A stretch of 64,000 nucleotides of DNA from an uncultured Bacilli bacterium. GTDB lineage: Bacteria; Bacillota_I; Bacilli_A; RF39; UBA660. The position numbers and the translations under genes were made by a program. Location: assembly GCA_947589495.1 (NCBI GenBank), contig CANQAK010000002.1:5121-69120 (forward strand), written 5' to 3'. The notes beneath the pieces are model-generated. The model was given only the letters and a program-made list of their open reading frames with translations, searched no databases and was not told the DNA's origin. Of the stretch, positions 1 through 64,000 are shown piece by piece (the first letter of the stretch is position 1; every line of letters starts with the position of its first letter).

Positions 1-443
1 AGCAAAGCTCCTAAAGGAATAAATATTAAATATGATAAATCTCCAAAAACACTAGATAAAACACATATTAAGACAAACATAAAAGTAACTGTCTTTTTTT
101 TCATTTTTTTAGTAGTTAATGTAATAGCAGTTTGTAAAAAACCACTTTTATCCATAATACTTATACCCATAAGTAAAATTATTAAATTAGATAAAACACT
201 AAAATTAGCAAAGTTAGATACTGTATTAGTAAATATATATTTTATTCCACTTAAATTAAATAATGACTTGGTAACTTCTGTTACTGGATTTAAATCAAGT
301 GTAATCGCATTAATTTTATAATATGTTGCTTGAGCATCTATTAATTTTAAAAATCCACTTAAAACTATTGTTAAAACAATTAATAAAACATAAGTCATAA
401 GAGGATGAAGAGGTTGTCTAATCCCTTTTTTTACTTTCTTCAT
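1..443 (-). CDS. AbgT-family transporter, N-terminal fragment (gene continues beyond window start)
   Basis: Not in the ORF track because it is truncated. The reverse frame from ATG at 443-441 reads MKKVKKGIRQPLHPLMTYVLLIVLTIVLSG...FTNTVSNFANFSVLSNLIILLMGISIMDKSGFL. It is hydrophobic and resembles the AbgT N-terminus. There is an in-frame TAG just upstream of the ATG. Confidence 0.5.
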   Translation of the reverse strand, partial: MKKVKKGIRQPLHPLMTYVLLIVLTIVLSGFLKLIDAQATYYKINAITLDLNPVTEVTKSLFNLSGIKYIFTNTVSNFANFSVLSNLIILLMGISIMDKSGFLQTAITLTTKKMKKKTVTFMFVLICVLSSVFGDLSYLIFIPLGAL

Positions 444-624
444 TAACTATCACCTTCTTAAGCTTTTTTTGAAATTCTAATCTATCCATCATAATTTCTC
501 TACCACAGTAATTACATTTTATTTTTACATCAACACCAACTCTTGTAATAGTCCATTCATTAGTTCCACAAGCATGACCTTTACGCATAATTACCTTATC
601 TCCAATATTAAATTTTTCCTCCAC
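418..624 (-). CDS. DUF951 family small protein
   Basis: 68 aa with GDKVIMRKGHACGTNEWTITRVGVDVKIKCNYCGREIMMDRLEFQKKLKKV, the typical DUF951 pattern. It sits in the conserved position just downstream of parB. Confidence 0.8.
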   Translation of the reverse strand: MEEKFNIGDKVIMRKGHACGTNEWTITRVGVDVKIKCNYCGREIMMDRLEFQKKLKKVIVNEESKKRD

Positions 625-627
625 TTG

Positions 628-1518
628 TTATTCATCTCCAATTGTTATATTAAAAATTTCCATTATTCTTTCTAAATCTTTTACTGAATCAAAAGTAATT
701 TCTATTTTATTTTTACTTATTTTAACTTTATTACCAATTTTATCACTTATTACATTTTCATAAATATGATATTTTGGTTCTTGTACTTTATTAACAATAG
801 GTTTTCTTTTTACAATTTCTCTATTATTAACTAACTTTTCTAATTCTCTAACATTTAAATTTTCTTTAATAACTTTATTAGCTAATAATTCTATTTGATC
901 TTTATCTTCTAATTTACTTAAAACTCGACCATGAGATTGAGAAATCATTCCTTTTACTAACATATTTTGAATATTATCTGGTAAATTTAAAAGTCCTAAA
1001 AGATTAGTTATATAACTTCTACTTTTTCCAAATTTAGTTGCAAATTCTTCTTGAGTAAAACCTCTTAACTTAATTATATTTAAAACACTTCTTGCTTCAT
1101 CAATAGGATTTAAGTCTTCTCTTTGGATATTTTCAATAAGAGCAATTTCCATCATTTCTTGGTCAGTAAAATCTTTAATTATGGCAGGTATTTCTGTTAG
1201 TCCAGCCATTTTAGATGCTCTTGTTCTTCTTTCACCTGCAATTAATTCATAACCCTTAATACTTTTTTTAACAATTATTGGTTGGACTATCCCATATTCT
1301 TTAATAGAAACTGCTAATTCTTTTAAAGATTCTTCATTAAAAGTATTTCTTGGTTGATAAGGATTACTTCTAATTTCATCTAATTTAATATTAACAACAT
1401 CATTTTTATTTTCCGTAACAATTTCTTTTTCAAAATTATCAAAATCAATTACATTATTGGTAAATAATTGTTCTAATCCCCTACCTAAAGCTTTCTTTTT
1501 AGTTTCCATTTCTTTCAA
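628..1518 (-). CDS. parB: Chromosome partitioning protein ParB/Spo0J (parS-binding type)
   Basis: Contains ALGRGLEQLF, the GERRxRA arginine patch (IAGERRTRASKMAG) and the HTH GKSRSYITNLLGLLNLP...SQSHGRVL. It has Arg at the ParB-type specificity position and lacks the Noc-type Gln/Lys/Lys/Arg set. It follows parA. Confidence 0.9.
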   Translation of the reverse strand: MKEMETKKKALGRGLEQLFTNNVIDFDNFEKEIVTENKNDVVNIKLDEIRSNPYQPRNTFNEESLKELAVSIKEYGIVQPIIVKKSIKGYELIAGERRTRASKMAGLTEIPAIIKDFTDQEMMEIALIENIQREDLNPIDEARSVLNIIKLRGFTQEEFATKFGKSRSYITNLLGLLNLPDNIQNMLVKGMISQSHGRVLSKLEDKDQIELLANKVIKENLNVRELEKLVNNREIVKRKPIVNKVQEPKYHIYENVISDKIGNKVKISKNKIEITFDSVKDLERIMEIFNITIGDE

Positions 1519-2284
1519 TCACTTCCTTTGCTAAATTTTTATAAGCTTCTGTAGCTCTACTAGTTGGATCATATTCATTAATTGGTTTTCCATGTGATGG
1601 AGCTTCTACTAATCTAACTAATCTTGGAATAATGGTATTAAAAACTTTATCTTTAAAATATTTTCTTATTTCCTCTATAACTTCTAAACCTATATTAGTA
1701 CGACCATCTAACATTGTAAGAAGTACTCCTTCAATTCTTAAAGTAGGATTCATACTAGATTGAACCATAATAATTGAATTTAATAATTGAGTTATTCCTT
1801 CAAGAGCAAAAAATTCACATTGAACAGGAATAATTACTGAATCACTTGCTACTAAAGCATTCATTGTACCAAGACCTAATGATGGTTGACAATCAATTAT
1901 TATATAATCAAATATATGTCTAACTTCATTTATTGCTTTTTTTAATTGTTCATTTTGTCTAAAATCTTTTTCTTCTAACATTCTTTTAACAAATTCGACA
2001 TCAACTCCTGCTAAATTTAATGTTGATGGAATAATTGCTAAATTTTCAAATTTTGTTTTTCTAATAGCTTCTTCTATATTGCATTTTTGAGTCATTACTT
2101 CATAAATGTCATGTTCAAAATCATTAGAATTAAGACCTAAACCTGTAGTAGCATTACTTTGAGGATCTAAATCAATTAATAATACTTTTTTCCCCTCTTT
2201 ACCTAATGCTGCTGCTAAATTTATGCTTGTAGTAGTTTTACCAACACCACCTTTTTGATTAACTAATGAAATAACTTTAGCCAT
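1499..2284 (-). CDS. parA: ParA/Soj partition ATPase
   Basis: Deviant Walker A motif NQKGGVGKTTTSINLAAAL, and full-length ParA similarity. Confidence 0.93.
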   Translation of the reverse strand: MAKVISLVNQKGGVGKTTTSINLAAALGKEGKKVLLIDLDPQSNATTGLGLNSNDFEHDIYEVMTQKCNIEEAIRKTKFENLAIIPSTLNLAGVDVEFVKRMLEEKDFRQNEQLKKAINEVRHIFDYIIIDCQPSLGLGTMNALVASDSVIIPVQCEFFALEGITQLLNSIIMVQSSMNPTLRIEGVLLTMLDGRTNIGLEVIEEIRKYFKDKVFNTIIPRLVRLVEAPSHGKPINEYDPTSRATEAYKNLAKEVIERNGN

Positions 2285-2378
2285 AACACACCTCTTAAAT
2301 TTTATTTTTCACGTAATAATATTTTAACATATAAATAAAATTTAAGATATAGAAAAGTCATAATTTCTGAAAGAAAAA

Positions 2379-2400
2379 AGACTACCGAAGGTAGTCAAAT
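2379..2400 (-). terminator. Rho-independent terminator after the 2429..2950 gene
   Basis: Minus strand reads GACTACC-TTCG-GGTAGTC followed by a T-run. Confidence 0.65.
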
Positions 2401-2428
2401 TTTATTTATTATTTTAATTTAGTTTATA

Positions 2429-2950
2429 TTAATAATCTGATTCACCACAATCTGTTTCATTTTCTGCTATAAAATTATAATTTACTTCATAGTCATCTTG
2501 AGACTTAGGAATTGGTATTAAATTAGTTTCATAATAATCATCACATTCTTCACATACTGCAATATAATTTACTTTTAATTCAATAGTTTTATCATCTTTA
2601 ACTTCTACATTAAAACCATTAATTTTTTCACCACAACTAGATAAAAGTAATGCTGATATAATATAAGAATTATTATCAAAATCAGATTTTTTTAATTTAT
2701 CTTCTATTTTAAATTTTTTTATAAATTCTGAATATTCATCATATGTTTTTAAAATTTTTCTATCATAATTAAATAACATATCATTACCATCTTCATTAGA
2801 AAGTTTTATATTATTATAATTAACTACATTAGTTATAAAATTACTTTCACTACGTTTAAAAAAGTATCTTACTCCAAATATTATTGCTACTATAACTAAT
2901 ACAATAATAACTCCTATTACAATTTTAAATATTAAAGATTTATTCTTCAT
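2429..2950 (-). CDS. Hypothetical membrane-anchored protein (N-terminal TM, Cys-containing ectodomain)
   Basis: 173-aa ORF with a hydrophobic N-terminus IFKIVIGVIIVLVIVAIIFGV. I recognise no family. Confidence 0.5.
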   Translation of the reverse strand: MKNKSLIFKIVIGVIIVLVIVAIIFGVRYFFKRSESNFITNVVNYNNIKLSNEDGNDMLFNYDRKILKTYDEYSEFIKKFKIEDKLKKSDFDNNSYIISALLLSSCGEKINGFNVEVKDDKTIELKVNYIAVCEECDDYYETNLIPIPKSQDDYEVNYNFIAENETDCGESDY

Positions 2951-2992
2951 AATATCACCCTTTATCTTAATTTGATTTTATCATACTTATAA

Positions 2993-3021
2993 AAAAAAAG
3001 AAATGATTTTTTATTCATTTC
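2993..3021 (-). terminator. Terminator of the alpha operon after rplQ
   Basis: Minus strand reads AAGAAATGA-loop-TCATTTCTT followed by a T-run. Confidence 0.6.
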
Positions 3022-3363
3022 TTAAACTAATTCAATTTTAACTTCTAAAGCATCATCACCGCGACGTTCAGCTATTTTAATTAATCTTGTATAACCACCA
3101 TTACGGTTTTCATATCTTTTAGCAAGTTCATTAAATATTTTATTTGTGACATCTTTATCATTATGTAAGAAAGCTAAAGCTTTTCTTCTGGCTACTAAAG
3201 TACCTTTTTTTCCATAAGTAATCATTTTATCAACAAATTTTCTAACTTCTTTTGCTCTTGCTTCAGTAGTTACAACTGATTCATGCATAATAACATCTTT
3301 AGTAAGTCCTGCTAAAATGCTTCTTCTAATTCTTGTTTCTCTTCCTAATTTTCTATATGCCAT
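3022..3363 (-). CDS. rplQ: 50S ribosomal protein L17
   Basis: MAYRKLGRETRIRRSIL...; L17 family; follows rpoA. Confidence 0.95.
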   Translation of the reverse strand: MAYRKLGRETRIRRSILAGLTKDVIMHESVVTTEARAKEVRKFVDKMITYGKKGTLVARRKALAFLHNDKDVTNKIFNELAKRYENRNGGYTRLIKIAERRGDDALEVKIELV

Positions 3364-3369
3364 AATTTT

Positions 3370-4317
3370 TTACTCCTTAAATGTAAGTCCTAAGTCTGCT
3401 ACTTTATCAAGAACTTCTTTAAGACTCTTCTTTCCTAAGTTTCTAATTTTTGTTACTTCAACTTCTCTTTTATCAACTAAATCTTGAACAGTATGAATTC
3501 CTGCTCTTTTTAAGCAATTATATGCTCTTACACTGAACTCAACTTCTTCAATTGGAGTTTCAAGTGTTTTAGTAATTGTATCAACTTTCTTTTCTTGCAT
3601 TAATCCAGAAAAATCACTAATAGAGTTTAAATCTGCTACTATGTTGAAATGTTCAACTAATATTTTAGCAGCTAATGCTAATGCTTCTTCTGGAGTCATA
3701 CTTCCATTTGTAGATACTTCCATTATTAATTTATCATAATTTTCATTTTGACCAACACGAGTATCAACTACTTCGTATTTAACAAGTTCAATTGGTGAAT
3801 AAGAAGAATCTATTGCAATAGTACCAACTTTTGCATCATCAAGTCTTTTCTTATTTTCTTTAGCATCAACATATCCACGACCATTTTCAACAGTCATTTC
3901 TATATCGATTTTACCACCACTTACAAGTGTACAAATTACTAAATCTTCATTTATAATTTCTACATCAGCGTCATGTTCAATCATTCCTGCTGTAACAGGA
4001 CCTTCTGTATCACAATATAGTCTAATTGTTTGTGCATCATTTGAATGATTTTTAACTACTAAATCTTTAATTGCAAGAACAATAGCAGTTACATCTTCTA
4101 CTACACCTTCAATTTTTTGAAATTCATGTAATACACCATCAATTTTGATGCTTGTAACAGCACTTCCTGGTAAGCTAGATAGTAATACTCTTCTTAAAGC
4201 ATTACCAATAGTAGTTCCAAAGCCTCTTTCTAATGGTTCAATTTCAAATTTTCCAAAATGATTGCTTTCTTGATATTCAGTAATCTTGTATTCAGGTTTT
4301 TCAAATTTTATCATCAT
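3370..4317 (-). CDS. rpoA: DNA-directed RNA polymerase alpha subunit
   Basis: 315 aa with FEIEPLERGFGTTIGNALRRVLLSSLPG and a C-terminal domain containing SVRAYNCLKRAGI. Confidence 0.96.
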   Translation of the reverse strand: MMIKFEKPEYKITEYQESNHFGKFEIEPLERGFGTTIGNALRRVLLSSLPGSAVTSIKIDGVLHEFQKIEGVVEDVTAIVLAIKDLVVKNHSNDAQTIRLYCDTEGPVTAGMIEHDADVEIINEDLVICTLVSGGKIDIEMTVENGRGYVDAKENKKRLDDAKVGTIAIDSSYSPIELVKYEVVDTRVGQNENYDKLIMEVSTNGSMTPEEALALAAKILVEHFNIVADLNSISDFSGLMQEKKVDTITKTLETPIEEVEFSVRAYNCLKRAGIHTVQDLVDKREVEVTKIRNLGKKSLKEVLDKVADLGLTFKE

Positions 4318-4337
4318 ACAATATTCCTTTCTAATCT

Positions 4338-4721
4338 TTAGTTTCTAGGTCTTTTAGGTGGACGACAACCGTTGTGAGGTACAGGTGTTTCATCAATAAT
4401 ACTTGTAACTTCTAATCCTGCCCCTTGTAATGCTCTTATAGCATTTTCTCTTCCTGGTCCTAAACCTTTAACATAAACTTCAACTTTTTTAACACCTTGT
4501 TCAATTGCAGCTTGTGCTGCTGCTTCTGCTGTAAGACCTGCAGCATATGGAGTTTTCTTTTTACTTCCTAAATAACCAATTCTTCCAGCACTAGACCAAC
4601 TAATTGCATTTCCATCTTTATCTGAAATAGTAACAATTGTGTTATTATATGTTGAATGAATGTGTGCTAATGCTTCTGGAATATTTTTCTTTACTTTTCT
4701 TTTTCTTCTATTATATGCCAT
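4338..4721 (-). CDS. rpsK: 30S ribosomal protein S11
   Basis: [15 protein letters not shown]...[12 protein letters not shown], typical of S11. Confidence 0.96.
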
Positions 4722-4730
4722 TCAAATTAC

Positions 4731-5105
4731 CTACTTTCCAGCCTTTTTCTTGTTAGCTACAACTTTACCTTTACCTTTACGAGTTTTTGCATTTCTACTA
4801 GTTCTTTGTCCTCTTACTGGTAAACCTTTTTTGTGTCTAACTCCTTCATAGCAATTAATTTCCATTTTATTTTTAATGCTCATTTGAACATCTCTACGTA
4901 AATCTCCTTCAACAACATATTTGTCTACTTCTTTACGTAACGCACTAACTTCATCCTCAGTTAAATCTTTAATTTTTTTACTTGCTTCTACTCCTGCATC
5001 TTGACAAATAGTTTTTGCAAGTGGACGACCAATTCCATATATTGCAGTAAGTCCTATACAAGTATGTTTTTCTCCTGGTAAATCAATATTTTTAATTCTT
5101 GCCAT
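4731..5105 (-). CDS. rpsM: 30S ribosomal protein S13
   Basis: [14 protein letters not shown]...GLPVRGQRT. Confidence 0.96.
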
Positions 5106-5115
5106 TTATATCCTC

Positions 5116-5229
5116 CTAACCTTGTACTTGCTTATGTTTAGGATTATCACAGATAACCATAACTTTGCCTTTTCTTCTTATTATTTTACATTTTTTACAA
5201 ATCTTTTTTACTGATGGTCTAACTTTCAT
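5116..5229 (-). CDS. rpmJ: 50S ribosomal protein L36
   Basis: Below the ORF-track size cutoff. Hand translation gives [37 protein letters not shown] (37 aa). It lies between infA and rpsM, as expected. Confidence 0.9.
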
Positions 5230-5241
5230 AAATTCCCTCCA

Positions 5242-5511
5242 TTATCTTTTATTCCATGTAATTATCCCACGTGTTAAATCATAAGGCGTTAATTGTACTG
5301 TAACTTTATCACCTGGTAAAACATGTATCATATTAATGCGCATTTTACCAGAAACGTAGGCTTTTACAGTATGGCCATTGGGAAGTTCTACTAAGTAATC
5401 TGAACCCTTCAAAACTTCAATGACTTTGCCTTCTACTTCAATTTTATCATTTTTAGATTCTGCTAAGTTTTTCTTTTTTTCATCTTTTTTGGATTCTGCC
5501 AAATTTCTCAC
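5242..5511 (-). CDS. infA: Translation initiation factor IF-1 with a short repeated N-terminal extension
   Basis: The core IEVEGKVIEVLKGSDYLVELPNGHTVKAYVSGKMRINMIHVLPGDKVTVQLTPYDLTRGIITWNKR is the IF-1 S1 fold. The true start is uncertain: GTG at 5511 abuts the RBS, and TTG at 5502 is better spaced. Confidence 0.9.
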   Translation of the reverse strand: MRNLAESKKDEKKKNLAESKNDKIEVEGKVIEVLKGSDYLVELPNGHTVKAYVSGKMRINMIHVLPGDKVTVQLTPYDLTRGIITWNKR

Positions 5512-5519
5512 TCTCCTAT

Positions 5520-6272
5520 TTAAGCGACTTCATCGCCAGTTAATATAACATATCCATCTTTTGTTACTAATACTGTATGTTCAAAATGGGCACTAGGTAG
5601 TCCATCTTCTGTTTTAATTGTCCAATCATCAGTTTCCATATAAATATGTCTACTTCCAAGATTCAACATTGGTTCTACTGCTATTACCATTCCACTTTTC
5701 AATCTCGTGCAATCTTTTGTATAATAATTTGGAACATCAGGATCTTCATGGACACTAGTGCCTACACCATGTCCAACAAGTTCTCTAACTACTCCTAAAT
5801 TATTTTTGGTGGCATAATCTTCGATCTTTTTACCAATCTCGTTTATTTTAACACCATCTTTGATTACACTAAGTCCTTCGTATAAAGCTTTTTTAGTATT
5901 TTCTACTAAACCTTCTACTTCTTTACTAGCATGACCTACAATATATGTATTAGCGGAATCTGAATGATATCCTTTATACATAACGCCAATATCAATAGAT
6001 ACAACATCTCCTTCTTTTATTTTTCTTCTTGAAGGAATGCCATGTACTACTTCATCATTGACGGAAATACAGATACTTGCTGGGTAACCTTCAAATCCTA
6101 AAAAGGACGGTTCCGCATCATGAGCTAAAATAAATTTATGAGCTATATTATTTAACTCTTTAGTAGTTATACCAGGGTGAATATTTTTAGCTACTTCTTG
6201 ATGAGTTAAATAATTTATATACCCAGCATGTTTCATTAATTCAATTTCTCTATTACTTTTTATACTTATCAT
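5520..6272 (-). CDS. map: Type I methionine aminopeptidase
   Basis: Metal ligands lie in ...GDVVSIDIGV...HGVG...VIAVEPM...HFEHTV. Confidence 0.94.
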   Translation of the reverse strand: MISIKSNREIELMKHAGYINYLTHQEVAKNIHPGITTKELNNIAHKFILAHDAEPSFLGFEGYPASICISVNDEVVHGIPSRRKIKEGDVVSIDIGVMYKGYHSDSANTYIVGHASKEVEGLVENTKKALYEGLSVIKDGVKINEIGKKIEDYATKNNLGVVRELVGHGVGTSVHEDPDVPNYYTKDCTRLKSGMVIAVEPMLNLGSRHIYMETDDWTIKTEDGLPSAHFEHTVLVTKDGYVILTGDEVA

Positions 6273-6907
6273 TTTAAAATTTCCTTAATTTCATCTGCAA
6301 TTATTTTATAATCTTTACTTGCATCTATAATATGTAATTTTCCTTCATTTTTATAAAACTCAATTATTGGTTCAATATTGGTAACAAATGTATTAAAACG
6401 AGTTTTAAATGACTCTTCATTATCATCATCTCTTTTAACAAGTTCACTACCACATATATCACATATATTTTCAACTTTAGGTTTTAAATTTTCATAATTA
6501 ATATTATATGATGCACCACATTTACAAGTAAGACGACCAAGTGTTCTTTTTAAAGCTTCCTCGAGTCCTAGTGAAAGATAAATTACTTCATAATTATTAA
6601 TATTTAATTCTTTAAATAATTTATCTAATAATTGAACTTGATTAATTGTTCTTGGAAAACCATCTAATATAAATGGTTTAGTATTATTTTTTAATTCTTG
6701 GTTAATTAATTCAAAAACTATTTCATCACTAACTAAAGAACCACTAGCCATAAGAGATTTAATATTTAAACCTAATTTGCTACCTTTATTTATTTCGCAT
6801 CGAAGCATATCTCCAGCTGAAATATGTTTATAACCAAGCTCAATTAATCTTTGACTTTGTGTCCCCTTACCAGAGGCTGGAGGAGCAATAAAAATTACAC
6901 TTTTCAT
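6269..6907 (-). CDS. adk: Adenylate kinase (zinc-lid type)
   Basis: P-loop APPASGKGTQ. The lid has CKCG...CDICG. Confidence 0.94.
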   Translation of the reverse strand: MKSVIFIAPPASGKGTQSQRLIELGYKHISAGDMLRCEINKGSKLGLNIKSLMASGSLVSDEIVFELINQELKNNTKPFILDGFPRTINQVQLLDKLFKELNINNYEVIYLSLGLEEALKRTLGRLTCKCGASYNINYENLKPKVENICDICGSELVKRDDDNEESFKTRFNTFVTNIEPIIEFYKNEGKLHIIDASKDYKIIADEIKEILK

Positions 6908-8170
6908 CTATCTTATCCTTCTTCTTTTTTCTTTATAACTTCTAGCAAGTAAACTACTTTCTAATTGCTTATATGTTTCAATAGCAACACCTACAACGAT
7001 TAATAAACCTGTTCCTCCAATTGATACTGTATTTGGAAGAGAAGTAAATTTTGTAATTAATACTGGTAATATTGCTATAATCGCTAAGAAAATACTACCT
7101 ACTATGGTAAGTCTACTTATAGACTTACTAATATATTTAGAAGTATCATTTCCTGGTCTAATACCTGGAATGTAACCTCCTCTTTCATTTAAATTCTTAC
7201 TCATTTCTTCTGGATTCATCATCATAAATGTATAAAAATATCCGAAGAAAAATATCATTAAAATATATAATATAATTCCTGTATTTGAAGAATATACAAT
7301 ATATTTATTTATAAATTCAATTGCTTTTTCATTTTTAAATAAAGCAAATATCGTTGATGGTACAGTAAGTATTATTTGGGCAAATATTACTGGTATAACA
7401 CCTGCTGAATTTATTTTAATAGGTAAATAACTTTGTTCAGCACCATAAGCACTTGTAGTTCTATTTGAATATTGAATAGGTATTCTTCTTTCTGCTAATT
7501 GAATATAAATAATACCAATTAGAACTAATAAGTAAACAAGAATAAATATTATAAATAATATTATACCTACACTTAACTCATAAGTACCATTAATAAATGC
7601 ATTATATGCTCCAGTAAAAACACTTCTCATACTTAACATGATACCAGCCATAATTATCATAGATGAACCATTACCAATACCCTTTTTAGTAATTTGATCA
7701 CCTAACCATAAACAGAATGATGTACCTGCAGTCATAACTAATGCTGTTTTTAATATTTCTAAAGTATCAAAACTTTTTATATAGAAAATACATAAAGCAT
7801 AAGCTTGAATAAATGCAAATACAATTGCTAAATATCTAGTTATTTTATTAATCTTTTGTCTACCAACATAACCTTGATCTTTTAATTCTTTAAAGTATGG
7901 AATAATATCCATTTGTAAAAGTTGAGTTATAATTGATGCTGTAATATATGGTGATACCCCTAGAGCAAATATGGAAAGATTTTGAAGTCCTCCACCACTC
8001 ATCAAATTGAAAATCTCTAAAAATCCAAGATTATCAATAGTATTTGAGGCCCAAGGTACCATAACAGTTGTTCCCATACAGAACAAACCTAAACAGAGTA
8101 ATGTAAAATATATTCTTTTTCTTATATCTTTATTAGCTTTGCTAAAAAGTTGGGAAAACCCATGAAACAT
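6908..8170 (-). CDS. secY: Preprotein translocase SecY
   Basis: 420-aa polytopic membrane protein in the spc operon position between rplO and adk. Confidence 0.95.
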   Translation of the reverse strand: MFHGFSQLFSKANKDIRKRIYFTLLCLGLFCMGTTVMVPWASNTIDNLGFLEIFNLMSGGGLQNLSIFALGVSPYITASIITQLLQMDIIPYFKELKDQGYVGRQKINKITRYLAIVFAFIQAYALCIFYIKSFDTLEILKTALVMTAGTSFCLWLGDQITKKGIGNGSSMIIMAGIMLSMRSVFTGAYNAFINGTYELSVGIILFIIFILVYLLVLIGIIYIQLAERRIPIQYSNRTTSAYGAEQSYLPIKINSAGVIPVIFAQIILTVPSTIFALFKNEKAIEFINKYIVYSSNTGIILYILMIFFFGYFYTFMMMNPEEMSKNLNERGGYIPGIRPGNDTSKYISKSISRLTIVGSIFLAIIAILPVLITKFTSLPNTVSIGGTGLLIVVGVAIETYKQLESSLLARSYKEKRRRIR

Positions 8171-8614
8171 CTAAATCACCTCAGCTTTACCGCCGGCTTC
8201 TTCTATTTTAGTTACCGCCTTTGAAGAGAATCTATGTGCTTTAATTGTTAATTTTTTATCTAAAGTACCATTTCCTAATACTTTAATACCACATAATTGA
8301 TTCTTAATTATTCCTCTTTCTTTTAATACTTCAGGTGTTACAACATCACCATCTTTAAAAAATTTATTTAAATCATCTAAATTAATTGTAGCAAATTCGA
8401 TTCTAAATCTTTTATTATTAAATCCTCTTTTTGGAATTCTTCTATATAATGGAGATTGTCCACCTTGGAACCATGCTGGAATTGATGCACCACTTCTCGC
8501 TTTTTGACCTTTTTCACCACGAGTTGAAGTTTTACCCATACCAGAACCTGGTCCTCTACCTACTCTTTTTATTCCTTTTGTTTCTTTAGATTTTGGTAAA
8601 TTTTCTAGTTTCAT
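8171..8614 (-). CDS. rplO: 50S ribosomal protein L15
   Basis: KRVGRGPGSGMGKTSTRGEKGQKARSG. Confidence 0.96.
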   Translation of the reverse strand: MKLENLPKSKETKGIKRVGRGPGSGMGKTSTRGEKGQKARSGASIPAWFQGGQSPLYRRIPKRGFNNKRFRIEFATINLDDLNKFFKDGDVVTPEVLKERGIIKNQLCGIKVLGNGTLDKKLTIKAHRFSSKAVTKIEEAGGKAEVI

Positions 8615-9132
8615 TATAATTCCTCCACCTTTTTGCCACGAAGTTCAGCAATATGTTCTGGTGTTCTTTGAGCTTGTAAACCTTTTAAAGTAGCTTTAGC
8701 AACATTGATTTGGGTATTTGCTCCTAAACTTTTAGCAACAATATCTTTAACACCAGCAAGTTCTAAAACAGCTCTAGCTGCTCCACCAGCAATTATTCCG
8801 CGACCTTCTTTAGCAGGTTTAATAAGTACAACACTTCTACCTACTTTACCAATCTCTTCATGAGGGATTGTTCTGTTATCAATTAAAGATATTCTTATAA
8901 CGTTTTTATTAGCTGCTTGAATTGCTTTTTTAATAGCTTCAGAAACTTCATTAGCTTTACCAGTTCCTATACCAACAAGACCTTTTCTGTTTCCAACAGC
9001 AACATCAGCTTTAAAACGAAAATGTCTTCCTCCTTTAGTAACTTTTGTTACTTTAGAGATTGATATAACTTTTTCTTCTAATAAATTCTTTCTTGAATCA
9101 TTATTTTTTCTTGTTACGTTCTTTTTGTCCAT
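8614..9132 (-). CDS. rpsE: 30S ribosomal protein S5
   Basis: [30 protein letters not shown]. It abuts rplO directly, with no rpmD between them. Confidence 0.96.
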
Positions 9133-9141
9133 ACGTCCTCC

Positions 9142-9498
9142 TTATATCTCTAATCCTGCTTCTCTAGCAGCATCTGCTAGGGCACTTACACGACCATGAT
9201 ATAAGTAACCACCACGGTCAAAAACAACTTTATTAATTTTTGCTTTTTTGCATTTTTCAGCAATATCTTTTCCTACTTTTTGAGCAGCAGCAATATTTCC
9301 ACCGTTTTCTAATTTAAGAGAACGACTTGAGGAACTTACAAGAGTTACGCCTTTTTCATCGTCAATAACTTGAGCATATATTTCATTGTTTGAACGAAAC
9401 ACATTAAGTCTAGGCAAAACGCTTGTACCACTGATATTTTTTCTAATTCTTTTATGTCTTATTTGACGAAGACTATTTCTTGATTCTTTTTTTATCAT
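9142..9498 (-). CDS. rplR: 50S ribosomal protein L18
   Basis: [18 protein letters not shown]...[12 protein letters not shown]. Confidence 0.96.
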
Positions 9499-9509
9499 AC
9501 TTTACCTCC

Positions 9510-10046
9510 TTATGCCGCTTTCTTTCCTTCTTTACGACGAACAACTTCGCCTTTATAACGAATACCTTTTCCTTTATATGGTTCAGGTTCTCTTATTTTT
9601 CTAACATTAGCAGCAAATTCTGCTACTTTTTGTTTATCAATTCCTTTAATAGTAATTTCTGTATTACTTACAAGTTCAGCACTTAATCCTTCTGGAATTA
9701 TTACTTCAACTGGATGTGAATAACCAGCATTTACTACTATTTTATTTCCTTGAACATTGAAACGATATCCAACACCAACTGCTTCTAGGCCTTTTTCAAA
9801 ACCAGTAGAAACACCATAAATCATACTTTTAATTAATGAATTAGTAGTTCCTTGCATCATATTGGCCATTTTAGATGGTTTTTTTTGAGTTGTTTTTAAT
9901 GTATTATCTTCAACAACTACTGAAATTAAAGGATTAACATCTATTTTTAATTCACCTTTATTTCCTTTAATAGTAACAGTACTATTTTCAATATTAACTG
10001 TTACTCCTTCAGGAATAGTTAATTTTCTTTCTCCAATTCTACTCAT
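9510..10046 (-). CDS. rplF: 50S ribosomal protein L6
   Basis: MSRIGERKLTIPEGVTV...EPYKGKGIRY. Confidence 0.96.
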   Translation of the reverse strand: MSRIGERKLTIPEGVTVNIENSTVTIKGNKGELKIDVNPLISVVVEDNTLKTTQKKPSKMANMMQGTTNSLIKSMIYGVSTGFEKGLEAVGVGYRFNVQGNKIVVNAGYSHPVEVIIPEGLSAELVSNTEITIKGIDKQKVAEFAANVRKIREPEPYKGKGIRYKGEVVRRKEGKKAA

Positions 10047-10052
10047 AATTAC

Positions 10053-10451
10053 TTACCAAATATAGGCAAGGACTTCGCCTCCTAACCTTTGTTCTCTAGC
10101 TTCTTTATCAGTCATAAGACCTTTAGAAGTTGAGATAATTGCTATACCTAAGCCATTAAGAACACGAGGAACTTCTGTAGATTTAGCATAAACACGTAAA
10201 CCAGATTTACTAATTCTTTTAAGACCAGTAATAACTCTTTCTTTTTTAGCACCATATTTAAGTGTTAATGTAAGTTTATCACTTGTCGCACTTTTTTCAT
10301 ATTTATAATCAGCTATATAACCTTCTTTTTTTAATATTTCTGCAATACCTAAAGTCATTTTTGTTCCAATAACTTCAACTGTTGGGTATCTCATTATATT
10401 TGCATTACGAATACGAGTTAACATATCTGCTATTTTATCTTGTACAAACAT
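10053..10451 (-). CDS. rpsH: 30S ribosomal protein S8
   Basis: [13 protein letters not shown] motif. I place the start at ATG 10451, which is preceded by AAGGAGG, rather than at the track start 10472, which overlaps rpsN. Confidence 0.94.
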
Positions 10452-10465
10452 TTTATTCCTCCTTC

Positions 10466-10651
10466 TTACCAACTAGATTTCTTTACGCCAGGTATTTGGC
10501 CTTTATTTGCAAGTTCTCTAAAGCAAATACGGCATAATTTAAACTTACTTAAAACTGCATGAGGTCTTCCACAACGTTCACATCTTGTATATTCTCTTGT
10601 AGAAAACTTTGGTTTTCTTTTATTTTTTACAATCATACTTTTCTTAGCCAT
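10466..10651 (-). CDS. rpsN: 30S ribosomal protein S14, zinc-binding type Z
   Basis: 61 aa with CERCGRP...CRICFRE. Confidence 0.95.
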
Positions 10652-10659
10652 AATAACAC

Positions 10660-11199
10660 CTAACCTTTAAATGGCATTCCAAATGCCTTTAGTAATGCAC
10701 GAGCTTCGTCATTACTTTCTGCTGTAGTTACGAATACTATATCCATACCACGAATTTTATAAACATTATCATATTCAATTTCTGGGAAAATTAATTGTTC
10801 TTTAATTCCTAATGTATAATTTCCTTTTCCATCAAACGCATGACTTGATACACCACGGAAATCACGAACTCTAGGAAGACCTATTTTAATTAATTTTTCC
10901 ATAAAATTATACATATTTTCTCCTCTTAATGTTACTTTAACACCAACAGGTTGTCCTTCTCTTAATTTAAAACCAGCAATTGACTTACGAGCATTTGTTA
11001 CAACAGCTTTTTGTCCTGCTATTAATTCTAAATCTTTTTGAGCAGCTTCTATGAATTTCACATCATGTGAACCTTCACCAACACCCATATTAATAACTAT
11101 TTTTTCTAATTTAGGAACTTGCATTATACTTTTATAGGCAAATTCTTTCATTAAATCTTTTTTAATTTTTGATTCATATAATTCTTTAAAATTGCTCAT
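10660..11199 (-). CDS. rplE: 50S ribosomal protein L5
   Basis: Full-length L5 similarity ([15 protein letters not shown]...). Confidence 0.96.
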
Positions 11200-11206
11200 A
11201 ACTCAC

Positions 11207-11473
11207 CTACTTACTAGCTTTCTTTGTAGATTTTTTAGTACTTTTTTCTTCTTTTTTATCTACTAATTTTACATTTGATACATGGATTGGCATTTCAATA
11301 TCAAAAATACCTCCATTATCATTATTTGTTCTTGGTTTTGTATGTCTTTTAGAAATATTTATGCCTTCAACAACTACTTTTTGTTCTTTAGCTAAAGTTT
11401 TGATTACTTTTCCAGTTTTACCTTTATCTTTTCCAGTTAAAACTCGAACATTGTCATTTACTTTTATTCTCAT
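11207..11473 (-). CDS. rplX: 50S ribosomal protein L24 (Lys-rich C-terminal tail)
   Basis: KVNDNVRVLTGKDKGKTGKVIK, a KOW motif. Confidence 0.94.
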   Translation of the reverse strand: MRIKVNDNVRVLTGKDKGKTGKVIKTLAKEQKVVVEGINISKRHTKPRTNNDNGGIFDIEMPIHVSNVKLVDKKEEKSTKKSTKKASK

Positions 11474-11481
11474 ATTTCCTC

Positions 11482-11850
11482 CTATAAAACCTCAGGAGCT
11501 AGACTTACGATCTTCATATAATCTTTTTCTCTTAATTCTCTAGCTACTGGTCCTAATACTCTTGTACCAATTGGTGATTTATCATCTTTAATAAGTACAC
11601 AAGCATTATCATCAAATTTAATATAAGAACCATCTTCTCTTCTTACACCTTCAACAGTTCTTACAATAACTGCTTTTACTACTTTTCCTTTAGGCATATT
11701 ACTATTTGGGATAGCTTTTTTAACAGTACCAACAACTACATCGCCAATATTACCACTTTTAACTCTACTTCCACCCATAACTTTAATAACTAAAAGTTCA
11801 CGAGCTCCAGTATTATCAGCAACTTTTAATCTTGTTTCCTCTCTAACCAT
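11482..11850 (-). CDS. rplN: 50S ribosomal protein L14
   Basis: [17 protein letters not shown]. Confidence 0.96.
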
Positions 11851-11861
11851 CAGTATACCTC

Positions 11862-12119
11862 CTAAAGAACAACAGCTTTTTCTAAGACTTCAACTAATTC
11901 ATAATGTTTACTTTTTGAAATAGGTTTAGTAAGTCTTATTCTAACTGTATCTCCTATATTTGCTTCATTTTTTGCATCATGTGTTGCATATTTTTTAGAA
12001 TACTTAACACGTTTATTATATAATGGATGACGTTTGTAAGTTTCAACTAAAACAGTTATAGTTTTATCACATTTGTTGCTTACAACTTTACCAACTAATT
12101 CTTGAACTCTTTTAGCCAT
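11862..12119 (-). CDS. rpsQ: 30S ribosomal protein S17
   Basis: [17 protein letters not shown]...[15 protein letters not shown]. Confidence 0.95.
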
Positions 12120-12321
12120 TATTACGCGCCTCCTCTATTTCTCTTTCTCTTTGAACAGTTTTGAGTTTTGCAACAGTTTTTCTTAATGTGTATAATTCTT
12201 TTGGTTTTTCTAAAGTACCATTAGCTTGTTGCATTCTTTTTGTGAATAATTCTTCTTTTGTTGATATAATTTTTTTCTTTAAATCTTCATCAGATAATTT
12301 TCTAATATCTTTAATATCCAC
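12112..12321 (-). CDS. rpmC: 50S ribosomal protein L29
   Basis: 69 aa with [13 protein letters not shown]...L, at the expected operon position. Confidence 0.93.
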
Positions 12322-12323
12322 TT

Positions 12324-12737
12324 TTACTCACCATCCTTTTTCACAAACTTACATTTAATAGGAAGTTTGTGAGAAGCAAGTCTTAACGCTTCCCTTGCAA
12401 CTGCTTCATCTACATCACTAATTTCAAACATAATTTTTCCTTCTTTAACAACTGCAACATATTGTTCTACGTTACCTTTACCTTTTCCTTGACGAGTTTC
12501 TAAAGGTTTCATTGTTAAAGGTAGATGTGGGAAAATATTAATAAATACTTTTCCACCACGTTTCATATAACGAGTCATTGCAATACGAGCTGCTTCAATT
12601 TGACGAGCTGAAACCCAAGCTCCTTCTAATGCTTGAAGTCCATATTCTCCTTTTGTAAGAGTAGTATTTCCTCTTGCATGACCATCATAAGTTAATCTAT
12701 GCGACTTTCTATATTTAGTCCTTTTTGGCATCAACAT
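12324..12737 (-). CDS. rplP: 50S ribosomal protein L16
   Basis: [14 protein letters not shown]... Confidence 0.96.
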
Positions 12738-13395
12738 GGTTAGTCGCCTCCTTCTTATTTAATCTTTTAGCAGGTAAAATTTCATCTTTGTAAATCCAAA
12801 CCTTAACGCCAATTTTTCCATAAGTAGTATTGGCTTCGCTTTGAGCATAATCAATGTCAGCACGAATTGTATGAAGAGGAACAGTACCTTCTGTATAACC
12901 TTCGCTTCTTGCCATTTCTACTCCGTTAAGACGTCCAGATACTAAAGTTTTAATTCCTTTAGCACCAGATTTCATTGTATCTCTAATTGCACGTTTTTGA
13001 GCTGCTCTAAAAGGAGCTCTATTTTCGATTTGCATTGCAATATTATCTGCAACTAATTTAGCATTTAAATTAGGATTTTTTTCTTCAACAATGTTAATAA
13101 ATACTTCTTCATTAACAAGTTTTGCAACTTTTTTTCTTAATGCATCGATGTCTTCTCCACCACGACCAATTATAACACCTGGTTTAGCAGTTTTGATTGT
13201 AACATCTACTCTATTTTTCTTTCTTTCAATAATTACAGAAGAAATTGCTGCATCTTTAAGATTTTTTAAAATATATTCACGAATTTTAATATCTTTATTT
13301 AAATTATTTGCATAATCTTTTTTAGAATACCAACGTGATTCCCAGTCTTTGTTAATACCTAAACGATAACCAACTGGATTTACTTTTTGTCCCAT
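12715..13395 (-). CDS. rpsC: 30S ribosomal protein S3
   Basis: [23 protein letters not shown]. Confidence 0.96.
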
Positions 13396-13751
13396 TATGC
13401 ATTTTCTCCTTCCATAACTTTATTATCAGTAACCACTACTTTAATATGGCTTGTTCTTTTGTCATGTCTGTCTACATTTCCACGACTTGCAAATTGGATT
13501 CTTTTTAATACACGGCCTGGATTAACAAAACATTCTTTAATTACTAATTCACTTTCATTAGCACCATTATTATTAACAGCGTTAGCTACAGCTGAATTTA
13601 ATACTTTAAGAATTAATCTACTAGCTTTAGTATTAGTTGTTTCAAGAATTCCTCTTGCAGTTGCTACATCTTTACCTCTAATTAAGTCCATAGTCATACG
13701 AGCTAAACGAGGTTTAATTATAGCACCTTTATGTATTGCGTATGCTTCCAT
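13395..13751 (-). CDS. rplV: 50S ribosomal protein L22
   Basis: L22 family, positioned between rpsS and rpsC. Confidence 0.94.
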
Positions 13752-14017
13752 TATTTACCTCCACCAGCGTGTCCAGTAAACTTACGAGTAAGTGCAAATT
13801 CGCCAAGTTTATGACCAACCATTTCTTCAGTTATATAAACAGGAATAAAGTCTTTTCCATTGTGAACAGCAATTGTATGTCCAACAAATTCAGGGAAAAT
13901 AGTACTTCTTCTTGACCAAGTTTTAATAACTGTTTTTTTATTTTCTTTATTTAAATTTTGAACCTTTTTTAAAAGTGATTCTTCAACGAAAGGTCCTTTT
14001 TTCAAACTTCTTGCCAT
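13751..14017 (-). CDS. rpsS: 30S ribosomal protein S19
   Basis: [19 protein letters not shown]...GHKLGEFA. Confidence 0.96.
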
Positions 14018-14026
14018 ATTATCCTC

Positions 14027-14860
14027 CTATTTACTCTTCCTACTGATTATTAATTTTTCAGAAGCCTTTTTAGATTTACGAGTTTTATGACCAAGGGCTG
14101 GTTTACCCCAAGGAGTCATAGGACTCTTACGACCAATTGGAGCTCTTCCTTCTCCACCACCATGTGGGTGATCGTTTGGATTCATTACACTACCTCTATT
14201 AGTAGGTCTTACTCCCATATGACGTTTACGTCCAGCTTTTCCTAAATTTACTAAGTTAGCATCTTCATTTCCTACAACACCAATTGTAGCAATACAAGTT
14301 CCTAAAATCTTTCTAGTTTCACCTGATTGTAAACGTACAATTACATATTTACCATCACGACCAAGAATTTGAGCACTAGTACCAGCAGAACGACATAATT
14401 CTGCACCTTTACCAGGTTTTAATTCTATACAATGAATTAATGTACCAACTGGAATATTTTGAAGTGGTAATGCATTTCCAACTTTAATATCAGCATTTTC
14501 ACCATTTTCAATTATCATATCTACTTTTAATCCATTTGGTGCAATAATATATCTTTTTTCACCATCACGATAATTAATTAATGCTATATTTGCATTTCTA
14601 TTTGGATCGTATTCAATTGTAGCAACACGACCAGTAACTCCTATTTTATTTCTTTTGAAGTCAATAACACGGTATTTTTTTGTATGGCCTCCACCAATAT
14701 GGCGAACAGTCATTTTACCTTGGTTATTTCTTCCACCAGTTTTATTTACCTTTTTAACTAAAGATTTAGTAGGATTATTACCAACTGTTAATTCTTCATT
14801 TAGAAGAGTAGTCATTCCTCTACGACCATTAGTTGTAGGTTTATAATGTTTTATTGCCAT
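14027..14860 (-). CDS. rplB: 50S ribosomal protein L2
   Basis: [16 protein letters not shown]...HPHGGGEGR. Confidence 0.97.
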
Positions 14861-14873
14861 TATTTAATTCCTC

Positions 14874-15149
14874 CTATAAATCTATTGTAGAGCCTTCTTG
14901 AAGTGTAACTATTGCTTTTTTATAAGTTTTAGTTTTTCCTTCATACTTTCCTACTCTACGTCTTTTAGCTTTTGTATTTAAAGTATTAACTTTTTTTACA
15001 TTTACTTTAAATGCTTCTTCAACAGCCATTTTTATTTCATCTTTTGTTGCATTTTTAGCAACTTTAAATGTATAAACATTATTGCTTCTTGCAGCTATAC
15101 TTTTTTCAGTTATAACTGGCGCTATAATAATATCACTGTAATGTTTCAT
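14874..15149 (-). CDS. rplW: 50S ribosomal protein L23
   Basis: IIAPVITEKS...FKV, at the expected operon position. Confidence 0.94.
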   Translation of the reverse strand: MKHYSDIIIAPVITEKSIAARSNNVYTFKVAKNATKDEIKMAVEEAFKVNVKKVNTLNTKAKRRRVGKYEGKTKTYKKAIVTLQEGSTIDL

Positions 15150-15772
15150 TATTTAAGCACCTCCTCTATAGTCTTAACTGCTTCTTCTTCAACAACTAAA
15201 TTATTAGCATTTACAATATCATAACAGTTAAGTTCATCAGCCATAAGAACTAAAACATTTCCTAAGTTTCTTGTAGCCATATATAAGTTTTCATTTTCTT
15301 CTTTAGTTACAAATAAAGTTTTTCCACTTAATTTTAAAGTTTCTAAAATATTTGTAGCATCTTTTGTTTTTAATGTATCTAATTTAATGTTGTCAACAAC
15401 TACTAAAGCTTTTTCTTTATTTTTATAAGTTAAAGCTGTTTTTAATGCTAATACTCTTTCTTTTTTATTAATCTTAAATGAGTAATCGCGATTGTCAACA
15501 CCAAACGGAATTCCACCACCACGCCATTGAGTAGCACGAATACTACCTTGACGAGCACGTCCAGTACCTTTTTGTTTCCATGGTTTTCTTCCACCACCTG
15601 ATACTTCACTTCTTGTCTTTGTTTTTCTAGTTCCTTGACGCATGCTGTCTAATTGTAAACGAATCATTTTCTTTAATGCATCATCATTAACTTCAATATT
15701 CCAAATTGTATTTTCAAGGTTAATATCTTTAACAACTTCACCTTTAATATTTTTAACACTTATCTTTGTCAT
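15149..15772 (-). CDS. rplD: 50S ribosomal protein L4
   Basis: GGGRKPWKQKGTGRARQGSIRATQWRGGG. Confidence 0.96.
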   Translation of the reverse strand: MTKISVKNIKGEVVKDINLENTIWNIEVNDDALKKMIRLQLDSMRQGTRKTKTRSEVSGGGRKPWKQKGTGRARQGSIRATQWRGGGIPFGVDNRDYSFKINKKERVLALKTALTYKNKEKALVVVDNIKLDTLKTKDATNILETLKLSGKTLFVTKEENENLYMATRNLGNVLVLMADELNCYDIVNANNLVVEEEAVKTIEEVLK

Positions 15773-15794
15773 AAATTTATTTCCTTTCTAAAGA

Positions 15795-16604
15795 CTATTT
15801 AGCCTCTTCTGGATTTTCTTCTTTAGTTTCTTTTATCTCTTCTTTTTCTTCTACTTCAGTATTTTGAGTTTCAGTAGTTTCAACTTCTTCTTTTACCTCT
15901 TCAACACTTTCAGTATTTTCTACTGTATCATTATTCACTTCTTCAAGCTCATAAGATAGTATTTCTTTTGGTAATGCCTTACGTGAATTTTTAACAGCAC
16001 TCTTAATAAAAACTAAAGAATTTTTAGCACCTGGAATATTGCCACTAACTAGAATATAATTTTCTTCTTTATTCGCTTCAATAATCTCTAAATTTTGTAT
16101 TGTTACAGTTTCAACACCCATATGTCCTGGAAGTTTTTTACCTTTCAATACTCTTTTTGGTAACATAGTACCTAAAGAACCTGGTCCTCTATGATAGTGA
16201 GATCCATGTCCCATTGGTCCACGAGAACCGTTATGTCTTTTAATGACACCTTGCATTCCTTTACCTTTTGAAGTTCCAGTAACATCTACTACTTCTCCAA
16301 CTTCAAAAATATCTACCCCAATTTTATCTCCTACATTATAAGCACCATCAACATCTCTGATTTCTTTTACGAAGCGCTTAGGTGTAGCATTTGCTTTTTT
16401 AGCATGTCCAACTTCTGCTTTTGTTGAACGATTTTGTTTTTTGTCAAATACGCCAAGTTGAATTGCATTATAGCCATCTGTTTCAACAGTTTTAACTTGC
16501 ATTACTACATTTGGTTCGCATAATACAACTGTTACAGGAATAAGTTTACCTTCTTTAGTAAACACTTGAGTCATTCCAACTTTGCGTCCTAAGATTCCTT
16601 TCAT
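15795..16604 (-). CDS. rplC: 50S ribosomal protein L3 with an acidic C-terminal extension of about 60 aa
   Basis: [15 protein letters not shown]... is the L3 core. The tail is [51 protein letters not shown]. Confidence 0.94.
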
Positions 16605-16630
16605 TATTACTTTCCTTCCTTTTTTTAAAA

Positions 16631-16939
16631 TTATAATTTGATATCGATGTCAACGCCACTTGGTAAATCTAAATGAGTTAAAGCATCAATTGTTTCTTTG
16701 CTTGGGTTTTTAATATCTATAAGTCTCTTGTGAGTTCTTCTTTCGAATTGTTCACGAGAATCTTTATATTTATGTACACTTCTTAATACAGTGAATTTTT
16801 CAATTTCTGTTGGAAGAGGTACTGGTCCAGATACTTCGCCACCCGTTCTTTTTACAGTTTCGACAATTTTAGAAGCAGCTACATCAAGAATTCGATGATC
16901 AAACGCTTTTAAATTGATTCTTACTTTACTATTTGACAT
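16631..16939 (-). CDS. rpsJ: 30S ribosomal protein S10
   Basis: [19 protein letters not shown]... I place the start at ATG 16939, nine nt after AGGAGGA. The track ORF extends spuriously to 16984. Confidence 0.95.
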
Positions 16940-17073
16940 TTGCATGTCCTCCTTTCGTCTATATCTAGTATAGACTTGCTCCACCCGAATTACCTGAGTT
17001 AACTAGAAAAATATTTACCAACTTTCCCTAGCGTATCAGCAACCTCGCGCATCATCGCAGTCATACGAATATG
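16940..17073 (-). promoter_or_regulatory. 5' leader of the S10 operon, about 130 nt and locally GC-rich (candidate structured r-protein leader)
   Basis: Minus strand reads GACTGCGATGATGCGCGAGGTTGCTGATACGCTAGGGAAAGTTGG...CGGGTGGAGCAAGTC. Its GC content is far above the flanking sequence. The terminal segments GACTGC and GCAAGTC are near-complementary. Confidence 0.4.
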
Positions 17074-17103
17074 ATTATAGCATAATAATTATATGAAATG
17101 CAA
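17074..17103 (-). promoter_or_regulatory. Sigma-A-type promoter of the S10 operon
   Basis: Minus strand has TTGCAT, an 18-nt spacer, then TATAAT. Confidence 0.6.
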
Positions 17104-17124
17104 CCCTAAATTTTACTTATTTTT

Positions 17125-17165
17125 ATAAAAAAGTTGTCAAGTAAATTATTTATACTTGACAACTT
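17125..17165 (-). terminator. Terminator after the 17170..18498 gene
   Basis: 12-bp stem AAGTTGTCAAGT/ACTTGACAACTT followed by a T-run on the minus strand. Confidence 0.7.
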
Positions 17166-17169
17166 AATT

Positions 17170-18498
17170 TTACATCATGTTTTGAATATCTTGTATTAAT
17201 TCTTTAATACTTGCATTTTCATAAAGTTTTTGATAGATAGTAGAGTAATCTGTATCCGTCATATCTTCTAAAGAAATCTCTTCTTTATTACTTTTATATT
17301 CTTCAAATGTTGAATCTTTTTCTTCATAATTAATTGTTACTGTTAAATCTATTTTATATTCATCTAATTTAGCATTAATAGTCATAATGCCTTTATTATC
17401 ATTTACTTTATTAGTAATATTAATTTCATAATCTGGAACCACTATATTAATTTCATAATTTCCATCTTCATTAACATCTATATTTATTTTTATTCCATCA
17501 TAATTAATATTTAATTTATATGCATCACTTGAAACTGTTAAAGTACCTAAATAAATTTCTTCTTCATCTTCTTTAGTAGTAATTTTATAAGTATCTTCTG
17601 TTTGTTTAGTTAAATCTACTACTACTTTGGTATCTCCAGTAATTGTTAGTGAAACTTTTTCTATATTATCATTTCCACTTACATATATTTCACTAAGTAT
17701 TTCATAATCAACTTTTTCTAAAGAATTTTTAGTTTCACTTAGTTCACTAATAAGTGTATTTTCATCACTCTCTGTTACATTACTTAATGCATTTAACAAT
17801 CTTTTATTATTAATAATTCCATCTATAACATTATTTTCTAATTCATATATATTATCACTTGTTAAATGTAATACATGATTAACTGTTTTAACTTTTTTAC
17901 CATTAATAACTAATTCAACATCTTTCTTCTCAAAATATTCTTCTTTTAAATTAGTTTTTAATATATTAGTAAATTCTTCAACAATAATTTTTCCATCTTC
18001 ACTATTAGTATTCCATATTTCACTTAAAGAATCACTTTCATATAACTTAATTTGTTTATTATATATATCATTTAAATTTGCTGTTAATTTATTATTATTT
18101 AGTAATAGATCAGCACTTATATTTTCTTTATTATTATAACTAGCTTGTAAATTTAATATTGCACTCTTTTTACTTGCACTGGCTTTAATATTACTATTTA
18201 TTTTTAATTTATTTAATACTTTAGCTATACTATTTATACTAGAATTACTACTCTTTAAATTAAAGGACATGTCTAAATCTATTTCATTATCCAATACTGT
18301 AGTTTTTTCTTCATTAACTTTTTCAATCATCTCTGATAGTTTATCTAATGATTTATAATAAATATTTTTTGTACTCTTAGTATTTAACCAAAAATAACCT
18401 CCTATTCCAATGCCTATAAGTAATACTATTACTACCCCTATAATTATTAATAATGTCTTTCTACTTTTATTATTATTACTATTACTATTATTATCCAT
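17170..18498 (-). CDS. Hypothetical Asn/Lys-rich membrane-anchored protein
   Basis: 442-aa ORF. An MDNNSNSNNNK low-complexity N-terminus is followed by a single TM (LLIIIGVVIVLLIGIGIGGYFWL). AGGAGG RBS present. No family recognised. Confidence 0.55.
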   Translation of the reverse strand: MDNNSNSNNNKSRKTLLIIIGVVIVLLIGIGIGGYFWLNTKSTKNIYYKSLDKLSEMIEKVNEEKTTVLDNEIDLDMSFNLKSSNSSINSIAKVLNKLKINSNIKASASKKSAILNLQASYNNKENISADLLLNNNKLTANLNDIYNKQIKLYESDSLSEIWNTNSEDGKIIVEEFTNILKTNLKEEYFEKKDVELVINGKKVKTVNHVLHLTSDNIYELENNVIDGIINNKRLLNALSNVTESDENTLISELSETKNSLEKVDYEILSEIYVSGNDNIEKVSLTITGDTKVVVDLTKQTEDTYKITTKEDEEEIYLGTLTVSSDAYKLNINYDGIKINIDVNEDGNYEINIVVPDYEINITNKVNDNKGIMTINAKLDEYKIDLTVTINYEEKDSTFEEYKSNKEEISLEDMTDTDYSTIYQKLYENASIKELIQDIQNMM

Positions 18499-18525
18499 TA
18501 TCTTTACCTCCTACTATAATAATAT

Positions 18526-20019
18526 TTATTTTAATAAAATTTCAGTATCTTTCATTTCTTCTGGTATTGCTATATCCATATATTCTAATATTGTTGGCGC
18601 AACCATTGTTAAATCACCAGTTGGTTTTAATTTAACATTTTTATCTAATATAATAAATGGTACTTTACTTAATGTATGTGTTGTAACTTTATTACCAAAT
18701 TCATCAAACATAATGTCAGCATTACCATGGTCTGCTAAGACTATCACTTTATAAAAATTCTCTTCAGCCTTCTCTAATATTTTACTTAAACATAAATCAA
18801 TTGTCATACAAGCCTTAACTGCTGCATCAAATACTCCAGTATGTCCAACCATATCAGGGTTAGCAAAGTTAACTAAAATAAAATCATAATCTTGCATCAT
18901 ACACTCTATACATTTTTTAGTAACTCCAACGGCACTCATTTCTGGTTTTAAATCGTATGTAGCAACATGGGGTGAAGGTATGTGAAACATACTACACTTA
19001 CTTATTTTTCCATTATATCCTCCATCAAAGAAATAAGTAACGTGAGGGTATTTTTCCGTTTCTGCTATTCTAGCTTGCGTAAGACCTAAATCTTGAAAAT
19101 ATAATCCTAAAGAATTAGTAATGACTGGTTCCTCTAAAAAATGCTCGGTTGGGATATTTTTATCTATTGGTAAAAAACTATATACTTCTAACTTATCCAT
19201 TAAATATGTATTAAATCCATCAAACAAACTATCGGTAAAAGCTGCAATTATTTGTTTAGCTCTATCTGCTCTATAATTCATCCATATAACAATATCACCA
19301 TTTTTAATAATAGAATTTTTATCTACAATAATTGGTTTTAAAAATTCATCTGTTATATTTTTTTCATAAAATTTATTTATTGTTCTTTCAATATCTATTG
19401 TTTCATAACCAATTCCTTTAGTTATTAAATTATAGTACATTTCTGTTCTATCATAATGTTTATCTCTATCCATTGCATAATATCTACCACATATTGTAGC
19501 TATATTACCTACTTTATACTTGCTTATTTCTTCTTCTATTTCTTTTATATACTTGTAGGCAGAAGTCTCAGAAGTATCCCTACCATCTGTTATGAGATGG
19601 AAATGAATTTTTTTACAATCATTTTTAACTAAAAATTCATACATTTTAATAAAATCATCTATTCCAGCATGAACATTTCCATCGCTACATAATCCCATAA
19701 TATGAATATCTTTATTCTTTCCCTCTAGTAATTTTTGCATTGTGGTATTTTCTTCTAATTTACTATCCAAAAATTCATCTACTAAAGTTTCATTTTGTTT
19801 TATAAGACGTCCTGCTCCTATAGTCATATGCCCTGTTTCACTGTTTCCAAATTGACCTTTGTGTAACCCGACGGCTTCTTCAGAAGCCTCTAACTCAGAA
19901 TGAGGATATTCTTCCCATATCTTATTAAAGCAACTCATATTTGCTGCTTTAATCGCATTCCCTCTCTCTTCTTCTCTTAAACCAAATCCGTCTAAAATAA
20001 TAGTTAATATTTTTTTCAT
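18526..20019 (-). CDS. gpmI: 2,3-bisphosphoglycerate-independent phosphoglycerate mutase
   Basis: MKKILTIILDGFGLREE...GNSETGHMTIGAGR...ADHGNA. I place the start at ATG 20019, after AAGGAGA. Confidence 0.94.
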   Translation of the reverse strand: MKKILTIILDGFGLREEERGNAIKAANMSCFNKIWEEYPHSELEASEEAVGLHKGQFGNSETGHMTIGAGRLIKQNETLVDEFLDSKLEENTTMQKLLEGKNKDIHIMGLCSDGNVHAGIDDFIKMYEFLVKNDCKKIHFHLITDGRDTSETSAYKYIKEIEEEISKYKVGNIATICGRYYAMDRDKHYDRTEMYYNLITKGIGYETIDIERTINKFYEKNITDEFLKPIIVDKNSIIKNGDIVIWMNYRADRAKQIIAAFTDSLFDGFNTYLMDKLEVYSFLPIDKNIPTEHFLEEPVITNSLGLYFQDLGLTQARIAETEKYPHVTYFFDGGYNGKISKCSMFHIPSPHVATYDLKPEMSAVGVTKKCIECMMQDYDFILVNFANPDMVGHTGVFDAAVKACMTIDLCLSKILEKAEENFYKVIVLADHGNADIMFDEFGNKVTTHTLSKVPFIILDKNVKLKPTGDLTMVAPTILEYMDIAIPEEMKDTEILLK

Positions 20020-20208
20020 AGATTCTCCTTGCCTATAATATATCACAATAACCAAAAAATTACAATTTACCTAAACTAAAAAAATTGATAAAACTTTTCA
20101 TCTTATCAATTTTTATACAACACTTGTGGCGTTTGACTGGTCCAGGCCTTTTATTTCGTATAATCATTGATGTGTTCTTTCCTGGACACCCTGGGCGATT
20201 TTATCTTT

Positions 20209-21513
20209 CTAACTTTTTATGTAGAATGGACTTCCTACTTCTCCTGTACCTTCAAGTTCCACATCGGACGTCAGATAGTAGACTGGGCGAACCGCTATCG
20301 GAGTGTGTAAGCTACCGTCCTCGACACAGCCACTCGAATACACACACCACGCACGGAAGGTAGTACTCGAGCTATAATCCCGACCTATACGCGACATGGT
20401 CCATTCATAATCTGATGTTGTTCCTCCATTTTTTGATATGTGCATCCAGCCTCCTGTTTTACATGCTTCATATTTGCCTCCATTATTATGACAATTATTT
20501 GATGTTGTTGATTGATAATAATAATCATGTAAGTATATTAGTCCTATTTTAGCTGTGTTAACCATTTTTTGCCATCTTTGACCTCTTACTAATCCTGGAT
20601 TTGATGATGTTTTCCCATAATATTGTGTATCTGCTTGGCCTATTTCTATTTGATATATTTCATCAGCTGTTTTATTTGCATAACTATTTTCTATATCTCC
20701 ATAATACCATTCCCAATCTGCTATTTTATTTTTAATATCATCTGATAATTTACTTAAAAATGAATCAGTACTTCCATTTAACGTATTAAATATAGTACTA
20801 TCTGGCCATTCTGGGCAACCGTTTGTTCCACAATAATTATTAGATAATGAGTTATCATGATAGTTTGTATTCCATTTAAATGTTGTTGTACCTCCCTTAT
20901 TATATTTTGTTTGTTTCATAACCTTAATATTACCTTCTTCAGTAATTCCTATGATTCTGTACATACTGTCACTTTTATCTCCACAATTTGTATCATTTAA
21001 CTTTCCTAAACATATATAGTTATTTACATCTGCTCCTTGATATCGATACATTCCTCCGATTAAGCCTTCGCTTAATCCGCTACTGGCTTTACTTTGCAGT
21101 GTTTGCAATGTTTTAGGTAATTCTTTATCAAAATATAAATAACAATATGATGTTTGTCCTGTACTTACTATTACTTGTTGACTATCTTCATCATATGATA
21201 AACTATCTGGTATTAACTGATTATTATTATCCATACAACCTGATTTATCTTTATTTAACTTATAACCTTTTTCTGGAAATTTATCACTTGGTGCATATTC
21301 CCCATCTGATCCTTTTACCATTATTGCAAACATATTATTTTCTTCTATATCTTTTAATTTTACTTCATCTAACTGTGTTTGATATGCCGTATGTTTATGA
21401 CATATTAAAAAGGTACTTACTATTAGTATTACTCCTATTACAAATATTAATGTAGTTTTTCTTTTCTCCATATTATATAATTCACCTTTTCTTTTTGTTA
21501 ATAACTTACTCAT
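20209..21513 (-). CDS. Membrane-anchored surface protein, paralogue 1, with a C-terminal lectin-like domain carrying a DGR-type variable block
   Basis: 434-aa ORF. The more likely start is ATG 21471 (MEKRKTT..., after AAAGGTGA). It has an N-terminal TM and is about 60% identical to the neighbouring 21673..22947 product. C-terminus reads EWTMSRIGRDYSSSTTFRAWCVYSSGCVEDGSLHTPIAVRPVYYL. Confidence 0.8.
   Translation of the reverse strand: MSKLLTKRKGELYNMEKRKTTLIFVIGVILIVSTFLICHKHTAYQTQLDEVKLKDIEENNMFAIMVKGSDGEYAPSDKFPEKGYKLNKDKSGCMDNNNQLIPDSLSYDEDSQQVIVSTGQTSYCYLYFDKELPKTLQTLQSKASSGLSEGLIGGMYRYQGADVNNYICLGKLNDTNCGDKSDSMYRIIGITEEGNIKVMKQTKYNKGGTTTFKWNTNYHDNSLSNNYCGTNGCPEWPDSTIFNTLNGSTDSFLSKLSDDIKNKIADWEWYYGDIENSYANKTADEIYQIEIGQADTQYYGKTSSNPGLVRGQRWQKMVNTAKIGLIYLHDYYYQSTTSNNCHNNGGKYEACKTGGWMHISKNGGTTSDYEWTMSRIGRDYSSSTTFRAWCVYSSGCVEDGSLHTPIAVRPVYYLTSDVELEGTGEVGSPFYIKS
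20280..20406 (-). other. Candidate DGR variable region VR-1 (GC-rich, A-depleted block)
   Basis: About 52% G+C by hand count, within AT-rich flanks. It aligns without indels to 21744..21870. Differences are confined to discrete codons. Confidence 0.55.
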
Positions 21514-21542
21514 ATTTATTAACTCTTCTATCCTATATGGTT

Positions 21543-21570
21543 ATTATATAATACCCCCCCCCGGAGTCAA
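21543..21570 (-). promoter_or_regulatory. Promoter of paralogue 1 with a G9 homopolymer in the spacer
   Basis: Minus strand has TTGACT, the spacer CC-GGGGGGGGG-TATTA (16 nt), then TATAAT. The C9 run on the plus strand is at 21554-21562. Confidence 0.6.
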
Positions 21571-21624
21571 GTTTCAAATTCTATTTTGTTGTTATTTTTA
21601 CATTTTGCATGCACTGATAAACTT

Positions 21625-21663
21625 AAAAAAAATAATTACCAATTTCTATTTCAGGTAATTATT
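21625..21663 (-). terminator. Terminator after paralogue 2
   Basis: Stem AATAATTACC/GGTAATTATT followed by a T-run on the minus strand. Confidence 0.7.
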
Positions 21664-21672
21664 TTTATCTTT

Positions 21673-22947
21673 CTAACTTTTTATGTAGAATGGATCGGAA
21701 GTTGATCCTGCTCCCCCTAATTCTATATCAGATTTTAGATAGAAGACTGGGCGAACCGCATACGCATAGTTCAAGGTGCCGTCGTTGACATCGCCACTCG
21801 AAGTCACAAGCCACGCATAGAAGTTAGTGTCCGAGCTACTCCAGCGGCCAATACGCGACATGGTCCATTCATATATCTCATTTCCTGATGTTGCTCCTCC
21901 ATTATTTTTCATATGCATCCATCCTTTTGTTTGACAATATGCATAATTTGAATTTTTATCTGATTGACAACTTTCTTGGTTAGCTTGGTAATAATAATCA
22001 TGTAAATATATTAATCCTATTGATGCTGGTTCATCCATTTGTTTCCATTTTTGATCTGTTACTAATGTTCCTTGCGCATTATAATATTGTGTCTCTTTTT
22101 GTCCACTTTCTATTTTGTATGTATCTTCTACTCCTAATGTTTTTGAATAATTCCACCCTATATCTCCATAATACCATTTTTGTGGCTCTATTTTTTCTTT
22201 TATACTTTCATTTAATGTATTTAGGAATGAATCGGTTTCTCCATTTAAAGTTTTGAATATTTCACTGTCTGGCCATTCTGGACAACCTGTTGATGTATCG
22301 CATTTGCCACTACTTGAACTTCCTACATGATAATTTGTATTCCATTTTTTTGCCCCCATGCTTGTTAATTTCATGACTTTTATATTTCCATTTTCGGTTA
22401 TTCCTATGATTCGGTACATGTTGCTATTTTTATCTCCACATTTTTCATCATTTAGTTTTCCTAAACATATATAATTATTTTGTACTACACTATTTGTTCC
22501 TTGGTATCTATACATTCCTCCAACTAGTTCATTACTTAATGTATTTGTTTTATCATACTTTTCTAAGTCTGCTACCGATAATTGTTTATCAAAATATAAA
22601 TAACAATATGATGTTTGACCTGTATTTACTATTACTTGTTGACTACCTTCATCATATGATAAACTATCTGGTATTAACTGATTATTATTGTCCATGCATC
22701 CTGATTTTTCACTATTAAATTTATAACCATCTCCTGGAAATTTATCACTTGATGTATATTCCCCATTTTCTTTTACCATTATTGCAAACATATTATTATC
22801 TTTTATATCTTTTAATTTTACTTCATCTAGTTGTGTTTTATTATCCGATAATTTATTATTTATTAAAAAAATACTACTTACTATTGTTAGTATTACTACT
22901 ATTAATATTATATATATTCTATTTTTTGTATTAAGTTTATTTTTCAT
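21673..22947 (-). CDS. Membrane-anchored surface protein, paralogue 2, with a C-terminal lectin-like domain carrying a DGR-type variable block
   Basis: 424-aa ORF with RBS AAGGAAGGG and an N-terminal TM. C-terminus reads EWTMSRIGRWSSSDTNFYAWLVTSSGDVNDGTLNYAYAVRPVFYL. Confidence 0.85.
   Translation of the reverse strand: MKNKLNTKNRIYIILIVVILTIVSSIFLINNKLSDNKTQLDEVKLKDIKDNNMFAIMVKENGEYTSSDKFPGDGYKFNSEKSGCMDNNNQLIPDSLSYDEGSQQVIVNTGQTSYCYLYFDKQLSVADLEKYDKTNTLSNELVGGMYRYQGTNSVVQNNYICLGKLNDEKCGDKNSNMYRIIGITENGNIKVMKLTSMGAKKWNTNYHVGSSSSGKCDTSTGCPEWPDSEIFKTLNGETDSFLNTLNESIKEKIEPQKWYYGDIGWNYSKTLGVEDTYKIESGQKETQYYNAQGTLVTDQKWKQMDEPASIGLIYLHDYYYQANQESCQSDKNSNYAYCQTKGWMHMKNNGGATSGNEIYEWTMSRIGRWSSSDTNFYAWLVTSSGDVNDGTLNYAYAVRPVFYLKSDIELGGAGSTSDPFYIKS
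21744..21870 (-). other. Candidate DGR variable region VR-2
   Basis: About 53% G+C by hand count. It is the partner of 20280..20406. Confidence 0.55.
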
Positions 22948-23104
22948 AACTTAACCCTTCCTTTACTACTTTATTTTGTATAATTTATATATTTTTATAC
23001 ATGTAACGACATTTATTTTATTTTTCTTATATTTTTATTCTATCACACTTTATCGTATTTGTGTATAAAAAATTCGCTATTTTAAACATAAATTGTTATA
23101 AAAT

Positions 23105-23130
23105 ATAAAAAAGAAGCTATTGAAGCTTCT
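23105..23130 (-). terminator. Terminator after spo0A
   Basis: Minus strand reads AGAAGCT-TCAAT-AGCTTCT followed by TTTTTT. Confidence 0.65.
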
Positions 23131-23895
23131 TTAAGCATAAGCTAAATTATTATTAATTTTAATTCTATCTGCTAATGTAGTTAAATATTCAGCATTAGTA
23201 GGTTTATCTCTATTAACATTTAAACTATTACCAAAAATTTCTTCCATTAAATTAATATCTCCTCTATTCCAACTAATTTCAATTGCATGTCTTATAGCTC
23301 TTTCTACTCTAGTTGGAGTAGTATCAAACTTTTTAGCAATTAATGGATAAACATCTTTGGTAATATAAGAAATAGATCTACTATTTCTATAGACTATTAA
23401 TATACCTTCTTTTATATATTGATACCCTCTTACATGTGAAGGTATTCCTAAATTATGTAATAAATCAGTAAGCATTTTCTCTTGATTAAATAATGTTATT
23501 GGATGAGTTTGTATTTTATTATGAATACTCATAATTCTTTTTTCTAAACTCATAAAATTAATTGGTTTTAACATATAATAACTTATTCCATATGAATTAG
23601 CTTCTTCTAAAGTATCTTCATCTTTAAAATTAGTAGTTATTATAATATTTTTATGTATTTTTCTTTTAGCTAATTCTCCTAAAATAAATAAACCATCTAA
23701 TTTAGGTAATACTAAATCCATTACAATAACATCAATATTATCTACATTATTTAATATATAACTTAAACCATCTTCCCCATTATTTATACAAGCTACTACT
23801 TCAATTACATCATGACTGCTAAAGTACTTCTCAATGTCTTTAGTTAATGACTCATTACTGTCAAGAACTAACATTTTAATACTATTTTTCATCAT
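23131..23895 (-). CDS. spo0A: Stage 0 sporulation response regulator Spo0A
   Basis: The receiver domain has VIVMDLVLPKLDG and MLKP. The Spo0A-specific C-terminal domain has SHVRGYQYIKEGI...TTPTRVERAIRHAIEISWNRG...KPTNAEYL. Confidence 0.92.
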   Translation of the reverse strand: MMKNSIKMLVLDSNESLTKDIEKYFSSHDVIEVVACINNGEDGLSYILNNVDNIDVIVMDLVLPKLDGLFILGELAKRKIHKNIIITTNFKDEDTLEEANSYGISYYMLKPINFMSLEKRIMSIHNKIQTHPITLFNQEKMLTDLLHNLGIPSHVRGYQYIKEGILIVYRNSRSISYITKDVYPLIAKKFDTTPTRVERAIRHAIEISWNRGDINLMEEIFGNSLNVNRDKPTNAEYLTTLADRIKINNNLAYA

Positions 23896-23947
23896 ATTCT
23901 CCTTCTATAATTTTTGTACTGCTTGTAAATTCATTATAATGTAAAAT

Positions 23948-23998
23948 TTGACAAAAATCCATAGGAAGTTTTGTCAAATGCTGTAAACTTTTGTCGAA
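23948..23998 (-). promoter_or_regulatory. Cluster of Spo0A (0A) boxes upstream of spo0A
   Basis: A perfect TGTCGAA lies at 23992-23998. One-mismatch boxes TGTCAAA/TTTGACA lie at about 23972-23978 and 23948-23954. Confidence 0.5.
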
Positions 23999-24044
23999 TA
24001 CTGTCATAAATAGTAATTAATATGAAAATAGTGTTGAAAACTCT

Positions 24045-25199
24045 TTAATTTTCAACACTATTTTCTTTAATAAATTCTAAAGCATTCAATTTTCCTGTAG
24101 AAACATACTCTAATGTAGCTCCCCCTCCACTAGATGTGTAAGTAAAAGATGAAGTATACCCAAATTTATGGGTGGATGCTACTGCATCCCCTCCCCCTAT
24201 ATAAACAGAAGCATTACTTTTTTTCAATAATTCTAATAATTTTTTAGTACCCTCTTCATATTCTTTTTCTTCAAATTTACCACAAGAACCATTTAGAAAA
24301 ATAAGTTCTCCGTAGGAAATATCTTTTTCAGTAATGATATTATCTAAAATAATATCATTACTTTGAACGTCTTCTATAGAAACACAAACATTTTTATCTT
24401 CTCTTTTTACAATAAAACAATTACTATATATTATTTTATCTTTATTTTCTTCTAATAATTTTTTAACTATTTTTAATACTTCTTCATCACTACTAACTAA
24501 ACTATTACCTACATTATAACCTTTTACTTTTAAAAATGTATTAAGTAATCCCCCAGTTAATAATAATTTATCACATTTAGGTAATATATTTTCTATTATT
24601 TTAATTTTATCATCTACTTTAGCACCTCCCATAATTACTAATAATTTTTTATCTTTATTATTTATAAGAGGATCTAAATTTTTAATTTCATCTTCTACTA
24701 AAAATCCTAAATAAGTTGGTAGGTATTTAGAAATACCCGCAGTAGATGCATGCATCCTATGTAATGATGCAAATGCATCTACTACAAATATATCTCCAAA
24801 ACTTGCCCAATACTTAGCTAACTCTAAATCATTTATACTTTCTTTTTTATTAGGTATATCAGTAAATCTAGTATTTTCAACTAAAAAGCATAATTTATCT
24901 GAATTATTAACTATATCTAAATTCAAAGAATCTTCAATAAATTCTAAATCTATTATATTTTTTAAATATTCATATACTTTTTTTAAACTATTATTTTTTT
25001 TATCTTCTTCTACTTTAACTCTTCCAAAATGACTAAATATAATAACTTTATTATTATTTTTAAGTAAATAATTAATTGTTTTTAAACTTTTATCAATTTT
25101 CGATGAATCAGTAATTATTCCATTATGTATTGGTACATTAAAATCACATCTTAATAAAATTTTCTTATTTTCTATTTTTTCTTCGCTTAAATATTTCAT
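24045..25199 (-). CDS. pgk: Phosphoglycerate kinase
   Basis: LLRCDFNVP..., GGAKVDDKI, SSGGGATLEY. Confidence 0.93.
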   Translation of the reverse strand: MKYLSEEKIENKKILLRCDFNVPIHNGIITDSSKIDKSLKTINYLLKNNNKVIIFSHFGRVKVEEDKKNNSLKKVYEYLKNIIDLEFIEDSLNLDIVNNSDKLCFLVENTRFTDIPNKKESINDLELAKYWASFGDIFVVDAFASLHRMHASTAGISKYLPTYLGFLVEDEIKNLDPLINNKDKKLLVIMGGAKVDDKIKIIENILPKCDKLLLTGGLLNTFLKVKGYNVGNSLVSSDEEVLKIVKKLLEENKDKIIYSNCFIVKREDKNVCVSIEDVQSNDIILDNIITEKDISYGELIFLNGSCGKFEEKEYEEGTKKLLELLKKSNASVYIGGGDAVASTHKFGYTSSFTYTSSGGGATLEYVSTGKLNALEFIKENSVEN

Positions 25200-25244
25200 A
25201 TTTTCACCATTTTTATTTTATAAAAATTAGAAAATAAAATCAAT

Positions 25245-25263
25245 TAAAAACTCCCGAAGGAGT
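25245..25263 (-). terminator. Small hairpin with T-run between gap and pgk (possible attenuating terminator)
   Basis: Minus strand reads ACTCC-TTCG-GGAGT-TTTTT. Confidence 0.45.
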
Positions 25264-25270
25264 ATAACTT

Positions 25271-26275
25271 TTATTTAAACATTGCTTTAGCAGTACGTAA
25301 CATTTGAGAAGTATAACCAAGCTCATTATCATACCATGCCACAATTTTATATAATCTTTTTCCATTAACATCCACTATATTTGTAAGACTTGCATCTACT
25401 AAAGCTCCTACATGTGTACCAATTATATCACTAGATACAATAGGGGCATTAGTAATTTTTAATACTTCACTTTGATTAGTTAAAAAAGTATTATTTACTT
25501 CATCTATTGAAGGATTACTATTTAAAGATAAAGTAACATCAATAAGGGAACCATCTAATACGGGAACTCGGTAAGCAAGTCCATCTAATTTACCTTCTAA
25601 TTCGGGAATAACTTTACCAATAGCAGAAGCAGCCCCCGTAGTTGTTGGAATAATATTAGCACTAGAGGCTCTTCCTCTTCTTCCTCTTATTCCTTTTTTA
25701 TGACTAATATCTAAAGTTACTTGATCGTTAGTAAAAGCATGAATTGTACTCATAAAGCCTTCTGAAATACCATAGTTATCATTGATAACTTTTAAAACAG
25801 GTGCTAAACAGTTAGTTGTACAACTTGCTCCTGATACTATAACTTCACTACCATCTAAAATATTATCGTTAACACCATACACAACAGTTTTCATATCTCC
25901 CTTTCCCGGAGCAGAAATTAAAACTTTTTTAGCACCTGATGTTATATGTTTATAGGCATCTTCTAATTTAGTAAAAACACCACTACATTCTAAAACTAAG
26001 TCAATATTTAAATCTTTCCATGGTAAGTTTACGGGATCCTTTTCATTAAACACTTTTATTTTCTTTTGACCAGCGATGATTATATAATCATCTTCAAAAG
26101 AAATTTCATTTTCATGAAAGGTGCGGTGAACTGTATCATATTTTAATAAATGACATAATTCTTCAGCGTTTGATAAATCATTTATAGCAACTATATCAAA
26201 ATCATTACCAGTAATCATTTCTCTAAATGCTATTCTACCTATTCTACCAAAACCATTTATTGCTACTCTAATCAT
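25271..26275 (-). CDS. gap: Glyceraldehyde-3-phosphate dehydrogenase
   Basis: INGFGRIGR and the active site SGASCTTNCLAP. Confidence 0.95.
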   Translation of the reverse strand: MIRVAINGFGRIGRIAFREMITGNDFDIVAINDLSNAEELCHLLKYDTVHRTFHENEISFEDDYIIIAGQKKIKVFNEKDPVNLPWKDLNIDLVLECSGVFTKLEDAYKHITSGAKKVLISAPGKGDMKTVVYGVNDNILDGSEVIVSGASCTTNCLAPVLKVINDNYGISEGFMSTIHAFTNDQVTLDISHKKGIRGRRGRASSANIIPTTTGAASAIGKVIPELEGKLDGLAYRVPVLDGSLIDVTLSLNSNPSIDEVNNTFLTNQSEVLKITNAPIVSSDIIGTHVGALVDASLTNIVDVNGKRLYKIVAWYDNELGYTSQMLRTAKAMFK

Positions 26276-27911
26276 AAGAACCTCCTATAAATTCTCTTAT
26301 TATTGAATCATCTGTTACATATTCCCCAGGAATAGGATAAAATAATTTTAAAAAGTTTAATAATCTTCTTGCTTCTTCATAATAATTGCTATTAACATTT
26401 ATAGAACGAAGTAGAGGTTCAACATAAACTTTATGAACTCCTATTTCATAGGGAAGGGCAGTATTTACTATAACATCAGCTTGATGAATGTAAGGAAAAA
26501 TATATTTTTCCTCTCCATTTCTAACATCTTGCCATACTTCAATAGTTTTATTAACATCATAATTACGAGTTCTATTATCTCTAATAATTCTTCTTATTAA
26601 TCTTAAATCTACCGTTGAAATATAATTATGTTTATCTATATTTAATGGTATAAAAGGACTTAAATAAATTTTATATTTATATTTATTATCTATTGAAGGT
26701 AATAAATCATCATTTAAAGCATGTAGTCCTTCAATTAGTATTATGCTATTATCTTCTAATTTTATAACATTTTCTCCATATTCTTTTTTGCCTGTAACAA
26801 AATTATATGTTGGTATACTAACTGTTTCCTTATTTAAAAGTTTTATTAAAGTATCATTAAATAATTTTAAATCTATAGCAGTTAAACATTCAAAATCATA
26901 TGTACCATCTTCTTTTTTAGGAGACTCTTCTCTTTCTAAGAAAAAATCATCAATAGATAGTTTAACGGGATTAAAACCTTGTGCCATTAAATAAGAAGAT
27001 AATCTTTTACAAGTTGTTGTTTTACCACTAGATGAAGGACCTGCGATTAAAACAAATTTAATATTTCTATTTGTCGTTATTTTATTAGCAACATTGGCCA
27101 TATTAATATTAAAAGTTAATTCACACGATTTTATAAAATCTTTTATTTTACCATTACCTACTGTATTATTTATAGAAGTAACATATTGCATATTTAATGT
27201 TTCTAACCAATTTTTACCGATTAAAAATGAATTAATAATATTATCATAATGAACATATTCAGGAAGTTTTCCACCATCTCTATTACTTGGTATAACAAAT
27301 ATTAATCTATTTTTTCCTAAATAAATTATTTCATATTGAGTAATACTTCCAGTTGAATATGGCATATCTGAATAAAAATAATTATATACACCATTTAATT
27401 CATATAAAGTAACTACTTTATCAGAAATACCTTGAATATTTAAGGCTTTTTCTAAATCTCCCATTTTATTATAAAACGCAATTGCTTCTTTTTTCTTAAC
27501 ATTTAATTTATGAAATGGCTTGTCTTCTAAAATAATTCTTGCCATTACACTTTTAACATTTGCTAAATCTTCTTGAGTTAAAATTTTATGACCAATTACT
27601 TCTCCTAAAAATCCTTTAGGTACGCTATGTTGATAATTAATTTCTAATTCAGGAAAAACTTCTTTTAATGCTACTTGAAAAATAAATTCTAATCCACTTT
27701 TATATATTTTATTTCCTGTTAAATCATTTAAATCAATAAATGTTACATTAGCATCTTCTAAAGCTTTTTCTCTTAAATCAATAACTTCATTATTAATTTT
27801 TAATCCTAAAATATTTTTATCCAAATTAAACCCCTTACTAATTTCATAGTAAGTTGTATTCTTTTTAAATTTTTTAGTTATCCCATTTGTAGAAATATTT
27901 ATGTAATCCAT
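26268..27911 (-). CDS. PRK/uridine-kinase-family nucleoside kinase with an N-terminal ThrRS-like (TGS-type) extension
   Basis: 547 aa. The P-loop LIAGPSSSGKTTTCKRL sits in the C-terminal half. Confidence 0.6.
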   Translation of the reverse strand: MDYINISTNGITKKFKKNTTYYEISKGFNLDKNILGLKINNEVIDLREKALEDANVTFIDLNDLTGNKIYKSGLEFIFQVALKEVFPELEINYQHSVPKGFLGEVIGHKILTQEDLANVKSVMARIILEDKPFHKLNVKKKEAIAFYNKMGDLEKALNIQGISDKVVTLYELNGVYNYFYSDMPYSTGSITQYEIIYLGKNRLIFVIPSNRDGGKLPEYVHYDNIINSFLIGKNWLETLNMQYVTSINNTVGNGKIKDFIKSCELTFNINMANVANKITTNRNIKFVLIAGPSSSGKTTTCKRLSSYLMAQGFNPVKLSIDDFFLEREESPKKEDGTYDFECLTAIDLKLFNDTLIKLLNKETVSIPTYNFVTGKKEYGENVIKLEDNSIILIEGLHALNDDLLPSIDNKYKYKIYLSPFIPLNIDKHNYISTVDLRLIRRIIRDNRTRNYDVNKTIEVWQDVRNGEEKYIFPYIHQADVIVNTALPYEIGVHKVYVEPLLRSINVNSNYYEEARRLLNFLKLFYPIPGEYVTDDSIIREFIGGSYD

Positions 27912-28007
27912 TACTAACCCCTTCTACTATAAAATATAATATCACAAAATAAAATTTTTTTGAATAAAAACTTACTATTTTTTATATTATAATTATAGGT
28001 GAAATAT

Positions 28008-28580
28008 ATGAATATAATTCCAACAGTTATTGAAAAAAGTAGTAATAAAGAATATGCCTATGATTTATATTCTAGGCTTTTAAATGATAGAATAGTCTTT
28101 TTAAATGGAGAAATTAATGATAATGTAAGTAGTATTGTTGTTTCTGAATTACTATATTTAGATAGTTTAAACCATGATGATATTTATTTATATATTAATT
28201 CTCCTGGAGGATCTATTACAAGTGGAATGGCTATCTATGACACAATGAATTATATTAAAAGTGATGTTAAAACTATTTGTATAGGGCTTGCTGCATCAAT
28301 GGGGGCTTTTTTACTTGCATGTGGTACGAAAGGAAAAAGATGTAGCCTACCTAATAGTGAAATAATGATACATCAACCCCTTGGAGGTACACAAGGACAA
28401 GCAACAGACATTAAAATTGCTGCTGAAAGAATTTTAAAAATTAAAGAAAAATTAAATACTATATTAGCAAGTGTTACTAATAAAGACGTTAAAGTAATTG
28501 AAAATGATACAGAAAGAGATAATTTTATGTCACCAAGTGATGCTCTTAACTATGGTTTAATTGATGAAATTATACACTAA
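28008..28580 (+). CDS. clpP: ATP-dependent Clp protease proteolytic subunit
   Basis: MNIIPTVIE...YDLYSRLL..., catalytic GLAASMGAF and [11 protein letters not shown] 28008 follows AGGTGA. Confidence 0.95.
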
Positions 28581-28608
28581 AAAAACTAGAAAAAACTAGT
28601 TTTTTTTA
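28581..28608. terminator. Bidirectional terminator between clpP and divIC
   Basis: AAAAAACTAG-AAAA-AACTAGTTTTTTT. Confidence 0.6.
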
Positions 28609-28911
28609 ATTCCATTTTATTATTGTATCTCCTTCACTAGATAACATATATTTTTCTTTAGCATATCTTGCTAAATATGAATCATCTTGTAACTTAGTTA
28701 TTTCTGCTGATAATTTATCTTCATTATCCATAAGCATTTCATATTTTTGGGTAAGTTCAACTTCAAGTCTTCGATTGGCTAAAATTTGTTTCCAATCATT
28801 ATATACACCACCAACTAAAAGAACTAACAAAAGGACAATTGTTATTGTTATTAAAAAAAGTCTTTTTCTTTCTTTTTTACTTTTCTTATTGTGCATATTT
28901 ATCTTTCCCAT
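28606..28911 (-). CDS. divIC: Septum formation initiator (DivIC/FtsB family)
   Basis: 101 aa with a TM, a coiled coil, then ...ARYAKEKYMLSSEGDTI. It follows yabP-yabQ, as in Bacillus. Confidence 0.75.
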   Translation of the reverse strand: MGKINMHNKKSKKERKRLFLITITIVLLLVLLVGGVYNDWKQILANRRLEVELTQKYEMLMDNEDKLSAEITKLQDDSYLARYAKEKYMLSSEGDTIIKWN

Positions 28912-28951
28912 TATCTTCTTAAGATAAGACTAGCACAATTATTTTATTTTT

Positions 28952-29254
28952 TCAATTCTTAAATAATCGTTTTACATTAATTTTACTTAACAAATATTTT
29001 TTTAATAAATAGCCTATTAAGAATCCTATAAAAACAGTAAATATAAAATAAATATGAAAATTACCTTTATTGACATGATACATTAAAATTATATAAATAA
29101 TAGTTATATCCATAACATACACAAATGTTAAAATATGTTTAGTAATTACTTTTAAATTTTGAATTAATTTAAAATTTAGAAAAGTTAAAAAGAAAAATAA
29201 TATACCAAATAAAAATGATACTAAAAAAGAAATCAATTGTAAGGTACTAGTCAT
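28952..29254 (-). CDS. yabQ: Spore cortex biosynthesis protein YabQ-like
   Basis: 100-aa polytopic membrane protein immediately after yabP. Confidence 0.6.
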   Translation of the reverse strand: MTSTLQLISFLVSFLFGILFFFLTFLNFKLIQNLKVITKHILTFVYVMDITIIYIILMYHVNKGNFHIYFIFTVFIGFLIGYLLKKYLLSKINVKRLFKN

Positions 29255-29544
29255 TATTTAAATAATTTGGAAATAAAACTTTCTTCTTTATTTTTTTTCA
29301 TATTTTCTATATAAGCAAAACTATTTAATTTACCTTTAATTTTTACATTACCATCATGAGTATCTAATTTAACTATTTCTAAACCTTCTCCTTTTAATAA
29401 TATTATACCCATATTTGATTCCATTAAAAATTCTTCATCATCAAAACTACTAATTTTATTTATACCTGTAAGACTAATAGTACTTCTATCTGTTATTTTT
29501 ACTTCATGATTTCCATAATTTGTTATATCCATTATACTTTCCAT
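29254..29544 (-). CDS. yabP: Sporulation protein YabP
   Basis: HEVKITDRSTISLTGINKISSFDDEEFLMESNMGIILLKGEGLEIVKLD. Confidence 0.8.
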   Translation of the reverse strand: MESIMDITNYGNHEVKITDRSTISLTGINKISSFDDEEFLMESNMGIILLKGEGLEIVKLDTHDGNVKIKGKLNSFAYIENMKKNKEESFISKLFK

Positions 29545-29572
29545 AAGTCCTCCCCTAAAATATATGCTAAAA

Positions 29573-29610
29573 AAAAGAATATCTTTACTAATTTAGATAT
29601 TCTTCTTAAA
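29573..29610 (-). terminator. Terminator after spoVG
   Basis: Stem AAGAATATCT/AGATATTCTT followed by a T-run on the minus strand. Confidence 0.7.
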
Positions 29611-29624
29611 ATTTCAAATATTAT

Positions 29625-29900
29625 TTATTCTTCACTAACTTTATTATATTCTTCTAATATTTTACTTTCAAACATATTACGCGTTTCCTCATTAGTTGGA
29701 TGAACTATATCTTCAGATCTAATTACTCCATCTTTAACTATCTTTTTGTGAGGCATTGCACAAAATGTTCTTTCCTTTCCTTCAATAATTCTTATACCTG
29801 AGATAAGAAAACAGTCATCAATCTTTACTGTCGCATAACCTTTAAGTTTTGGATTTTCTTCTTTGTTTACTTTATGAACACGTACATCTGTAATTTCCAT
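29625..29900 (-). CDS. spoVG: Septation/sporulation regulator SpoVG
   Basis: MEITDVRVHKVNKEE..KLKGYATVKIDDCFLISGIRIIEG. I place the start at ATG 29900, after TAGGAGTGG. Confidence 0.9.
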   Translation of the reverse strand: MEITDVRVHKVNKEENPKLKGYATVKIDDCFLISGIRIIEGKERTFCAMPHKKIVKDGVIRSEDIVHPTNEETRNMFESKILEEYNKVSEE

Positions 29901-29973
29901 AATACCACTCCTATCTTGATTTTCCAAACTTTAATATTAGTTTAAAACAAACTGGAAATTTTTTCAACCCATT

Positions 29974-30186
29974 TTAAACAAATTTAATTTTTATATCACC
30001 AGTTATGTAGTCATTATAAGAAAAACTTTTTTCTATTCCATCAGTAATTATCGTAAAAATATTAGGATATACTTTATAAAGAACTCCTTCATATCTTGTT
30101 CTTTTATTTCTGAGTCCATATACCGTTATAACAACTTTTTTATTAAGACTTTTTGCAATCTTTTCTTTTACCATATTAATATTCAT
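29974..30186 (-). CDS. veg: Veg family protein (DUF1021)
   Basis: 70 aa with IKEKIAKSLNKKV...RYEGVLYKVYPNIFTI...FSYNDYITGDIKI. It neighbours yabG. Confidence 0.75.
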   Translation of the reverse strand: MNINMVKEKIAKSLNKKVVITVYGLRNKRTRYEGVLYKVYPNIFTIITDGIEKSFSYNDYITGDIKIKFV

Positions 30187-30971
30187 TATCTTGGATACCC
30201 CACATACATAAGACCATTACCAATAATTCCTCCCATACCATCTTTACCATATTTTGTTTGGGCTAATGTTTCTTTTAAATTAACTTCTTTATTTCTTTCC
30301 GTTAAAGCAATAGTTACAGCAATAATTGCCGGATCAAGAGCGTGTATATTTACTCTTTTAGGGCTGGATGCATAATTTGCACCAGCCTTTATTAACTCTT
30401 CATAATTACTTTGACAAGCTCCTGCAATAATAACTAATTTTTCATGACTTTTTTCATAATTTCTAGCAGCTTTAACTGCTTTTATAAAATTCCTTGTATT
30501 TTTATAATTATCTAAGTCGTTTGGATTACCTTTCTTTTTATAGTAAGCATCATGCCCAGTAATAATTAAAATATCCGGTTTATATTCTTTTAAAAGCATA
30601 CCAACTTGTTCATACATATCTTCTTCTTTTATTTTTTTACCAATGGCTTGTACTCCTGAATATTTATAATACTTTAAACATTTATCAAGATATTCACTAT
30701 CACCATCAATGTGAATTATTTTTGCAGGCAAGTAAAAATAATCTCCTTTTTCAATATTTTTACTTGCTCTATTTTCATTTTTAAAATCTTCTTCTCGTGG
30801 TTTTTCACATTTTACTAAATCATTTAAAGTACTATCAGCATATAACCTTACTTCAGCCCCTTTTAAATAATAAATACCATTTTGAATATTAATGACTTTA
30901 AATATTGTATCATGGTTATAACTTTTTCTTGTTACATAATCCCCCGTATTAATTTCCAAAAATATCACCAT
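30186..30971 (-). CDS. yabG: Sporulation-specific protease YabG
   Basis: GDYVTRKSYNHDTIFKVINI...LIITGHDAY...IAGACQS, with conserved ksgA-yabG-veg synteny. Confidence 0.8.
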   Translation of the reverse strand: MVIFLEINTGDYVTRKSYNHDTIFKVINIQNGIYYLKGAEVRLYADSTLNDLVKCEKPREEDFKNENRASKNIEKGDYFYLPAKIIHIDGDSEYLDKCLKYYKYSGVQAIGKKIKEEDMYEQVGMLLKEYKPDILIITGHDAYYKKKGNPNDLDNYKNTRNFIKAVKAARNYEKSHEKLVIIAGACQSNYEELIKAGANYASSPKRVNIHALDPAIIAVTIALTERNKEVNLKETLAQTKYGKDGMGGIIGNGLMYVGYPR

Positions 30972-31010
30972 TAAATTTTATGCTCATTTTTATAAAAAAA
31001 GAAGAAAATA

Positions 31011-32588
31011 TTAGTATTCCCTAACTCTACTAATATTTTCTTCAAAGTAGTTATTCCATGTTTCATCAGTATAATTTACATGTAAGTTATAATCAATAAT
31101 TTTATAATCTACTATACCATTTTTAACTAAATTTTCTAAACTATCTCCACATTTTATTAATGATTCATCTATATAAAAATTATTATTTAAAGAGTAATAT
31201 ACTACATTTTCATATTCATCAAATTCTACATAACATGCATTTATTCTACCTTCTAAATCTTCATAAACAAAAATTTGTCTATCTTGATTAAAAAATTTTA
31301 AATTATCTTTATATTTAGCTACGCCATCATAATAATTACTTAACTCATTAAATCCATGGTTTACCATTATATTAGATACTTCTTTTATTACTTTATCTTT
31401 TAAACTAAGTTCTCTAATAGCCATACTACTATAATTAATATTATTTTCATTCATCATTCTTTCTATAAAACTATTATCTAATTTATCTAAAACAAATGAA
31501 TAAATATAATCTTCATCATAACCTTTATTAATAAGATTATTTACTAAAGTAGAATAAATTTCTAAATATATTTCTTCATGCATTTTACTATCAGCAATAT
31601 ATTCTAAATCAAAATTATAGTAATTATCCATTTTTAAAAATAATTCTGTTGGTTTACTTATACCAAATTCTTTTAATTTTTCTAATACATAGATAATTCC
31701 ATTATCATTCATCGTTTGAACATCTATATCTAAAATATCACTAAATAAATCTACAACATCACTAAGTTCAGTATAAAAATTTAAACCTGGATATTTAGAT
31801 GTATTTTTATAAGTAATTAAATCATTTAATCCTTCCGTATAACCTACCCCTAAATAATTTATAGATAATCCATTTTCATTTAATACAGGTATTGGTAATT
31901 CATTTATTTTAAAATTAACAGATGTATGTAAAATAGTTTCATTTTTACTAATATAATTATTTAACATATGAGATAATTCATGAATAAAAGTGTATTTATC
32001 TTCATCTGTATAAAATGGTTTATTAGGAATATGAATAGTTTTAGAATTAGCTTCAAAATAAGCAACAGTAGCTACTCTAGTAGCGTTAGTTATTTCTTCT
32101 TCATCATCCACACATATTTCTAAATCTTTTAAATTTAAATAAAAACTTATTAAATTAGTTTGGGGATTATTTTCCTTTAAACTTAATATATATTCTTTAA
32201 TCCAACCTTTAAATTCTTGAGGAATTTTAGTATTATTTTCTAAGGCAATAAATAAATCATCAATACTTGGAGATAAATTATTTAATTCTTGAAGTTCTTG
32301 GTTATTAAATAGATAATTAATATCATATCTATTTCCCACAGACAATCTATTTAAATAAATTGTCCCATCACTTAAAAATTTATAACTAGAGTGTGTACTA
32401 TCTAAAATAGCTAATAAACTTGGATCATAGTCTACTTCATCTTTAGTAAAATCCATAGATATTACATCCTCGACTGATAAATTAATCATATTTTTCTTTC
32501 TTAAATTAACAGTTAAAAGAGTTGATATAATTATTAAAAATGATATTGATCTGAATATTCTTCCTTTATTATCACTATATATTGCCAT
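31011..32588 (-). CDS. Hypothetical membrane-anchored protein with an HExxH motif (possible zinc metallopeptidase)
   Basis: 525 aa with an N-terminal TM and FIHELSHMLNN. I recognise no family. Confidence 0.5.
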   Translation of the reverse strand: MAIYSDNKGRIFRSISFLIIISTLLTVNLRKKNMINLSVEDVISMDFTKDEVDYDPSLLAILDSTHSSYKFLSDGTIYLNRLSVGNRYDINYLFNNQELQELNNLSPSIDDLFIALENNTKIPQEFKGWIKEYILSLKENNPQTNLISFYLNLKDLEICVDDEEEITNATRVATVAYFEANSKTIHIPNKPFYTDEDKYTFIHELSHMLNNYISKNETILHTSVNFKINELPIPVLNENGLSINYLGVGYTEGLNDLITYKNTSKYPGLNFYTELSDVVDLFSDILDIDVQTMNDNGIIYVLEKLKEFGISKPTELFLKMDNYYNFDLEYIADSKMHEEIYLEIYSTLVNNLINKGYDEDYIYSFVLDKLDNSFIERMMNENNINYSSMAIRELSLKDKVIKEVSNIMVNHGFNELSNYYDGVAKYKDNLKFFNQDRQIFVYEDLEGRINACYVEFDEYENVVYYSLNNNFYIDESLIKCGDSLENLVKNGIVDYKIIDYNLHVNYTDETWNNYFEENISRVREY

Positions 32589-32645
32589 AAATTCCTCGTT
32601 TTCTAAAAGGATATTATAACAACTTAAAAGTATTTATGCAAACCT

Positions 32646-33425
32646 TTAAAGATTATTTGCAATATCTATAAATACTTCTTCACTTAAATCTTCTGCTCTT
32701 ACAAGTTCATTTAAATTATATTTCTTTAATATAGATTCTATTTTTGTAAAATCATAATTATTTAAATTATTTTTTAAAGTTTTTCTTTTCATTTTAAAAC
32801 TATCTTCAATTAATTTAAAATAAATATCTTTATTTACTTTTGGTAATTCTAAACGTTTTGAAAATTTAATAACGGCACTTTCTACTTTTGGAACTGGTTC
32901 AAAACATTTTTTACTAACATTAAAAAGAAGCTCTATATCAAAATAATAATTTAAATATAAAGTTATACTACTATAATTTTTAGAATGTGGTAAAGATGTA
33001 AATCTTTCAGCAACTTCTTTTTGAACCATAAAATACATTTCATCTATATCTAAATTTAAATTAATTAAATATTTAATTATTGGTGTTGTTATGTAGTATG
33101 GTAAATTACCTACTACATATAAATGTTTTCTTTGATAATTTTTAATATCTTTTGTTATATCACTTTTTAAAATATCATTATAAATTATTTTTGTTTTATC
33201 ATCTTCTAATTTATTTAAATAGGGTTTTAAATCTGTATCAATTTCATAACATAATAATTGACAACCCTTTTCTTTTAATTTTTTAGTTAAAGCCCCTTTA
33301 CCAGGGCCTATCTCTATAATTAAATCATCTTTACAAACATTTATATTTTCACTAATTTTTGTAATTATTTCATTATCTATTAAAAAATTTTGTCCTAAAC
33401 TTTTTTTTGCCTTCATAAAAAACAA
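32646..33425 (-). CDS. rsmA: 16S rRNA (adenine1518/1519-N6)-dimethyltransferase
   Basis: KKSLGQNFLID..., EIGPGKGALT, VGNLPYYITTPI. Confidence 0.93.
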   Translation of the reverse strand: MFFMKAKKSLGQNFLIDNEIITKISENINVCKDDLIIEIGPGKGALTKKLKEKGCQLLCYEIDTDLKPYLNKLEDDKTKIIYNDILKSDITKDIKNYQRKHLYVVGNLPYYITTPIIKYLINLNLDIDEMYFMVQKEVAERFTSLPHSKNYSSITLYLNYYFDIELLFNVSKKCFEPVPKVESAVIKFSKRLELPKVNKDIYFKLIEDSFKMKRKTLKNNLNNYDFTKIESILKKYNLNELVRAEDLSEEVFIDIANNL

Positions 33426-33432
33426 AGGAGAA

Positions 33433-33963
33433 TTATTCTCCCCATCCTTCCCTTAATATATCATAAGTAATAACTGTTCTTCCTAAAGTAAATGCTTCAT
33501 CTAAATTACTACTTAATAAATCTAATGAATTACCAGTAACCCCTCTATCTAAAACTATAGCTATAATTGGATTATCTTGCATTTTATATGCATTAAATCT
33601 CACAATTGTTCCACAAGATAAGTTAGTTGATGATGCTACAATTTTAACAGTTCCATAAGTTCTATCTTCATAAGTAGTTCTACCATCTTTTATATTATAA
33701 TCTTTTAAACAACCAAGTGTACCATTACAAAGAGGGCAATTGTAAACATAACCAGTTAAATCTCCTGTATAGGTATCTCTAGCACTATATATATCATTTT
33801 CTCTAAATTCATCAGCTTTTAAAGCCATTGTTGATAAATTAACATTTTTATTAATATTATCACTATAAGATTTTGTTTCAATAATATGAATATAACTTGT
33901 TGAAGCCACAACAAAAAGAATAATTATAAAAATACGTATTGTTTTACTTAATACTTTTATCAT
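33433..33963 (-). CDS. 3D-domain protein (YabE-like cell-wall-binding/lytic domain)
   Basis: Signal anchor, then ...GTVKIVASS...CGTIVRF...AIVLDRGVTGNSLDLL. It lies between tatD and ksgA, as yabE does. Confidence 0.6.
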   Translation of the reverse strand: MIKVLSKTIRIFIIILFVVASTSYIHIIETKSYSDNINKNVNLSTMALKADEFRENDIYSARDTYTGDLTGYVYNCPLCNGTLGCLKDYNIKDGRTTYEDRTYGTVKIVASSTNLSCGTIVRFNAYKMQDNPIIAIVLDRGVTGNSLDLLSSNLDEAFTLGRTVITYDILREGWGE

Positions 33964-34003
33964 TATTCACCTTCTTATACAATTAAATTATACATAAGAA
34001 GTT

Positions 34004-34780
34004 CTATTTTGTCAAAAATAGTTCATCAATATTATTATTTGTTATTCTAGCTAATTCATCTAAACTAACATTTTTTAAATGAGAGACAAACTCGGCGATT
34101 TGAATGATATGACTTGGAGAATTTTTTTTACCTCTAAAGGGTTCTGGTGTTAAATAAGGACTATCTGTTTCTAAAACTATTTTTTCTAAAGGTAACTTTT
34201 GAATAACATTTTTAATATTAGCATTTTTAAAAGTTATAACTCCATTTACTCCGATTAAATAACCCATTTTTATATATTCTAAAGCTGTTTCTAAAGAACC
34301 TGAAAATGAATGAATTACTCCTTTAACATGATATTTTTTTAGAGTATTAATAGTATCTAATGTTGCATCTCTACTATGAATGATTACTGGTATATTATAC
34401 TTTTGAGCAAGATTTAATTGTAATTCAAATAACTTAATTTGTTCTTCTTTATTTTCTTTAGTATAGTAATAATCAAGTCCTATTTCTCCAATAGCAATAA
34501 TTTTTTCATTAGTAATATTTTGTTCAATAAATTTTAAATCTTCTTCTTTATAATTAAGAACATCTTCTGGATGTATTCCAATTGCACCATACATTTCATC
34601 ATAAATATTACATAAATTTAATACTTCTTTAGAACTTTCTAAATTACATCCATTATTAATAAATCTACTTACATTATTTTCTTTAGCTAATTTAATTATT
34701 TCATCTATATTTTCATAATATTCTTTATAAATATGACAATGACTATCAGTAAAACTATTCATTATTTTTATCTTCTTCAA
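34004..34780 (-). CDS. tatD: TatD-family metal-dependent hydrolase
   Basis: FTDSHCHI, GEIGLDYY, IHSR, ETDSPYL. Confidence 0.9.
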   Translation of the reverse strand: MKKIKIMNSFTDSHCHIYKEYYENIDEIIKLAKENNVSRFINNGCNLESSKEVLNLCNIYDEMYGAIGIHPEDVLNYKEEDLKFIEQNITNEKIIAIGEIGLDYYYTKENKEEQIKLFELQLNLAQKYNIPVIIHSRDATLDTINTLKKYHVKGVIHSFSGSLETALEYIKMGYLIGVNGVITFKNANIKNVIQKLPLEKIVLETDSPYLTPEPFRGKKNSPSHIIQIAEFVSHLKNVSLDELARITNNNIDELFLTK

Positions 34781-36311
34781 TTTCTTTTAATTTTTGAGCA
34801 CAATCTATTCTTTGAAATAATATAGATGGATTATTAAGTTGATAAATATTATGATCATTAAAATTAAATGAATTATCTTTAGTATTTAGTTGATTTAAAA
34901 TATTATCACTAGTTTCTGGTAAAAATGGTTTAATAAAAACTGCACATACTCTTATAGCTTCCAGTAAATTATATATAACTGTTTCAAGTCTATTTTTACT
35001 GTTATCATCTTTAGCTAGTACCCAAGGAGTTGTATCATCAATATATTTATTACTACTTCTAAGTACTTCAAATATTTGATCTATGGCATTACCAATTTCT
35101 AATTTATCCATTTTTAATTCAATATTTTTATCTAAATTATTTATTAAATTAATTAAATTATCATCAACTTCTCTATTTTCTTTTTTATTAGTAATTTTAC
35201 CATCAAAATATTTAATACCCATTGTAATTGTTCGATTAACTAGATTTCCTAAAATATTAACTAAATCACTATTAATTCTTTCAATTAAAAGTTCATAAGA
35301 AATAACTCCATCTGCACTGAAAGGTATTTCATGTAATAAATAATATCTTACTGCATCAACTCCAAAATGTTTAACTAAATGATCGGCATAAATAACATTT
35401 CCTTTACTCTTACTCATTTTTCCATCATTCATTAAAAGCCAAGGATGTCCAAATACTTGTTTTGGAAGAGGTATATCTAAACTCATTAAAAAGCATGGCC
35501 AATATATCGTATGAAATCTTATAATATCTTTACCAATTAAATGTAGGTCTGCTGGCCACCATTTATTAAATTCTTCACTTTCCCCATCAGGGTCGTATCC
35601 TATATTTGTTATATAATTTGTTAAGGCATCAAGCCATACATAAACTACATGTTTATTATTAAAAGTTACTGGAATTCCCCATTTAAAAGAAGTTCTTGAA
35701 ACACATAAATCTTGCAACCCTGGTTTTAAAAAATTATTAATCATTTCATTTTTTCTAGCTTCCGGCTCTATAAATTCTGGATGATTTTCTATATACTCAA
35801 TTAATTTATCTTGATATTTTGATAATTTAAAAAAGTAGGCTTCTTCACATTTTTCAGAAACTTCTCTTCCACAATCTGGACATTTACCATCAATTAATTC
35901 TTTTTCTGTCCAAAATGATTCACAAGGAGTACAATAAAGACCTTTATACTCTCCTAAATATATATCACCTTTATCATACATTTTTTTGAATATTTTTTGA
36001 ACTATTTCTTCATGATGTTTATCAGTTGTTCTTACAAATTTATCATAACTAGTATTCATTATATCCCATATTTTTTTAATTTCTTCAGATACATTATCAA
36101 CAAATTCTTGAGGACTTAAACCAGATTCTTTGGCCTTTATTTCAATTTTTTCCCCATGTTCATCAGTACCTGTTTGAAAAAGTACATCAAAACCTTTTAA
36201 TCTTTTATATCTTGCTATCGCATCCGCTAAAACAATCTCATATGTATTTCCAATATGAGGTTTACCAGATGTATAAGCAATGGCAGTTGTTATAAAATAT
36301 TTGTTATTCAT
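34755..36311 (-). CDS. metG: Methionyl-tRNA synthetase (short form)
   Basis: YTSGKPHIGN (HIGH), KMSKSKGN (KMSKS) and a zinc knuckle CPDCG. Confidence 0.95.
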   Translation of the reverse strand: MNNKYFITTAIAYTSGKPHIGNTYEIVLADAIARYKRLKGFDVLFQTGTDEHGEKIEIKAKESGLSPQEFVDNVSEEIKKIWDIMNTSYDKFVRTTDKHHEEIVQKIFKKMYDKGDIYLGEYKGLYCTPCESFWTEKELIDGKCPDCGREVSEKCEEAYFFKLSKYQDKLIEYIENHPEFIEPEARKNEMINNFLKPGLQDLCVSRTSFKWGIPVTFNNKHVVYVWLDALTNYITNIGYDPDGESEEFNKWWPADLHLIGKDIIRFHTIYWPCFLMSLDIPLPKQVFGHPWLLMNDGKMSKSKGNVIYADHLVKHFGVDAVRYYLLHEIPFSADGVISYELLIERINSDLVNILGNLVNRTITMGIKYFDGKITNKKENREVDDNLINLINNLDKNIELKMDKLEIGNAIDQIFEVLRSSNKYIDDTTPWVLAKDDNSKNRLETVIYNLLEAIRVCAVFIKPFLPETSDNILNQLNTKDNSFNFNDHNIYQLNNPSILFQRIDCAQKLKEIEEDKNNE

Positions 36312-36798
36312 TATTTATTCCTTCTTTCTTATTGGTACTTCCAAATCCACCCACTCTTTTTTCTTTAACTGTATCACCACAAGTTAAAAACTTAACAAAA
36401 ATTCCTTGGGCATAAGCTTCTCCTTTTTGAACTTTAAAAGTTTTATCTCCCTCATTTTGTAAAGAAACAAAGATATGTCCTTCGTTATCAATATTGTTAT
36501 AATAATCACTTTCAATTATCCCTACTTGATTAGTCATTCTTATATTATATTTAAAACCCATGCTACTTCTTATGACAATCATAAGCATTTCATCTTTTAA
36601 AAAATTAGCTTTATACCCGGTTGGAATTTTTTTAATTTCTCCAGGAGATAACTCAAAATCTTCTATAGCTATAAAATCATATCCGGCACTATATTTTGTT
36701 TTTCTTTTTGGTAATTCATATGAATTATATAACTCCTTATCATCTTTAATATCTTTTTTAAATTGTTCGAAGCTTATCTTTTTAAAATACCTCACCAT
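36304..36798 (-). CDS. dut: dUTP diphosphatase (trimeric dUTPase family)
   Basis: SAGYDF, GIIESDYYNN and the C-terminal RVGGFGST. Confidence 0.8.
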   Translation of the reverse strand: MVRYFKKISFEQFKKDIKDDKELYNSYELPKRKTKYSAGYDFIAIEDFELSPGEIKKIPTGYKANFLKDEMLMIVIRSSMGFKYNIRMTNQVGIIESDYYNNIDNEGHIFVSLQNEGDKTFKVQKGEAYAQGIFVKFLTCGDTVKEKRVGGFGSTNKKEGINNE

Positions 36799-36844
36799 AA
36801 TTATACTCCTTTTAATTTTTTTTAAAATAAAAATTCATAAATAA

Positions 36845-37034
36845 GATGAAAGGACGAATTAATATCCGCGGTACCACCTTTATTTATGAATTAATCATAC
36901 ACTCTTTAGTTTTAACGCACTTCTGCAAATTAACTCCCTTATCCATACGAGATTATTTCATCCATTAATTTTCACCAACCATTAACTCTCTTAAGTAAAT
37001 CCATAATCTTCTTTAATAATTTCTTCGTTAACTA
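36845..37034 (-). promoter_or_regulatory. T-box leader (Met specifier) upstream of dut-metG
   Basis: The minus strand contains AGAGAG, a candidate specifier AUG-A in GGATGAAAT, and the invariant T-box sequence AAAGGTGGTACCGCG (36867-36878 on the plus strand as CGCGGTACCACC). Confidence 0.75.
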
Positions 37035-37040
37035 AATTAA

Positions 37041-37069
37041 ATTTTAGCATATGTTAAAACTTTAAGCAA
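37041..37069 (-). promoter_or_regulatory. Promoter of the T-box leader, overlapping the spoVT stop codon
   Basis: Minus strand has TTGCTT, a 17-nt spacer, then TAAAAT. Confidence 0.5.
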
Positions 37070-37571
37070 CATCTAATTTTTGTACTATTAATTTTTGAAC
37101 TATTTTAGCATATTTAACATTTTCTTCTTCTTTTTTGTTACTCATAATAATTATAAGACCACTACAATCTACTGATGTAATAATAGGTAACATTATAAAA
37201 TAACAATTAGTTTTAAAAATGATTTCTTCTTTAGGACTAGTATAAGATTCTCTATTATCAATTAATTTTTTTTGTTTTTCTTCCAATTTTGTATCTATTA
37301 AAGTTTTTAAATTACTACTTGCTGAAATAATTTTTTCACGATCAGTAATAAGTATTCCAACATTACATACATCATATATAATATCACATAATTTTTGACC
37401 TAAATCTTTAATATTTTCTACTTGAGAATATTTTTTAATAATAATTGCATTATCATTAGTATAAATTTCTAATGGTTCACCATCTCTAATACCTAAATTA
37501 TATCTTATTTCTTTGGGAACTACTATTCTTCCTAATTCATCTATTCTTCTTGTAATTCCACTTTTTGTCAA
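37062..37571 (-). CDS. spoVT: Stage V sporulation transcription factor SpoVT (AbrB N-domain plus GAF-like C-domain)
   Basis: TGITRRIDELGRIVVPKEIRYNLGIRDGEPLEIY. It is 169 aa and lies near mfd. Confidence 0.85.
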   Translation of the reverse strand: MTKSGITRRIDELGRIVVPKEIRYNLGIRDGEPLEIYTNDNAIIIKKYSQVENIKDLGQKLCDIIYDVCNVGILITDREKIISASSNLKTLIDTKLEEKQKKLIDNRESYTSPKEEIIFKTNCYFIMLPIITSVDCSGLIIIMSNKKEEENVKYAKIVQKLIVQKLDVA

Positions 37572-37636
37572 AACTACTCACTCCATTCTTTAATAGTGTG
37601 AATAATTTTATAAATATTATACTTCTAAATAATTAA

Positions 37637-39427
37637 TTAAGACATTTTTAAACCACTTTCAATATCTAAATTTATAATTTCCCCTTTATTATTAAAAATA
37701 ATTTGTTCTCCATTTATATATCTTTTAAATAAATCAATATACTTTGTTATTCTATAATATAATTCTTTTACAGTTAAATCCCCATCTAAAAGACAATCTG
37801 TTATAATAGAACTTACATGTGTTTGTTCATTACTTATTTTTGTTTCATTATCAATAATTTCATCTATATGCTCAATTGAAGGATTATTATATTCTTTTTG
37901 AACAGCATACAATTCCTCCATTGAATTAGTATTTTTAATTTTATTTAATATTTCTTTAAAATTAATATTAGTTATTTTATTTAAAATATCTCTTCCAGAA
38001 TAACTATTTATAGATAAATATAATCCTTCTTTTCTAACTTTAAGAAAACCAATCCATTCTTTATATGAATCATGTTCTTCTTTTGTTACTTCTTCTAAAT
38101 GTTTAATTAAAAACTCATATTCATTTGTACTATCTAAAGATATAATATGATTCATAGTTTTTATAAACATATCTTTCTCTTCTTTAGTTAATTCATTTAA
38201 CTTTTTATTAAATATATTTTTTAATTGTTCAATATTTTTTAATACTTCATAAAATTCTTTTTGATTATTATATTTTAATATTAATTGTTCTATAAAAGTT
38301 AAATTATTATTTTTACTCTTTTTTTCTAAACTTTTTCTTTGAATTTGAGCTGTTATAGTATTTGCAATTAAATCTGCAACTACATCTTTATTAGAACGAT
38401 TTATCGCATATTCATGATTAAATAATGTTGTTCCATCTGCTAAAGATATAATATCTATTCCAAACTTTTCTTTTAACATTTTATTTAAAATTTCTAATTT
38501 AGGAGAAAAACATTCTTTTTTATTGTTTTCTTTAAATGGTAAAGTATCTGGAGAATTTAAAATCATATCTCCAAAAAATGAATAATTTAACCCAATTGCA
38601 CTATATTCTAAAATATATATAATATCTTCTTTAACACGAGCATAATTATTATCACTTTCATTCATAAGAATATCTTCATTTATAACCATTTCTAGATAAT
38701 TTATAAGCATATCAATTCTTTGATCTCTTAACTCTTCATTTAACCATTTTGATGGATTATGTCTTGTATATTCCCAATTTTCTTCTTTAATTATATTTTT
38801 TACATTTTCTTTATCTTTTGAACTATTCCAAGAAGTACTTTTATTTGTTGGTTCTTTATATTTATATCCTAAAGCATCTGTAATAAATACATTAACATAT
38901 GGTGTTACTATTTTACCTTCATAACCCACCACTAATGCATATGGATTACAACTTTTTACTTTATCAATTTCTTCTTTTGGACATAGTATATAACCATCAT
39001 TTTTTATTGGTACACTTCCATAAGAAAATAAATCACATTCTGTACCTGCAACTATTTTATCTTTATTAGTATTAAGTGGCAAACATACCGCATACTTTTT
39101 ATCCCATGTACCGTATTCATGTCCCATAACACTGGCATTTAAACAAAAATGAATAGTATTTCTAAATCTTTTTACAGGATATTGAAACTGTTTTTCTTCT
39201 CCCTTAATAGTAAATGAACAAGTTACATAGTTTACTTCATTACTATCTTTTGGAGTTATTATATATTCTTTTGGAAGATAATTAGTTTGATGAACTAATA
39301 CTAAATCATTAATACTTTTTATTTCTTTGGTGGAATCTTCAACTACTTCATGTAAATCTTCTTCAGTTAAAATAAGTGTTTCTTCATTTTGGATGGCCTT
39401 TTGTAATCTTTCTTTTATATTTGTCAT
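37637..39427 (-). CDS. Hypothetical 596-aa protein inserted between mfd and spoVT
   Basis: Long uninterrupted ORF with no TM and no motif I recognise. Confidence 0.55.
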   Translation of the reverse strand: MTNIKERLQKAIQNEETLILTEEDLHEVVEDSTKEIKSINDLVLVHQTNYLPKEYIITPKDSNEVNYVTCSFTIKGEEKQFQYPVKRFRNTIHFCLNASVMGHEYGTWDKKYAVCLPLNTNKDKIVAGTECDLFSYGSVPIKNDGYILCPKEEIDKVKSCNPYALVVGYEGKIVTPYVNVFITDALGYKYKEPTNKSTSWNSSKDKENVKNIIKEENWEYTRHNPSKWLNEELRDQRIDMLINYLEMVINEDILMNESDNNYARVKEDIIYILEYSAIGLNYSFFGDMILNSPDTLPFKENNKKECFSPKLEILNKMLKEKFGIDIISLADGTTLFNHEYAINRSNKDVVADLIANTITAQIQRKSLEKKSKNNNLTFIEQLILKYNNQKEFYEVLKNIEQLKNIFNKKLNELTKEEKDMFIKTMNHIISLDSTNEYEFLIKHLEEVTKEEHDSYKEWIGFLKVRKEGLYLSINSYSGRDILNKITNINFKEILNKIKNTNSMEELYAVQKEYNNPSIEHIDEIIDNETKISNEQTHVSSIITDCLLDGDLTVKELYYRITKYIDLFKRYINGEQIIFNNKGEIINLDIESGLKMS

Positions 39428-39515
39428 AATAAAAACTCTACCTTACTAGTAAAAAATAACATAGTAAAATAGAGATTTAAAGTATTTTTATGAAAAATAA
39501 GTAAAATATTGTCAA

Positions 39516-42500
39516 TTAATTATCTTTAATAGCAATTAATAATCTAACTAAATAAAAGACATAATGTTTTGGTAAACTTTTATAAAATAAAGTAATAATA
39601 ATATTTTTATGAACATATTTTAAATTAAATTTATTAGTTATATTTAAAGTTTCAAATAATAATTTATCTCCTTTAATTTTATCAGATAACTCTATTGGTA
39701 AAACTATTTCAACAAAACGGTCAGTTTTATTTACCTTTGTTATATTTAACATCTTACAAAGATTAGTAAACCATTCTTCATACATATATATTTCCATATC
39801 TTCATCAATTTTACCAAAACGATCTTCTAATTCTTCTTTAACACTTTGTAATTTTTCTAAAGAATCTATCTCATTAATTTTTTGATGAATTTCTATTTTT
39901 ATATCTTCATCAGTAACATAATCATCTTTAATATGTGTAGAAACTTCAATTAAATTTTTATTATCATCAGTCTCTTCTTCTACAAATTCACCCTTAGCTT
40001 TTTTCATTTCAACTTCAATTAATTTCATATATAAAGATATTCCTACTGAATCGACAAAACCAGCTTGTTCACTACCAAAAATATCTCCAGCTCCTCTTAA
40101 AGATAGATCTCGCATAGCAATTTTATAACCACTTCCAAGTTCTGTAAATTCTTTAATAGCTTGTAATCTTTTAACAGCAATTTCATTTAACATTTTCTTT
40201 TTATCATATAACAAATATGCATATGCAACACGATTACTTCTTCCAACTCTTCCTCTTATTTGATACAACTGACTTAATCCAAATTTATCAGCATCAAATA
40301 CAATTAAAGTATTTGCATTAGCAATATCTATTCCATTTTCTATAATAGTTGTACATATTAAAACATCATATTTATAATTTACAAAGTCATCCATCTTACT
40401 TTCTAGTTCTTCTTTACTCATTCTTCCATGGGCATAACTTATTCTTGCCTCTTTAACTAAAGAAGAAACTTTATCAACAATTCTATCTAAATCTTCAATA
40501 CGATTATATAATATAAACACTTGACCTTTTCTTGATAACTCTTTATAAATAGCATCTTTTATTAATAAATCTGATTCTTCAATAACATAAGTTTGAACCG
40601 GATATCTATTTACTGGAGGGGTATCAATAATAGATAAATCTCTTAATCCAGATAAAGCCATTTTTAATGTTCTTGGTATAGGAGTAGCTGATAAAGTTAA
40701 AACATTTACATCATTTTTAAATTCTTTAATTCTTTCTTTATGTTTAACTCCAAAACGTTGTTCTTCATCTACTACTAATAAACCTAACTTTTTTGGATTA
40801 ATGTCTTGACTCAATAAACGATGTGTTCCAACTAAAATATCAATTGTACCTTTTTGTAAATTTTCTAAAATATATTTTGTTTCTTTTGGAGTAGTAAAAC
40901 GATTTAAAAGTCTTATTTCTACTGGAACATTTTTAAATCTTTCTTTTATAACATTGTATTGTTGTTTAGCTAATATAGTAGTAGGACATAAATACATTAC
41001 TTGCATATTATTAATAACTGTTTTAAAAATAGCTCGCATAGCAACTTCAGTTTTACCAAATCCTACATCTCCACATAAAAGTCTATCCATTGGTATTTGA
41101 CTATTTAAATCATTATTAATTTCTTCAATCGCTTTAGCTTGATCATACGTTTCTGTATATTCGAATTCAGAAGCAAATACTTCTTGTTCTGGATAATTTT
41201 TATAAGGTATTCCTTTAATACTAACTCTTTTGGCATATAAATCTAATAATTCTTTAGAAATATCTTTAGCTTTCTTTTTAATATATGTTTTAGTTTTAGC
41301 CCAACTAGTTGAATTTAATTTATTTAATTTTGGTATGGTACCTTCTTTACTTGCATATTTATATATCGTATTTATTTTTTCAACTGGTATATATATTTTA
41401 TCACCACCAGCATATAAAAGTTGAATATAATCTTTTTGTAAACCATCTTTAACTAAAGGGACTAATCCATTATAAATACCAATACCATGATTTAAATGAA
41501 CAACATAATCTCCCTTTTCTAAATCATTATAATTTTTAATTTTTTTACCAATATGTAAATTATTTTTATAATTTGTTATAGTATTAACTTGAATACCTAT
41601 ATCATTTTCAGAAATACATACTAAATCATTTAAAATAAAACCTTGATTAATTTTCTTATTTATTATATTAGCATGAGGAATTAATTTTTTTATAGTTTTT
41701 ATTTCACTATCTTTTGATAAATAAAAATATATTTTTTTACCTTCTTTTTCCCATTTATAAATTGTATCTTTTAAGTATTCAAAATTTTCTTTAAATGAAG
41801 GAATTTCTTTTGCAACAGTGACAGTTGGATTATTAATTGTATCAATAAATAATTCATATTGAGGATGAATATCCTCTAAAAGAAACATATAGTTTTCATT
41901 TTCATCTGTTTCTTTTTTAAAATCATTTATTTCTTCACATAATCTTTCATATGATACATCTATTTGGGCTTTATTAAGATACACTACGATTCCATTATCA
42001 GTATAATCATATAAAGAATTTTTTTTAAGAGTTTCTAATTCTTGAAATGGTTTAATTACAATACTATTTATATCTTTAATTGTTCTTTGAGAATTTTCAT
42101 CAAAATATCTTATCGATTCAATTGTATTTCCAAAAAATTCTATTCTAATTGGATGATCTTCATTTATCAAATAAATATCTATAATAAATCCTCTTATAGA
42201 AAATTCTCCAGACATAGTTACTAAAGATTCTTTTTTATATCCATAATCATTAAGTAACTTAATAAGTTCATTTCTATCTATTTCTTCATTAACATTAATT
42301 TTTAAATTATTTTTAGCATCTTTTGAAGGTAAAAATCTTAAATATCCCATTAAATTAGTAATTATAATTTGTTTAGATGTAGAAAGTTTTTCTAAAACAT
42401 TTAATCTTCCTAATTGAAATTCTGGAGAAATAGCAACTACTTTTGATGTTATAAAATCATCCATAGGAAATAATTCTACATTGTCTAAATGTAATTTTAG

Positions 42501-42662
42501 ATGTTCATAAAGTTTATTACTTTCATATAAATGACTAGTTACGAGAATAATATTCTTATTTTCTTTTTTAAATAATTCTTCCATGTAAAAAGCAATTAAC
42601 TCATTAGTTAACCCATATGTTATAGAACCATTTTTAAAATTAAAATAAGAACTTAAATCCAT
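39516..42662 (-). CDS. mfd: Transcription-repair coupling factor
   Basis: 1048 aa with DVGFGKTEVAMRA (Walker A), DEEQRFGV (DEAH-like) and QLYQIRGRVGRS. Confidence 0.95.
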   Translation of the reverse strand: MDLSSYFNFKNGSITYGLTNELIAFYMEELFKKENKNIILVTSHLYESNKLYEHLKLHLDNVELFPMDDFITSKVVAISPEFQLGRLNVLEKLSTSKQIIITNLMGYLRFLPSKDAKNNLKINVNEEIDRNELIKLLNDYGYKKESLVTMSGEFSIRGFIIDIYLINEDHPIRIEFFGNTIESIRYFDENSQRTIKDINSIVIKPFQELETLKKNSLYDYTDNGIVVYLNKAQIDVSYERLCEEINDFKKETDENENYMFLLEDIHPQYELFIDTINNPTVTVAKEIPSFKENFEYLKDTIYKWEKEGKKIYFYLSKDSEIKTIKKLIPHANIINKKINQGFILNDLVCISENDIGIQVNTITNYKNNLHIGKKIKNYNDLEKGDYVVHLNHGIGIYNGLVPLVKDGLQKDYIQLLYAGGDKIYIPVEKINTIYKYASKEGTIPKLNKLNSTSWAKTKTYIKKKAKDISKELLDLYAKRVSIKGIPYKNYPEQEVFASEFEYTETYDQAKAIEEINNDLNSQIPMDRLLCGDVGFGKTEVAMRAIFKTVINNMQVMYLCPTTILAKQQYNVIKERFKNVPVEIRLLNRFTTPKETKYILENLQKGTIDILVGTHRLLSQDINPKKLGLLVVDEEQRFGVKHKERIKEFKNDVNVLTLSATPIPRTLKMALSGLRDLSIIDTPPVNRYPVQTYVIEESDLLIKDAIYKELSRKGQVFILYNRIEDLDRIVDKVSSLVKEARISYAHGRMSKEELESKMDDFVNYKYDVLICTTIIENGIDIANANTLIVFDADKFGLSQLYQIRGRVGRSNRVAYAYLLYDKKKMLNEIAVKRLQAIKEFTELGSGYKIAMRDLSLRGAGDIFGSEQAGFVDSVGISLYMKLIEVEMKKAKGEFVEEETDDNKNLIEVSTHIKDDYVTDEDIKIEIHQKINEIDSLEKLQSVKEELEDRFGKIDEDMEIYMYEEWFTNLCKMLNITKVNKTDRFVEIVLPIELSDKIKGDKLLFETLNITNKFNLKYVHKNIIITLFYKSLPKHYVFYLVRLLIAIKDN

Positions 42663-42670
42663 AATTCTAC

Positions 42671-43222
42671 CTACTTCTTATTATTATATTCTAATGCTTT
42701 ATTTATTCCTTCTATAGTAAATAACTTAATAATATTATTAAAACTATCCATATTAGAATTTAAATTTTCCTTTTCATTTTTTGATAATTTACCTAATACA
42801 TAATCCATAGTAGGAATATTTTTATCTTTACCAATGCCAATTTTTAATCTGGCAAATTCATCAGTACCTAATTCATTAATAATTGATTTTATACCATTAT
42901 GTCCTCCGGATGAACTATTTCTTTTTATTTTAAATTTGCCTACTTCTAAATCTAAATCATCTTGAATTACTAAAATATCACTAGCTAAAATTTTATAATA
43001 TTTAGCAAACTTATTTACTGCAATACCAGATAAATTCATAAATGTTTGAGGTTTAATGTAGATTATTTGCTCTCCATTTATCATTTCTGAATAATATAAA
43101 GCATCCATTTTTTCTTTCCAATCAACTTTACCTAAATAGTTATCTAATACTATAAAACCAATATTATGTCTGGTATTTTGATATTCTCTTCCGGGATTAC
43201 CGAGTCCTACTACTAATTTCAC
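42671..43222 (-). CDS. pth: Peptidyl-tRNA hydrolase
   Basis: MKLVVGLGNPGREYQNTRHNIGF. Confidence 0.95.
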   Translation of the reverse strand: MKLVVGLGNPGREYQNTRHNIGFIVLDNYLGKVDWKEKMDALYYSEMINGEQIIYIKPQTFMNLSGIAVNKFAKYYKILASDILVIQDDLDLEVGKFKIKRNSSSGGHNGIKSIINELGTDEFARLKIGIGKDKNIPTMDYVLGKLSKNEKENLNSNMDSFNNIIKLFTIEGINKALEYNNKK

Positions 43223-43223
43223 A

Positions 43224-43937
43224 TTAATTCTCCTTAAATAAATTTTTATATGTTTTTAAATTACTTATATCTTTAACATTATTTATAATTATTCCACATT
43301 TTGAATCCTTAACACATTTTACTAACACAATTGATGGTTTACTATTTTTTGTTGTTTTGATAAGTTCAATATTTTTGACATTTAATTTATATTTATTTCC
43401 TAAAATAATAATTTCATCTAATCTATTAACTCGATGAACTAAATAAAATTCTCCTTTTGTATTTAAATATTTAGAAGCCACTTCAAATATGTCTTCTAAA
43501 GTTACTTTAATTTCATGTCTTGCAATAGCTAGACTTGTTAAATCATTTAATTCACTAAATTCATAATTTTTAAAATATGGTGGATTGCAAGTAATTATAT
43601 CATATTTTTTATTTTTTAAATAATTAATACAATTTTTTATATCTTCATTATAAAGATAAATTTGCTTGTTTTTTTGATTATATTTAATACTTTTTATAGC
43701 TAAATTATAAATATTAGATTGTATTTCTATTCCTTCAATATGAGAATTAGTTTTAGTTGATAAAATTAATGGAATAGAAGCATTACCTGTACATAAATCT
43801 AAAATATTAGTTGTTTTTGAAGAAAGTTTTACAAATTCTGCTAATAAAATGGAATCTAAAGAAAATTTAAATAATTCTTCGTCTTGATATATTTTTAAAC
43901 CATAATCATATAGATCATTTAATACTACCTTTGACAT
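43224..43937 (-). CDS. SAM-dependent N6-adenine methyltransferase, YabB/TrmN6-like
   Basis: ILDLCTGNA and the motif IV ITCNPPYF. Confidence 0.7.
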   Translation of the reverse strand: MSKVVLNDLYDYGLKIYQDEELFKFSLDSILLAEFVKLSSKTTNILDLCTGNASIPLILSTKTNSHIEGIEIQSNIYNLAIKSIKYNQKNKQIYLYNEDIKNCINYLKNKKYDIITCNPPYFKNYEFSELNDLTSLAIARHEIKVTLEDIFEVASKYLNTKGEFYLVHRVNRLDEIIILGNKYKLNVKNIELIKTTKNSKPSIVLVKCVKDSKCGIIINNVKDISNLKTYKNLFKEN

Positions 43938-44702
43938 TTATTTGAATTCAACTTCTTCTTTATTGCTGCCCACTAAAACTTTACAACGTTTATTTAATAT
44001 ATCAACACTTGTAACTATTCCTTCTCCACTATTAGTTTTTATTGTATCTCCAACGGCAGGAAGTTCTTTAGCAGCCTCTATATAATTTTCATCTTCATAT
44101 TGTAGACAACATAATAATCTTCCGCATAACCCATTTATTTTTGAAGGATTCAAAGCTAAGTTTTGATTTTTAGCCATATTCATTGAAATAGCATCAATAT
44201 GATTTAAAAAACGACGACAACATATTTTTTGACCACAAATGCCCACACCACCAATTTCTTTAGCTTTATCCCGGGCTCCAATTTGTCTTAACTCTATTCT
44301 AGTATGATAAATTGCCGCTAATTTTTTAGCTAAAAGTCTAAAGTCAACTCTTTCATCAGAAACAAAACAGAATAATAACTGACTTTTATCAAACGCAAAA
44401 TCAGCACTAATAACATGCATATTTAATTCTAATTTTTTAATTAATTCTTTACATTTTTCTAATGCTTTTTGATTCTCTTTTAATAAATTATAATAATTAT
44501 CTGTATCTTCTTTAGTAGCTTTTCTAATTATATTTTTATATTTTTCTAAATCAAACTCTTCACTTTGAACTTTACTTATTTGAGCATATTGTTCGCCTTT
44601 TTCAGTTTCTACAATAACATAATCTCCTTTTACAAGTTCATCATCACCATTAAAATAATAATTTTTACCATTTGATTTAAAAACAACACTAAATAATTTC
44701 AT
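43938..44702 (-). CDS. ricT: PSP1-domain protein RicT/YaaT
   Basis: RKATKED..., GICGQKICCRRFL, LCGRLLCCLQYE. Confidence 0.88.
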   Translation of the reverse strand: MKLFSVVFKSNGKNYYFNGDDELVKGDYVIVETEKGEQYAQISKVQSEEFDLEKYKNIIRKATKEDTDNYYNLLKENQKALEKCKELIKKLELNMHVISADFAFDKSQLLFCFVSDERVDFRLLAKKLAAIYHTRIELRQIGARDKAKEIGGVGICGQKICCRRFLNHIDAISMNMAKNQNLALNPSKINGLCGRLLCCLQYEDENYIEAAKELPAVGDTIKTNSGEGIVTSVDILNKRCKVLVGSNKEEVEFK

Positions 44703-45552
44703 TATTTAATCCATCCATTTCTATAACAAACCTATCAAGTAATAAATCAAGATTTACATTATAATTAAACTCTTTTAATATTTCAATAATTAAATCTATT
44801 TTAGCTTTTAAATTTTTAATAGATAATTTATGTAAGAATTCATAATTTTCTAAATCTTTTTTAATAAATCTACTATCTAACTCACTTTTATAAATAGATA
44901 AAATTATTTGCATAATTACTTTTAAATCATTTTTTTCTAAATCACTTAGATATTCTTTATTATACAAGACTAAACCTGTTTTTTCTACTTCTATTTTATT
45001 TAAATACTCTTTTATTATATTTATATAATTTCTATATGTATCTTCATCTATTTCATATTCATCATAAATAGAATTATTAAAATTTATTTCTAATAATTGA
45101 CATCTACTTTGAATTGTAGGAAGGATGCCATCAATATTATTAGTTAGAAAAAATCCAATAACATTACCTTCTGGTTCTTCTAAAAATTTTAAAATAGTAT
45201 TTGCTGATTCTTTATTCATTTTTTCAGCATTTTGAATAATATAAATTGATTCTTTAGTATATTGAGATTCTTTAGAAAATAAACTTCTAAGTTCTAATAC
45301 TTGTTCTTTTTTTATAAATGCTCCTGAAGGAATAATAATTCTTAAACTAGGAAGATTATTTAAGTCAATTAAATGACATAAAGAACATTTATTACATGTT
45401 TCACTAAATTTATCAATACAAAAAATGTTCTTTATGACTTTTAAAAGAACTTTCATACATTTTTGAATATTATTAGTATCAATTAAATATGCATGTGCTA
45501 ATTTTTTTTCATGATAATATTCAATTAAATTTTCTAATTCACTACTATTTAT
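44689..45552 (-). CDS. holB: DNA polymerase III delta-prime subunit, probably starting at a non-ATG codon
   Basis: The track ORF starts at 45456. The frame stays open upstream and encodes ...NLIEYYHEKKLAHAYLIDTNN..., which contains the HAYL motif. AGGAGG lies 5 nt before ATA at 45552-45550. Also has FLEEPEGNV and TIQSRCQ. Confidence 0.75.
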   Translation of the reverse strand: MNSSELENLIEYYHEKKLAHAYLIDTNNIQKCMKVLLKVIKNIFCIDKFSETCNKCSLCHLIDLNNLPSLRIIIPSGAFIKKEQVLELRSLFSKESQYTKESIYIIQNAEKMNKESANTILKFLEEPEGNVIGFFLTNNIDGILPTIQSRCQLLEINFNNSIYDEYEIDEDTYRNYINIIKEYLNKIEVEKTGLVLYNKEYLSDLEKNDLKVIMQIILSIYKSELDSRFIKKDLENYEFLHKLSIKNLKAKIDLIIEILKEFNYNVNLDLLLDRFVIEMDGLNNEII

Positions 45553-45561
45553 AAGAACCTC

Positions 45562-45747
45562 CTAATTTATAATATAGAAGATTGCGAATAAAGAACATAA
45601 ACCAGGCACTCCTAAAAAAGAAGTAATTCCAATAGTAATTAAATTTATTGGTAAATAAATTCCAACATTTTTAAGCATTATATTTATTCCATAAATTATT
45701 CCAAAGGAAAATACAATTTTTTTTAAGAATGTGCCTATGTTTTTCAA
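45562..45747 (-). CDS. bofA: BofA-family pro-sigma-K processing inhibitor
   Basis: 61-aa two-TM protein with INLITIGITSFLGVPGL. Confidence 0.65.
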   Translation of the reverse strand: MKNIGTFLKKIVFSFGIIYGINIMLKNVGIYLPINLITIGITSFLGVPGLCSLFAIFYIIN

Positions 45748-45786
45748 AAAATATCACCCATTAAAATATATTTTTATTTTTTTATT

Positions 45787-46389
45787 TTATTCAGATATTT
45801 TTTTGCGATCTTCTAATGCCTTGTCTAATGTAATAATATCAAGATAATCAATTTCAGCTCCCATAGGTAGGCCATAAGATAATCTGGATATAGTAACATT
45901 TTTATTTTCAAATATTTTTTTTATATAAAGAGTAGTAGTTTCACCTTCAATTGAAGATTTTAAAGCCAATATAAGTTCTGGATTTTCTAAACTTTCTACT
46001 CTTTTAATTAAATTAGATATATTTATATCTTCTGGTCCAATACTATCCATTGGAGAAATTAAACCATTTAAAACATGATATACACCTTTATAGTTTCCAA
46101 CTTTCTCAAATGAAAATACACTTTTATAATCTTCAATTACACATATTAAATTGTGATCTCTATTGGGATTACTACAAATATTACATATTTCATTTTCTGT
46201 TATATGGCCACATATTTTACATTTTTTTAATTTAGTTTTAGCATCAATTAAAACTTTAGAAAAATCTTCAACATCTTCATCTTTAAGTTCTAAAGTAGCT
46301 AGTGCCATTCTTTCAGCAGATTTTTCTCCAATACCAGGCATTTTTTTATAATAATTTATTAATTTTTGTAACAACTCTGGATATATCAT
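45787..46389 (-). CDS. recR: Recombination protein RecR
   Basis: LPGIGEKSAERMA, a zinc finger CKICGH...CNIC, and a Toprim domain. Confidence 0.95.
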   Translation of the reverse strand: MIYPELLQKLINYYKKMPGIGEKSAERMALATLELKDEDVEDFSKVLIDAKTKLKKCKICGHITENEICNICSNPNRDHNLICVIEDYKSVFSFEKVGNYKGVYHVLNGLISPMDSIGPEDINISNLIKRVESLENPELILALKSSIEGETTTLYIKKIFENKNVTISRLSYGLPMGAEIDYLDIITLDKALEDRKKISE

Positions 46390-46390
46390 A

Positions 46391-46690
46391 TTACATTAAC
46401 CCATCTAATGCACCAGCATATTGTCCTAATTTATTACTCATTGCATCTGTTATTTTAACAAAAGCATCTTTTACAGCAATTTGGAACATATCTTCAAGAA
46501 TTTCTTTATCGTCTTCACCAATAGTTCCTTCCTTTATTATTTTAACACTTTTTAATACTTTAGCTCCTGTAAATACAACCTCAACCCATTCAGATTTACC
46601 TGTAAACTCCATTTTCTCTAATTCTTCTTTTTTTTGAGTTATTTCTCTTTGAATTTTTTGAGCTTGAGCCATAAGATTTTGCATGTTCAT
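46391..46690 (-). CDS. ybaB: Nucleoid-associated protein YbaB/EbfC
   Basis: MNMQNLMAQAQKIQREI..., positioned between dnaX and recR. Confidence 0.92.
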   Translation of the reverse strand: MNMQNLMAQAQKIQREITQKKEELEKMEFTGKSEWVEVVFTGAKVLKSVKIIKEGTIGEDDKEILEDMFQIAVKDAFVKITDAMSNKLGQYAGALDGLM

Positions 46691-46702
46691 ACAATCACCT
46701 CC

Positions 46703-48259
46703 TTAAATAATTTCCACTTTATTTATATCAAAAACATCATTTATAATGTTTTCTTCACTTTGATCATTATTTTCACATGATTCTTTTTCTTCAATTAATT
46801 CATATTTAACTTTATTTTTTAAATTTGCTATATACTTATTTCTTTCATTATTCCATCTATTTTCAGAAAGAAAAATTATCTTATAATTATCTTTTATTTC
46901 TTTATTTATTACATCTTCAATTTCATTTAATAAATTATTTGCATTTTCTACTGAATGATCATTTGACATAGTAAATATCATATATTTATCAGATGCTGCA
47001 ACTAAAGAACTATCTAACAATATTGATTTAATTTTACCATCTAAATTCGTTGTAATAGGTAAAGTTTGTAATTTTGATTTTAAACTTTCTAAGTATTTTT
47101 TTTGAGCATTAGCAAAACAATTATTAACACGAATATCTATAAGTTCTGGATTAAAATTATTTTCTTGTTTTATAATTTTAGGTTCTTCCACTTTTTCATT
47201 AATTTCAACTGGTTTTTTAATATCTTCTACATTTGGTTGATCAAAAAAATCGAGTAAAATCATTTCCATAATTGTATAAGAATCAACATTTATATTGGTT
47301 TTATTTAAACTATCAGATAATGCTAAAATCATATTTTTATAATCTATAAATGTCAATCTTCTTTTTTTTGAAGTGAGTTTAATATTTTTAGCTCTTTTAC
47401 TAGCAATTGAAATAATTTTTTTCACAAGTGTTTTATAATCAACTGCTCTTACTCTAAAATCATTGATAAGTTCTAAACATTTAGATGGTGAATTTTCTTC
47501 AATATAATCTAATAATTCACTAACAACTTTTTGAGAAACAGTTTTAATTTGTTTTTCTATTAAGTCTAATGTAATTTCATCACTATTTTTAGATAATTGA
47601 TCAAGTAAACTTAAGGCATCACGCATTCCACCTTCTGATAAACTAGCTATTTCCTCCAAAGCATCAGCACTAATATTAATGTTTTCTAATTTACATATTT
47701 CTTTTAATCTATCGACAAGTGTTTCAACTTTTATTTTTTGAAAATCAAATCTTTGACACCTAGATAAAATAGTAATTGGAACATTTTCTATATTAGTTGT
47801 TGCTAAAATAAATATTGTATGTGATGGTGGTTCTTCAAGTGTCAATAATAAGGCATTAAATGCACTAATAGTTAACATATGAACTTCATCTATAATATAA
47901 ATTTTATATTTACCATTTGTAGGAATTAATTTAACGTTATCAATTAATGCTCTAATTTCATCAACACCATTATTAGATGCTGCATCTATTTCAATTATAT
48001 CAGGGTTATCCTTAAAGTTTTTACAAAATTCACATTCACCACATGGAGATCCATCTTTAGGATTTAAACAATTAATTGCTTTAGAAAAAACTTTTGCAGT
48101 ACTTGTTTTACCTGTTCCACGTGGGCCTGAAAAAATGTATGCATGTGAAATATTATTACTAATTATTGAATTTTTTAATGTTTTAATGATATAGTCTTGA
48201 CCAATAATATTTTCAAAATTATCAGGACGATATTTTCTGTATAAAACTTTATATGCCAT
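46703..48259 (-). CDS. dnaX: DNA polymerase III gamma/tau subunit
   Basis: YRKYRPDNFENIIGQ, HAYIFSGPRGTGKTS, zinc module CGECEFC and SRCQRFDF. Confidence 0.95.
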   Translation of the reverse strand: MAYKVLYRKYRPDNFENIIGQDYIIKTLKNSIISNNISHAYIFSGPRGTGKTSTAKVFSKAINCLNPKDGSPCGECEFCKNFKDNPDIIEIDAASNNGVDEIRALIDNVKLIPTNGKYKIYIIDEVHMLTISAFNALLLTLEEPPSHTIFILATTNIENVPITILSRCQRFDFQKIKVETLVDRLKEICKLENINISADALEEIASLSEGGMRDALSLLDQLSKNSDEITLDLIEKQIKTVSQKVVSELLDYIEENSPSKCLELINDFRVRAVDYKTLVKKIISIASKRAKNIKLTSKKRRLTFIDYKNMILALSDSLNKTNINVDSYTIMEMILLDFFDQPNVEDIKKPVEINEKVEEPKIIKQENNFNPELIDIRVNNCFANAQKKYLESLKSKLQTLPITTNLDGKIKSILLDSSLVAASDKYMIFTMSNDHSVENANNLLNEIEDVINKEIKDNYKIIFLSENRWNNERNKYIANLKNKVKYELIEEKESCENNDQSEENIINDVFDINKVEII

Positions 48260-48304
48260 AATAAAAACCTTCCCTTTTAATTATAGCATGTTAATTAATA
48301 TTTT

Positions 48305-48727
48305 TTAAGAATTATCTCTTAAATTTTTAAAAAACTGTTTTAAAATTTCTTTATATCTATTTTGTAATTCTTTACAATCATTTGTTTGTATATATTTTAT
48401 TTCTTTATTAGTATCATTATTTTGAGGAACTAAATAATAAACTTTATCCAATCTACTTTCATTTATAAGCATTTTACACATATTACAAGGTTCTAAAGTT
48501 ACATACATTTCACATCCATCAAGTCGCCAATCTTTTAATTTTTTTTCCGCTAAAAGAATTGCATTTATTTCTGCATGTCCAAGTAAATTATATTTTTTTT
48601 GTCTATTATTATATCCTTTAGAAATTATTTTGTTGTTTTTTACAATAATAGCTCCTACAGGTATTTCTTTTTTATTATAAGCTTTTAAAGCTTCTTTATA
48701 TGCAACTTTCATATATTTTTCATTCAT
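48305..48727 (-). CDS. tadA: tRNA-specific adenosine deaminase
   Basis: HAEINAI and LEPCNMC. I place the start at ATG 48727, after GGGAG. The track's N-terminal extension overlaps the SRP RNA. Confidence 0.9.
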   Translation of the reverse strand: MNEKYMKVAYKEALKAYNKKEIPVGAIIVKNNKIISKGYNNRQKKYNLLGHAEINAILLAEKKLKDWRLDGCEMYVTLEPCNMCKMLINESRLDKVYYLVPQNNDTNKEIKYIQTNDCKELQNRYKEILKQFFKNLRDNS

Positions 48728-48750
48728 AAATAAGCACTCCCATAAAAAAA

Positions 48751-48821
48751 GCACACACAAACAGGGAACGATATGGCTGCTGTCTTCCAACTCTGACCAG
48801 TTTACGTTATATTTGTTGTGC
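48751..48821 (-). ncRNA. ffs: Small (4.5S-type) signal recognition particle RNA
   Basis: Minus strand reads GCACAACAAAUAUAACGUAAACUGGUCAGAGUUGGAAGACAGCAGCCAUAUCGUUCCCUGUUUGUGUGUGC followed by a U-run. The domain IV core GGUCAG..GGAAG.CAGCAGCC matches the conserved SRP RNA motif. The 5' and 3' ends pair. A promoter lies just upstream. Confidence 0.75.
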
Positions 48822-48827
48822 AAAAAA

Positions 48828-48855
48828 ATAATATCATAATAAAAGCTTTAATTCA
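48828..48855 (-). promoter_or_regulatory. Promoter of the SRP RNA
   Basis: Minus strand has TTGAAT, a 16-nt spacer, then TATTAT, about 7 nt before the RNA 5' end. Confidence 0.55.
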
Positions 48856-48886
48856 AGAATATATTTTTTTTAAATTTTTAAGAAAA

Positions 48887-48902
48887 ATATTTCCCGGGAA
48901 AT
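48887..48902. promoter_or_regulatory. Noc-binding-site (NBS) palindrome, copy 1
   Basis: Perfect TATTTCCCGGGAAATA. The core ATTTCCCGGGAAAT equals the Bacillus subtilis NBS consensus. Confidence 0.7.
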
Positions 48903-48994
48903 ATTTTTTCCATTTTTATAAATTTGGTAAATTATTTTCATTTTTTAAAATTGATCAATAAATTTAAACATTTTATTTAATATTTTTTTGTAAA

Positions 48995-49010
48995 TTATTT
49001 CCCGGGAAAT
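48995..49010. promoter_or_regulatory. NBS palindrome, copy 2
   Basis: Perfect TATTTCCCGGGAAATA, followed by ATTGGTTGACATAATAT. Confidence 0.7.
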
Positions 49011-49138
49011 AATTGGTTGACATAATATTTTTACCAATTTTCATGAGATTTGGTAATATAGCTAAAATTATGCATTAAATTTATTTGGATTCTATTTATA
49101 TTTATAATTATATTATTTTGTATAAATTTTCTTACTCA

Positions 49139-49154
49139 ATGTTTCACGTGAAAC
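49139..49154. promoter_or_regulatory. ParB-binding centromere site parS, copy 1
   Basis: Perfect 16-bp palindrome TGTTTCACGTGAAACA, matching the parS consensus TGTTNCACGTGAAACA. The extended palindrome CAATGTTTCACGTGAAACATTG spans 49136-49157. Confidence 0.85.
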
Positions 49155-49633
49155 ATTGTTTTATTTTTTTACAATTAAGATTCAATTATAAAATAAAAAT
49201 TTAAAAGTTATACATTTAATATTTATATAAAATTATTTTTTAATAAAAGCAAATTTTAAGAACATGCTGACTTAGTAAAAACAATTAAAAATATATTTTT
49301 TAAAATAATTATTTTTTTTAATTTGTTTATAAATTTAAAAAGATCAACAATAAAAACAATGTTAAGAGTTAGAAAATATTTATATATAAAATATGTTTAA
49401 AAATATAATAAATACTTTAAATTCAGAAAACTAAAAGAAACTATAAACTAAACTTTATTTTATAATTGTCTATATAGAAAAATCACACAAAAAATAAATA
49501 ATAAATTTAACTATTGAAAAAATTTATAAAATGTAACGAAGATAAACTATCAAAAAAATATTTTTAAAAAATGTACAATTTATTTTAATAGGATGTTCTA
49601 AAAATAAAATTATAAATATTATTAGCATATTCA

Positions 49634-49649
49634 ATGTTTCACGTGAAAC
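49634..49649. promoter_or_regulatory. ParB-binding centromere site parS, copy 2
   Basis: Identical 22-bp palindrome CAATGTTTCACGTGAAACATTG at 49631-49652. Confidence 0.85.
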
Positions 49650-49737
49650 ATTGAATAGACATTTAATAAAAAATATTTAAGATAGTAATTGCTTTACCAA
49701 TTCTTATAAGATTTGGCAAAAATATTATGTAAACCAA

Positions 49738-49753
49738 ATATTTCCCGGGAAAT
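49738..49753. promoter_or_regulatory. NBS palindrome, copy 3
   Basis: Perfect TATTTCCCGGGAAATA. Confidence 0.7.
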
Positions 49754-49930
49754 ATTTTTTGTATTAACAACAATAATAAAATAAAAGATAAATAAAATGA
49801 TCTAATAAATTTAAATAACTATTAAGCTTATTAAATACTTTATAAATGATAATGTTAATTCTTTTAATAATTAAAAATAAATAAAAACTATAATAAATTT
49901 TTTGAATCAGAAATATATTATGTCAACCAA

Positions 49931-49946
49931 TTATTTCCCGGGAAAT
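49931..49946. promoter_or_regulatory. NBS palindrome, copy 4
   Basis: Perfect TATTTCCCGGGAAATA. Confidence 0.7.
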
Positions 49947-50123
49947 ATTTTTTGTATTAACAACAATAATAAAATAAAAGATAAATAAAATAATCTAATA
50001 AATTTGAATAATTATTCAGTGTGTTAAATACTTTATAAATAATAATTTTAATTCTTTTAATAATTAAAAATTAATAAAAACTATAATAATTTTTTTAAAT
50101 CAGAAATATATTATGTCAACCAA

Positions 50124-50139
50124 TTATTTCCCGGGAAAT
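50124..50139. promoter_or_regulatory. NBS palindrome, copy 5
   Basis: Perfect TATTTCCCGGGAAATA. Confidence 0.7.
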
Positions 50140-50164
50140 AATTTTTACAAAAAGAAAAAGAATA

Positions 50165-52621
50165 TTACTCTTGAATATTCTTTTCAATTTCAGATTCTTC
50201 TTCTTCAGTTTTATCAACAATACTTATTGTAGCTATTTTTTGATTATTTCTTAAAGATATTAATCTCAAACCTTGTGTAACTCTTCCTAATAAAGATATT
50301 TGTTCAATTGGTAATTTAATAGTAATACCAGCATTAGTCATAATAATTACATCTTTATCTTCTTCAGCAACTTTAGCAGAAACTAAATTACCGTTCTTTT
50401 CAGTAATATTTAAAGATTTAACACCTTTACTTCCACGTTTTGTTTGTCTAAAATCACAAACTTTTGTGCGTTTTCCGTAACCATTTTCAGTTACTAATAA
50501 TATAATAGATTCTTCATTAACAACTTCAGCACATATACAACTACCATTTTCCAAATTTATACCTTTGACTCCAGTAGCGGTTCTTCCCATAGAACGTATC
50601 TCATTTTCTAAGAATTTAACCATTCTACCTTTATCACTACCTAAAAGTATAATATTTTCTCCATTAGTTTTTTTAACATCTAATAATTCATCATTATCTT
50701 TTAAGTTAATACATAATTTTCCAGAAGTTCTTATATTGTCAAATTCACTTAGTAAAGTCTTTTTAACAATTCCTTTTTTTGTTGCAAATAATAAATATTT
50801 TGCTTGTTCTTCTTTATCAATTTTAATGATTGAATTTATTTTTTCATCTTTTTCAATTTGTAACAAATTAACTACTGGTATTCCTTTAGATTGTCTACTA
50901 AACTCAGGAATTTCATAACCTTTTAATCTATAAACTTTACCTTTATTAGTAAAGAACATTATATAATCATGTGTCGATAAATTAATCAAATGCTCAACAA
51001 AATCTTCATCATTAGTTGTTAGACCTTTGACTCCAACTCCACCTCGATTTTGAACTTTAAAAGTATCGTTTGTAGTTCTTTTAATATAACCTTTATTAGT
51101 TAGTACTACCATGATATCTTCTTCAGGTATTAAAGATTCATCTTCGATATATTCAATCGCAGTCATATCAATTTTAGTACGACGTTCATCTGCATATTTA
51201 TCTTTAATTTCTAACAATTCATTTTTAATAATTTCTAATATTTTTTCTCTTGAAGCTAAAATAGCTTTATATTCTTCAATTTTATTTAATAACTCTTTAA
51301 GTTCTTCCTCGATCTTATTTCTTTCAAGACCTGTTAAACGACGAAGTTTTAATTCTAAGATAGCATCTGCTTGAATTTCTGTTAAATTATATTTAGCTAT
51401 TAAAGTTTCTTTTGCAATTACATCTGTTTCTGATTCTCTTATTATTTTAATAAAATCATCTATATTATCTAGTGCAATTTTATATCCTTCTAAAATATGT
51501 ACACGTTTTTCTGCTTTATCTAATTCAAAGCGAGTTCTTCTTATAATAACTTCTTCTTGATAATTTATATATTTAGAAATTATTGATTTTAATCCTAAAG
51601 TTTTAGGAACTTTATTATCAATCATTAATAAAATAATTCCATAACTTGTTTGAAATTGAGTATGTTTATATAAATTATTTAAAACAACTTGGGGATTAGC
51701 ATCTTTTTTCAAAGTAATAGTTATTTTAACTCCATTTTTTAAATCAGTATGATAATCAGCAATTCCATCAATTGTTTTATTATGAACTAATTCTGCAACT
51801 TTATTTTTTAATTCTGATACATTTACTCCGTAAGGTACTTCATCAATAATAATGTAATGTTTACCATCTTTTTCTTCAATAGTAGCTTTACTTCTTATAG
51901 TAATAGTACCTCTTCCTGTTTCATAAGCTTTTTTTATTCCACTATTACCTAAAATAATCCCACCAGTTGGAAAATCAGGACCCTTTATATATTTCATTAA
52001 CCCATCAGTATCAATATCTGGATTATCAATGTATGCAACACACCCATCAATTACCTCTCCTAAATTATGAGGAGGAATATTTGTAGCCATACCAACTGCT
52101 ATTCCCATTGTTCCATTGACTAAAATATTTGGAAATCTTGATGGTAAAATCTCTGGTTCTTTTTCTGATTCATCAAAGTTAGATACAAAATTTACCGTAT
52201 CTTTATTAATATCTCTTAATAACTCTAATGAAATTTTTGATAAACGAGATTCAGTATAACGCATAGCTGCTGCGCCAGCACCGGCAATATTTCCAAAGTT
52301 ACCATGTCCATCTACCAAAGGGTTACGATAACTAAAGTCTTGAGCCATACGTACCATTGCTTCATAAATACTTGAATCACCATGTGGATGATATTTACCC
52401 ATTACATCTCCAACAATACGTGCAGATTTTTTATGAGGTTTATCTGGTGTATAACCTGATTCATACATAGACCATAAAATTCTTCTATGAACAGGCTTTA
52501 ACCCATCTCTTAAATCAGGTAATGCTCTTGAAATTATTACACTCATTGAATATTCAATAAATGATGATTTAATTTCATTAACTATATTATTTTCTTCTAA
52601 TCTATCTCTACTATGATCCAT
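50165..52621 (-). CDS. gyrA: DNA gyrase subunit A
   Basis: 818 aa with [17 protein letters not shown] and AAAMRYTE (active-site Tyr). Confidence 0.97.
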
Positions 52622-52631
52622 AAAAAACCTC

Positions 52632-54554
52632 CTAATAATCTAAATTTTCAGCAAATGTTGCATTTTCTTCTATAAATTTTCTTCTTGGTTCAACTTCTTC
52701 ACCCATTAATAATGAAAATGCTTCATCAGCTGCAATAGCATCATCTACAGTAATTTTTCGTAAAATTCTTGTATTTATATCCATTGTTGTTTCATTTAAC
52801 TCTTCAGCATCCATTTCTCCTAAACCCTTCATTCTAAAGATATCATATTTAGTATTAGGATTTAAAGCTGCTAAATAAGCATCTCTTTCTTCTTCATTTA
52901 AAACATATTTAATAGTTTTACCATGTTTAATACAGAAAAGTGGAGGTTGAGCAGCATAAACATGACCAGCTTCAACAATTGGTTTGAAAAAACGATAAAA
53001 TAAAGTTAATAATAAAACTCTGATATGAGAACCATCAACATCGGCATCTGTCATTATAATTATTTTATGGTATCTTAACTTACTTAAATCAAAATTTTCA
53101 CCAATACCTGTACCGAAGGCTGTAATAATTGTTCTTATTTCTTCATTAGATAACGCTCTATCTATTCTGGCTTTTTCAACATTCAAAATTTTTCCTCTTA
53201 ATGGCAAAATTGCTTGAGTTATTGAGTTACGACCTTTAATTGCAGAACCACCAGCTGAATCTCCTTCGACTATAAATAATTCACAAACAGTTGGATCTTT
53301 TTCTTTGCAATCTTCTAATTTTCCTCCAAAATTAACTACATCTAAATCACTTTTTCTTCTCGTACTTTCTCTAGCTTTTCTAGCGGCAATTCTTCCTACT
53401 GAAGCTGTTATAGCTTTATCTATAATAATTTTCGCTTCTTTTGGATTTTCCATTAAAAATCTTTCAAAACCTTTAGAAAATACACTATCAGCTAATTTTC
53501 TAACTTCAGAATTTCCTAATCTTCCTTTTGTTTGCCCTTCAAATTGAGGATTTGGATGTTTACAAGAAATAATCATTGTAAGACCTTCTTTAACATCATC
53601 TCCTGTTAAAGATTCATCTTTTTCTTTTAACATATTACTTTTTCTGGCATAATTATTGATAACTCTTGTTAAAGCTCTTCGTACACCTTCTTCATGTGTT
53701 CCACCATCATGCGTATTAATATTATTTACAAATGAATAAATACTATCAGAATATCCAGAATTATATTGCATAGCAACTTCAAACATAATATCATCTTCTT
53801 CGCCTTCAAGATGAATTATTTCTTCATGAATTGGTGTTTTAGAAGCATTTAAAAACTTAACATATTCAGAAATTCCACCTTCATACATAAATGTTTCTCC
53901 GGTAGTATCCTCATCATCACGATCATCTCTTATAGTTATTGATAACCCTTTATTTAAAAATGCTAATTCTCTAATTCTCACTTTCAAAGTTTCATAATCA
54001 TATATATCTGTATCAAATATTTCTGGGTCTGGTTTAAAAGATACAGTTGTACCAGTTCTATTCGGTTCACATTCTCCAATAGTGGTTAATTTTTGAACAG
54101 TCTTACCACCATCAGCAAACTTTGCTTCATATATTTTTCCATCTTTATAAACAGTAACAGTTACCCATTTTGATAAAGCATTAACTACAGATGCTCCAAC
54201 ACCATGAAGTCCACCACTTACTTTATATCCACCTTCACCAAATTTACCACCAGCATGTAAAACTGTATAAACAGTTTCAACTGTTGAAATTCCTGTCTTA
54301 GGATGTATTCCAATTGGAATACCACGACCATTATCTTTAACTGTTATAGAATTTCCTTTATTAATAACTACTTCTATATGATTACAAAATCCTGCTAAAG
54401 CTTCATCAATTGAGTTATCTATAATTTCCCAAACTAAATGATGTAGACCTTTAACATCAGTAGTACCAATATACATTCCTGGTCTTTTTCTAACTGCTTC
54501 AAGTCCTTCTAATACTTGAATATCATTCTCATTATAATGTAATTTTTCTTCCAT
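52632..54554 (-). CDS. gyrB: DNA gyrase subunit B
   Basis: [16 protein letters not shown], and Toprim motifs EGDSAGG and [10 protein letters not shown] place the start at ATG 54554. Confidence 0.97.
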
Positions 54555-54555
54555 A

Positions 54556-55644
54556 CTATCCCTCCTTAATACCATCAGTAGAAACATTTAAAACTAAAGC
54601 ATTTTCTAATAATTTCTCATCAATTCTATTAATATCAGTAGTTGTTATAAATGTTTGAATATCTTTATTCAATATTTCTACAATGTTTTTTATTTTATAA
54701 TTATCAAGTGCACTAAATAAATCATCTAAAATAAAGATAGGTTGAGTACCTTTTTCTTTATAAATTATTTCTATTTCTGATAACTTGAAAGCAAGTATGG
54801 CATTTTTTTGTTGTCCATTACTTCCCCATTCTGCTATATTTTTATTATCTAACATAAATAATATATCATCATGATGAATGCCTAACAAAGTTTTACCCAT
54901 AACTATTTCTCTATTATAATTCTTTTTATAAACATTTAATAAATCATCTTTACTTTTATTTTTATAATCTGAATTATATTTTATAAATAATTCCCCATCT
55001 TCAAAAATATCATGATATTTTTTAGTAATAAATTCATTAATATTATTAATAAATTCCTCTCTTAATTCATAAATTTTTAAACCATAAGTTACTAATTTTT
55101 CAGTTAAAATATTTAAATATTCTTGACTAGCATTACCATTAATATATAATTCTCTTAAATAGAAATTTCTTTGTTTAAGAAGCTTATTATAGTTATTTAA
55201 AAGTATTATATAATCTTTTTTTAATTGACTTATTTCAATATTTAATAATCTTCTTCTACTTTGAGGAGATGATTTTAAAATCATCTGTTCTTCTGGTTCT
55301 AATAAAACTATATTAATGTTTGTAATGTACTCACTAATTTTAGAAATAATATTTTGATTAATTTTAACTTTTTTTCCCTCTTTACTTATAATAACTTGAT
55401 AATTATTAACGGTATCTGTTTCAACTTCTCCTTCTATTTTAGTACTTACTTCACCCATTTTGATTAAATTTTTATCAACATTTGTTCTAAACGATTTAGT
55501 TAAAGATAAAGCATATATTGCTTCAACTAAATTAGTTTTTCCAACACCATTATTTCCATAAATAATATTTAAATTGCTTTTAAAATTTAAATTAACTTTT
55601 TCATAGTTCCTAAAATTCACCAATTTTAATGTGTTGATTTTCAT
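54556..55644 (-). CDS. recF: DNA replication and repair protein RecF
   Basis: FRNYEK..., [15 protein letters not shown], and the signature [10 protein letters not shown]. Confidence 0.94.
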
Positions 55645-55734
55645 ATTTTGCCTTTCATTTAATCACTATTTAATAAAATGGTATTGTTAGTACACCTATA
55701 CCTAAATACAATTATATCACAAAATAAACGTATT

Positions 55735-56187
55735 TTAAACATTATTTATTTTTTTACGCCAATTTAAAATATTATTTAATTTAATCGCATTAATTAACAT
55801 TTTTTCAAAAATATATTTAGAAATATTAGTTTTAAAAATAATTCCATTCACACATTTTATTACTACTTTATCATTTTCTATATAATAATCTTTTATTTTA
55901 TCTAAAACTATAAATAAACATTCATTATCTCTTAAAGCATTAATTTGGATAAGAATTATATTATTAAATTCGGAAATAATAAGTGGTACTTTATAATTTA
56001 TTTGTAAATATTTTTGAGAATATTTTTTTCTTCCTACTAAACTACTTCCATAAAAATTACAATTTTCATCTAAAACCTTTTTAATATTTTTGTTAATAAC
56101 TTTTATGTTTTCAACATCATAAATAATAGTTTGTAAATTATGTTTTAAAACCGCTATAGTATTTTTATCAATTATATAATTTTGCAT
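55735..56187 (-). CDS. ComK-family competence transcription factor-like protein
   Basis: 150 aa. NTIAVL... and CNFYGSSLVGRKK...INYKVPLII...NIILI match the pattern of the B. subtilis ComK core (CRFFGSSYAGRK...ISHKPPIMV...NQIFLFPT), recalled from memory. Confidence 0.65.
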   Translation of the reverse strand: MQNYIIDKNTIAVLKHNLQTIIYDVENIKVINKNIKKVLDENCNFYGSSLVGRKKYSQKYLQINYKVPLIISEFNNIILIQINALRDNECLFIVLDKIKDYYIENDKVVIKCVNGIIFKTNISKYIFEKMLINAIKLNNILNWRKKINNV

Positions 56188-56238
56188 ATTACCTCCAAAA
56201 ATTTAAAATTTACTATAGCATAAACATTTTGAAAAATT

Positions 56239-56245
56239 TGTCGAA
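56239..56245 (+). promoter_or_regulatory. Perfect Spo0A (0A) box TGTCGAA in the ComK-like gene upstream region
   Basis: TGTCGAA lies 2 nt from NBS copy 6. Confidence 0.4.
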
Positions 56246-56246
56246 T

Positions 56247-56262
56247 TATTTCCCGGGAAATA
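56247..56262. promoter_or_regulatory. NBS palindrome, copy 6
   Basis: Perfect TATTTCCCGGGAAATA between the dnaN terminator and the ComK-like gene. Confidence 0.7.
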
Positions 56263-56271
56263 ATTTTTCAT

Positions 56272-56297
56272 AAAAAAAATCTCTTTATTAGAGATCT
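56272..56297 (-). terminator. Terminator after dnaN
   Basis: Minus strand reads AGATCTCT-AATAA-AGAGAT followed by TTTTTTTT. Confidence 0.65.
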
Positions 56298-57416
56298 TTA
56301 ATATGTTTTTACTGGTAATATTAATTCAATCAATGATTCATCTTTAACTGATTTAATTAATATTGGCTTATCATCACTATTTATAAGTAATAATATATTA
56401 TCATCTTTAATAACTTTTAATGCCTCTAGCATATATCTTGAAGAAAAAGCTATTTCTAATTTTTCTTTATTACTACAATCAATTTTGATTTTTTCTTCTG
56501 TTTTACCTATTTCACTAGCACTTGATGAAATAGTCATAATTTTATCATCGATTAAAACTCTTACAATATTTTTATCTTTACTTTGTGCAAGTAATGAAGC
56601 TCTATCAACTGCATCATTAAAAGATTTTAAATCAAGATTTATAATATATGCAAATTCTGAAGGAATAAAATGATTTGTATCTGGATATGTTCCACTTAAT
56701 AAATTGGTTTGAAATTGAATATTCTTATATTGGAACAAAATTTTATTAGTGAATATATGCATTATAACTTCATCATCAGTTATTAACATTTTTTCTAATT
56801 CATTTATACTTTTCCCTGGTATAACAATATTAATTGCATTATTTACCATTGTTTCTAATTTAACATTTTTCTTAGCTAACCTGTAAGAATCTGTAGCAAT
56901 ACACTCTAACATATCTCCAGTTATTTTAAAATTAACTCCAGTTAAAAGTGGTCTTACTTCTTGATTTGATACAGCATAAACTGTTTCATTAATAATTTCT
57001 TTTAATATTGTTCCTTTTATTGTAATTGGTTCTTTTGATTCTTCCAAAGAAATATGTGGATAATCTTCTGTATCATAACAATTTAAATTATATTCATTAT
57101 TATCAGTATAAATTTTAATTTTATTACTATCTATTGCTTCAAAATAAATAACATCAGAAGGCATTTTTCTAATTATTTCTAAAATATATTTACTTTGAAT
57201 AATCATACTTCCTGTATTTTCAATATTTTTAATATCTTTTTCAGGAATAGTAATTTTAATTGTTAATTCAGAGTCACTTGCAAGCAGACTTAATCCTTGT
57301 TCATTTAAATCAAATTTAATACCATTTAATATTGGTATAGTTGTTCTAGTTCCAATTGCTCTTGTTACATTTGCTAGAGCTTCTAATAAAATATTTTTAT
57401 CAATAACAAATTTCAT
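56298..57416 (-). CDS. dnaN: DNA polymerase III beta sliding clamp
   Basis: 372 aa, MKFVIDKNILLEALANVTRAI..., positioned between dnaA and recF. Confidence 0.95.
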   Translation of the reverse strand: MKFVIDKNILLEALANVTRAIGTRTTIPILNGIKFDLNEQGLSLLASDSELTIKITIPEKDIKNIENTGSMIIQSKYILEIIRKMPSDVIYFEAIDSNKIKIYTDNNEYNLNCYDTEDYPHISLEESKEPITIKGTILKEIINETVYAVSNQEVRPLLTGVNFKITGDMLECIATDSYRLAKKNVKLETMVNNAINIVIPGKSINELEKMLITDDEVIMHIFTNKILFQYKNIQFQTNLLSGTYPDTNHFIPSEFAYIINLDLKSFNDAVDRASLLAQSKDKNIVRVLIDDKIMTISSSASEIGKTEEKIKIDCSNKEKLEIAFSSRYMLEALKVIKDDNILLLINSDDKPILIKSVKDESLIELILPVKTY

Positions 57417-57549
57417 AATATCTCCTTCTTTCTTTTTTATTATTAATTATTATTGTTTTTATTATACTGTTAATAATGTTGAAAACTTTGAATTTATAAG
57501 CTTAAACCAATAAATTTAATTGTTAAAAACTTAATATTTATTAACAACT
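57417..57549. other. dnaA-dnaN intergenic part of a bipartite oriC (degenerate DnaA boxes, AT-rich)
   Basis: TGTTAATAATGTTGAAAAC at about 57468-57486. The same 22-mer TGTTAATAATGTTGAAAACTTT recurs upstream of dnaA. Confidence 0.5.
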
Positions 57550-58920
57550 TTATAACTTAGATTTAATTTCTTTTAACATATCATCTAAAGTTGTATTATT
57601 TTTTAATTCATTTTTAATTTTTTCACAACTTGCTATAACAGTTGAATGATCTCTACCTCCAAATTCTAAACCAATTTTTGCTAAATTCTCTTCAGTTTCA
57701 ATACGACATAAATACATAGCAATATGTCTTGGTCTTGCAATATTATTACTTCTTCTTTTACTTTTTAAGTCTTCTACAGTTATTTTGAAATAGTCTGCCA
57801 CTACTTTTTGAATATGAGAAACTGTATTTTCTTGATAAATATTTATATTAACATAATCTTTAATTGCTTCAATGGTAAAATCTAAAGTAATTTCATCTGG
57901 AGTCATCATCGCAGTATACGCAAGTAATCTATTAATTGTCCCTTCAATATGTCTTACATCATTTGGACAAGCATTAGCAATATACTCAATAACATCTTTA
58001 TTTATTTTATCTTTAATACTTGTATTTTTTAATTTTTGTTCAATAATTGCACATCTAAGTTCAAACTCTGGTGGATAAATATCTACTGGAAGTCCCCAAG
58101 TAAATCGACTTCTCAGTCTTTCTTCAATCTTTTTTAAATCATCAGGACTTCGATCGCTTGTAATAATAATTTGTTTATTTTGTTGATATAAAGCTTCAAA
58201 TGTATGGAAAAATTCTTGTTGAGTAAGCTCTGCTCCTACTAAAAATTGAATATCATCTACCATTAATACATCTACATTACGATATTTATTTTTAAATTTA
58301 TTTGCATATTCTAAAGTATCTTTACCTTTTTCTTGTTTAGAAATACCAGCATACTCATCTCTAAAATCATTACTAGTTGTATATAATACCTTTTTATTTG
58401 AATGCTCTTTTATATAATTTCCAATTGCATGAATTAAATGTGTTTTTCCAATACCACTTCTTCCATAAATAAAAAGTGGATTTTTTATAGTTCCTGGAGA
58501 TTGAGCAACATTCATCGCTGAAATAAATGCTAATCTATTAGATTCTCCAACAACATAATTATCAAAATTTAAATTTGGATTTAAATTAGTATTCCATTCA
58601 ACAGTTTGTTCTTTTAAATCTTCTTCTATATCTTCAATTGTTTCAGTTACTTTTTCTAATTCATCTTCTGTTACTAATTTAAAATCATAATTTATCCCCG
58701 TAAGAGAAAAGATTGTTTCATCTAATAAATCCATATAAGATGTTCTTATTATCTGTTTATGTACTGGAAGAGGTACTTTAATAACCATCTCTTGGTTGTC
58801 CATACTTACCAGTTCTAAATCATTAAACCAAACAGAATATGTACTAGAACTTACTGAATCAGCAATTTCTGCTAAAAATTGCTTAAAAAGTTCTTGTGTT
58901 TTCAATACCTCACCCCACAA
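57550..58920 (-). CDS. dnaA: Chromosomal replication initiator DnaA
   Basis: NPLFIYGRSGIGKTHL, VDDIQFL and the domain IV GGRDHSTV. The exact start is uncertain (TTG at 58920 versus a TTG 15 nt downstream). Confidence 0.95.
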   Translation of the reverse strand: MWGEVLKTQELFKQFLAEIADSVSSSTYSVWFNDLELVSMDNQEMVIKVPLPVHKQIIRTSYMDLLDETIFSLTGINYDFKLVTEDELEKVTETIEDIEEDLKEQTVEWNTNLNPNLNFDNYVVGESNRLAFISAMNVAQSPGTIKNPLFIYGRSGIGKTHLIHAIGNYIKEHSNKKVLYTTSNDFRDEYAGISKQEKGKDTLEYANKFKNKYRNVDVLMVDDIQFLVGAELTQQEFFHTFEALYQQNKQIIITSDRSPDDLKKIEERLRSRFTWGLPVDIYPPEFELRCAIIEQKLKNTSIKDKINKDVIEYIANACPNDVRHIEGTINRLLAYTAMMTPDEITLDFTIEAIKDYVNINIYQENTVSHIQKVVADYFKITVEDLKSKRRSNNIARPRHIAMYLCRIETEENLAKIGLEFGGRDHSTVIASCEKIKNELKNNTTLDDMLKEIKSKL

Positions 58921-59239
58921 TCACATATATCCCAAATTCATTTTACCATTAAATGTTTTTTTATTACAAGAAAAAATAAAAAAAATGTTAATAATAACAA
59001 AGTTTTCAACATAATTTTTTAAGTAATTTAATATAATAAAAATGAATACTAACATTTTTAACAAAAAAATTTTAACTTATACACATCTTAACAATTGAGT
59101 TAAGTTTATAAAAATGTTAATAATGTTGAAAACTTTTTAAATACTTATAATCTCTTAATTAAAATAAATTTTTTATTAACAATAAAAAGTTATATATCTA
59201 TTTTTTAATAATTAGTAATGCGTTAAACTACGTTATTTC
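58921..59239. other. rpmH-dnaA intergenic part of oriC (DnaA-box cluster)
   Basis: TTATACACA at 59077-59085 has one mismatch to TTATCCACA. TTTTCAACA lies at 59003-59011 and TGTTGAAAA at 59124-59132. The region is extremely AT-rich, and gene orientation switches here. Confidence 0.6.
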
Positions 59240-59269
59240 TTGACACAATTACCGATTTGATATTATAAT
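59240..59269 (+). promoter_or_regulatory. rpmH promoter
   Basis: TTGACA, an 18-nt spacer, then TATAAT. Confidence 0.65.
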
Positions 59270-59301
59270 AAGGACGCTATAAGAAAGAGGTGGATTCCAA
59301 A

Positions 59302-59424
59302 ATGAAAAGAACTTATCAACCAAATAATCGTAAAAAAGCTAAAAAACATGGTTTCTTTGCTCGTAAAGGTACAAAGATTATTAATAATCGTCGTAGAAAA
59401 GGTCGTAAGGAATTAACTAAATAG
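59302..59424 (+). CDS. rpmH: 50S ribosomal protein L34
   Basis: Below the ORF-track cutoff. Translates to [40 protein letters not shown] after the RBS AGAGGTGG. Confidence 0.92.
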
Positions 59425-59446
59425 TTTCTTACGGGTTTTTTTAATT

Positions 59447-59782
59447 ATGAAAAAAAGAGATGTTGTAAAATCTAATATTTTATTTAATGATATTATTCAA
59501 AAAGGAAATAGAATTGGTAATAAATATTTTGTTATATGTTTTTTAAAAAAAGAACAAGAAAAAAATAATTATGGAATTGCAGTTGGTAAAAAAATTGGTA
59601 ATGCTGTAAGAAGAAATAAAATAAAAAGACAAGTAAGAAATATAATCACAAAAAATTATAATCTATTTCCAAAATTTCACAATTATATTATAATATGTAA
59701 GAGAGAGATTAATAATTTAACTTATGCACAAATGAATAATATGTTAATAAAATTATTAAATAATAAAGGAGAAGAAATATGA
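59447..59782 (+). CDS. rnpA: Ribonuclease P protein component
   Basis: 111 aa, basic, with ...GIAVGKKIGNAVRRNKIKRQVR... It follows rpmH. Confidence 0.9.
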   Translation: MKKRDVVKSNILFNDIIQKGNRIGNKYFVICFLKKEQEKNNYGIAVGKKIGNAVRRNKIKRQVRNIITKNYNLFPKFHNYIIICKREINNLTYAQMNNMLIKLLNNKGEEI

Positions 59783-60825
59783 AAAATAAAATATTGGGAT
59801 TATTAATAGTATTTATTATTCTTTTAACAAGTGGATGTGGTGCTAATGATTATATAAAAAATGATAAAAATGGAATAGTTCAATATGAAGCCACTGGTCA
59901 AAATCTTCAAAATAATATATTATGTAAACCAGAAGAATCCTCTGAATTATATAAATTATATGAGAAGTATAATGATGAATTAAAAATAGATTTAAAGAAG
60001 TTACCAACTTGTAAAGATTTTAAAATTACTTCTAATAAATCATCAGGGATTTGGGAATTTATTTTTGTTAAACCTTTAGCATTCTTAATTTTAAAATTAG
60101 GAAATTTAGTTGGTAATATGGGTATATCCTTAATTATAGTAGGATTATTAATAAGACTTATTTTATTACCTTTTTCCTATAAAACACATAAACAAAGTAA
60201 GAATATGCAAAAAGTTAATAAAGAGATGCAAAAAATTGAATATAAGTATCGTGGAAGAGATGATACAGATTCAATGATGATGAAAAGTCAAGAGATGATG
60301 GCAGTTTATAAAAAATATGATATTAAACCAATGTCTGGTTGTTTAGTAGCATTCTTACAATTACCTATTTTCTTTGCTTTTTTACAAGCAATTAACCGTG
60401 TACCGGCTATATTCGAAGATAAATTATTAGGATTTAATTTAGGAATGACACCATATGTTGGACTTTCTAATGGAAATTATTTATATATCTTACTTATTAT
60501 AATGATTGCTTTATCGACATATTTTTCTTTTAAATATTCTATGAAATCAGCTGGGGCAATTAATCAAACTAAAGAGATGCAAAGTCAAATGAATATGATG
60601 ACAAATATTATGGTAGTATTAATTGTGGTTACTTCATTTTCATTATCAACTGCTTTAGCATTTTATTGGATTATAACTTATGCATTTATAGCTATTCAAA
60701 CATTTATATTTAAAAAGTTATCAAATGAACCAAAAAAGAAAAATAATGATCCAAAAGAAAAGAAGGGGAAAATAAAAGAAAAATTAGAAGTTAAAAGAGG
60801 TCTTAAATATGGAAATAATAAATAA
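59779..60825 (+). CDS. yidC: Membrane protein insertase YidC/OxaA (lipoprotein type)
   Basis: Lipobox LLTSGC and the YidC core ...LIRLILLPFSYKTHKQS...MQKIEYKY... Confidence 0.92.
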   Translation: MKNKILGLLIVFIILLTSGCGANDYIKNDKNGIVQYEATGQNLQNNILCKPEESSELYKLYEKYNDELKIDLKKLPTCKDFKITSNKSSGIWEFIFVKPLAFLILKLGNLVGNMGISLIIVGLLIRLILLPFSYKTHKQSKNMQKVNKEMQKIEYKYRGRDDTDSMMMKSQEMMAVYKKYDIKPMSGCLVAFLQLPIFFAFLQAINRVPAIFEDKLLGFNLGMTPYVGLSNGNYLYILLIIMIALSTYFSFKYSMKSAGAINQTKEMQSQMNMMTNIMVVLIVVTSFSLSTALAFYWIITYAFIAIQTFIFKKLSNEPKKKNNDPKEKKGKIKEKLEVKRGLKYGNNK

Positions 60826-61417
60826 AGAAGGAAAAGAATTAGAAACTATATTAGAAAGTATTTGTGAAGAAAATAATTTAAGTAAAGATGATTTTTATTA
60901 CAGTTATACTACAAAAAAAAGTGGATTATTTAATAAAAATAATACCATAACTGTAACTGCATATTTAAAAGAAAATATTTTAAATTATATTAAAGATTAT
61001 TTAAATGAATTATTAACAAATATGGGTTTAGATGTTCAATTTGAAACAAAAATAAGAGATAATGTTTTGTTTATCAAAATATATTCATCAAATAATTCTG
61101 TTTTGATTGGGCGGGAAGGTAATACTTTAAAAGCTTTAGAAAGTATTGTTAGACAAAAAATTAATACAGATTTTAATATAAGACCTTTAGTAACTTTAGA
61201 TATTGAAAATTATCGTGAAAAACAACAACAAAGATTAGAAAGAATGGCTAAAAGATTAGCAAGAGATGTGGTAAAAACTAAAATGGAAGTTCACCTAGAA
61301 AATATGAATGCTTATGATAGAAGAATAATTCATAATGCTTTAACAAATTTTAAAGGTGTTAGTACTTCTAGTATTGGAGAGGAACCAAATAGACATGTAA
61401 TAATTAAACCAGAATAA
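60809..61417 (+). CDS. khpB: Jag/KhpB RNA-binding protein (KH plus R3H)
   Basis: GREGNTLKALESIVR (KH) and MNAYDRRIIHNAL (R3H). Confidence 0.88.
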   Translation: MEIINKEGKELETILESICEENNLSKDDFYYSYTTKKSGLFNKNNTITVTAYLKENILNYIKDYLNELLTNMGLDVQFETKIRDNVLFIKIYSSNNSVLIGREGNTLKALESIVRQKINTDFNIRPLVTLDIENYREKQQQRLERMAKRLARDVVKTKMEVHLENMNAYDRRIIHNALTNFKGVSTSSIGEEPNRHVIIKPE

Positions 61418-61494
61418 AATGAGAAATCTGGTTTTTTTAATGCAATTATTTTTAATTTGTGCTAATATAGTTTTAGTTTTGAAAGGAAAAGACT

Positions 61495-62838
61495 ATGGAA
61501 GATACAATTTGTGCTATTTCTACATCTCCAGGACTTGGAGCTATTTCTATTATTAGAGTAAGTGGTACTCATGCTTTAGATATTGTTTCTAAAATTTTTA
61601 GAGGAAAAGATTTAAAAAAATGTCCAAGTCACACAATTAATTATGGATATATATATAATAATGATGAAAAAATAGATGAAGTATTAGTAAGTGTTATGTT
61701 AGCACCTAAAACGTATACTACAGAAGATATAGTTGAAATAAATTCTCATGGAGGAATTAATACAACAAATACAATTTTAGAATTATTATTAGAAAATGGT
61801 TGTAGATTAGCGTCCCCTGGGGAGTTTACTAAAAGAGCATTTTTAAATGGTCGAATTGATTTAACCCAAGCTGAAGCTGTCAATGATTTAATAAATGCCA
61901 AGACTGACAATGCAAGAAAAATGGCTTTAAATAATTTAGGAGGTAAACTTTTACAAAGTATCAAAAATTTAAGAAAAACTATTGTAGAAGTAATGGCAAA
62001 TATTGAAGTAAATATAGATTATCCTGAATATGAAGATATTGAAGTAGTTACTAAAGATACATTAATTCCTAAGTTAAAAAGTGTTAAAAAGAAAATTGAA
62101 GAAATATTAATAGATTCTAAAAATAGTAAGTTAATTAAAGAAGGTATTGATGTAGCTATTGTTGGTAAACCAAATGTCGGTAAAAGTAGTATTTTAAATG
62201 CATTAATAAATGAAGATAAAGCAATTGTTACTAATATTGCTGGAACTACTAGAGATATAGTTGAAGGATCTATTACTTTGAATGGATTTTTATTAAATTT
62301 TATTGATACAGCAGGTATTAGAGAAACAGATAATTTAGTAGAACAAATTGGAGTTGAGAAAAGTAAAAAAATCCTCCAAGAAGCTGATTTAGTAATCATT
62401 GTTTTAAATAATAATGAAAAGTTAGAACAATTTGATGAAGAATTAATTAAAAGTGTTGATGATGAAAAAAGAATTATTTTTGTTAATAAATCAGATTTAG
62501 AAAATTTAATTGTTTTAAAAGAAGATTATATAATAGGAAATACCATTGAAGAAAATGGTCTTGATAATTTAAAAAATGCTATTATAAATAAAATGCATTT
62601 AGATAATATATTAAGTAAAGATATGACTTATATGTCTAATGCAAGACAAATATCTTTATTAAAACAAGCATTAAAAAGTATTGAACAAGCAATTTTAAAT
62701 TTAGAAAAAAATATAGAAGTTGATATTGTTGAAATAGATATTACTAATGCATGGAATTTTTTAGGAGAAATAACGGGAGAAACTTATCAAGATGAATTAA
62801 TTAATACTTTATTTAGTAATTTTTGTTTAGGAAAGTAG
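61495..62838 (+). CDS. mnmE: tRNA modification GTPase MnmE
   Basis: DTICAISTSPG, GKPNVGKSS, DTAGIRE and the C-terminal FCLGK. Confidence 0.95.
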   Translation: MEDTICAISTSPGLGAISIIRVSGTHALDIVSKIFRGKDLKKCPSHTINYGYIYNNDEKIDEVLVSVMLAPKTYTTEDIVEINSHGGINTTNTILELLLENGCRLASPGEFTKRAFLNGRIDLTQAEAVNDLINAKTDNARKMALNNLGGKLLQSIKNLRKTIVEVMANIEVNIDYPEYEDIEVVTKDTLIPKLKSVKKKIEEILIDSKNSKLIKEGIDVAIVGKPNVGKSSILNALINEDKAIVTNIAGTTRDIVEGSITLNGFLLNFIDTAGIRETDNLVEQIGVEKSKKILQEADLVIIVLNNNEKLEQFDEELIKSVDDEKRIIFVNKSDLENLIVLKEDYIIGNTIEENGLDNLKNAIINKMHLDNILSKDMTYMSNARQISLLKQALKSIEQAILNLEKNIEVDIVEIDITNAWNFLGEITGETYQDELINTLFSNFCLGK

Positions 62839-62846
62839 GTAAAAAT

Positions 62847-63356
62847 ATGTTTCGTTTAGCTACAAAAAATGATGTAAATAAAATTATGGATATTGTTAAA
62901 GTTATTATTGTTGATATGAAATGTGAAGGTAACTATCAGTGGGATGAATTTTATCCTACTGATAAAGATTTTTTAAATGATATAAATAATAATAATTTAT
63001 ATGTTTTAGAAGAAAATGATACATTATTAGGGTTTATTTGTGTAGTTAAAGCAAATAATAAAGATTATGAAAATGTTTCTATTAAAAGTAGGGATGAATC
63101 TTATATAATTCATCGTCTAGGAGTAAATAAAAATTATAGAAATCAAAAAATTGCTCAAAGATTACTTGAATATGGTGAAAAAATAGCTAAAAAAAATAAT
63201 ATTTTTTTAATGAAGTCAGATACCAAAATAACTAATATAAAAATGAATAATTTATTTCAAAAAGTTGGTTACATTAAAAAATGTGAATTTCAAATGCAAG
63301 AAAAAGATGGAAATTATGGTACTTATAATTATTATGAAAAAGATTTAAGGATGTGA
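62847..63356 (+). CDS. GNAT-family N-acetyltransferase
   Basis: HRLGVNKNYRNQKIAQRLLEYGEKIAK, an acetyl-CoA-binding motif A. I place the start at ATG 62847. Confidence 0.75.
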   Translation: MFRLATKNDVNKIMDIVKVIIVDMKCEGNYQWDEFYPTDKDFLNDINNNNLYVLEENDTLLGFICVVKANNKDYENVSIKSRDESYIIHRLGVNKNYRNQKIAQRLLEYGEKIAKKNNIFLMKSDTKITNIKMNNLFQKVGYIKKCEFQMQEKDGNYGTYNYYEKDLRM

Positions 63357-63360
63357 TTTT

Positions 63361-64000
63361 ATGTATGATGTTATAGTTGTTGGAGGTGGACATGCTGGTT
63401 GTGAAGCTTCAAATATTGCTGCTAAAATGGGTATGAAAACCCTTCTTTTAACTATGAATAAAAATAATATTGCTGATATGCCATGTAATCCTTCAATTGG
63501 GGGTACTGCTAAAGGTATTATAGTAAGAGAAGTTGATGCCTTAGGTGGTTTAATGGGAATAGTTGCAGATAAAAGTCATTTTCAAATAAAAATGCTTAAT
63601 AATTCTAAAGGTCCAGCTGTAAGGAGTTTACGTGCACAAGAGGATAAAAGAGTTTATCCAAAAAAGATGTTAGAATTTTTAGAAAAAAATAAAAATTTAG
63701 AAATTAAAGAAGGTTTAGTTGAAGATTTAATCGTAGAAGATAAAGAAGTAAAAGGGGTAGTTTTAAGTGATGGAAAAGAAATAAAAAGTAAAACGGTTAT
63801 TCTTACAACTGGTACTTATACTAAATCAAATATTTTAATTGGTTCTGAAAATACACCGGGTGGTCCCCATGGAGAGGGAAGAAGTAACTATTTAAGTGAT
63901 AATTTAAAAAAATTAGGTTTAAATATTATTAGACTTAAAACAGGAACACCACAAAGAATAAAAAAAGAATCAATTGACTTTAGTAAAATGCATGAAGAAG
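63361..64000 (+). CDS. mnmG: tRNA uridine 5-carboxymethylaminomethyl modification enzyme MnmG (5' part; runs off the window)
   Basis: MYDVIVVGGGHAGCEAS...PCNPSIGGTAKG. Confidence 0.95.
   Translation, partial: MYDVIVVGGGHAGCEASNIAAKMGMKTLLLTMNKNNIADMPCNPSIGGTAKGIIVREVDALGGLMGIVADKSHFQIKMLNNSKGPAVRSLRAQEDKRVYPKKMLEFLEKNKNLEIKEGLVEDLIVEDKEVKGVVLSDGKEIKSKTVILTTGTYTKSNILIGSENTPGGPHGEGRSNYLSDNLKKLGLNIIRLKTGTPQRIKKESIDFSKMHEE

Follow-up and report, generated by a model that had tools for sequence, protein, structure and literature searches.

Tandem genes for putative membrane-anchored surface proteins in an uncultured Bacilli bacterium as probable non-adjacent targets of a DGR

Introduction

How did two neighboring genes of an A+T-rich bacterium come to carry short, G+C-rich and mutually divergent blocks near their 3' ends, and, if a DGR wrote these blocks, where is its cassette? 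The DNA in question, hereafter the window, is a stretch of 64,000 nt from an uncultured Bacilli bacterium (GCA_947589495.1, CANQAK010000002.1:5121-69120), comprising 64 kb of an 81.5-kb source contig. A sequence-only reading of the window had attributed the differences between the two blocks (VR1 in gene 1 and VR2 in gene 2, Table 1) to adenine-directed mutagenesis from a common template repeat (TR), leaving three options for the source: a remote DGR acting in trans on two targets, fossil cassettes or another diversification mechanism. Non-adjacent, or remote, targets have been described for 45 of 372 DGRs, with seven in Treponema (PMC5758913). Based on the analysis below, we consider it very probable that both genes are chromosomal, non-adjacent targets of a DGR located outside the window.

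Results

Both genes lie among core genes of the chromosome (spo0A, pgk, gap, gpmI, gyrAB) and share 73% nucleotide identity overall, with 91% over 188 nt (21118-21305 vs. 22579-22766), in keeping with the near-identity first read in parts of their 5' halves. Gene 1, with 470 homologues in a homologue search, encodes a probable membrane anchor at the N-terminus, followed by an Ig-like beta domain and, at the C-terminus, the DUF6273-like domain that harbors VR1; its true start may perhaps be the ATG at 21471, with a Shine-Dalgarno-like AAAGGTGA upstream. As judged from the translations, the hydrophobic N-terminal segments of gene 1 and gene 2 are each a probable membrane anchor, and the AF2 full-length model of gene 1 (pLDDT 82.6) displays an N-terminal helix (4-40) of low confidence. 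The hairpin beyond gene 2, which the consensus terminator scan did not report, is terminator-like in sequence, and the two genes are therefore probably transcribed separately. Folding the DNA of a G+C-richer patch downstream of gene 1 (20085-20215) revealed no notable structure (z-score -0.8). The paralogue family is multicopy per genome, with about 20 loci from one MAG. A search of genome contigs with the family alignment returned 78 loci, all of them distant relatives (at most 38% identity), and the search of genome contigs with the single protein returned no relative.

Table 1. Coordinates of the two genes, their blocks and associated features within the window
Feature	Position	Strand	Description
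Gene 1	20209..21513	-	434 aa from first ATG; ORF list
VR1 IMH-like 3' end	20270..20295	-	GCGGTTCGCCCAG as in TR, then TCTACTATCTGAC; TR there reads CCCACTATAAC
VR1 block	20281..20406	-	126 nt, 55% G+C; inside gene 1; TR-aligned part 20284-20367
Gene 1 hydrophobic N-terminal segment	21400..21459	-	KTTLIFVIGVILIVSTFLIC; preceded by basic residues; translation
Gene 1 promoter-like site	21543..21570	-	TTGACT-CC-G9-TATTA-TATAAT; 16-nt spacer; promoter scan, 11/12 matches
Hairpin with T-run	21624..21660	-	AATTACC...GGTAATT, then T-run; just past gene 2 stop; read directly from sequence
Gene 2	21673..22947	-	424 aa; tandem paralogue of gene 1, carries VR2; ORF list
VR2 IMH-like 3' end	21734..21759	-	GCGGTTCGCCCAG, then TCTTCTATCTAAA
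VR2 block	21745..21870	-	126 nt, 56% G+C; inside gene 2; TR-aligned part 21748-21831
Gene 2 hydrophobic N-terminal segment	22858..22917	-	IYIILIVVILTIVSSIFLIN; translation

The C-terminal domain was modeled by AF2 with a pLDDT of 95.9. With Foldseek, this model had 16 matches in BFVD at E<=1e-3, led by DUF6273 phage proteins (E=7e-8, probability 1.0, TM 0.4-0.6). The PDB fold search had no significant match, the best being a mannose-receptor CTLD and the Legionella Lcl C-terminal domain at E about 0.3, and the PDB profile search returned nothing. Similarly, neither protein had a Pfam or NCBIfam match above cut-off, including DUF1566; for PF19789 (DUF6273), gene 2 scored 15.8 bits, below the cut-off of 23.5 bits, and gene 1 had no match, with a precomputed PF19789 match being present in some longer paralogues (P0004, P0006 and P0009). 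We regard the predicted C-terminal domain as probably DUF6273-like; the C-type-lectin/DUF1566-like scaffold proposed at first has indirect support only, the C-type lectins in PDB being non-significant and DUF1566 absent. In published DGRs, DUF6273 is among the target domains and carries the VR at the C-terminus; it has been reported as resembling C-type lectins (PMC10743442, PMC11792537).

The two blocks align ungapped over 126 nt and agree at 94 positions, the other 32 being discordant; the hand count of 32 was accurate, but its denominator of 111 should have been 126. An N-masked pattern of the block matched only these two sites in the window, both on the minus strand, and had no match in shuffled sequence. 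As had been read, the G+C content of the blocks (55-56%, slightly above the 52-53% given at first) exceeds that of their flanks, with 27-29% in the remainder of the two genes and 25.5% in the window. Adenine is scarce at the invariant positions (14 of 94, vs. an earlier estimate of about 10 of about 80) and makes up 17-19% of the blocks; in composition, the blocks resemble the proven VR of the more distant paralogue L010, with 61% G+C and 14% A. The prevalence of rare codons was also borne out: 19-20 of the 42 codons per block belong to a class defined by usage below 3 per 1000 in 25 window ORFs, where the class accounts for 2.9% of codons, and this rare-codon island starts and ends abruptly, with the VR end ~70 nt upstream of the stop codon. 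When the corresponding block is compared among 94 family members, its G+C forms a continuum from 0.64 down to 0.28, i.e. background, which suggests that many relatives carry decayed VRs; both blocks lie at the high ("fresh") end.

A conventional explanation would be ordinary paralogue divergence under diversifying selection, with the G+C-rich scaffold held by gene conversion or codon selection and no retroelement involved. Any discordant site can be called adenine when only two copies are compared, rendering the original argument partly circular, and the split of the differences over the whole block (12/12/9 at codon positions 1/2/3) is not extreme; the skew is milder than had been claimed, becoming clear only against the real TR. 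On the other hand, whereas the flanks differ by 27%, the scaffold shows no difference, synonymous sites included, and the edges of the rare-codon island are abrupt. As described below, an independent TR adjoining a DGR-type reverse transcriptase (RT) predicts the variable sites (P about 1e-7), and the family includes a complete canonical DGR. We rejected ordinary divergence, which the VR-TR mismatch pattern contradicts, and deem it extremely improbable.

Searches of the window confirmed that it contains no A-rich copy of the block, RT or Avd-like gene. A third copy or TR was sought both with the block pattern, allowing up to 3 mismatches, and by counting agreement with the invariant positions along the sequence; neither approach yielded one, the best candidate in the window matching 40 of the 94 invariant positions. 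The IGNxxSQ motif was absent from all frames of the window by regular expression, and an HMM built from 120 DGR RTs (positive controls at 1e-175 and 1e-183) had no match at E<=10 in its six-frame translation; phmmer comparison of Avd and MutS-like proteins with the window likewise returned none.

Relatives outside the window supplied the components of a cassette. In L010, VR (1376-1497), TR (1693-1814) and, directly downstream, the genes for a MutS-like protein, Avd and RT form a complete cassette, with 25 of 25 mismatches within the repeats being A to N; judging from this locus, the protein family is a DGR target. Closer to the present genes, the ENA contig L082 opens with the 3' 84 nt of a TR (first letters of the contig, AACACTAACTTCAATGCGTGGAATGTGAATTCGAGTGGCAATGTCAACAACAACAACTTGAACAATACGAATGCGGTTCGCCCA; TR, ...AACACTAACTTCAATGCGTGGAATGTGAATTCGAGTGGCAATGTCAACAACAACAACTTGAACAATACGAATGCGGTTCGCCCAGCCCACTATAAC), downstream of which lie genes for a MutS-like protein, bAvd and an RT of the DGR type (protein matches: MutS_I-like E=4e-5, bAvd E=8e-6, RVT_1 E=1e-16). 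The order TR, MSL, avd and RT is found in both L082 and L010. The RT of L082 (P0141), with the motifs IGNMTSQ and YMDD, was found by an RT homologue search; its longest contig measures 36,590 nt. As the longest contig of the closest relative of gene 1, P0012, has this very length, P0141 and P0012 appear to reside on one NCBI contig. The sources of TR and RT are assemblies other than the genome of the window (ENA ERZ27249206, ERZ27249221, ERZ27059539 and probably the NCBI contig). A look-up of P0141 aimed at the 5' part of the TR returned no further contig.

Because L082 begins within the TR, its comparison with the VRs covers 84 nt, without the 5' 39 nt of the block, and its first codon, at the contig end, may be unreliable. 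Within this stretch, 29 of the 30 TR adenines occupy codon positions 1-2 (encoded peptide, NTNFNAWNVNSSGNVNNNNLNNTNAVRP), and, of the 84 recovered positions, 76 read as in the template that had been predicted by setting every discordant site to adenine. VR2 has 13 mismatches to the TR, all 13 at TR adenines (hypergeometric P=1.9e-7), and is identical to it at 54 of 54 non-adenine positions. VR1 has 23 mismatches, with 18 at TR adenines (P=1.2e-6); the other 5 fall on third codon positions where the TR reads C, C, C, G and T, four of them being changes from G/C to A/T. By codon position (1/2/3), the mismatches are distributed 9/4/0 in VR2 and 9/9/5 in VR1. The assertion that every discordant site derives from an adenine, which two copies alone cannot test, was therefore wrong at those five sites. 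In the 5' part beyond the recovered TR, VR2 reads GGC vs. GGT in five other VRs, probably representing one non-adenine difference. The invariant adenines in GAATGGACCATG were considered as an objection to a DGR origin and dismissed, since homology to the TR in L010 begins after the EWLS codons and these bases probably lie outside the TR.

The foreign composition of the blocks relative to the host genome, with phage DUF6273 proteins as the closest structural matches, might also point to horizontal import of G+C-rich cassettes, e.g. from a phage receptor-binding gene with DUF6273, recombined into both paralogues. However, the island spans only ~126 nt, and the remainder of the domain has a host-like composition and is conserved in hundreds of paralogues on chromosomes; moreover, the VR scaffold pattern and a TR 30-mer had 0 matches in the viral and JGI metagenome contigs searched, and import would leave the adenine-specific pattern unexplained. 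On these grounds, import was rejected, and we assign it next to no probability.

At the 3' end, VR and TR have GCGGTTCGCCCAG in common, followed by divergent sequence, a layout that the 3'-end alignment also revealed in L010; by analogy with Bordetella phage BPP-1, we take these ends to play the role of an IMH. The decamer TCTTCTATCT is common to VR2, the VR of L084 (a probable cis-target) and the VR of the complete L010 cassette; VR1 reads TCTACTATCT at this site, reflecting one T-to-A change.

Given identity with the TR at all non-adenine positions of VR2, in a gene that outside VR2 is only ~72% identical to L084 and 73% identical to gene 1, VR2 would have been overwritten well after divergence of the genes, and in sequence terms it is a fresh, recently rewritten copy. 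As for VR1, the five third-position substitutions and the changed IMH-like base indicate a VR that is partly decayed and probably rewritten rarely or no longer. These features of VR1 bear on the fossil option, by which an L082-type DGR wrote the blocks in an ancestor, RT and TR have since been lost and the blocks are decaying by ordinary mutation. The window without RT, Avd, MutS-like gene or TR, the changes in VR1 in the direction anticipated from A+T-biased decay, the grading of block G+C among the 94 family members down to background, and P0009, a paralogue on the same contig with at least 3 changes at the protein level requiring non-adenine substitutions, are all in accord with such decay. 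Countering this, VR2 carries 0 of 54 non-adenine changes while its flanking gene has diverged by ~27%, both blocks rank with the fresh family members by G+C, and the absence of a cassette in 64 kb says little, as DGR cassettes are commonly far from their targets (PMC5758913). We therefore find it unlikely that the two blocks are fossils, although this option may apply in part to gene 1. A remote DGR acting in trans on two targets fits best, based on the TR beside an RT in L082 and the mismatches at adenine sites, and another diversification mechanism is not needed.

Upstream of gene 1, the spacer of the promoter-like site contains a G9 tract (C9 on the plus strand, 21554-21562), and a G8-G9 tract occupies the promoter spacer of nearly every paralogue, gene 1 included. 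Tracts of G>=8 number 57 in 976 kb (loci plus window) vs. 0.16 expected. Among paralogues, the tracts range from G7 to G9 and the spacers from 14 to 17 nt, with 16 nt in 36 copies and 15 nt in 14; G9 in the window compares with G8 in the related L080. The presence of such tracts suggests phase variation, with the G-tract of gene 1 as a candidate slipped-strand switch. Alternatively, given its unusual uniformity, most copies having G8 in a large number of genomes, the tract could be a conserved regulatory element.

Discussion

We propose that the two genes encode membrane-anchored surface proteins, that the VR encodes the tip of their C-terminal DUF6273-like (C-type-lectin-like) domain, and that a cassette of TR, MutS-like gene, bAvd and RT lies beyond the 64-kb window. 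The TR RNA would be reverse transcribed with random misincorporation opposite adenines, and the resulting cDNA would replace the VR, guided by the G+C-rich 3' homology (GCGGTTCGCCCAG plus TCTTCTATCT). About 15 AAY codons would be rewritten in this manner, whereas the adenine-free scaffold codons (TCG, GCG, GGC, CGC, GTC) would be copied unaltered, leaving a G+C-rich, rare-codon island in a genome of 25% G+C. In this scheme, we infer that this TR, or a near-identical one, is present and active in the genome of the window, how the IMH-like sequence and the accessory proteins function, and that the encoded proteins are exposed at the surface and bind ligands.

This arrangement is a further example of a known system and not a new mechanism. 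In the DGR of Treponema denticola (TvpA plus seven remote targets), which is likewise cellular and non-phage, a single TR serves scattered paralogous surface-protein genes. As predicted for the genes studied here, the VR of that DGR lies C-terminally in a domain resembling lectins. The Treponema targets, however, are CLec lipoproteins of the FGE-sulfatase type, and the accessory gene of their cassette is of the HRDC kind, in contrast to the DUF6273-like domain, the probable N-terminal membrane anchor and the linked cassette with MutS-like protein and bAvd found here. The Legionella pneumophila DGR (LdtA) and the MSL "architecture D" DGRs (Wu et al. 2018) resemble the linked cassette in combining Avd with a small accessory protein of the MutS-domain-I-like type, but the Legionella DGR resides in a genomic island and diversifies an adjacent lipoprotein, whereas we are dealing with another target family in another host lineage (uncultured low-G+C Bacilli of the animal gut). 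The gut-phage DUF6273 targets (tentaclins and Faecalibacterium prophage targets) have the predicted fold class and a VR at the DUF6273 C-terminus in common with our genes; they differ in being tail or capsid-decoration proteins encoded in prophages near their RT, as opposed to core chromosomal genes with probable membrane anchors, belonging to a multicopy paralogue family and scoring below the Pfam gathering cut-off.

The promoter tract has its own precedents. Phase variation through homopolymer spacers is known from Mycoplasma hyorhinis vlp (poly-A), Neisseria porA and opc (poly-G/C) and Bordetella fim (poly-C). Comparably, the G8-G9 tract is positioned between -35 TTGAC(T/A) and -10 TATAAT upstream of surface-protein paralogues, with a spacer that, as far as the sequences tell, differs by one base between members. 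We tentatively entertain, with somewhat more doubt than confidence, that surface variation may have two layers: poly-G slippage would switch copies on and off, a single chromosomal DGR would hypermutate the ligand-binding tips of a changing subset in trans, and untargeted copies would decay to A+T-rich sequence. Among the literature matches listed, no paper links promoter-tract phase variation with DGR targeting. If the two-layer reading is true, the G+C of each cassette records how recently that copy was rewritten.

Our data illustrate that raw sequence can suffice to recognize a DGR target. What marks it in an A+T-rich genome is an island with abrupt edges, poor in adenine, rich in G+C and in rare codons, at the 3' end of a gene for a surface protein, and the template was predicted from it well enough for later confirmation. 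Through these findings, the known DGR targets gain a large family of chromosomally encoded, probably membrane-anchored DUF6273-like proteins of uncultured gut Bacilli, the DUF6273 fold having been described until then chiefly in receptor-binding proteins of phages. The family constitutes a natural series from freshly rewritten to decayed VRs and, together with its conserved poly-G promoters, provides a testable model of surface variation in commensals.

Tandem genes with G+C-rich blocks

The tandem minus-strand surface-protein genes, gene 1 and its paralogue gene 2, are 73% identical in nucleotide sequence overall (up to 91% in some stretches), and each harbors near its 3' end a 126-nt block, designated VR1 and VR2, with a G+C content of 55-56% vs. 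27-29% in the remainder of each gene and 25.5% in the window. An ungapped alignment of the two blocks has 94 matching and 32 discordant positions, and an N-masked block pattern found matches in the window at these two sites only. Rare-class codons comprise 19-20 of the 42 codons per block; in 25 other window ORFs, this class accounts for 2.9% of codons. These data bear out the sequence-only reading of tandem genes with G+C-rich cassettes; its count of 32 differences also stands, but over 126 positions rather than 111, and the A-poor invariant positions and raised G+C were correctly recognized with figures slightly off (14 A in 94 positions, and a G+C higher than stated). Downstream of the gene 1 stop codon, G+C rises to about 40% in a patch at 20100-20208; the first 25 nt of this patch (TAGAAAGATAAAATCGCCCAGGGTG) recur in L084 (a probable cis-target) following the stop codon of P0012, which is the closest relative of gene 1, and folding of the patch yielded no notable structure (z-score -0.8).

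Coordinates of the two genes, their variable blocks and promoter elements, and of related features
Feature	Location	Strand	Details
Gene 1 ORF	window 20209-21513	minus	434 aa
Gene 2 ORF	window 21673-22947	minus	424 aa, tandem paralogue of gene 1
VR1	window 20281-20406	minus	126 nt
VR2	window 21745-21870	minus	126 nt
Gene 1 promoter-like site	window 21543-21570	minus	TTGACT-16 nt-TATAAT, spacer with G9
G9 tract of gene 1 promoter	window 21554-21562		C9 on plus strand
L010 family member gene	L010 163-1560
L010 VR	L010 1376-1497
L010 TR	L010 1693-1814		in-repeat mismatches 25/25 TR-A to VR-N
VR-like blocks of P0002 (710 aa)	L001 11030-11160 and 11936-12060		G+C 0.52 and 0.47
Poly-G tract examples among L002-L080	L010 123-130; L080 1414-1421

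A complete DGR in the family and a probable template for both genes

A family-alignment scan of species-representative genomes yielded 78 loci, mostly from rabbit-gut MAGs and about 20 from a single MAG, among which L010 harbors an ORF with DGR RT motifs. Besides this RT and the family member with its VR and TR, L010 holds a MutS-domain-I-like ORF and a bAvd ORF; judged by this sequence organization, the locus is a textbook DGR and the family a proven DGR target. Since the L010 VR is itself G+C-rich (61-62% vs. 27% for the locus), the G+C-rich, adenine-poor C-terminal blocks of the family are DGR variable regions. The MAG with the L010 DGR holds a second VR-like block on a different contig (L041 16091-16212), which agrees with the L010 TR at only 72 of 84 non-adenine positions; this block is a remote target that has decayed or else one served by a second TR.

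With the L010 RT as query, we recovered P0141, a 375-aa RT with a longest contig of 36,590 nt; as P0012 (70% amino-acid identity to the gene 1 product, 80% nucleotide identity over 907 nt) has a longest contig of the same length, the two apparently lie on one NCBI contig. An RT identical to P0141 is present on three ENA contigs, including L082, which starts inside a TR (AACACTAACTTCAATGCGTGGAATGTGAATTCGAGTGGCAATGTCAACAACAACAACTTGAACAATACGAATGCGGTTCGCCCA GCCCACTATAAC...) followed by MutS_I-like, bAvd and RVT_1 genes, with RT motifs IGNMTSQ and YMDD. This TR, encoding the peptide NTNFNAWNVNSSGNVNNNNLNNTNAVRP, aligns from offset 39 of the 126-nt block, and 30 of the 84 nt compared are adenines, 29 of them at codon positions 1-2. 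All 13 mismatches of VR2 fall at TR adenines (hypergeometric P=1.9e-7); VR1 has 23 mismatches, with 18 at TR adenines (hypergeometric P=1.2e-6); the remaining 5 (C>T, C>G, C>T, G>A and T>A) each affect the third position of a codon. The A-rich template predicted by setting discordant sites to A agrees with the real TR at 76 of the 84 positions; its errors are rooted in a mutated base common to both VRs (GAC GGN vs. AAC AAC in the TR) or in VR1 drift. The 5' 39 nt of the TR were not recovered by collection scans. In this part of the block, VR2 carries GGC vs. GGT in five other VRs, probably one non-adenine difference judging from the sequences; if L010 is a guide, the homology to the TR probably begins near TCGCGT, which would explain the unvarying adenines of GAATGGACCATG.

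Since VR2 equals the TR at 54 of 54 non-adenine positions despite a difference of ~27% from relatives in the rest of gene 2, VR2 is, on this sequence comparison, a block overwritten from the L082 TR or a near-identical one, at a time that is recent compared with the divergence of the genes. VR1, with five ordinary third-position changes mostly towards A/T, looks like a copy rewritten rarely or no longer. It carries a further T>A change in the decamer TCTTCTATCT, which comes after a shared GCGGTTCGCCCAG in VR2, L084 and L010; this order, a G+C-rich stretch common with the TR and then VR/TR-divergent sequence, presumably corresponds to the IMH/IMH* arrangement of characterised DGRs such as that of Bordetella phage BPP-1. 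Among 94 family genes (L001-L079 and the window), G+C of the equivalent block, measured on the 120 nt that precede the codons for VRPVFYL, declines without a break from 0.64 to the background of 0.28, with VR1 and VR2 at the fresh end. This suggests that the variable regions of the family range from newly rewritten ones to ones that have decayed fully.

Genomic setting

The earlier observation that the 64 kb contain no RT, Avd-like gene or A-rich template copy was upheld. In the six-frame translation of the window, an HMM from 120 DGR-type RTs (positive controls 1e-175 and 1e-183) gave no match at E<=10 and the IGNxxSQ motif was absent from every frame; phmmer found no Avd or MutS-like accessory protein in the window, and the best candidate there for a third copy of the block attained 40 of 94 invariant positions, which is background. 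A DGR acting from elsewhere on both targets, one explanation proposed from the sequence alone, is supported by the TR beside a DGR RT on L082 and by the mismatches at adenines (13/13 in VR2, 18/23 in VR1). The TR and RT come from other assemblies; the genome of the window presumably carries a DGR as well. The two genes are surrounded by core chromosomal genes (gpmI, spo0A, pgk, gap, gyrA, mfd and yidC), and a prophage setting was rejected.

Adjoining gpmI, a 442-aa Asn-rich protein (17170-18498, minus) with an N-terminal hydrophobic anchor and no Pfam match may be another lineage-specific surface protein. A T-box leader (36847-37034, minus; 81 bits vs. the Rfam gathering score of 93, E=4e-18) shares 90% identity over part of its length with the leader preceding tyrS in L001. 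At 48745-48827 (minus) lies a small gene for bacterial SRP RNA (48.6 bits); the annotated-looking ORF 48305-48823 overlaps it, so the start of this ORF is probably overcalled. The 1.3-kb non-coding stretch from the SRP RNA gene to the 3' end of gyrA harbors a 193-nt tandem repeat (49718-50146; 2.2 copies, 93% matches) with the palindrome ATTTCCCGGGAAAT in each unit; a further inverted repeat, TTCAATGTTTCACGTGAAACATTG, is present at both 49126 and 49621.

Protein family and predicted structure

Neither protein scored above the cut-off in Pfam or NCBIfam, the gene 2 product having a weak DUF6273 match (15.8 bits, below the Pfam cut-off). A large protein collection holds 470 relatives, and those carrying a name are all from uncultured 'Bacilli bacterium' MAGs; one contig can hold several, and P0009, a 719-aa two-domain paralogue, lies on the 81.5-kb contig from which the window is taken, beyond the window itself. 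The family conserves the motif EWTMSR.G...AW.V...G.V....L.....VRPVFYL, with hypervariable residues between fixed positions. In paralogues of ~710-724 aa, such as P0002 and P0009, the C-terminal domain occurs in two copies, each with its own G+C-rich VR-like block. In P0025 (386 aa), a frameshift just before the VR places the G+C-rich cassette out of frame, giving an Arg/Ala/Gly-rich tail; this is probably a pseudogene still carrying a VR.

The full-length AF2 model (pLDDT 82.6) comprises an N-terminal helix, a beta-sandwich domain and a large C-terminal domain, with a pLDDT of 95.9 for a model of the C-terminal 290 aa. A PDB search with the models gave no significant match, the weak top ones being C-type lectin domains and the Legionella Lcl C-terminal domain. 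Among predicted viral structures there were 16 matches at E<=1e-3, the best being gut-phage DUF6273 proteins (E=7e-8, probability 1.0). As published work describes DUF6273 as a C-lec-like domain targeted by DGRs, whose C-terminus carries the VR (PMC10743442, PMC11792537), these models suggest that the products are best described as membrane-anchored, DUF6273-like variable proteins. The C-type-lectin/DUF1566-like scaffold suggested earlier gains only indirect support from this resemblance, and no DUF1566 match was found.

Poly-G promoters

Upstream of gene 1 and nearly every family paralogue, the spacer of a TTGAC(T/A)...TATAAT promoter contains a G8-G9 tract; gene 2 lacks one. The related loci and the window together (976 kb) contain 57 tracts of at least eight G vs. 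0.16 expected, always in the orientation of the downstream gene, and 49 of 62 tracts of at least seven G lie directly upstream of family members, the others before other membrane-anchored proteins or at locus ends. Most spacers measure 16 nt (36 copies) or 15 nt (14 copies), with a single copy each at 17 and 14 nt; the tract is G9 in the window vs. G8 in the related L080. We surmise from this anatomy, which is that of slipped-strand phase variation, that the poly-G promoter is a candidate family-wide switch. The same promoter context precedes non-family genes (L031 10334, L048 1022, L070 997, L071 6438, L077 1876, L017 12148 and L021 2148), whose products all have an N-terminal hydrophobic anchor, with some N-termini pilin-like (MDKKNTMLLTVIAVATLLVAVVGATFAYF). 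In a literature search combining DGRs with homopolymer promoter switches, DGRs were unmentioned among the matches listed.

Comparison with known DGRs

Non-adjacent and remote targets are well known: 45 of 372 DGRs have such targets, ten DGRs have targets >100 kb away, and Treponema has seven; the co-occurrence of MutS-like accessory genes and avd has been described as well (PMC5758913). The mechanism is therefore already known, and the present case is a clean one: the gene 1/gene 2 system probably represents a cellular DGR with remote paralogous targets, in which the host lineage and the chromosomal target family are new. That poly-G promoters and DGR targeting go together across the family is worth attention.

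Follow-up and report, generated by a model that had tools for sequence, protein, structure and literature searches.

Why does a low-GC uncultured gut bacterium keep a gene-free piece of DNA between its SRP RNA gene and gyrA, close to the origin of replication, and which proteins would act on it? We address this for an island at positions 48828–50164 of the window, that is, the whole 64-kb stretch of DNA analyzed. An original prediction had described a gene-free locus with perfect sites for both ParB (two parS) and Noc (five Noc-binding sites, NBS), arranged as two NBS, a parS, 479 bp, a second parS and three NBS, and scans for sites and open reading frames confirm each of these points. On the left the island is bordered by the SRP RNA gene scr (48745–48827, minus strand; 48.6 bits to Rfam RF00169, whose gathering score is 40) and on the right by gyrA (50165–52621, minus strand), whose stop at 50165 sets the border and whose transcription is directed into the island. 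Its neighbours are the 3′ end of gyrA on one side and the scr-tadA-dnaX transcription unit on the other. The 172-aa ORF that overlaps the SRP RNA represents tadA with an over-extended reading frame; on sister contigs, gene calls give it 140 aa. A promoter-like site for scr, identified by consensus scan (48828–48856, minus strand; TTGAAT, 17 nt, TG-TATTAT), reaches the 5′ end of the SRP RNA; its function is inferred. In relatives, the equivalent −35 box is abutted by the last parS or NBS. With dnaA at 57550–58920 (minus strand) and a GC-skew switch near 59 kb, the distance from the island to the origin comes to 7.4–10 kb, which agrees with the predicted distance of about 7–10 kb from dnaA.

Within these borders, the parS sites were assigned by their match to the 16-bp palindrome TGTTNCACGTGAAACA. 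Two perfect copies (TGTTTCACGTGAAACA) are found at 49140 and 49635, with 0.02 expected from shuffles, and each is embedded in the 22-bp palindrome CAATGTTTCACGTGAAACATTG (parS1, 49137–49158, 16-mer at 49140–49155; parS2, 49632–49653, 16-mer at 49635–49650). No further parS occurs in the 64-kb window, even when two mismatches are permitted. Perfect NBS (TATTTCCCGGGAAATA) start at 48888, 48996, 49739, 49932 and 50125, and shuffles expect 0.00 in the window. The centre of NBS1 (48888–48903) and the 5′ end of the SRP RNA are 69 bp apart, with NBS1 upstream. NBS2 (48996–49011) is followed by a conserved flank, ATTGGTTGACATAATAT, at 49012–49028, and the same motif lies ahead of NBS3 (49739–49754) on the minus strand at 49722–49738, next to NBS4 (49932–49947) at 49915–49931, and next to NBS5 (50125–50140) at 50108–50124, with 25 bp left between the end of NBS5 and the gyrA stop codon. 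The count of five holds for the island as it stands in this contig; its emphasis requires correction, as the three sites on the gyrA side belong to a 193-bp tandem repeat (49718–50146; 2.2 copies, 93% matches). A sixth perfect NBS (56247–56262) stands by itself beyond the island, in the interval separating dnaN from a ComK-family ORF, 60 bp upstream of this comK-like gene, and is kept in close relatives. The predicted identities also hold, the sites being exact copies of the experimentally defined parS and NBS 16-mers (PMC7383237, PMC8429893).

Several other identities for the locus can be rejected. An assembly artefact is excluded by three independent metagenome assemblies of the same species, which reproduce the island at 99–100% identity; these contain one 193-bp copy fewer, and therefore four NBS rather than five. 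A replication-origin element is not supported, as no DnaA box (TTATCCACA) is present in 48828–50164 at one mismatch or fewer. Regarding a hidden RNA gene, Rfam at E ≤ 1 returns the SRP RNA plus two matches at chance level, and no tRNA is present. Between the two parS, the AT-rich spacer (49159–49631) contains no ORF, RNA family, excess structure or DnaA box, and its folding z-score of +0.95 is no better than that of shuffled sequence. A hidden small gene is ruled out as well: the longest ORF wholly within the island comprises 47 aa, with no conservation among islands. Mobile element or phage origin was rejected because viral contigs lack pairs of NBS and parS, and because the flank motif is found elsewhere in the window only as coding look-alikes. 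Palindromes of the form TTACCAA-N12-TTGGTAA at 49031 and 49694 occur in no relative.

The comparison with relatives demonstrates that the locus is a dedicated, conserved island and not a chance cluster. In 64 of 68 related genomes the gap after gyrA holds 2–12 parS (at least two each, the TGTTCC variant counted), packed into 0.3–1.8 kb (median spacing 135 bp), and 41 of the 68 islands contain at least one NBS. Perfect parS across these genomes number 216 in 52 kb of post-gyrA gap versus 22 in 1.34 Mb outside. NBS are divided between islands and surroundings (55 versus 50), which corresponds to a 28-fold higher density in the islands, and the only 11-mers that islands have in common derive from parS and NBS. 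When metagenome contigs were scanned without bias for NBS-N5-35-parS, at least 120 contigs matched; of 120 matching contigs, 116 have gyrA and/or tadA/dnaX alongside, and viral contigs yielded no such pair. At this one position the composite island recurs in considerably more than a hundred genomes of relatives. Three outcomes named beforehand as able to weaken or refute the reading, namely a similar NBS density elsewhere, absence of the island from relatives and absence of a Noc paralogue, did not materialize, because the island is denser, is present in relatives, and the paralogue exists.

Which proteins would read these sites? The predicted parS reader is a ParB of the Spo0J type (628–1518, minus strand), encoded together with its partner ATPase Soj/ParA (1499–2284, minus strand). 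It carries R/L/N/S at the specificity positions equivalent to 173/179/184/201 of Caulobacter ParB, an N-terminal LGRGL ParA-binding motif and GKSR, and among solved structures it matches B. subtilis Spo0J best (206 bits), so that the earlier assignment of this gene as ParB-type holds. All 120 lineage homologues of ParB retain R at 173, S at 201 and the ParA-binding motif. No parS was found in or near parB.

The NBS reader had been predicted to lie after mnmG-rsmG, beyond the window, and this too is borne out. In a contig of the window's own species (L087), rsmG is followed by an ORF beginning MNNESQVLNLPIEDIIPNRFQP, the Noc-type box, the syntenic gene of a relative (L089) encodes a full-length Noc-type protein, and noc adjoins rsmG (gidB) in L087, L089 and L074. 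Only the first 22 residues of the species' own Noc are visible, in L087. Contigs with mnmE or the GNAT gene end in rsmG or shortly behind it, and homologue searches did not return the full-length protein of this species. The combination Q173/K179/x184/R201 is shared by 119 of 120 Noc-like homologues from the lineage, and the ParA motif is missing from all 120. For these homologues, the specific prediction of a Gln/Lys/Lys/Arg paralogue agrees at three of four residues: 113 of the 120 read Q/K/N/R, compared with the Noc set Q173, K179, K184 and R201. Q173 and R201 together with a lysine at either 179 or 184 are sufficient for NBS preference (PMC7383237). The Noc-like protein scores 208 bits against solved Noc structures versus 174 bits against Spo0J, and it retains the GERR and ENxQR motifs for CTP as well as the C-terminal domain of Noc, and it carries a disordered linker of 100–250 aa. 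With 273–296 bits, Noc-like proteins fall under the cut-off of 315 for the NCBIfam family TIGR04285 (Noc), which is still their best-scoring family; the window ParB reaches only 237 bits. That both readers, the ParB type with Soj and the Noc-type paralogue, are encoded is well supported, with the reservation that binding is inferred from residues and no binding data exist.

One feature of canonical Noc is missing. Lineage Noc has no N-terminal amphipathic membrane-targeting helix: PNRFQPR starts at residue 17, whereas its B. subtilis counterpart starts at residue 40, Geobacillus Noc aligns only from its residue 26 onwards, and in L087 a TAA stop stands immediately ahead of the GTG start of noc. 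In B. subtilis this helix is needed for occlusion (PMC8429893).

An alternative with a single reader would make do without Noc. Here, the lineage ParB (R173, S201) is relaxed in specificity and binds both palindromes, and NBS are merely a second class of ParB site. In its favour, S201 is present in 120 of 120 homologues and K or R occupies position 184 in 76 of 120, and dual-specificity variants of a published library mostly have T or S at 201, while R173 is tolerated in some NBS binders (PMC7383237). However, tolerance at both discriminating positions should permit hybrid sites. When any of the 16 combinations was accepted at the four discriminating bases, the islands yielded 347 pure parS and 84 pure NBS, and not one hybrid among these 431 sites. 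Furthermore, a distinct paralogue with Q/K/x/R is conserved and syntenic, and lone NBS occur outside islands, in coding and intergenic DNA with no parS nearby, a pattern known for Noc. We regard the single-reader explanation as very improbable.

Similarly, the CCCGGG palindromes could be operators of an unrelated transcription factor acting on scr/tadA/dnaX, comK and others, their match to NBS being coincidental. NBS1 immediately ahead of the −35 box of scr and the solitary NBS before the comK-like gene speak for this, as does an extended palindrome of about 50 bp that frequently surrounds island NBS and is missing from those outside. Against it stand the 16/16 identity to the defined NBS and the presence of an encoded matching Noc reader. 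In addition, half of the NBS outside islands (34 single sites in 1.3 Mb of origin-proximal flanks, the terminus region, from which NBS are absent in the known Noc system, not being covered) lie within coding sequence, and many relatives have a parS, not an NBS, beside the scr promoter. We regard this possibility as highly improbable.

The arrangement of the sites informs us on how the two systems might be related. NBS occupy 44 of 80 array-edge positions compared with 24 expected by shuffling, a statistic that counts related genomes as independent, whereas the patterns represent about three or four clades (with N for NBS and P for parS, N..P..N, P..PN and interleaved PNP). In the window and its closest clade, the NBS lie outside the parS block, 104–144 bp from the nearest parS. 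In many islands NBS are one-sided or absent (parS alone is present, e.g., in L022, L025, L028, L029, L034 and L038), so a boundary cannot be obligatory. In some clades NBS alternate with parS inside the array at distances of 23–50 bp, which is more readily explained by co-assembly than by insulation. Most genomes show irregular spacing, and regular units are limited to a few (L075, L024).

These patterns raise a third alternative, a co-centromere without boundary, in which clamps of Noc and ParB load next to each other and build one mixed partition or condensation complex. Noc would then supply mass, bridging or a second handle for origin positioning, and ParB would not be limited. Such a reading is supported by the frequent short distances of 23–50 bp, by the 62-bp tandem units with alternating NBS and parS in L075 and the alternation in many metagenome contigs (L137, L172), and by a Noc that lacks the membrane helix yet keeps its CTP motifs and dimerization domain. 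Against it stand the placement of NBS outside the parS block in the window and its closest clade, the lack of hybrid sites and the lack of a ParA-binding motif in Noc-like proteins. Moreover, ParB and Noc are not known to interact heterotypically. On balance we consider the co-centromere unlikely.

We therefore favour, as the likely explanation, that the chromosome has its dedicated non-coding centromere at this locus, with ParB on the parS array and NBS probably acting as bookends; no binding, spreading or localization data are available. From what is known of the family, ParB would load at parS, close into CTP clamps and spread, and the spread ParB would form the partition complex on which Soj acts and by which SMC is recruited. 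The NBS would be read by a second CTP clamp of the ParB family, the Noc-type paralogue encoded after mnmG-rsmG. It is inferred, not shown, that Noc, once bound to or loaded on the NBS at the borders, could confine sliding ParB clamps to the island and shield gyrA and the scr-tadA-dnaX promoter from them; the border sites may also furnish the segregating origin with a dense cluster of Noc. In vitro, ParB sliding is blocked by tightly bound proteins (PMC7053999). The original prediction offered two roles, both of which remain inferences. Insulation of ParB spreading is favoured by the edge bias of NBS. For a combined segregation and occlusion centre, the occlusion half is weakened because lineage Noc is without the membrane-targeting helix that occlusion in B. 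subtilis requires (PMC8429893), and this absence makes a centromere role more likely than classical membrane-tethered nucleoid occlusion. A bolder reading, which we put forward only as a possibility, is a two-clamp centromere in which the anchor-less Noc is integral to the partition complex as boundary or partner of ParB and not an occlusion factor. It may even preserve the state in which Noc/NBS arose from a duplicated ParB and a parS array, before Noc gained membrane binding.

How does the island compare with known systems? It shares with chromosomal ParABS (B. subtilis Spo0J/Soj, Caulobacter, Pseudomonas, Corynebacterium) the same 16-bp palindrome, the proximity to the origin and a ParB with ParA-binding motif encoded together with Soj. 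Clustering of several parS is already known, its cause being stated as open (PMC7333895). In contrast to these systems, the island is one dedicated non-coding block with 2–12 copies in 0.3–1.8 kb, fixed between gyrA and scr/tadA, and parS is missing in and near parB. The parS sites of B. subtilis are spread over hundreds of kilobases, mostly within genes. With Noc-NBS of B. subtilis and S. aureus, the lineage has in common the identical 16-bp NBS, a ParB-derived CTPase (Q173, K179, R201) encoded after rsmG, and scattered lone NBS in coding and intergenic DNA, seen here in origin-proximal flanks. It differs in the 28-fold concentration of NBS at the centromere, flanking the parS array, and in a Noc with N instead of K at 184, a disordered linker of 100–250 aa, and neither the N-terminal amphipathic helix nor helix α2, both described as Noc-family-specific and as needed for occlusion (PMC8429893). 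F sopC is an example of an iterated plasmid centromere and likewise consists of compact non-coding repeats of binding sites for a ParB-family protein. The island differs from it in being chromosomal, mostly irregular in spacing, and equipped with sites for two paralogous readers. Finally, KorB-KorA of plasmid RK2, where a second site-specific protein stops a sliding clamp of the ParB family (PMC11790492), provides an analogy that is untested here. The proposed stopper would itself be a paralogous CTP clamp, and its aim would be confinement of the centromere, not gene silencing.

ParB/parS and Noc/NBS are both known; what appears new is the composite island and its arrangement, and neither a combined parS/NBS island nor a Noc without membrane helix is described in the full-text literature searched. 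The clustering of parS and the limits of ParB spreading are named open questions (PMC7333895), and a clade of gut Bacilli that has compressed its centromere to about 1 kb of non-coding DNA bears on both. This DNA contains no element other than the sites at which the two paralogous CTP clamps would load, recurrently arranged with one type flanking the other. It is a minimal template on which to study whether a clamp of the ParB family restrains a second one or works with it. As the components are short and can be synthesized, in vitro testing is feasible although the organisms are uncultured. The lineage also lets the function of Noc be tested without membrane binding, and its island is relevant to the question of how Noc/NBS could split off from ParB/parS with no hybrid stage in between.

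The stretch between the SRP RNA gene (scr, 48745-48827, minus strand, Rfam RF00169) and gyrA (50165-52621, minus strand), whose stop codon forms the right border, is a conserved non-coding island given over to ParB and Noc-type sites; its origin-proximal place is fixed, and both predicted readers are encoded. No ORF longer than 47 aa lies wholly within this island (48828-50164). It carries two perfect ParB sites (parS, TGTTTCACGTGAAACA) at 49140 and 49635, with 0.02 expected from shuffles, and five perfect Noc-binding sites (NBS, TATTTCCCGGGAAATA) at 48888, 48996, 49739, 49932 and 50125, in the order N N P, 479 bp, P N N N. No further parS match was found in the 64-kb window, even at two mismatches, and a sixth perfect NBS lies outside the island at 56247 (shuffle expectation for NBS in the window, 0.00; G+C content, 24%). 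The original prediction had described a gene-free gap with these sites in this order, and that description was confirmed. Left of about 59 kb every gene is on the minus strand; with dnaA at 57550-58920 and the sign of the GC skew changing near 59 kb, the island lies 7.4-10 kb from oriC. On the other side of scr, tadA (48305-48727) has 140 aa according to gene calls on sister contigs, and the listed 172-aa ORF (48305-48823) overlaps the SRP RNA. With the shorter tadA, the non-coding stretch including scr measures 1437 bp.

The island is real. Three further metagenomes yielded dnaX-bearing contigs of the same species (L092, L093 and L095) that match it at 99-100% identity. These have one unit fewer of a 193-bp tandem repeat, which in the window spans 49718-50146 (2.2 copies) and holds the three gyrA-side NBS, and thus four NBS versus five; the repeat region of the sister assemblies (L092 1782-1975, L093 616-809) holds two versus three. 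Either true copy-number variation or short-read assembly collapse could account for the difference. Within the island, each parS is enclosed by a 22-bp palindrome CAATGTTTCACGTGAAACATTG, and ATTGGTT(G/T)ACATAATAT adjoins four of the five NBS on the side toward the parS pair. The parS palindromes are separated by a 473-bp core without an ORF, DnaA box, RNA-family match or excess structure. A promoter-like element, TTGAAT-17-TG-TATTAT, stops exactly at the 5' end of the SRP RNA, with a gap of 32 bp between its -35 box and the first NBS upstream.

Two further palindromes accompany the sites. One of about 50 bp, AATATTATGTAAACCAAT-NBS-ATTGGTTTACATAATATT, surrounds 26 of 81 island NBS versus none of 33 outside islands. 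It occurs in the window at 48983-49032, 49718-49758, 49911-49951 and 50104-50153, and at related loci L009, L010, L012-L015, L017, L023, L027, L030, L032, L035, L040 and L044, with 92-97% conservation even where gyrA identity is only 75%; its flanks are not known to have a reader. The other, TTACCAA-N12-TTGG(T/C)AA, is found twice (49031-49056 and 49694-49719), once on each side of the parS pair, in symmetric positions between it and the inner NBS. It is missing from all 80 related loci and is therefore species-specific or due to chance.

The decisive result is the conservation of the island at gyrA. In 80 gyrA loci taken from GTDB species representatives, parS and NBS are concentrated immediately downstream of the gene. 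Counting the 68 loci with enough downstream sequence, the gaps (52 kb) contain 216 perfect parS and 55 perfect NBS versus 22 and 50 in 1.34 Mb outside, a 28-fold higher density for NBS; the majority of the 22 outside parS lie just past tadA, at loci where tadA divides the island. At least two parS, counting the TGTTCC variant, are present in 64 of the 68 islands (a median of 4 and up to 12 per island, with a median spacing of 135 bp) and at least one NBS in 41. An island that at first appeared empty (L074, 12459-14021) holds eight copies of a symmetric variant, TGTTCCACGTGGAACA, and no NBS. The only 11-mers common to the islands are parS and NBS, and NBS modules excepted the islands cannot otherwise be aligned. 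When public metagenome contigs were scanned without bias for the pattern NBS-N5-35-parS, at least 120 matched; in 116 of 120, gyrA and/or tadA/dnaX lies beside the sites, and nearly all have 19-31% G+C. The same pattern gave zero matches in viral contigs. The nearest gyrA genes (89-90% identity) come from rabbit-gut MAGs recorded as 'uncultured Bacilli bacterium', and farther matches are labelled Tenericutes, Erysipelotrichaceae, Candidatus Ventrenecus or Candidatus Onthocola. The genetic code is standard, and PBP, MurA and SpoIIR genes on a relative's contig indicate walled, low-GC Bacilli.

The two site classes are kept apart. A degenerate pattern allowing all combinations at the four bases that separate parS from NBS matched 347 pure parS and 84 pure NBS inside islands and no hybrid; outside, it matched 34 NBS and one near-parS. 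A single ParB of relaxed specificity reading both sites is thus unlikely, because hybrids are absent and a second reader is conserved. NBS outside islands are single and half are within coding sequence, similar to the single, scattered NBS described for Noc of B. subtilis and S. aureus (PMC8429893; PMC5540599). One perfect NBS lies 60 bp upstream of the start of a ComK-family ORF (150 aa; 55735-56262 including the NBS; Pfam PF06338 on sister contigs) between dnaN and recF; L008, L011, L018 and L023 have kept it, at about 6.06 kb from the end of gyrA.

The ParB-family protein encoded at 628-1518 resembles B. subtilis Spo0J most closely, has an LGRGL ParA-binding motif and carries R/L/N/S at positions 173/179/184/201 (Caulobacter numbering). 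All 120 close homologues (P0121-P0240) show R-L-(K/N/R)-S, with serine at the equivalent of Caulobacter G201; a published mutational library ties this serine to relaxed specificity in some backgrounds. The soj-parB pair (628-2284), at 57 kb from oriC, comes after the ribosomal genes of the rpoA-rplQ cluster and is followed by a DUF951 gene; it is not beside noc/rsmG. Unlike B. subtilis spo0J, parB has no parS within or near it in the window.

A Noc-type gene had been predicted after rsmG just beyond the window, and this held. A GNAT protein identical to that of the window identified a same-species contig (L087) on which rsmG and its TAA stop are followed by GTG AAT AAT GAA..., that is MNNESQVLNLPIEDIIPNRFQP (4427-4492), where the contig ends; full-length syntenic genes are present in L089 (6324-7481) and L074 (1745-3166). 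The GNAT gene (62847-63356) is inserted between mnmE and mnmG and is missing there in L089; in L074, noc is the gene immediately upstream of dnaA and has an NBS (1591-1606) about 150 bp ahead of its start. Q173/K179/x184/R201 is found in 119 of 120 Noc-type proteins, with N184 in 113, and Q173 plus R201 switch specificity to NBS if lysine is at 179 or 184 (Jalal et al. 2020, PMC7383237). Among solved structures, Noc of Geobacillus and of B. subtilis match best (208 bits versus 174 for Spo0J). The GERR and ENxQR motifs are retained, as is the Noc C-terminal domain; NCBIfam TIGR04285 scores of 273-296 bits stay under the 315 cut-off. Only 16-19 residues precede PNRFQPR, versus 39 in B. subtilis Noc (sequence identical to PDB 7ol9 over residues 1-242), and the alignment with Geobacillus Noc starts at its residue 26. 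Therefore, in contrast to canonical Noc, the lineage protein lacks amphipathic helix alpha1 and helix alpha2, which are called Noc-family-specific and required for membrane binding and occlusion (PMC8429893). A mis-called start was ruled out by the stop right before the start in L087 and the 38-bp rsmG-noc distance in L089. An aromatic motif (FFNFLD, FFPSL, DFxxFF) recurs in the disordered linker (100-250 aa); its role is unknown, and it may be a membrane- or partner-binding element that has moved to the linker. The protein is inferred to be Noc-type in DNA reading, without binding data, and is Noc-type in ancestry; it is not a demonstrated nucleoid-occlusion protein.

Site arrangement differs among relatives: the closest have N..P..N, a mid-distance clade has P..PN, its NBS facing scr/tadA, others show interleaved PNP, and some islands lack NBS. 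In the 40 islands where at least one NBS accompanies two or more parS, NBS occupy 44 of 80 edge positions versus 24 expected by shuffling, and none of 5000 shuffles reached 44. This figure is not a true probability, since the genomes share ancestry and their patterns sort them into a few clades. At most loci where the SRP RNA could be placed (L006-L083; 48828-48903 in the window), the array's terminal site, be it NBS or parS, has its centre 39-92 bp (typically 46-69 bp) upstream of the RNA's 5' end, directly upstream of or abutting the scr -35 box, a position hinting that array border and promoter might be coupled. From an NBS to the closest parS the median distance is 80 bp, and many of these distances are only 23-50 bp. 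Such tightly interleaved arrays favour the main rival explanation, a possible mixed ParB-Noc co-complex. The most regular composite array observed (L075, 12480-12860) is built of six tandem 62-bp units, in each of which 10 bp separate an NBS from a parS with one mismatch (AGTTTCACGTGAAACA).

In these protein families, parS is where ParB nucleates before it closes on CTP and slides, giving a complex that engages Soj and loads SMC; Noc behaves likewise from NBS, and sliding of ParB is stopped by bound proteins (PMC7053999, PMC7333895, PMC8429893). In the full-text literature searched, neither parS arrays with flanking NBS nor a Noc without the membrane helix is described, and a 2025 survey of the ParB-CTPase fold covers Noc in canonical form only. 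ParB-parS and Noc-NBS are each well known; new, as far as this literature shows, are their joining in one compact conserved island and the anchor-less Noc. In the reading we prefer, Noc loaded at NBS would act as bookends of the ParB domain, so that the partition complex would stay compact and clear of gyrA and of the scr-tadA-dnaX promoter, and Noc without its membrane helix would work at the centromere rather than by tethering DNA to the membrane.
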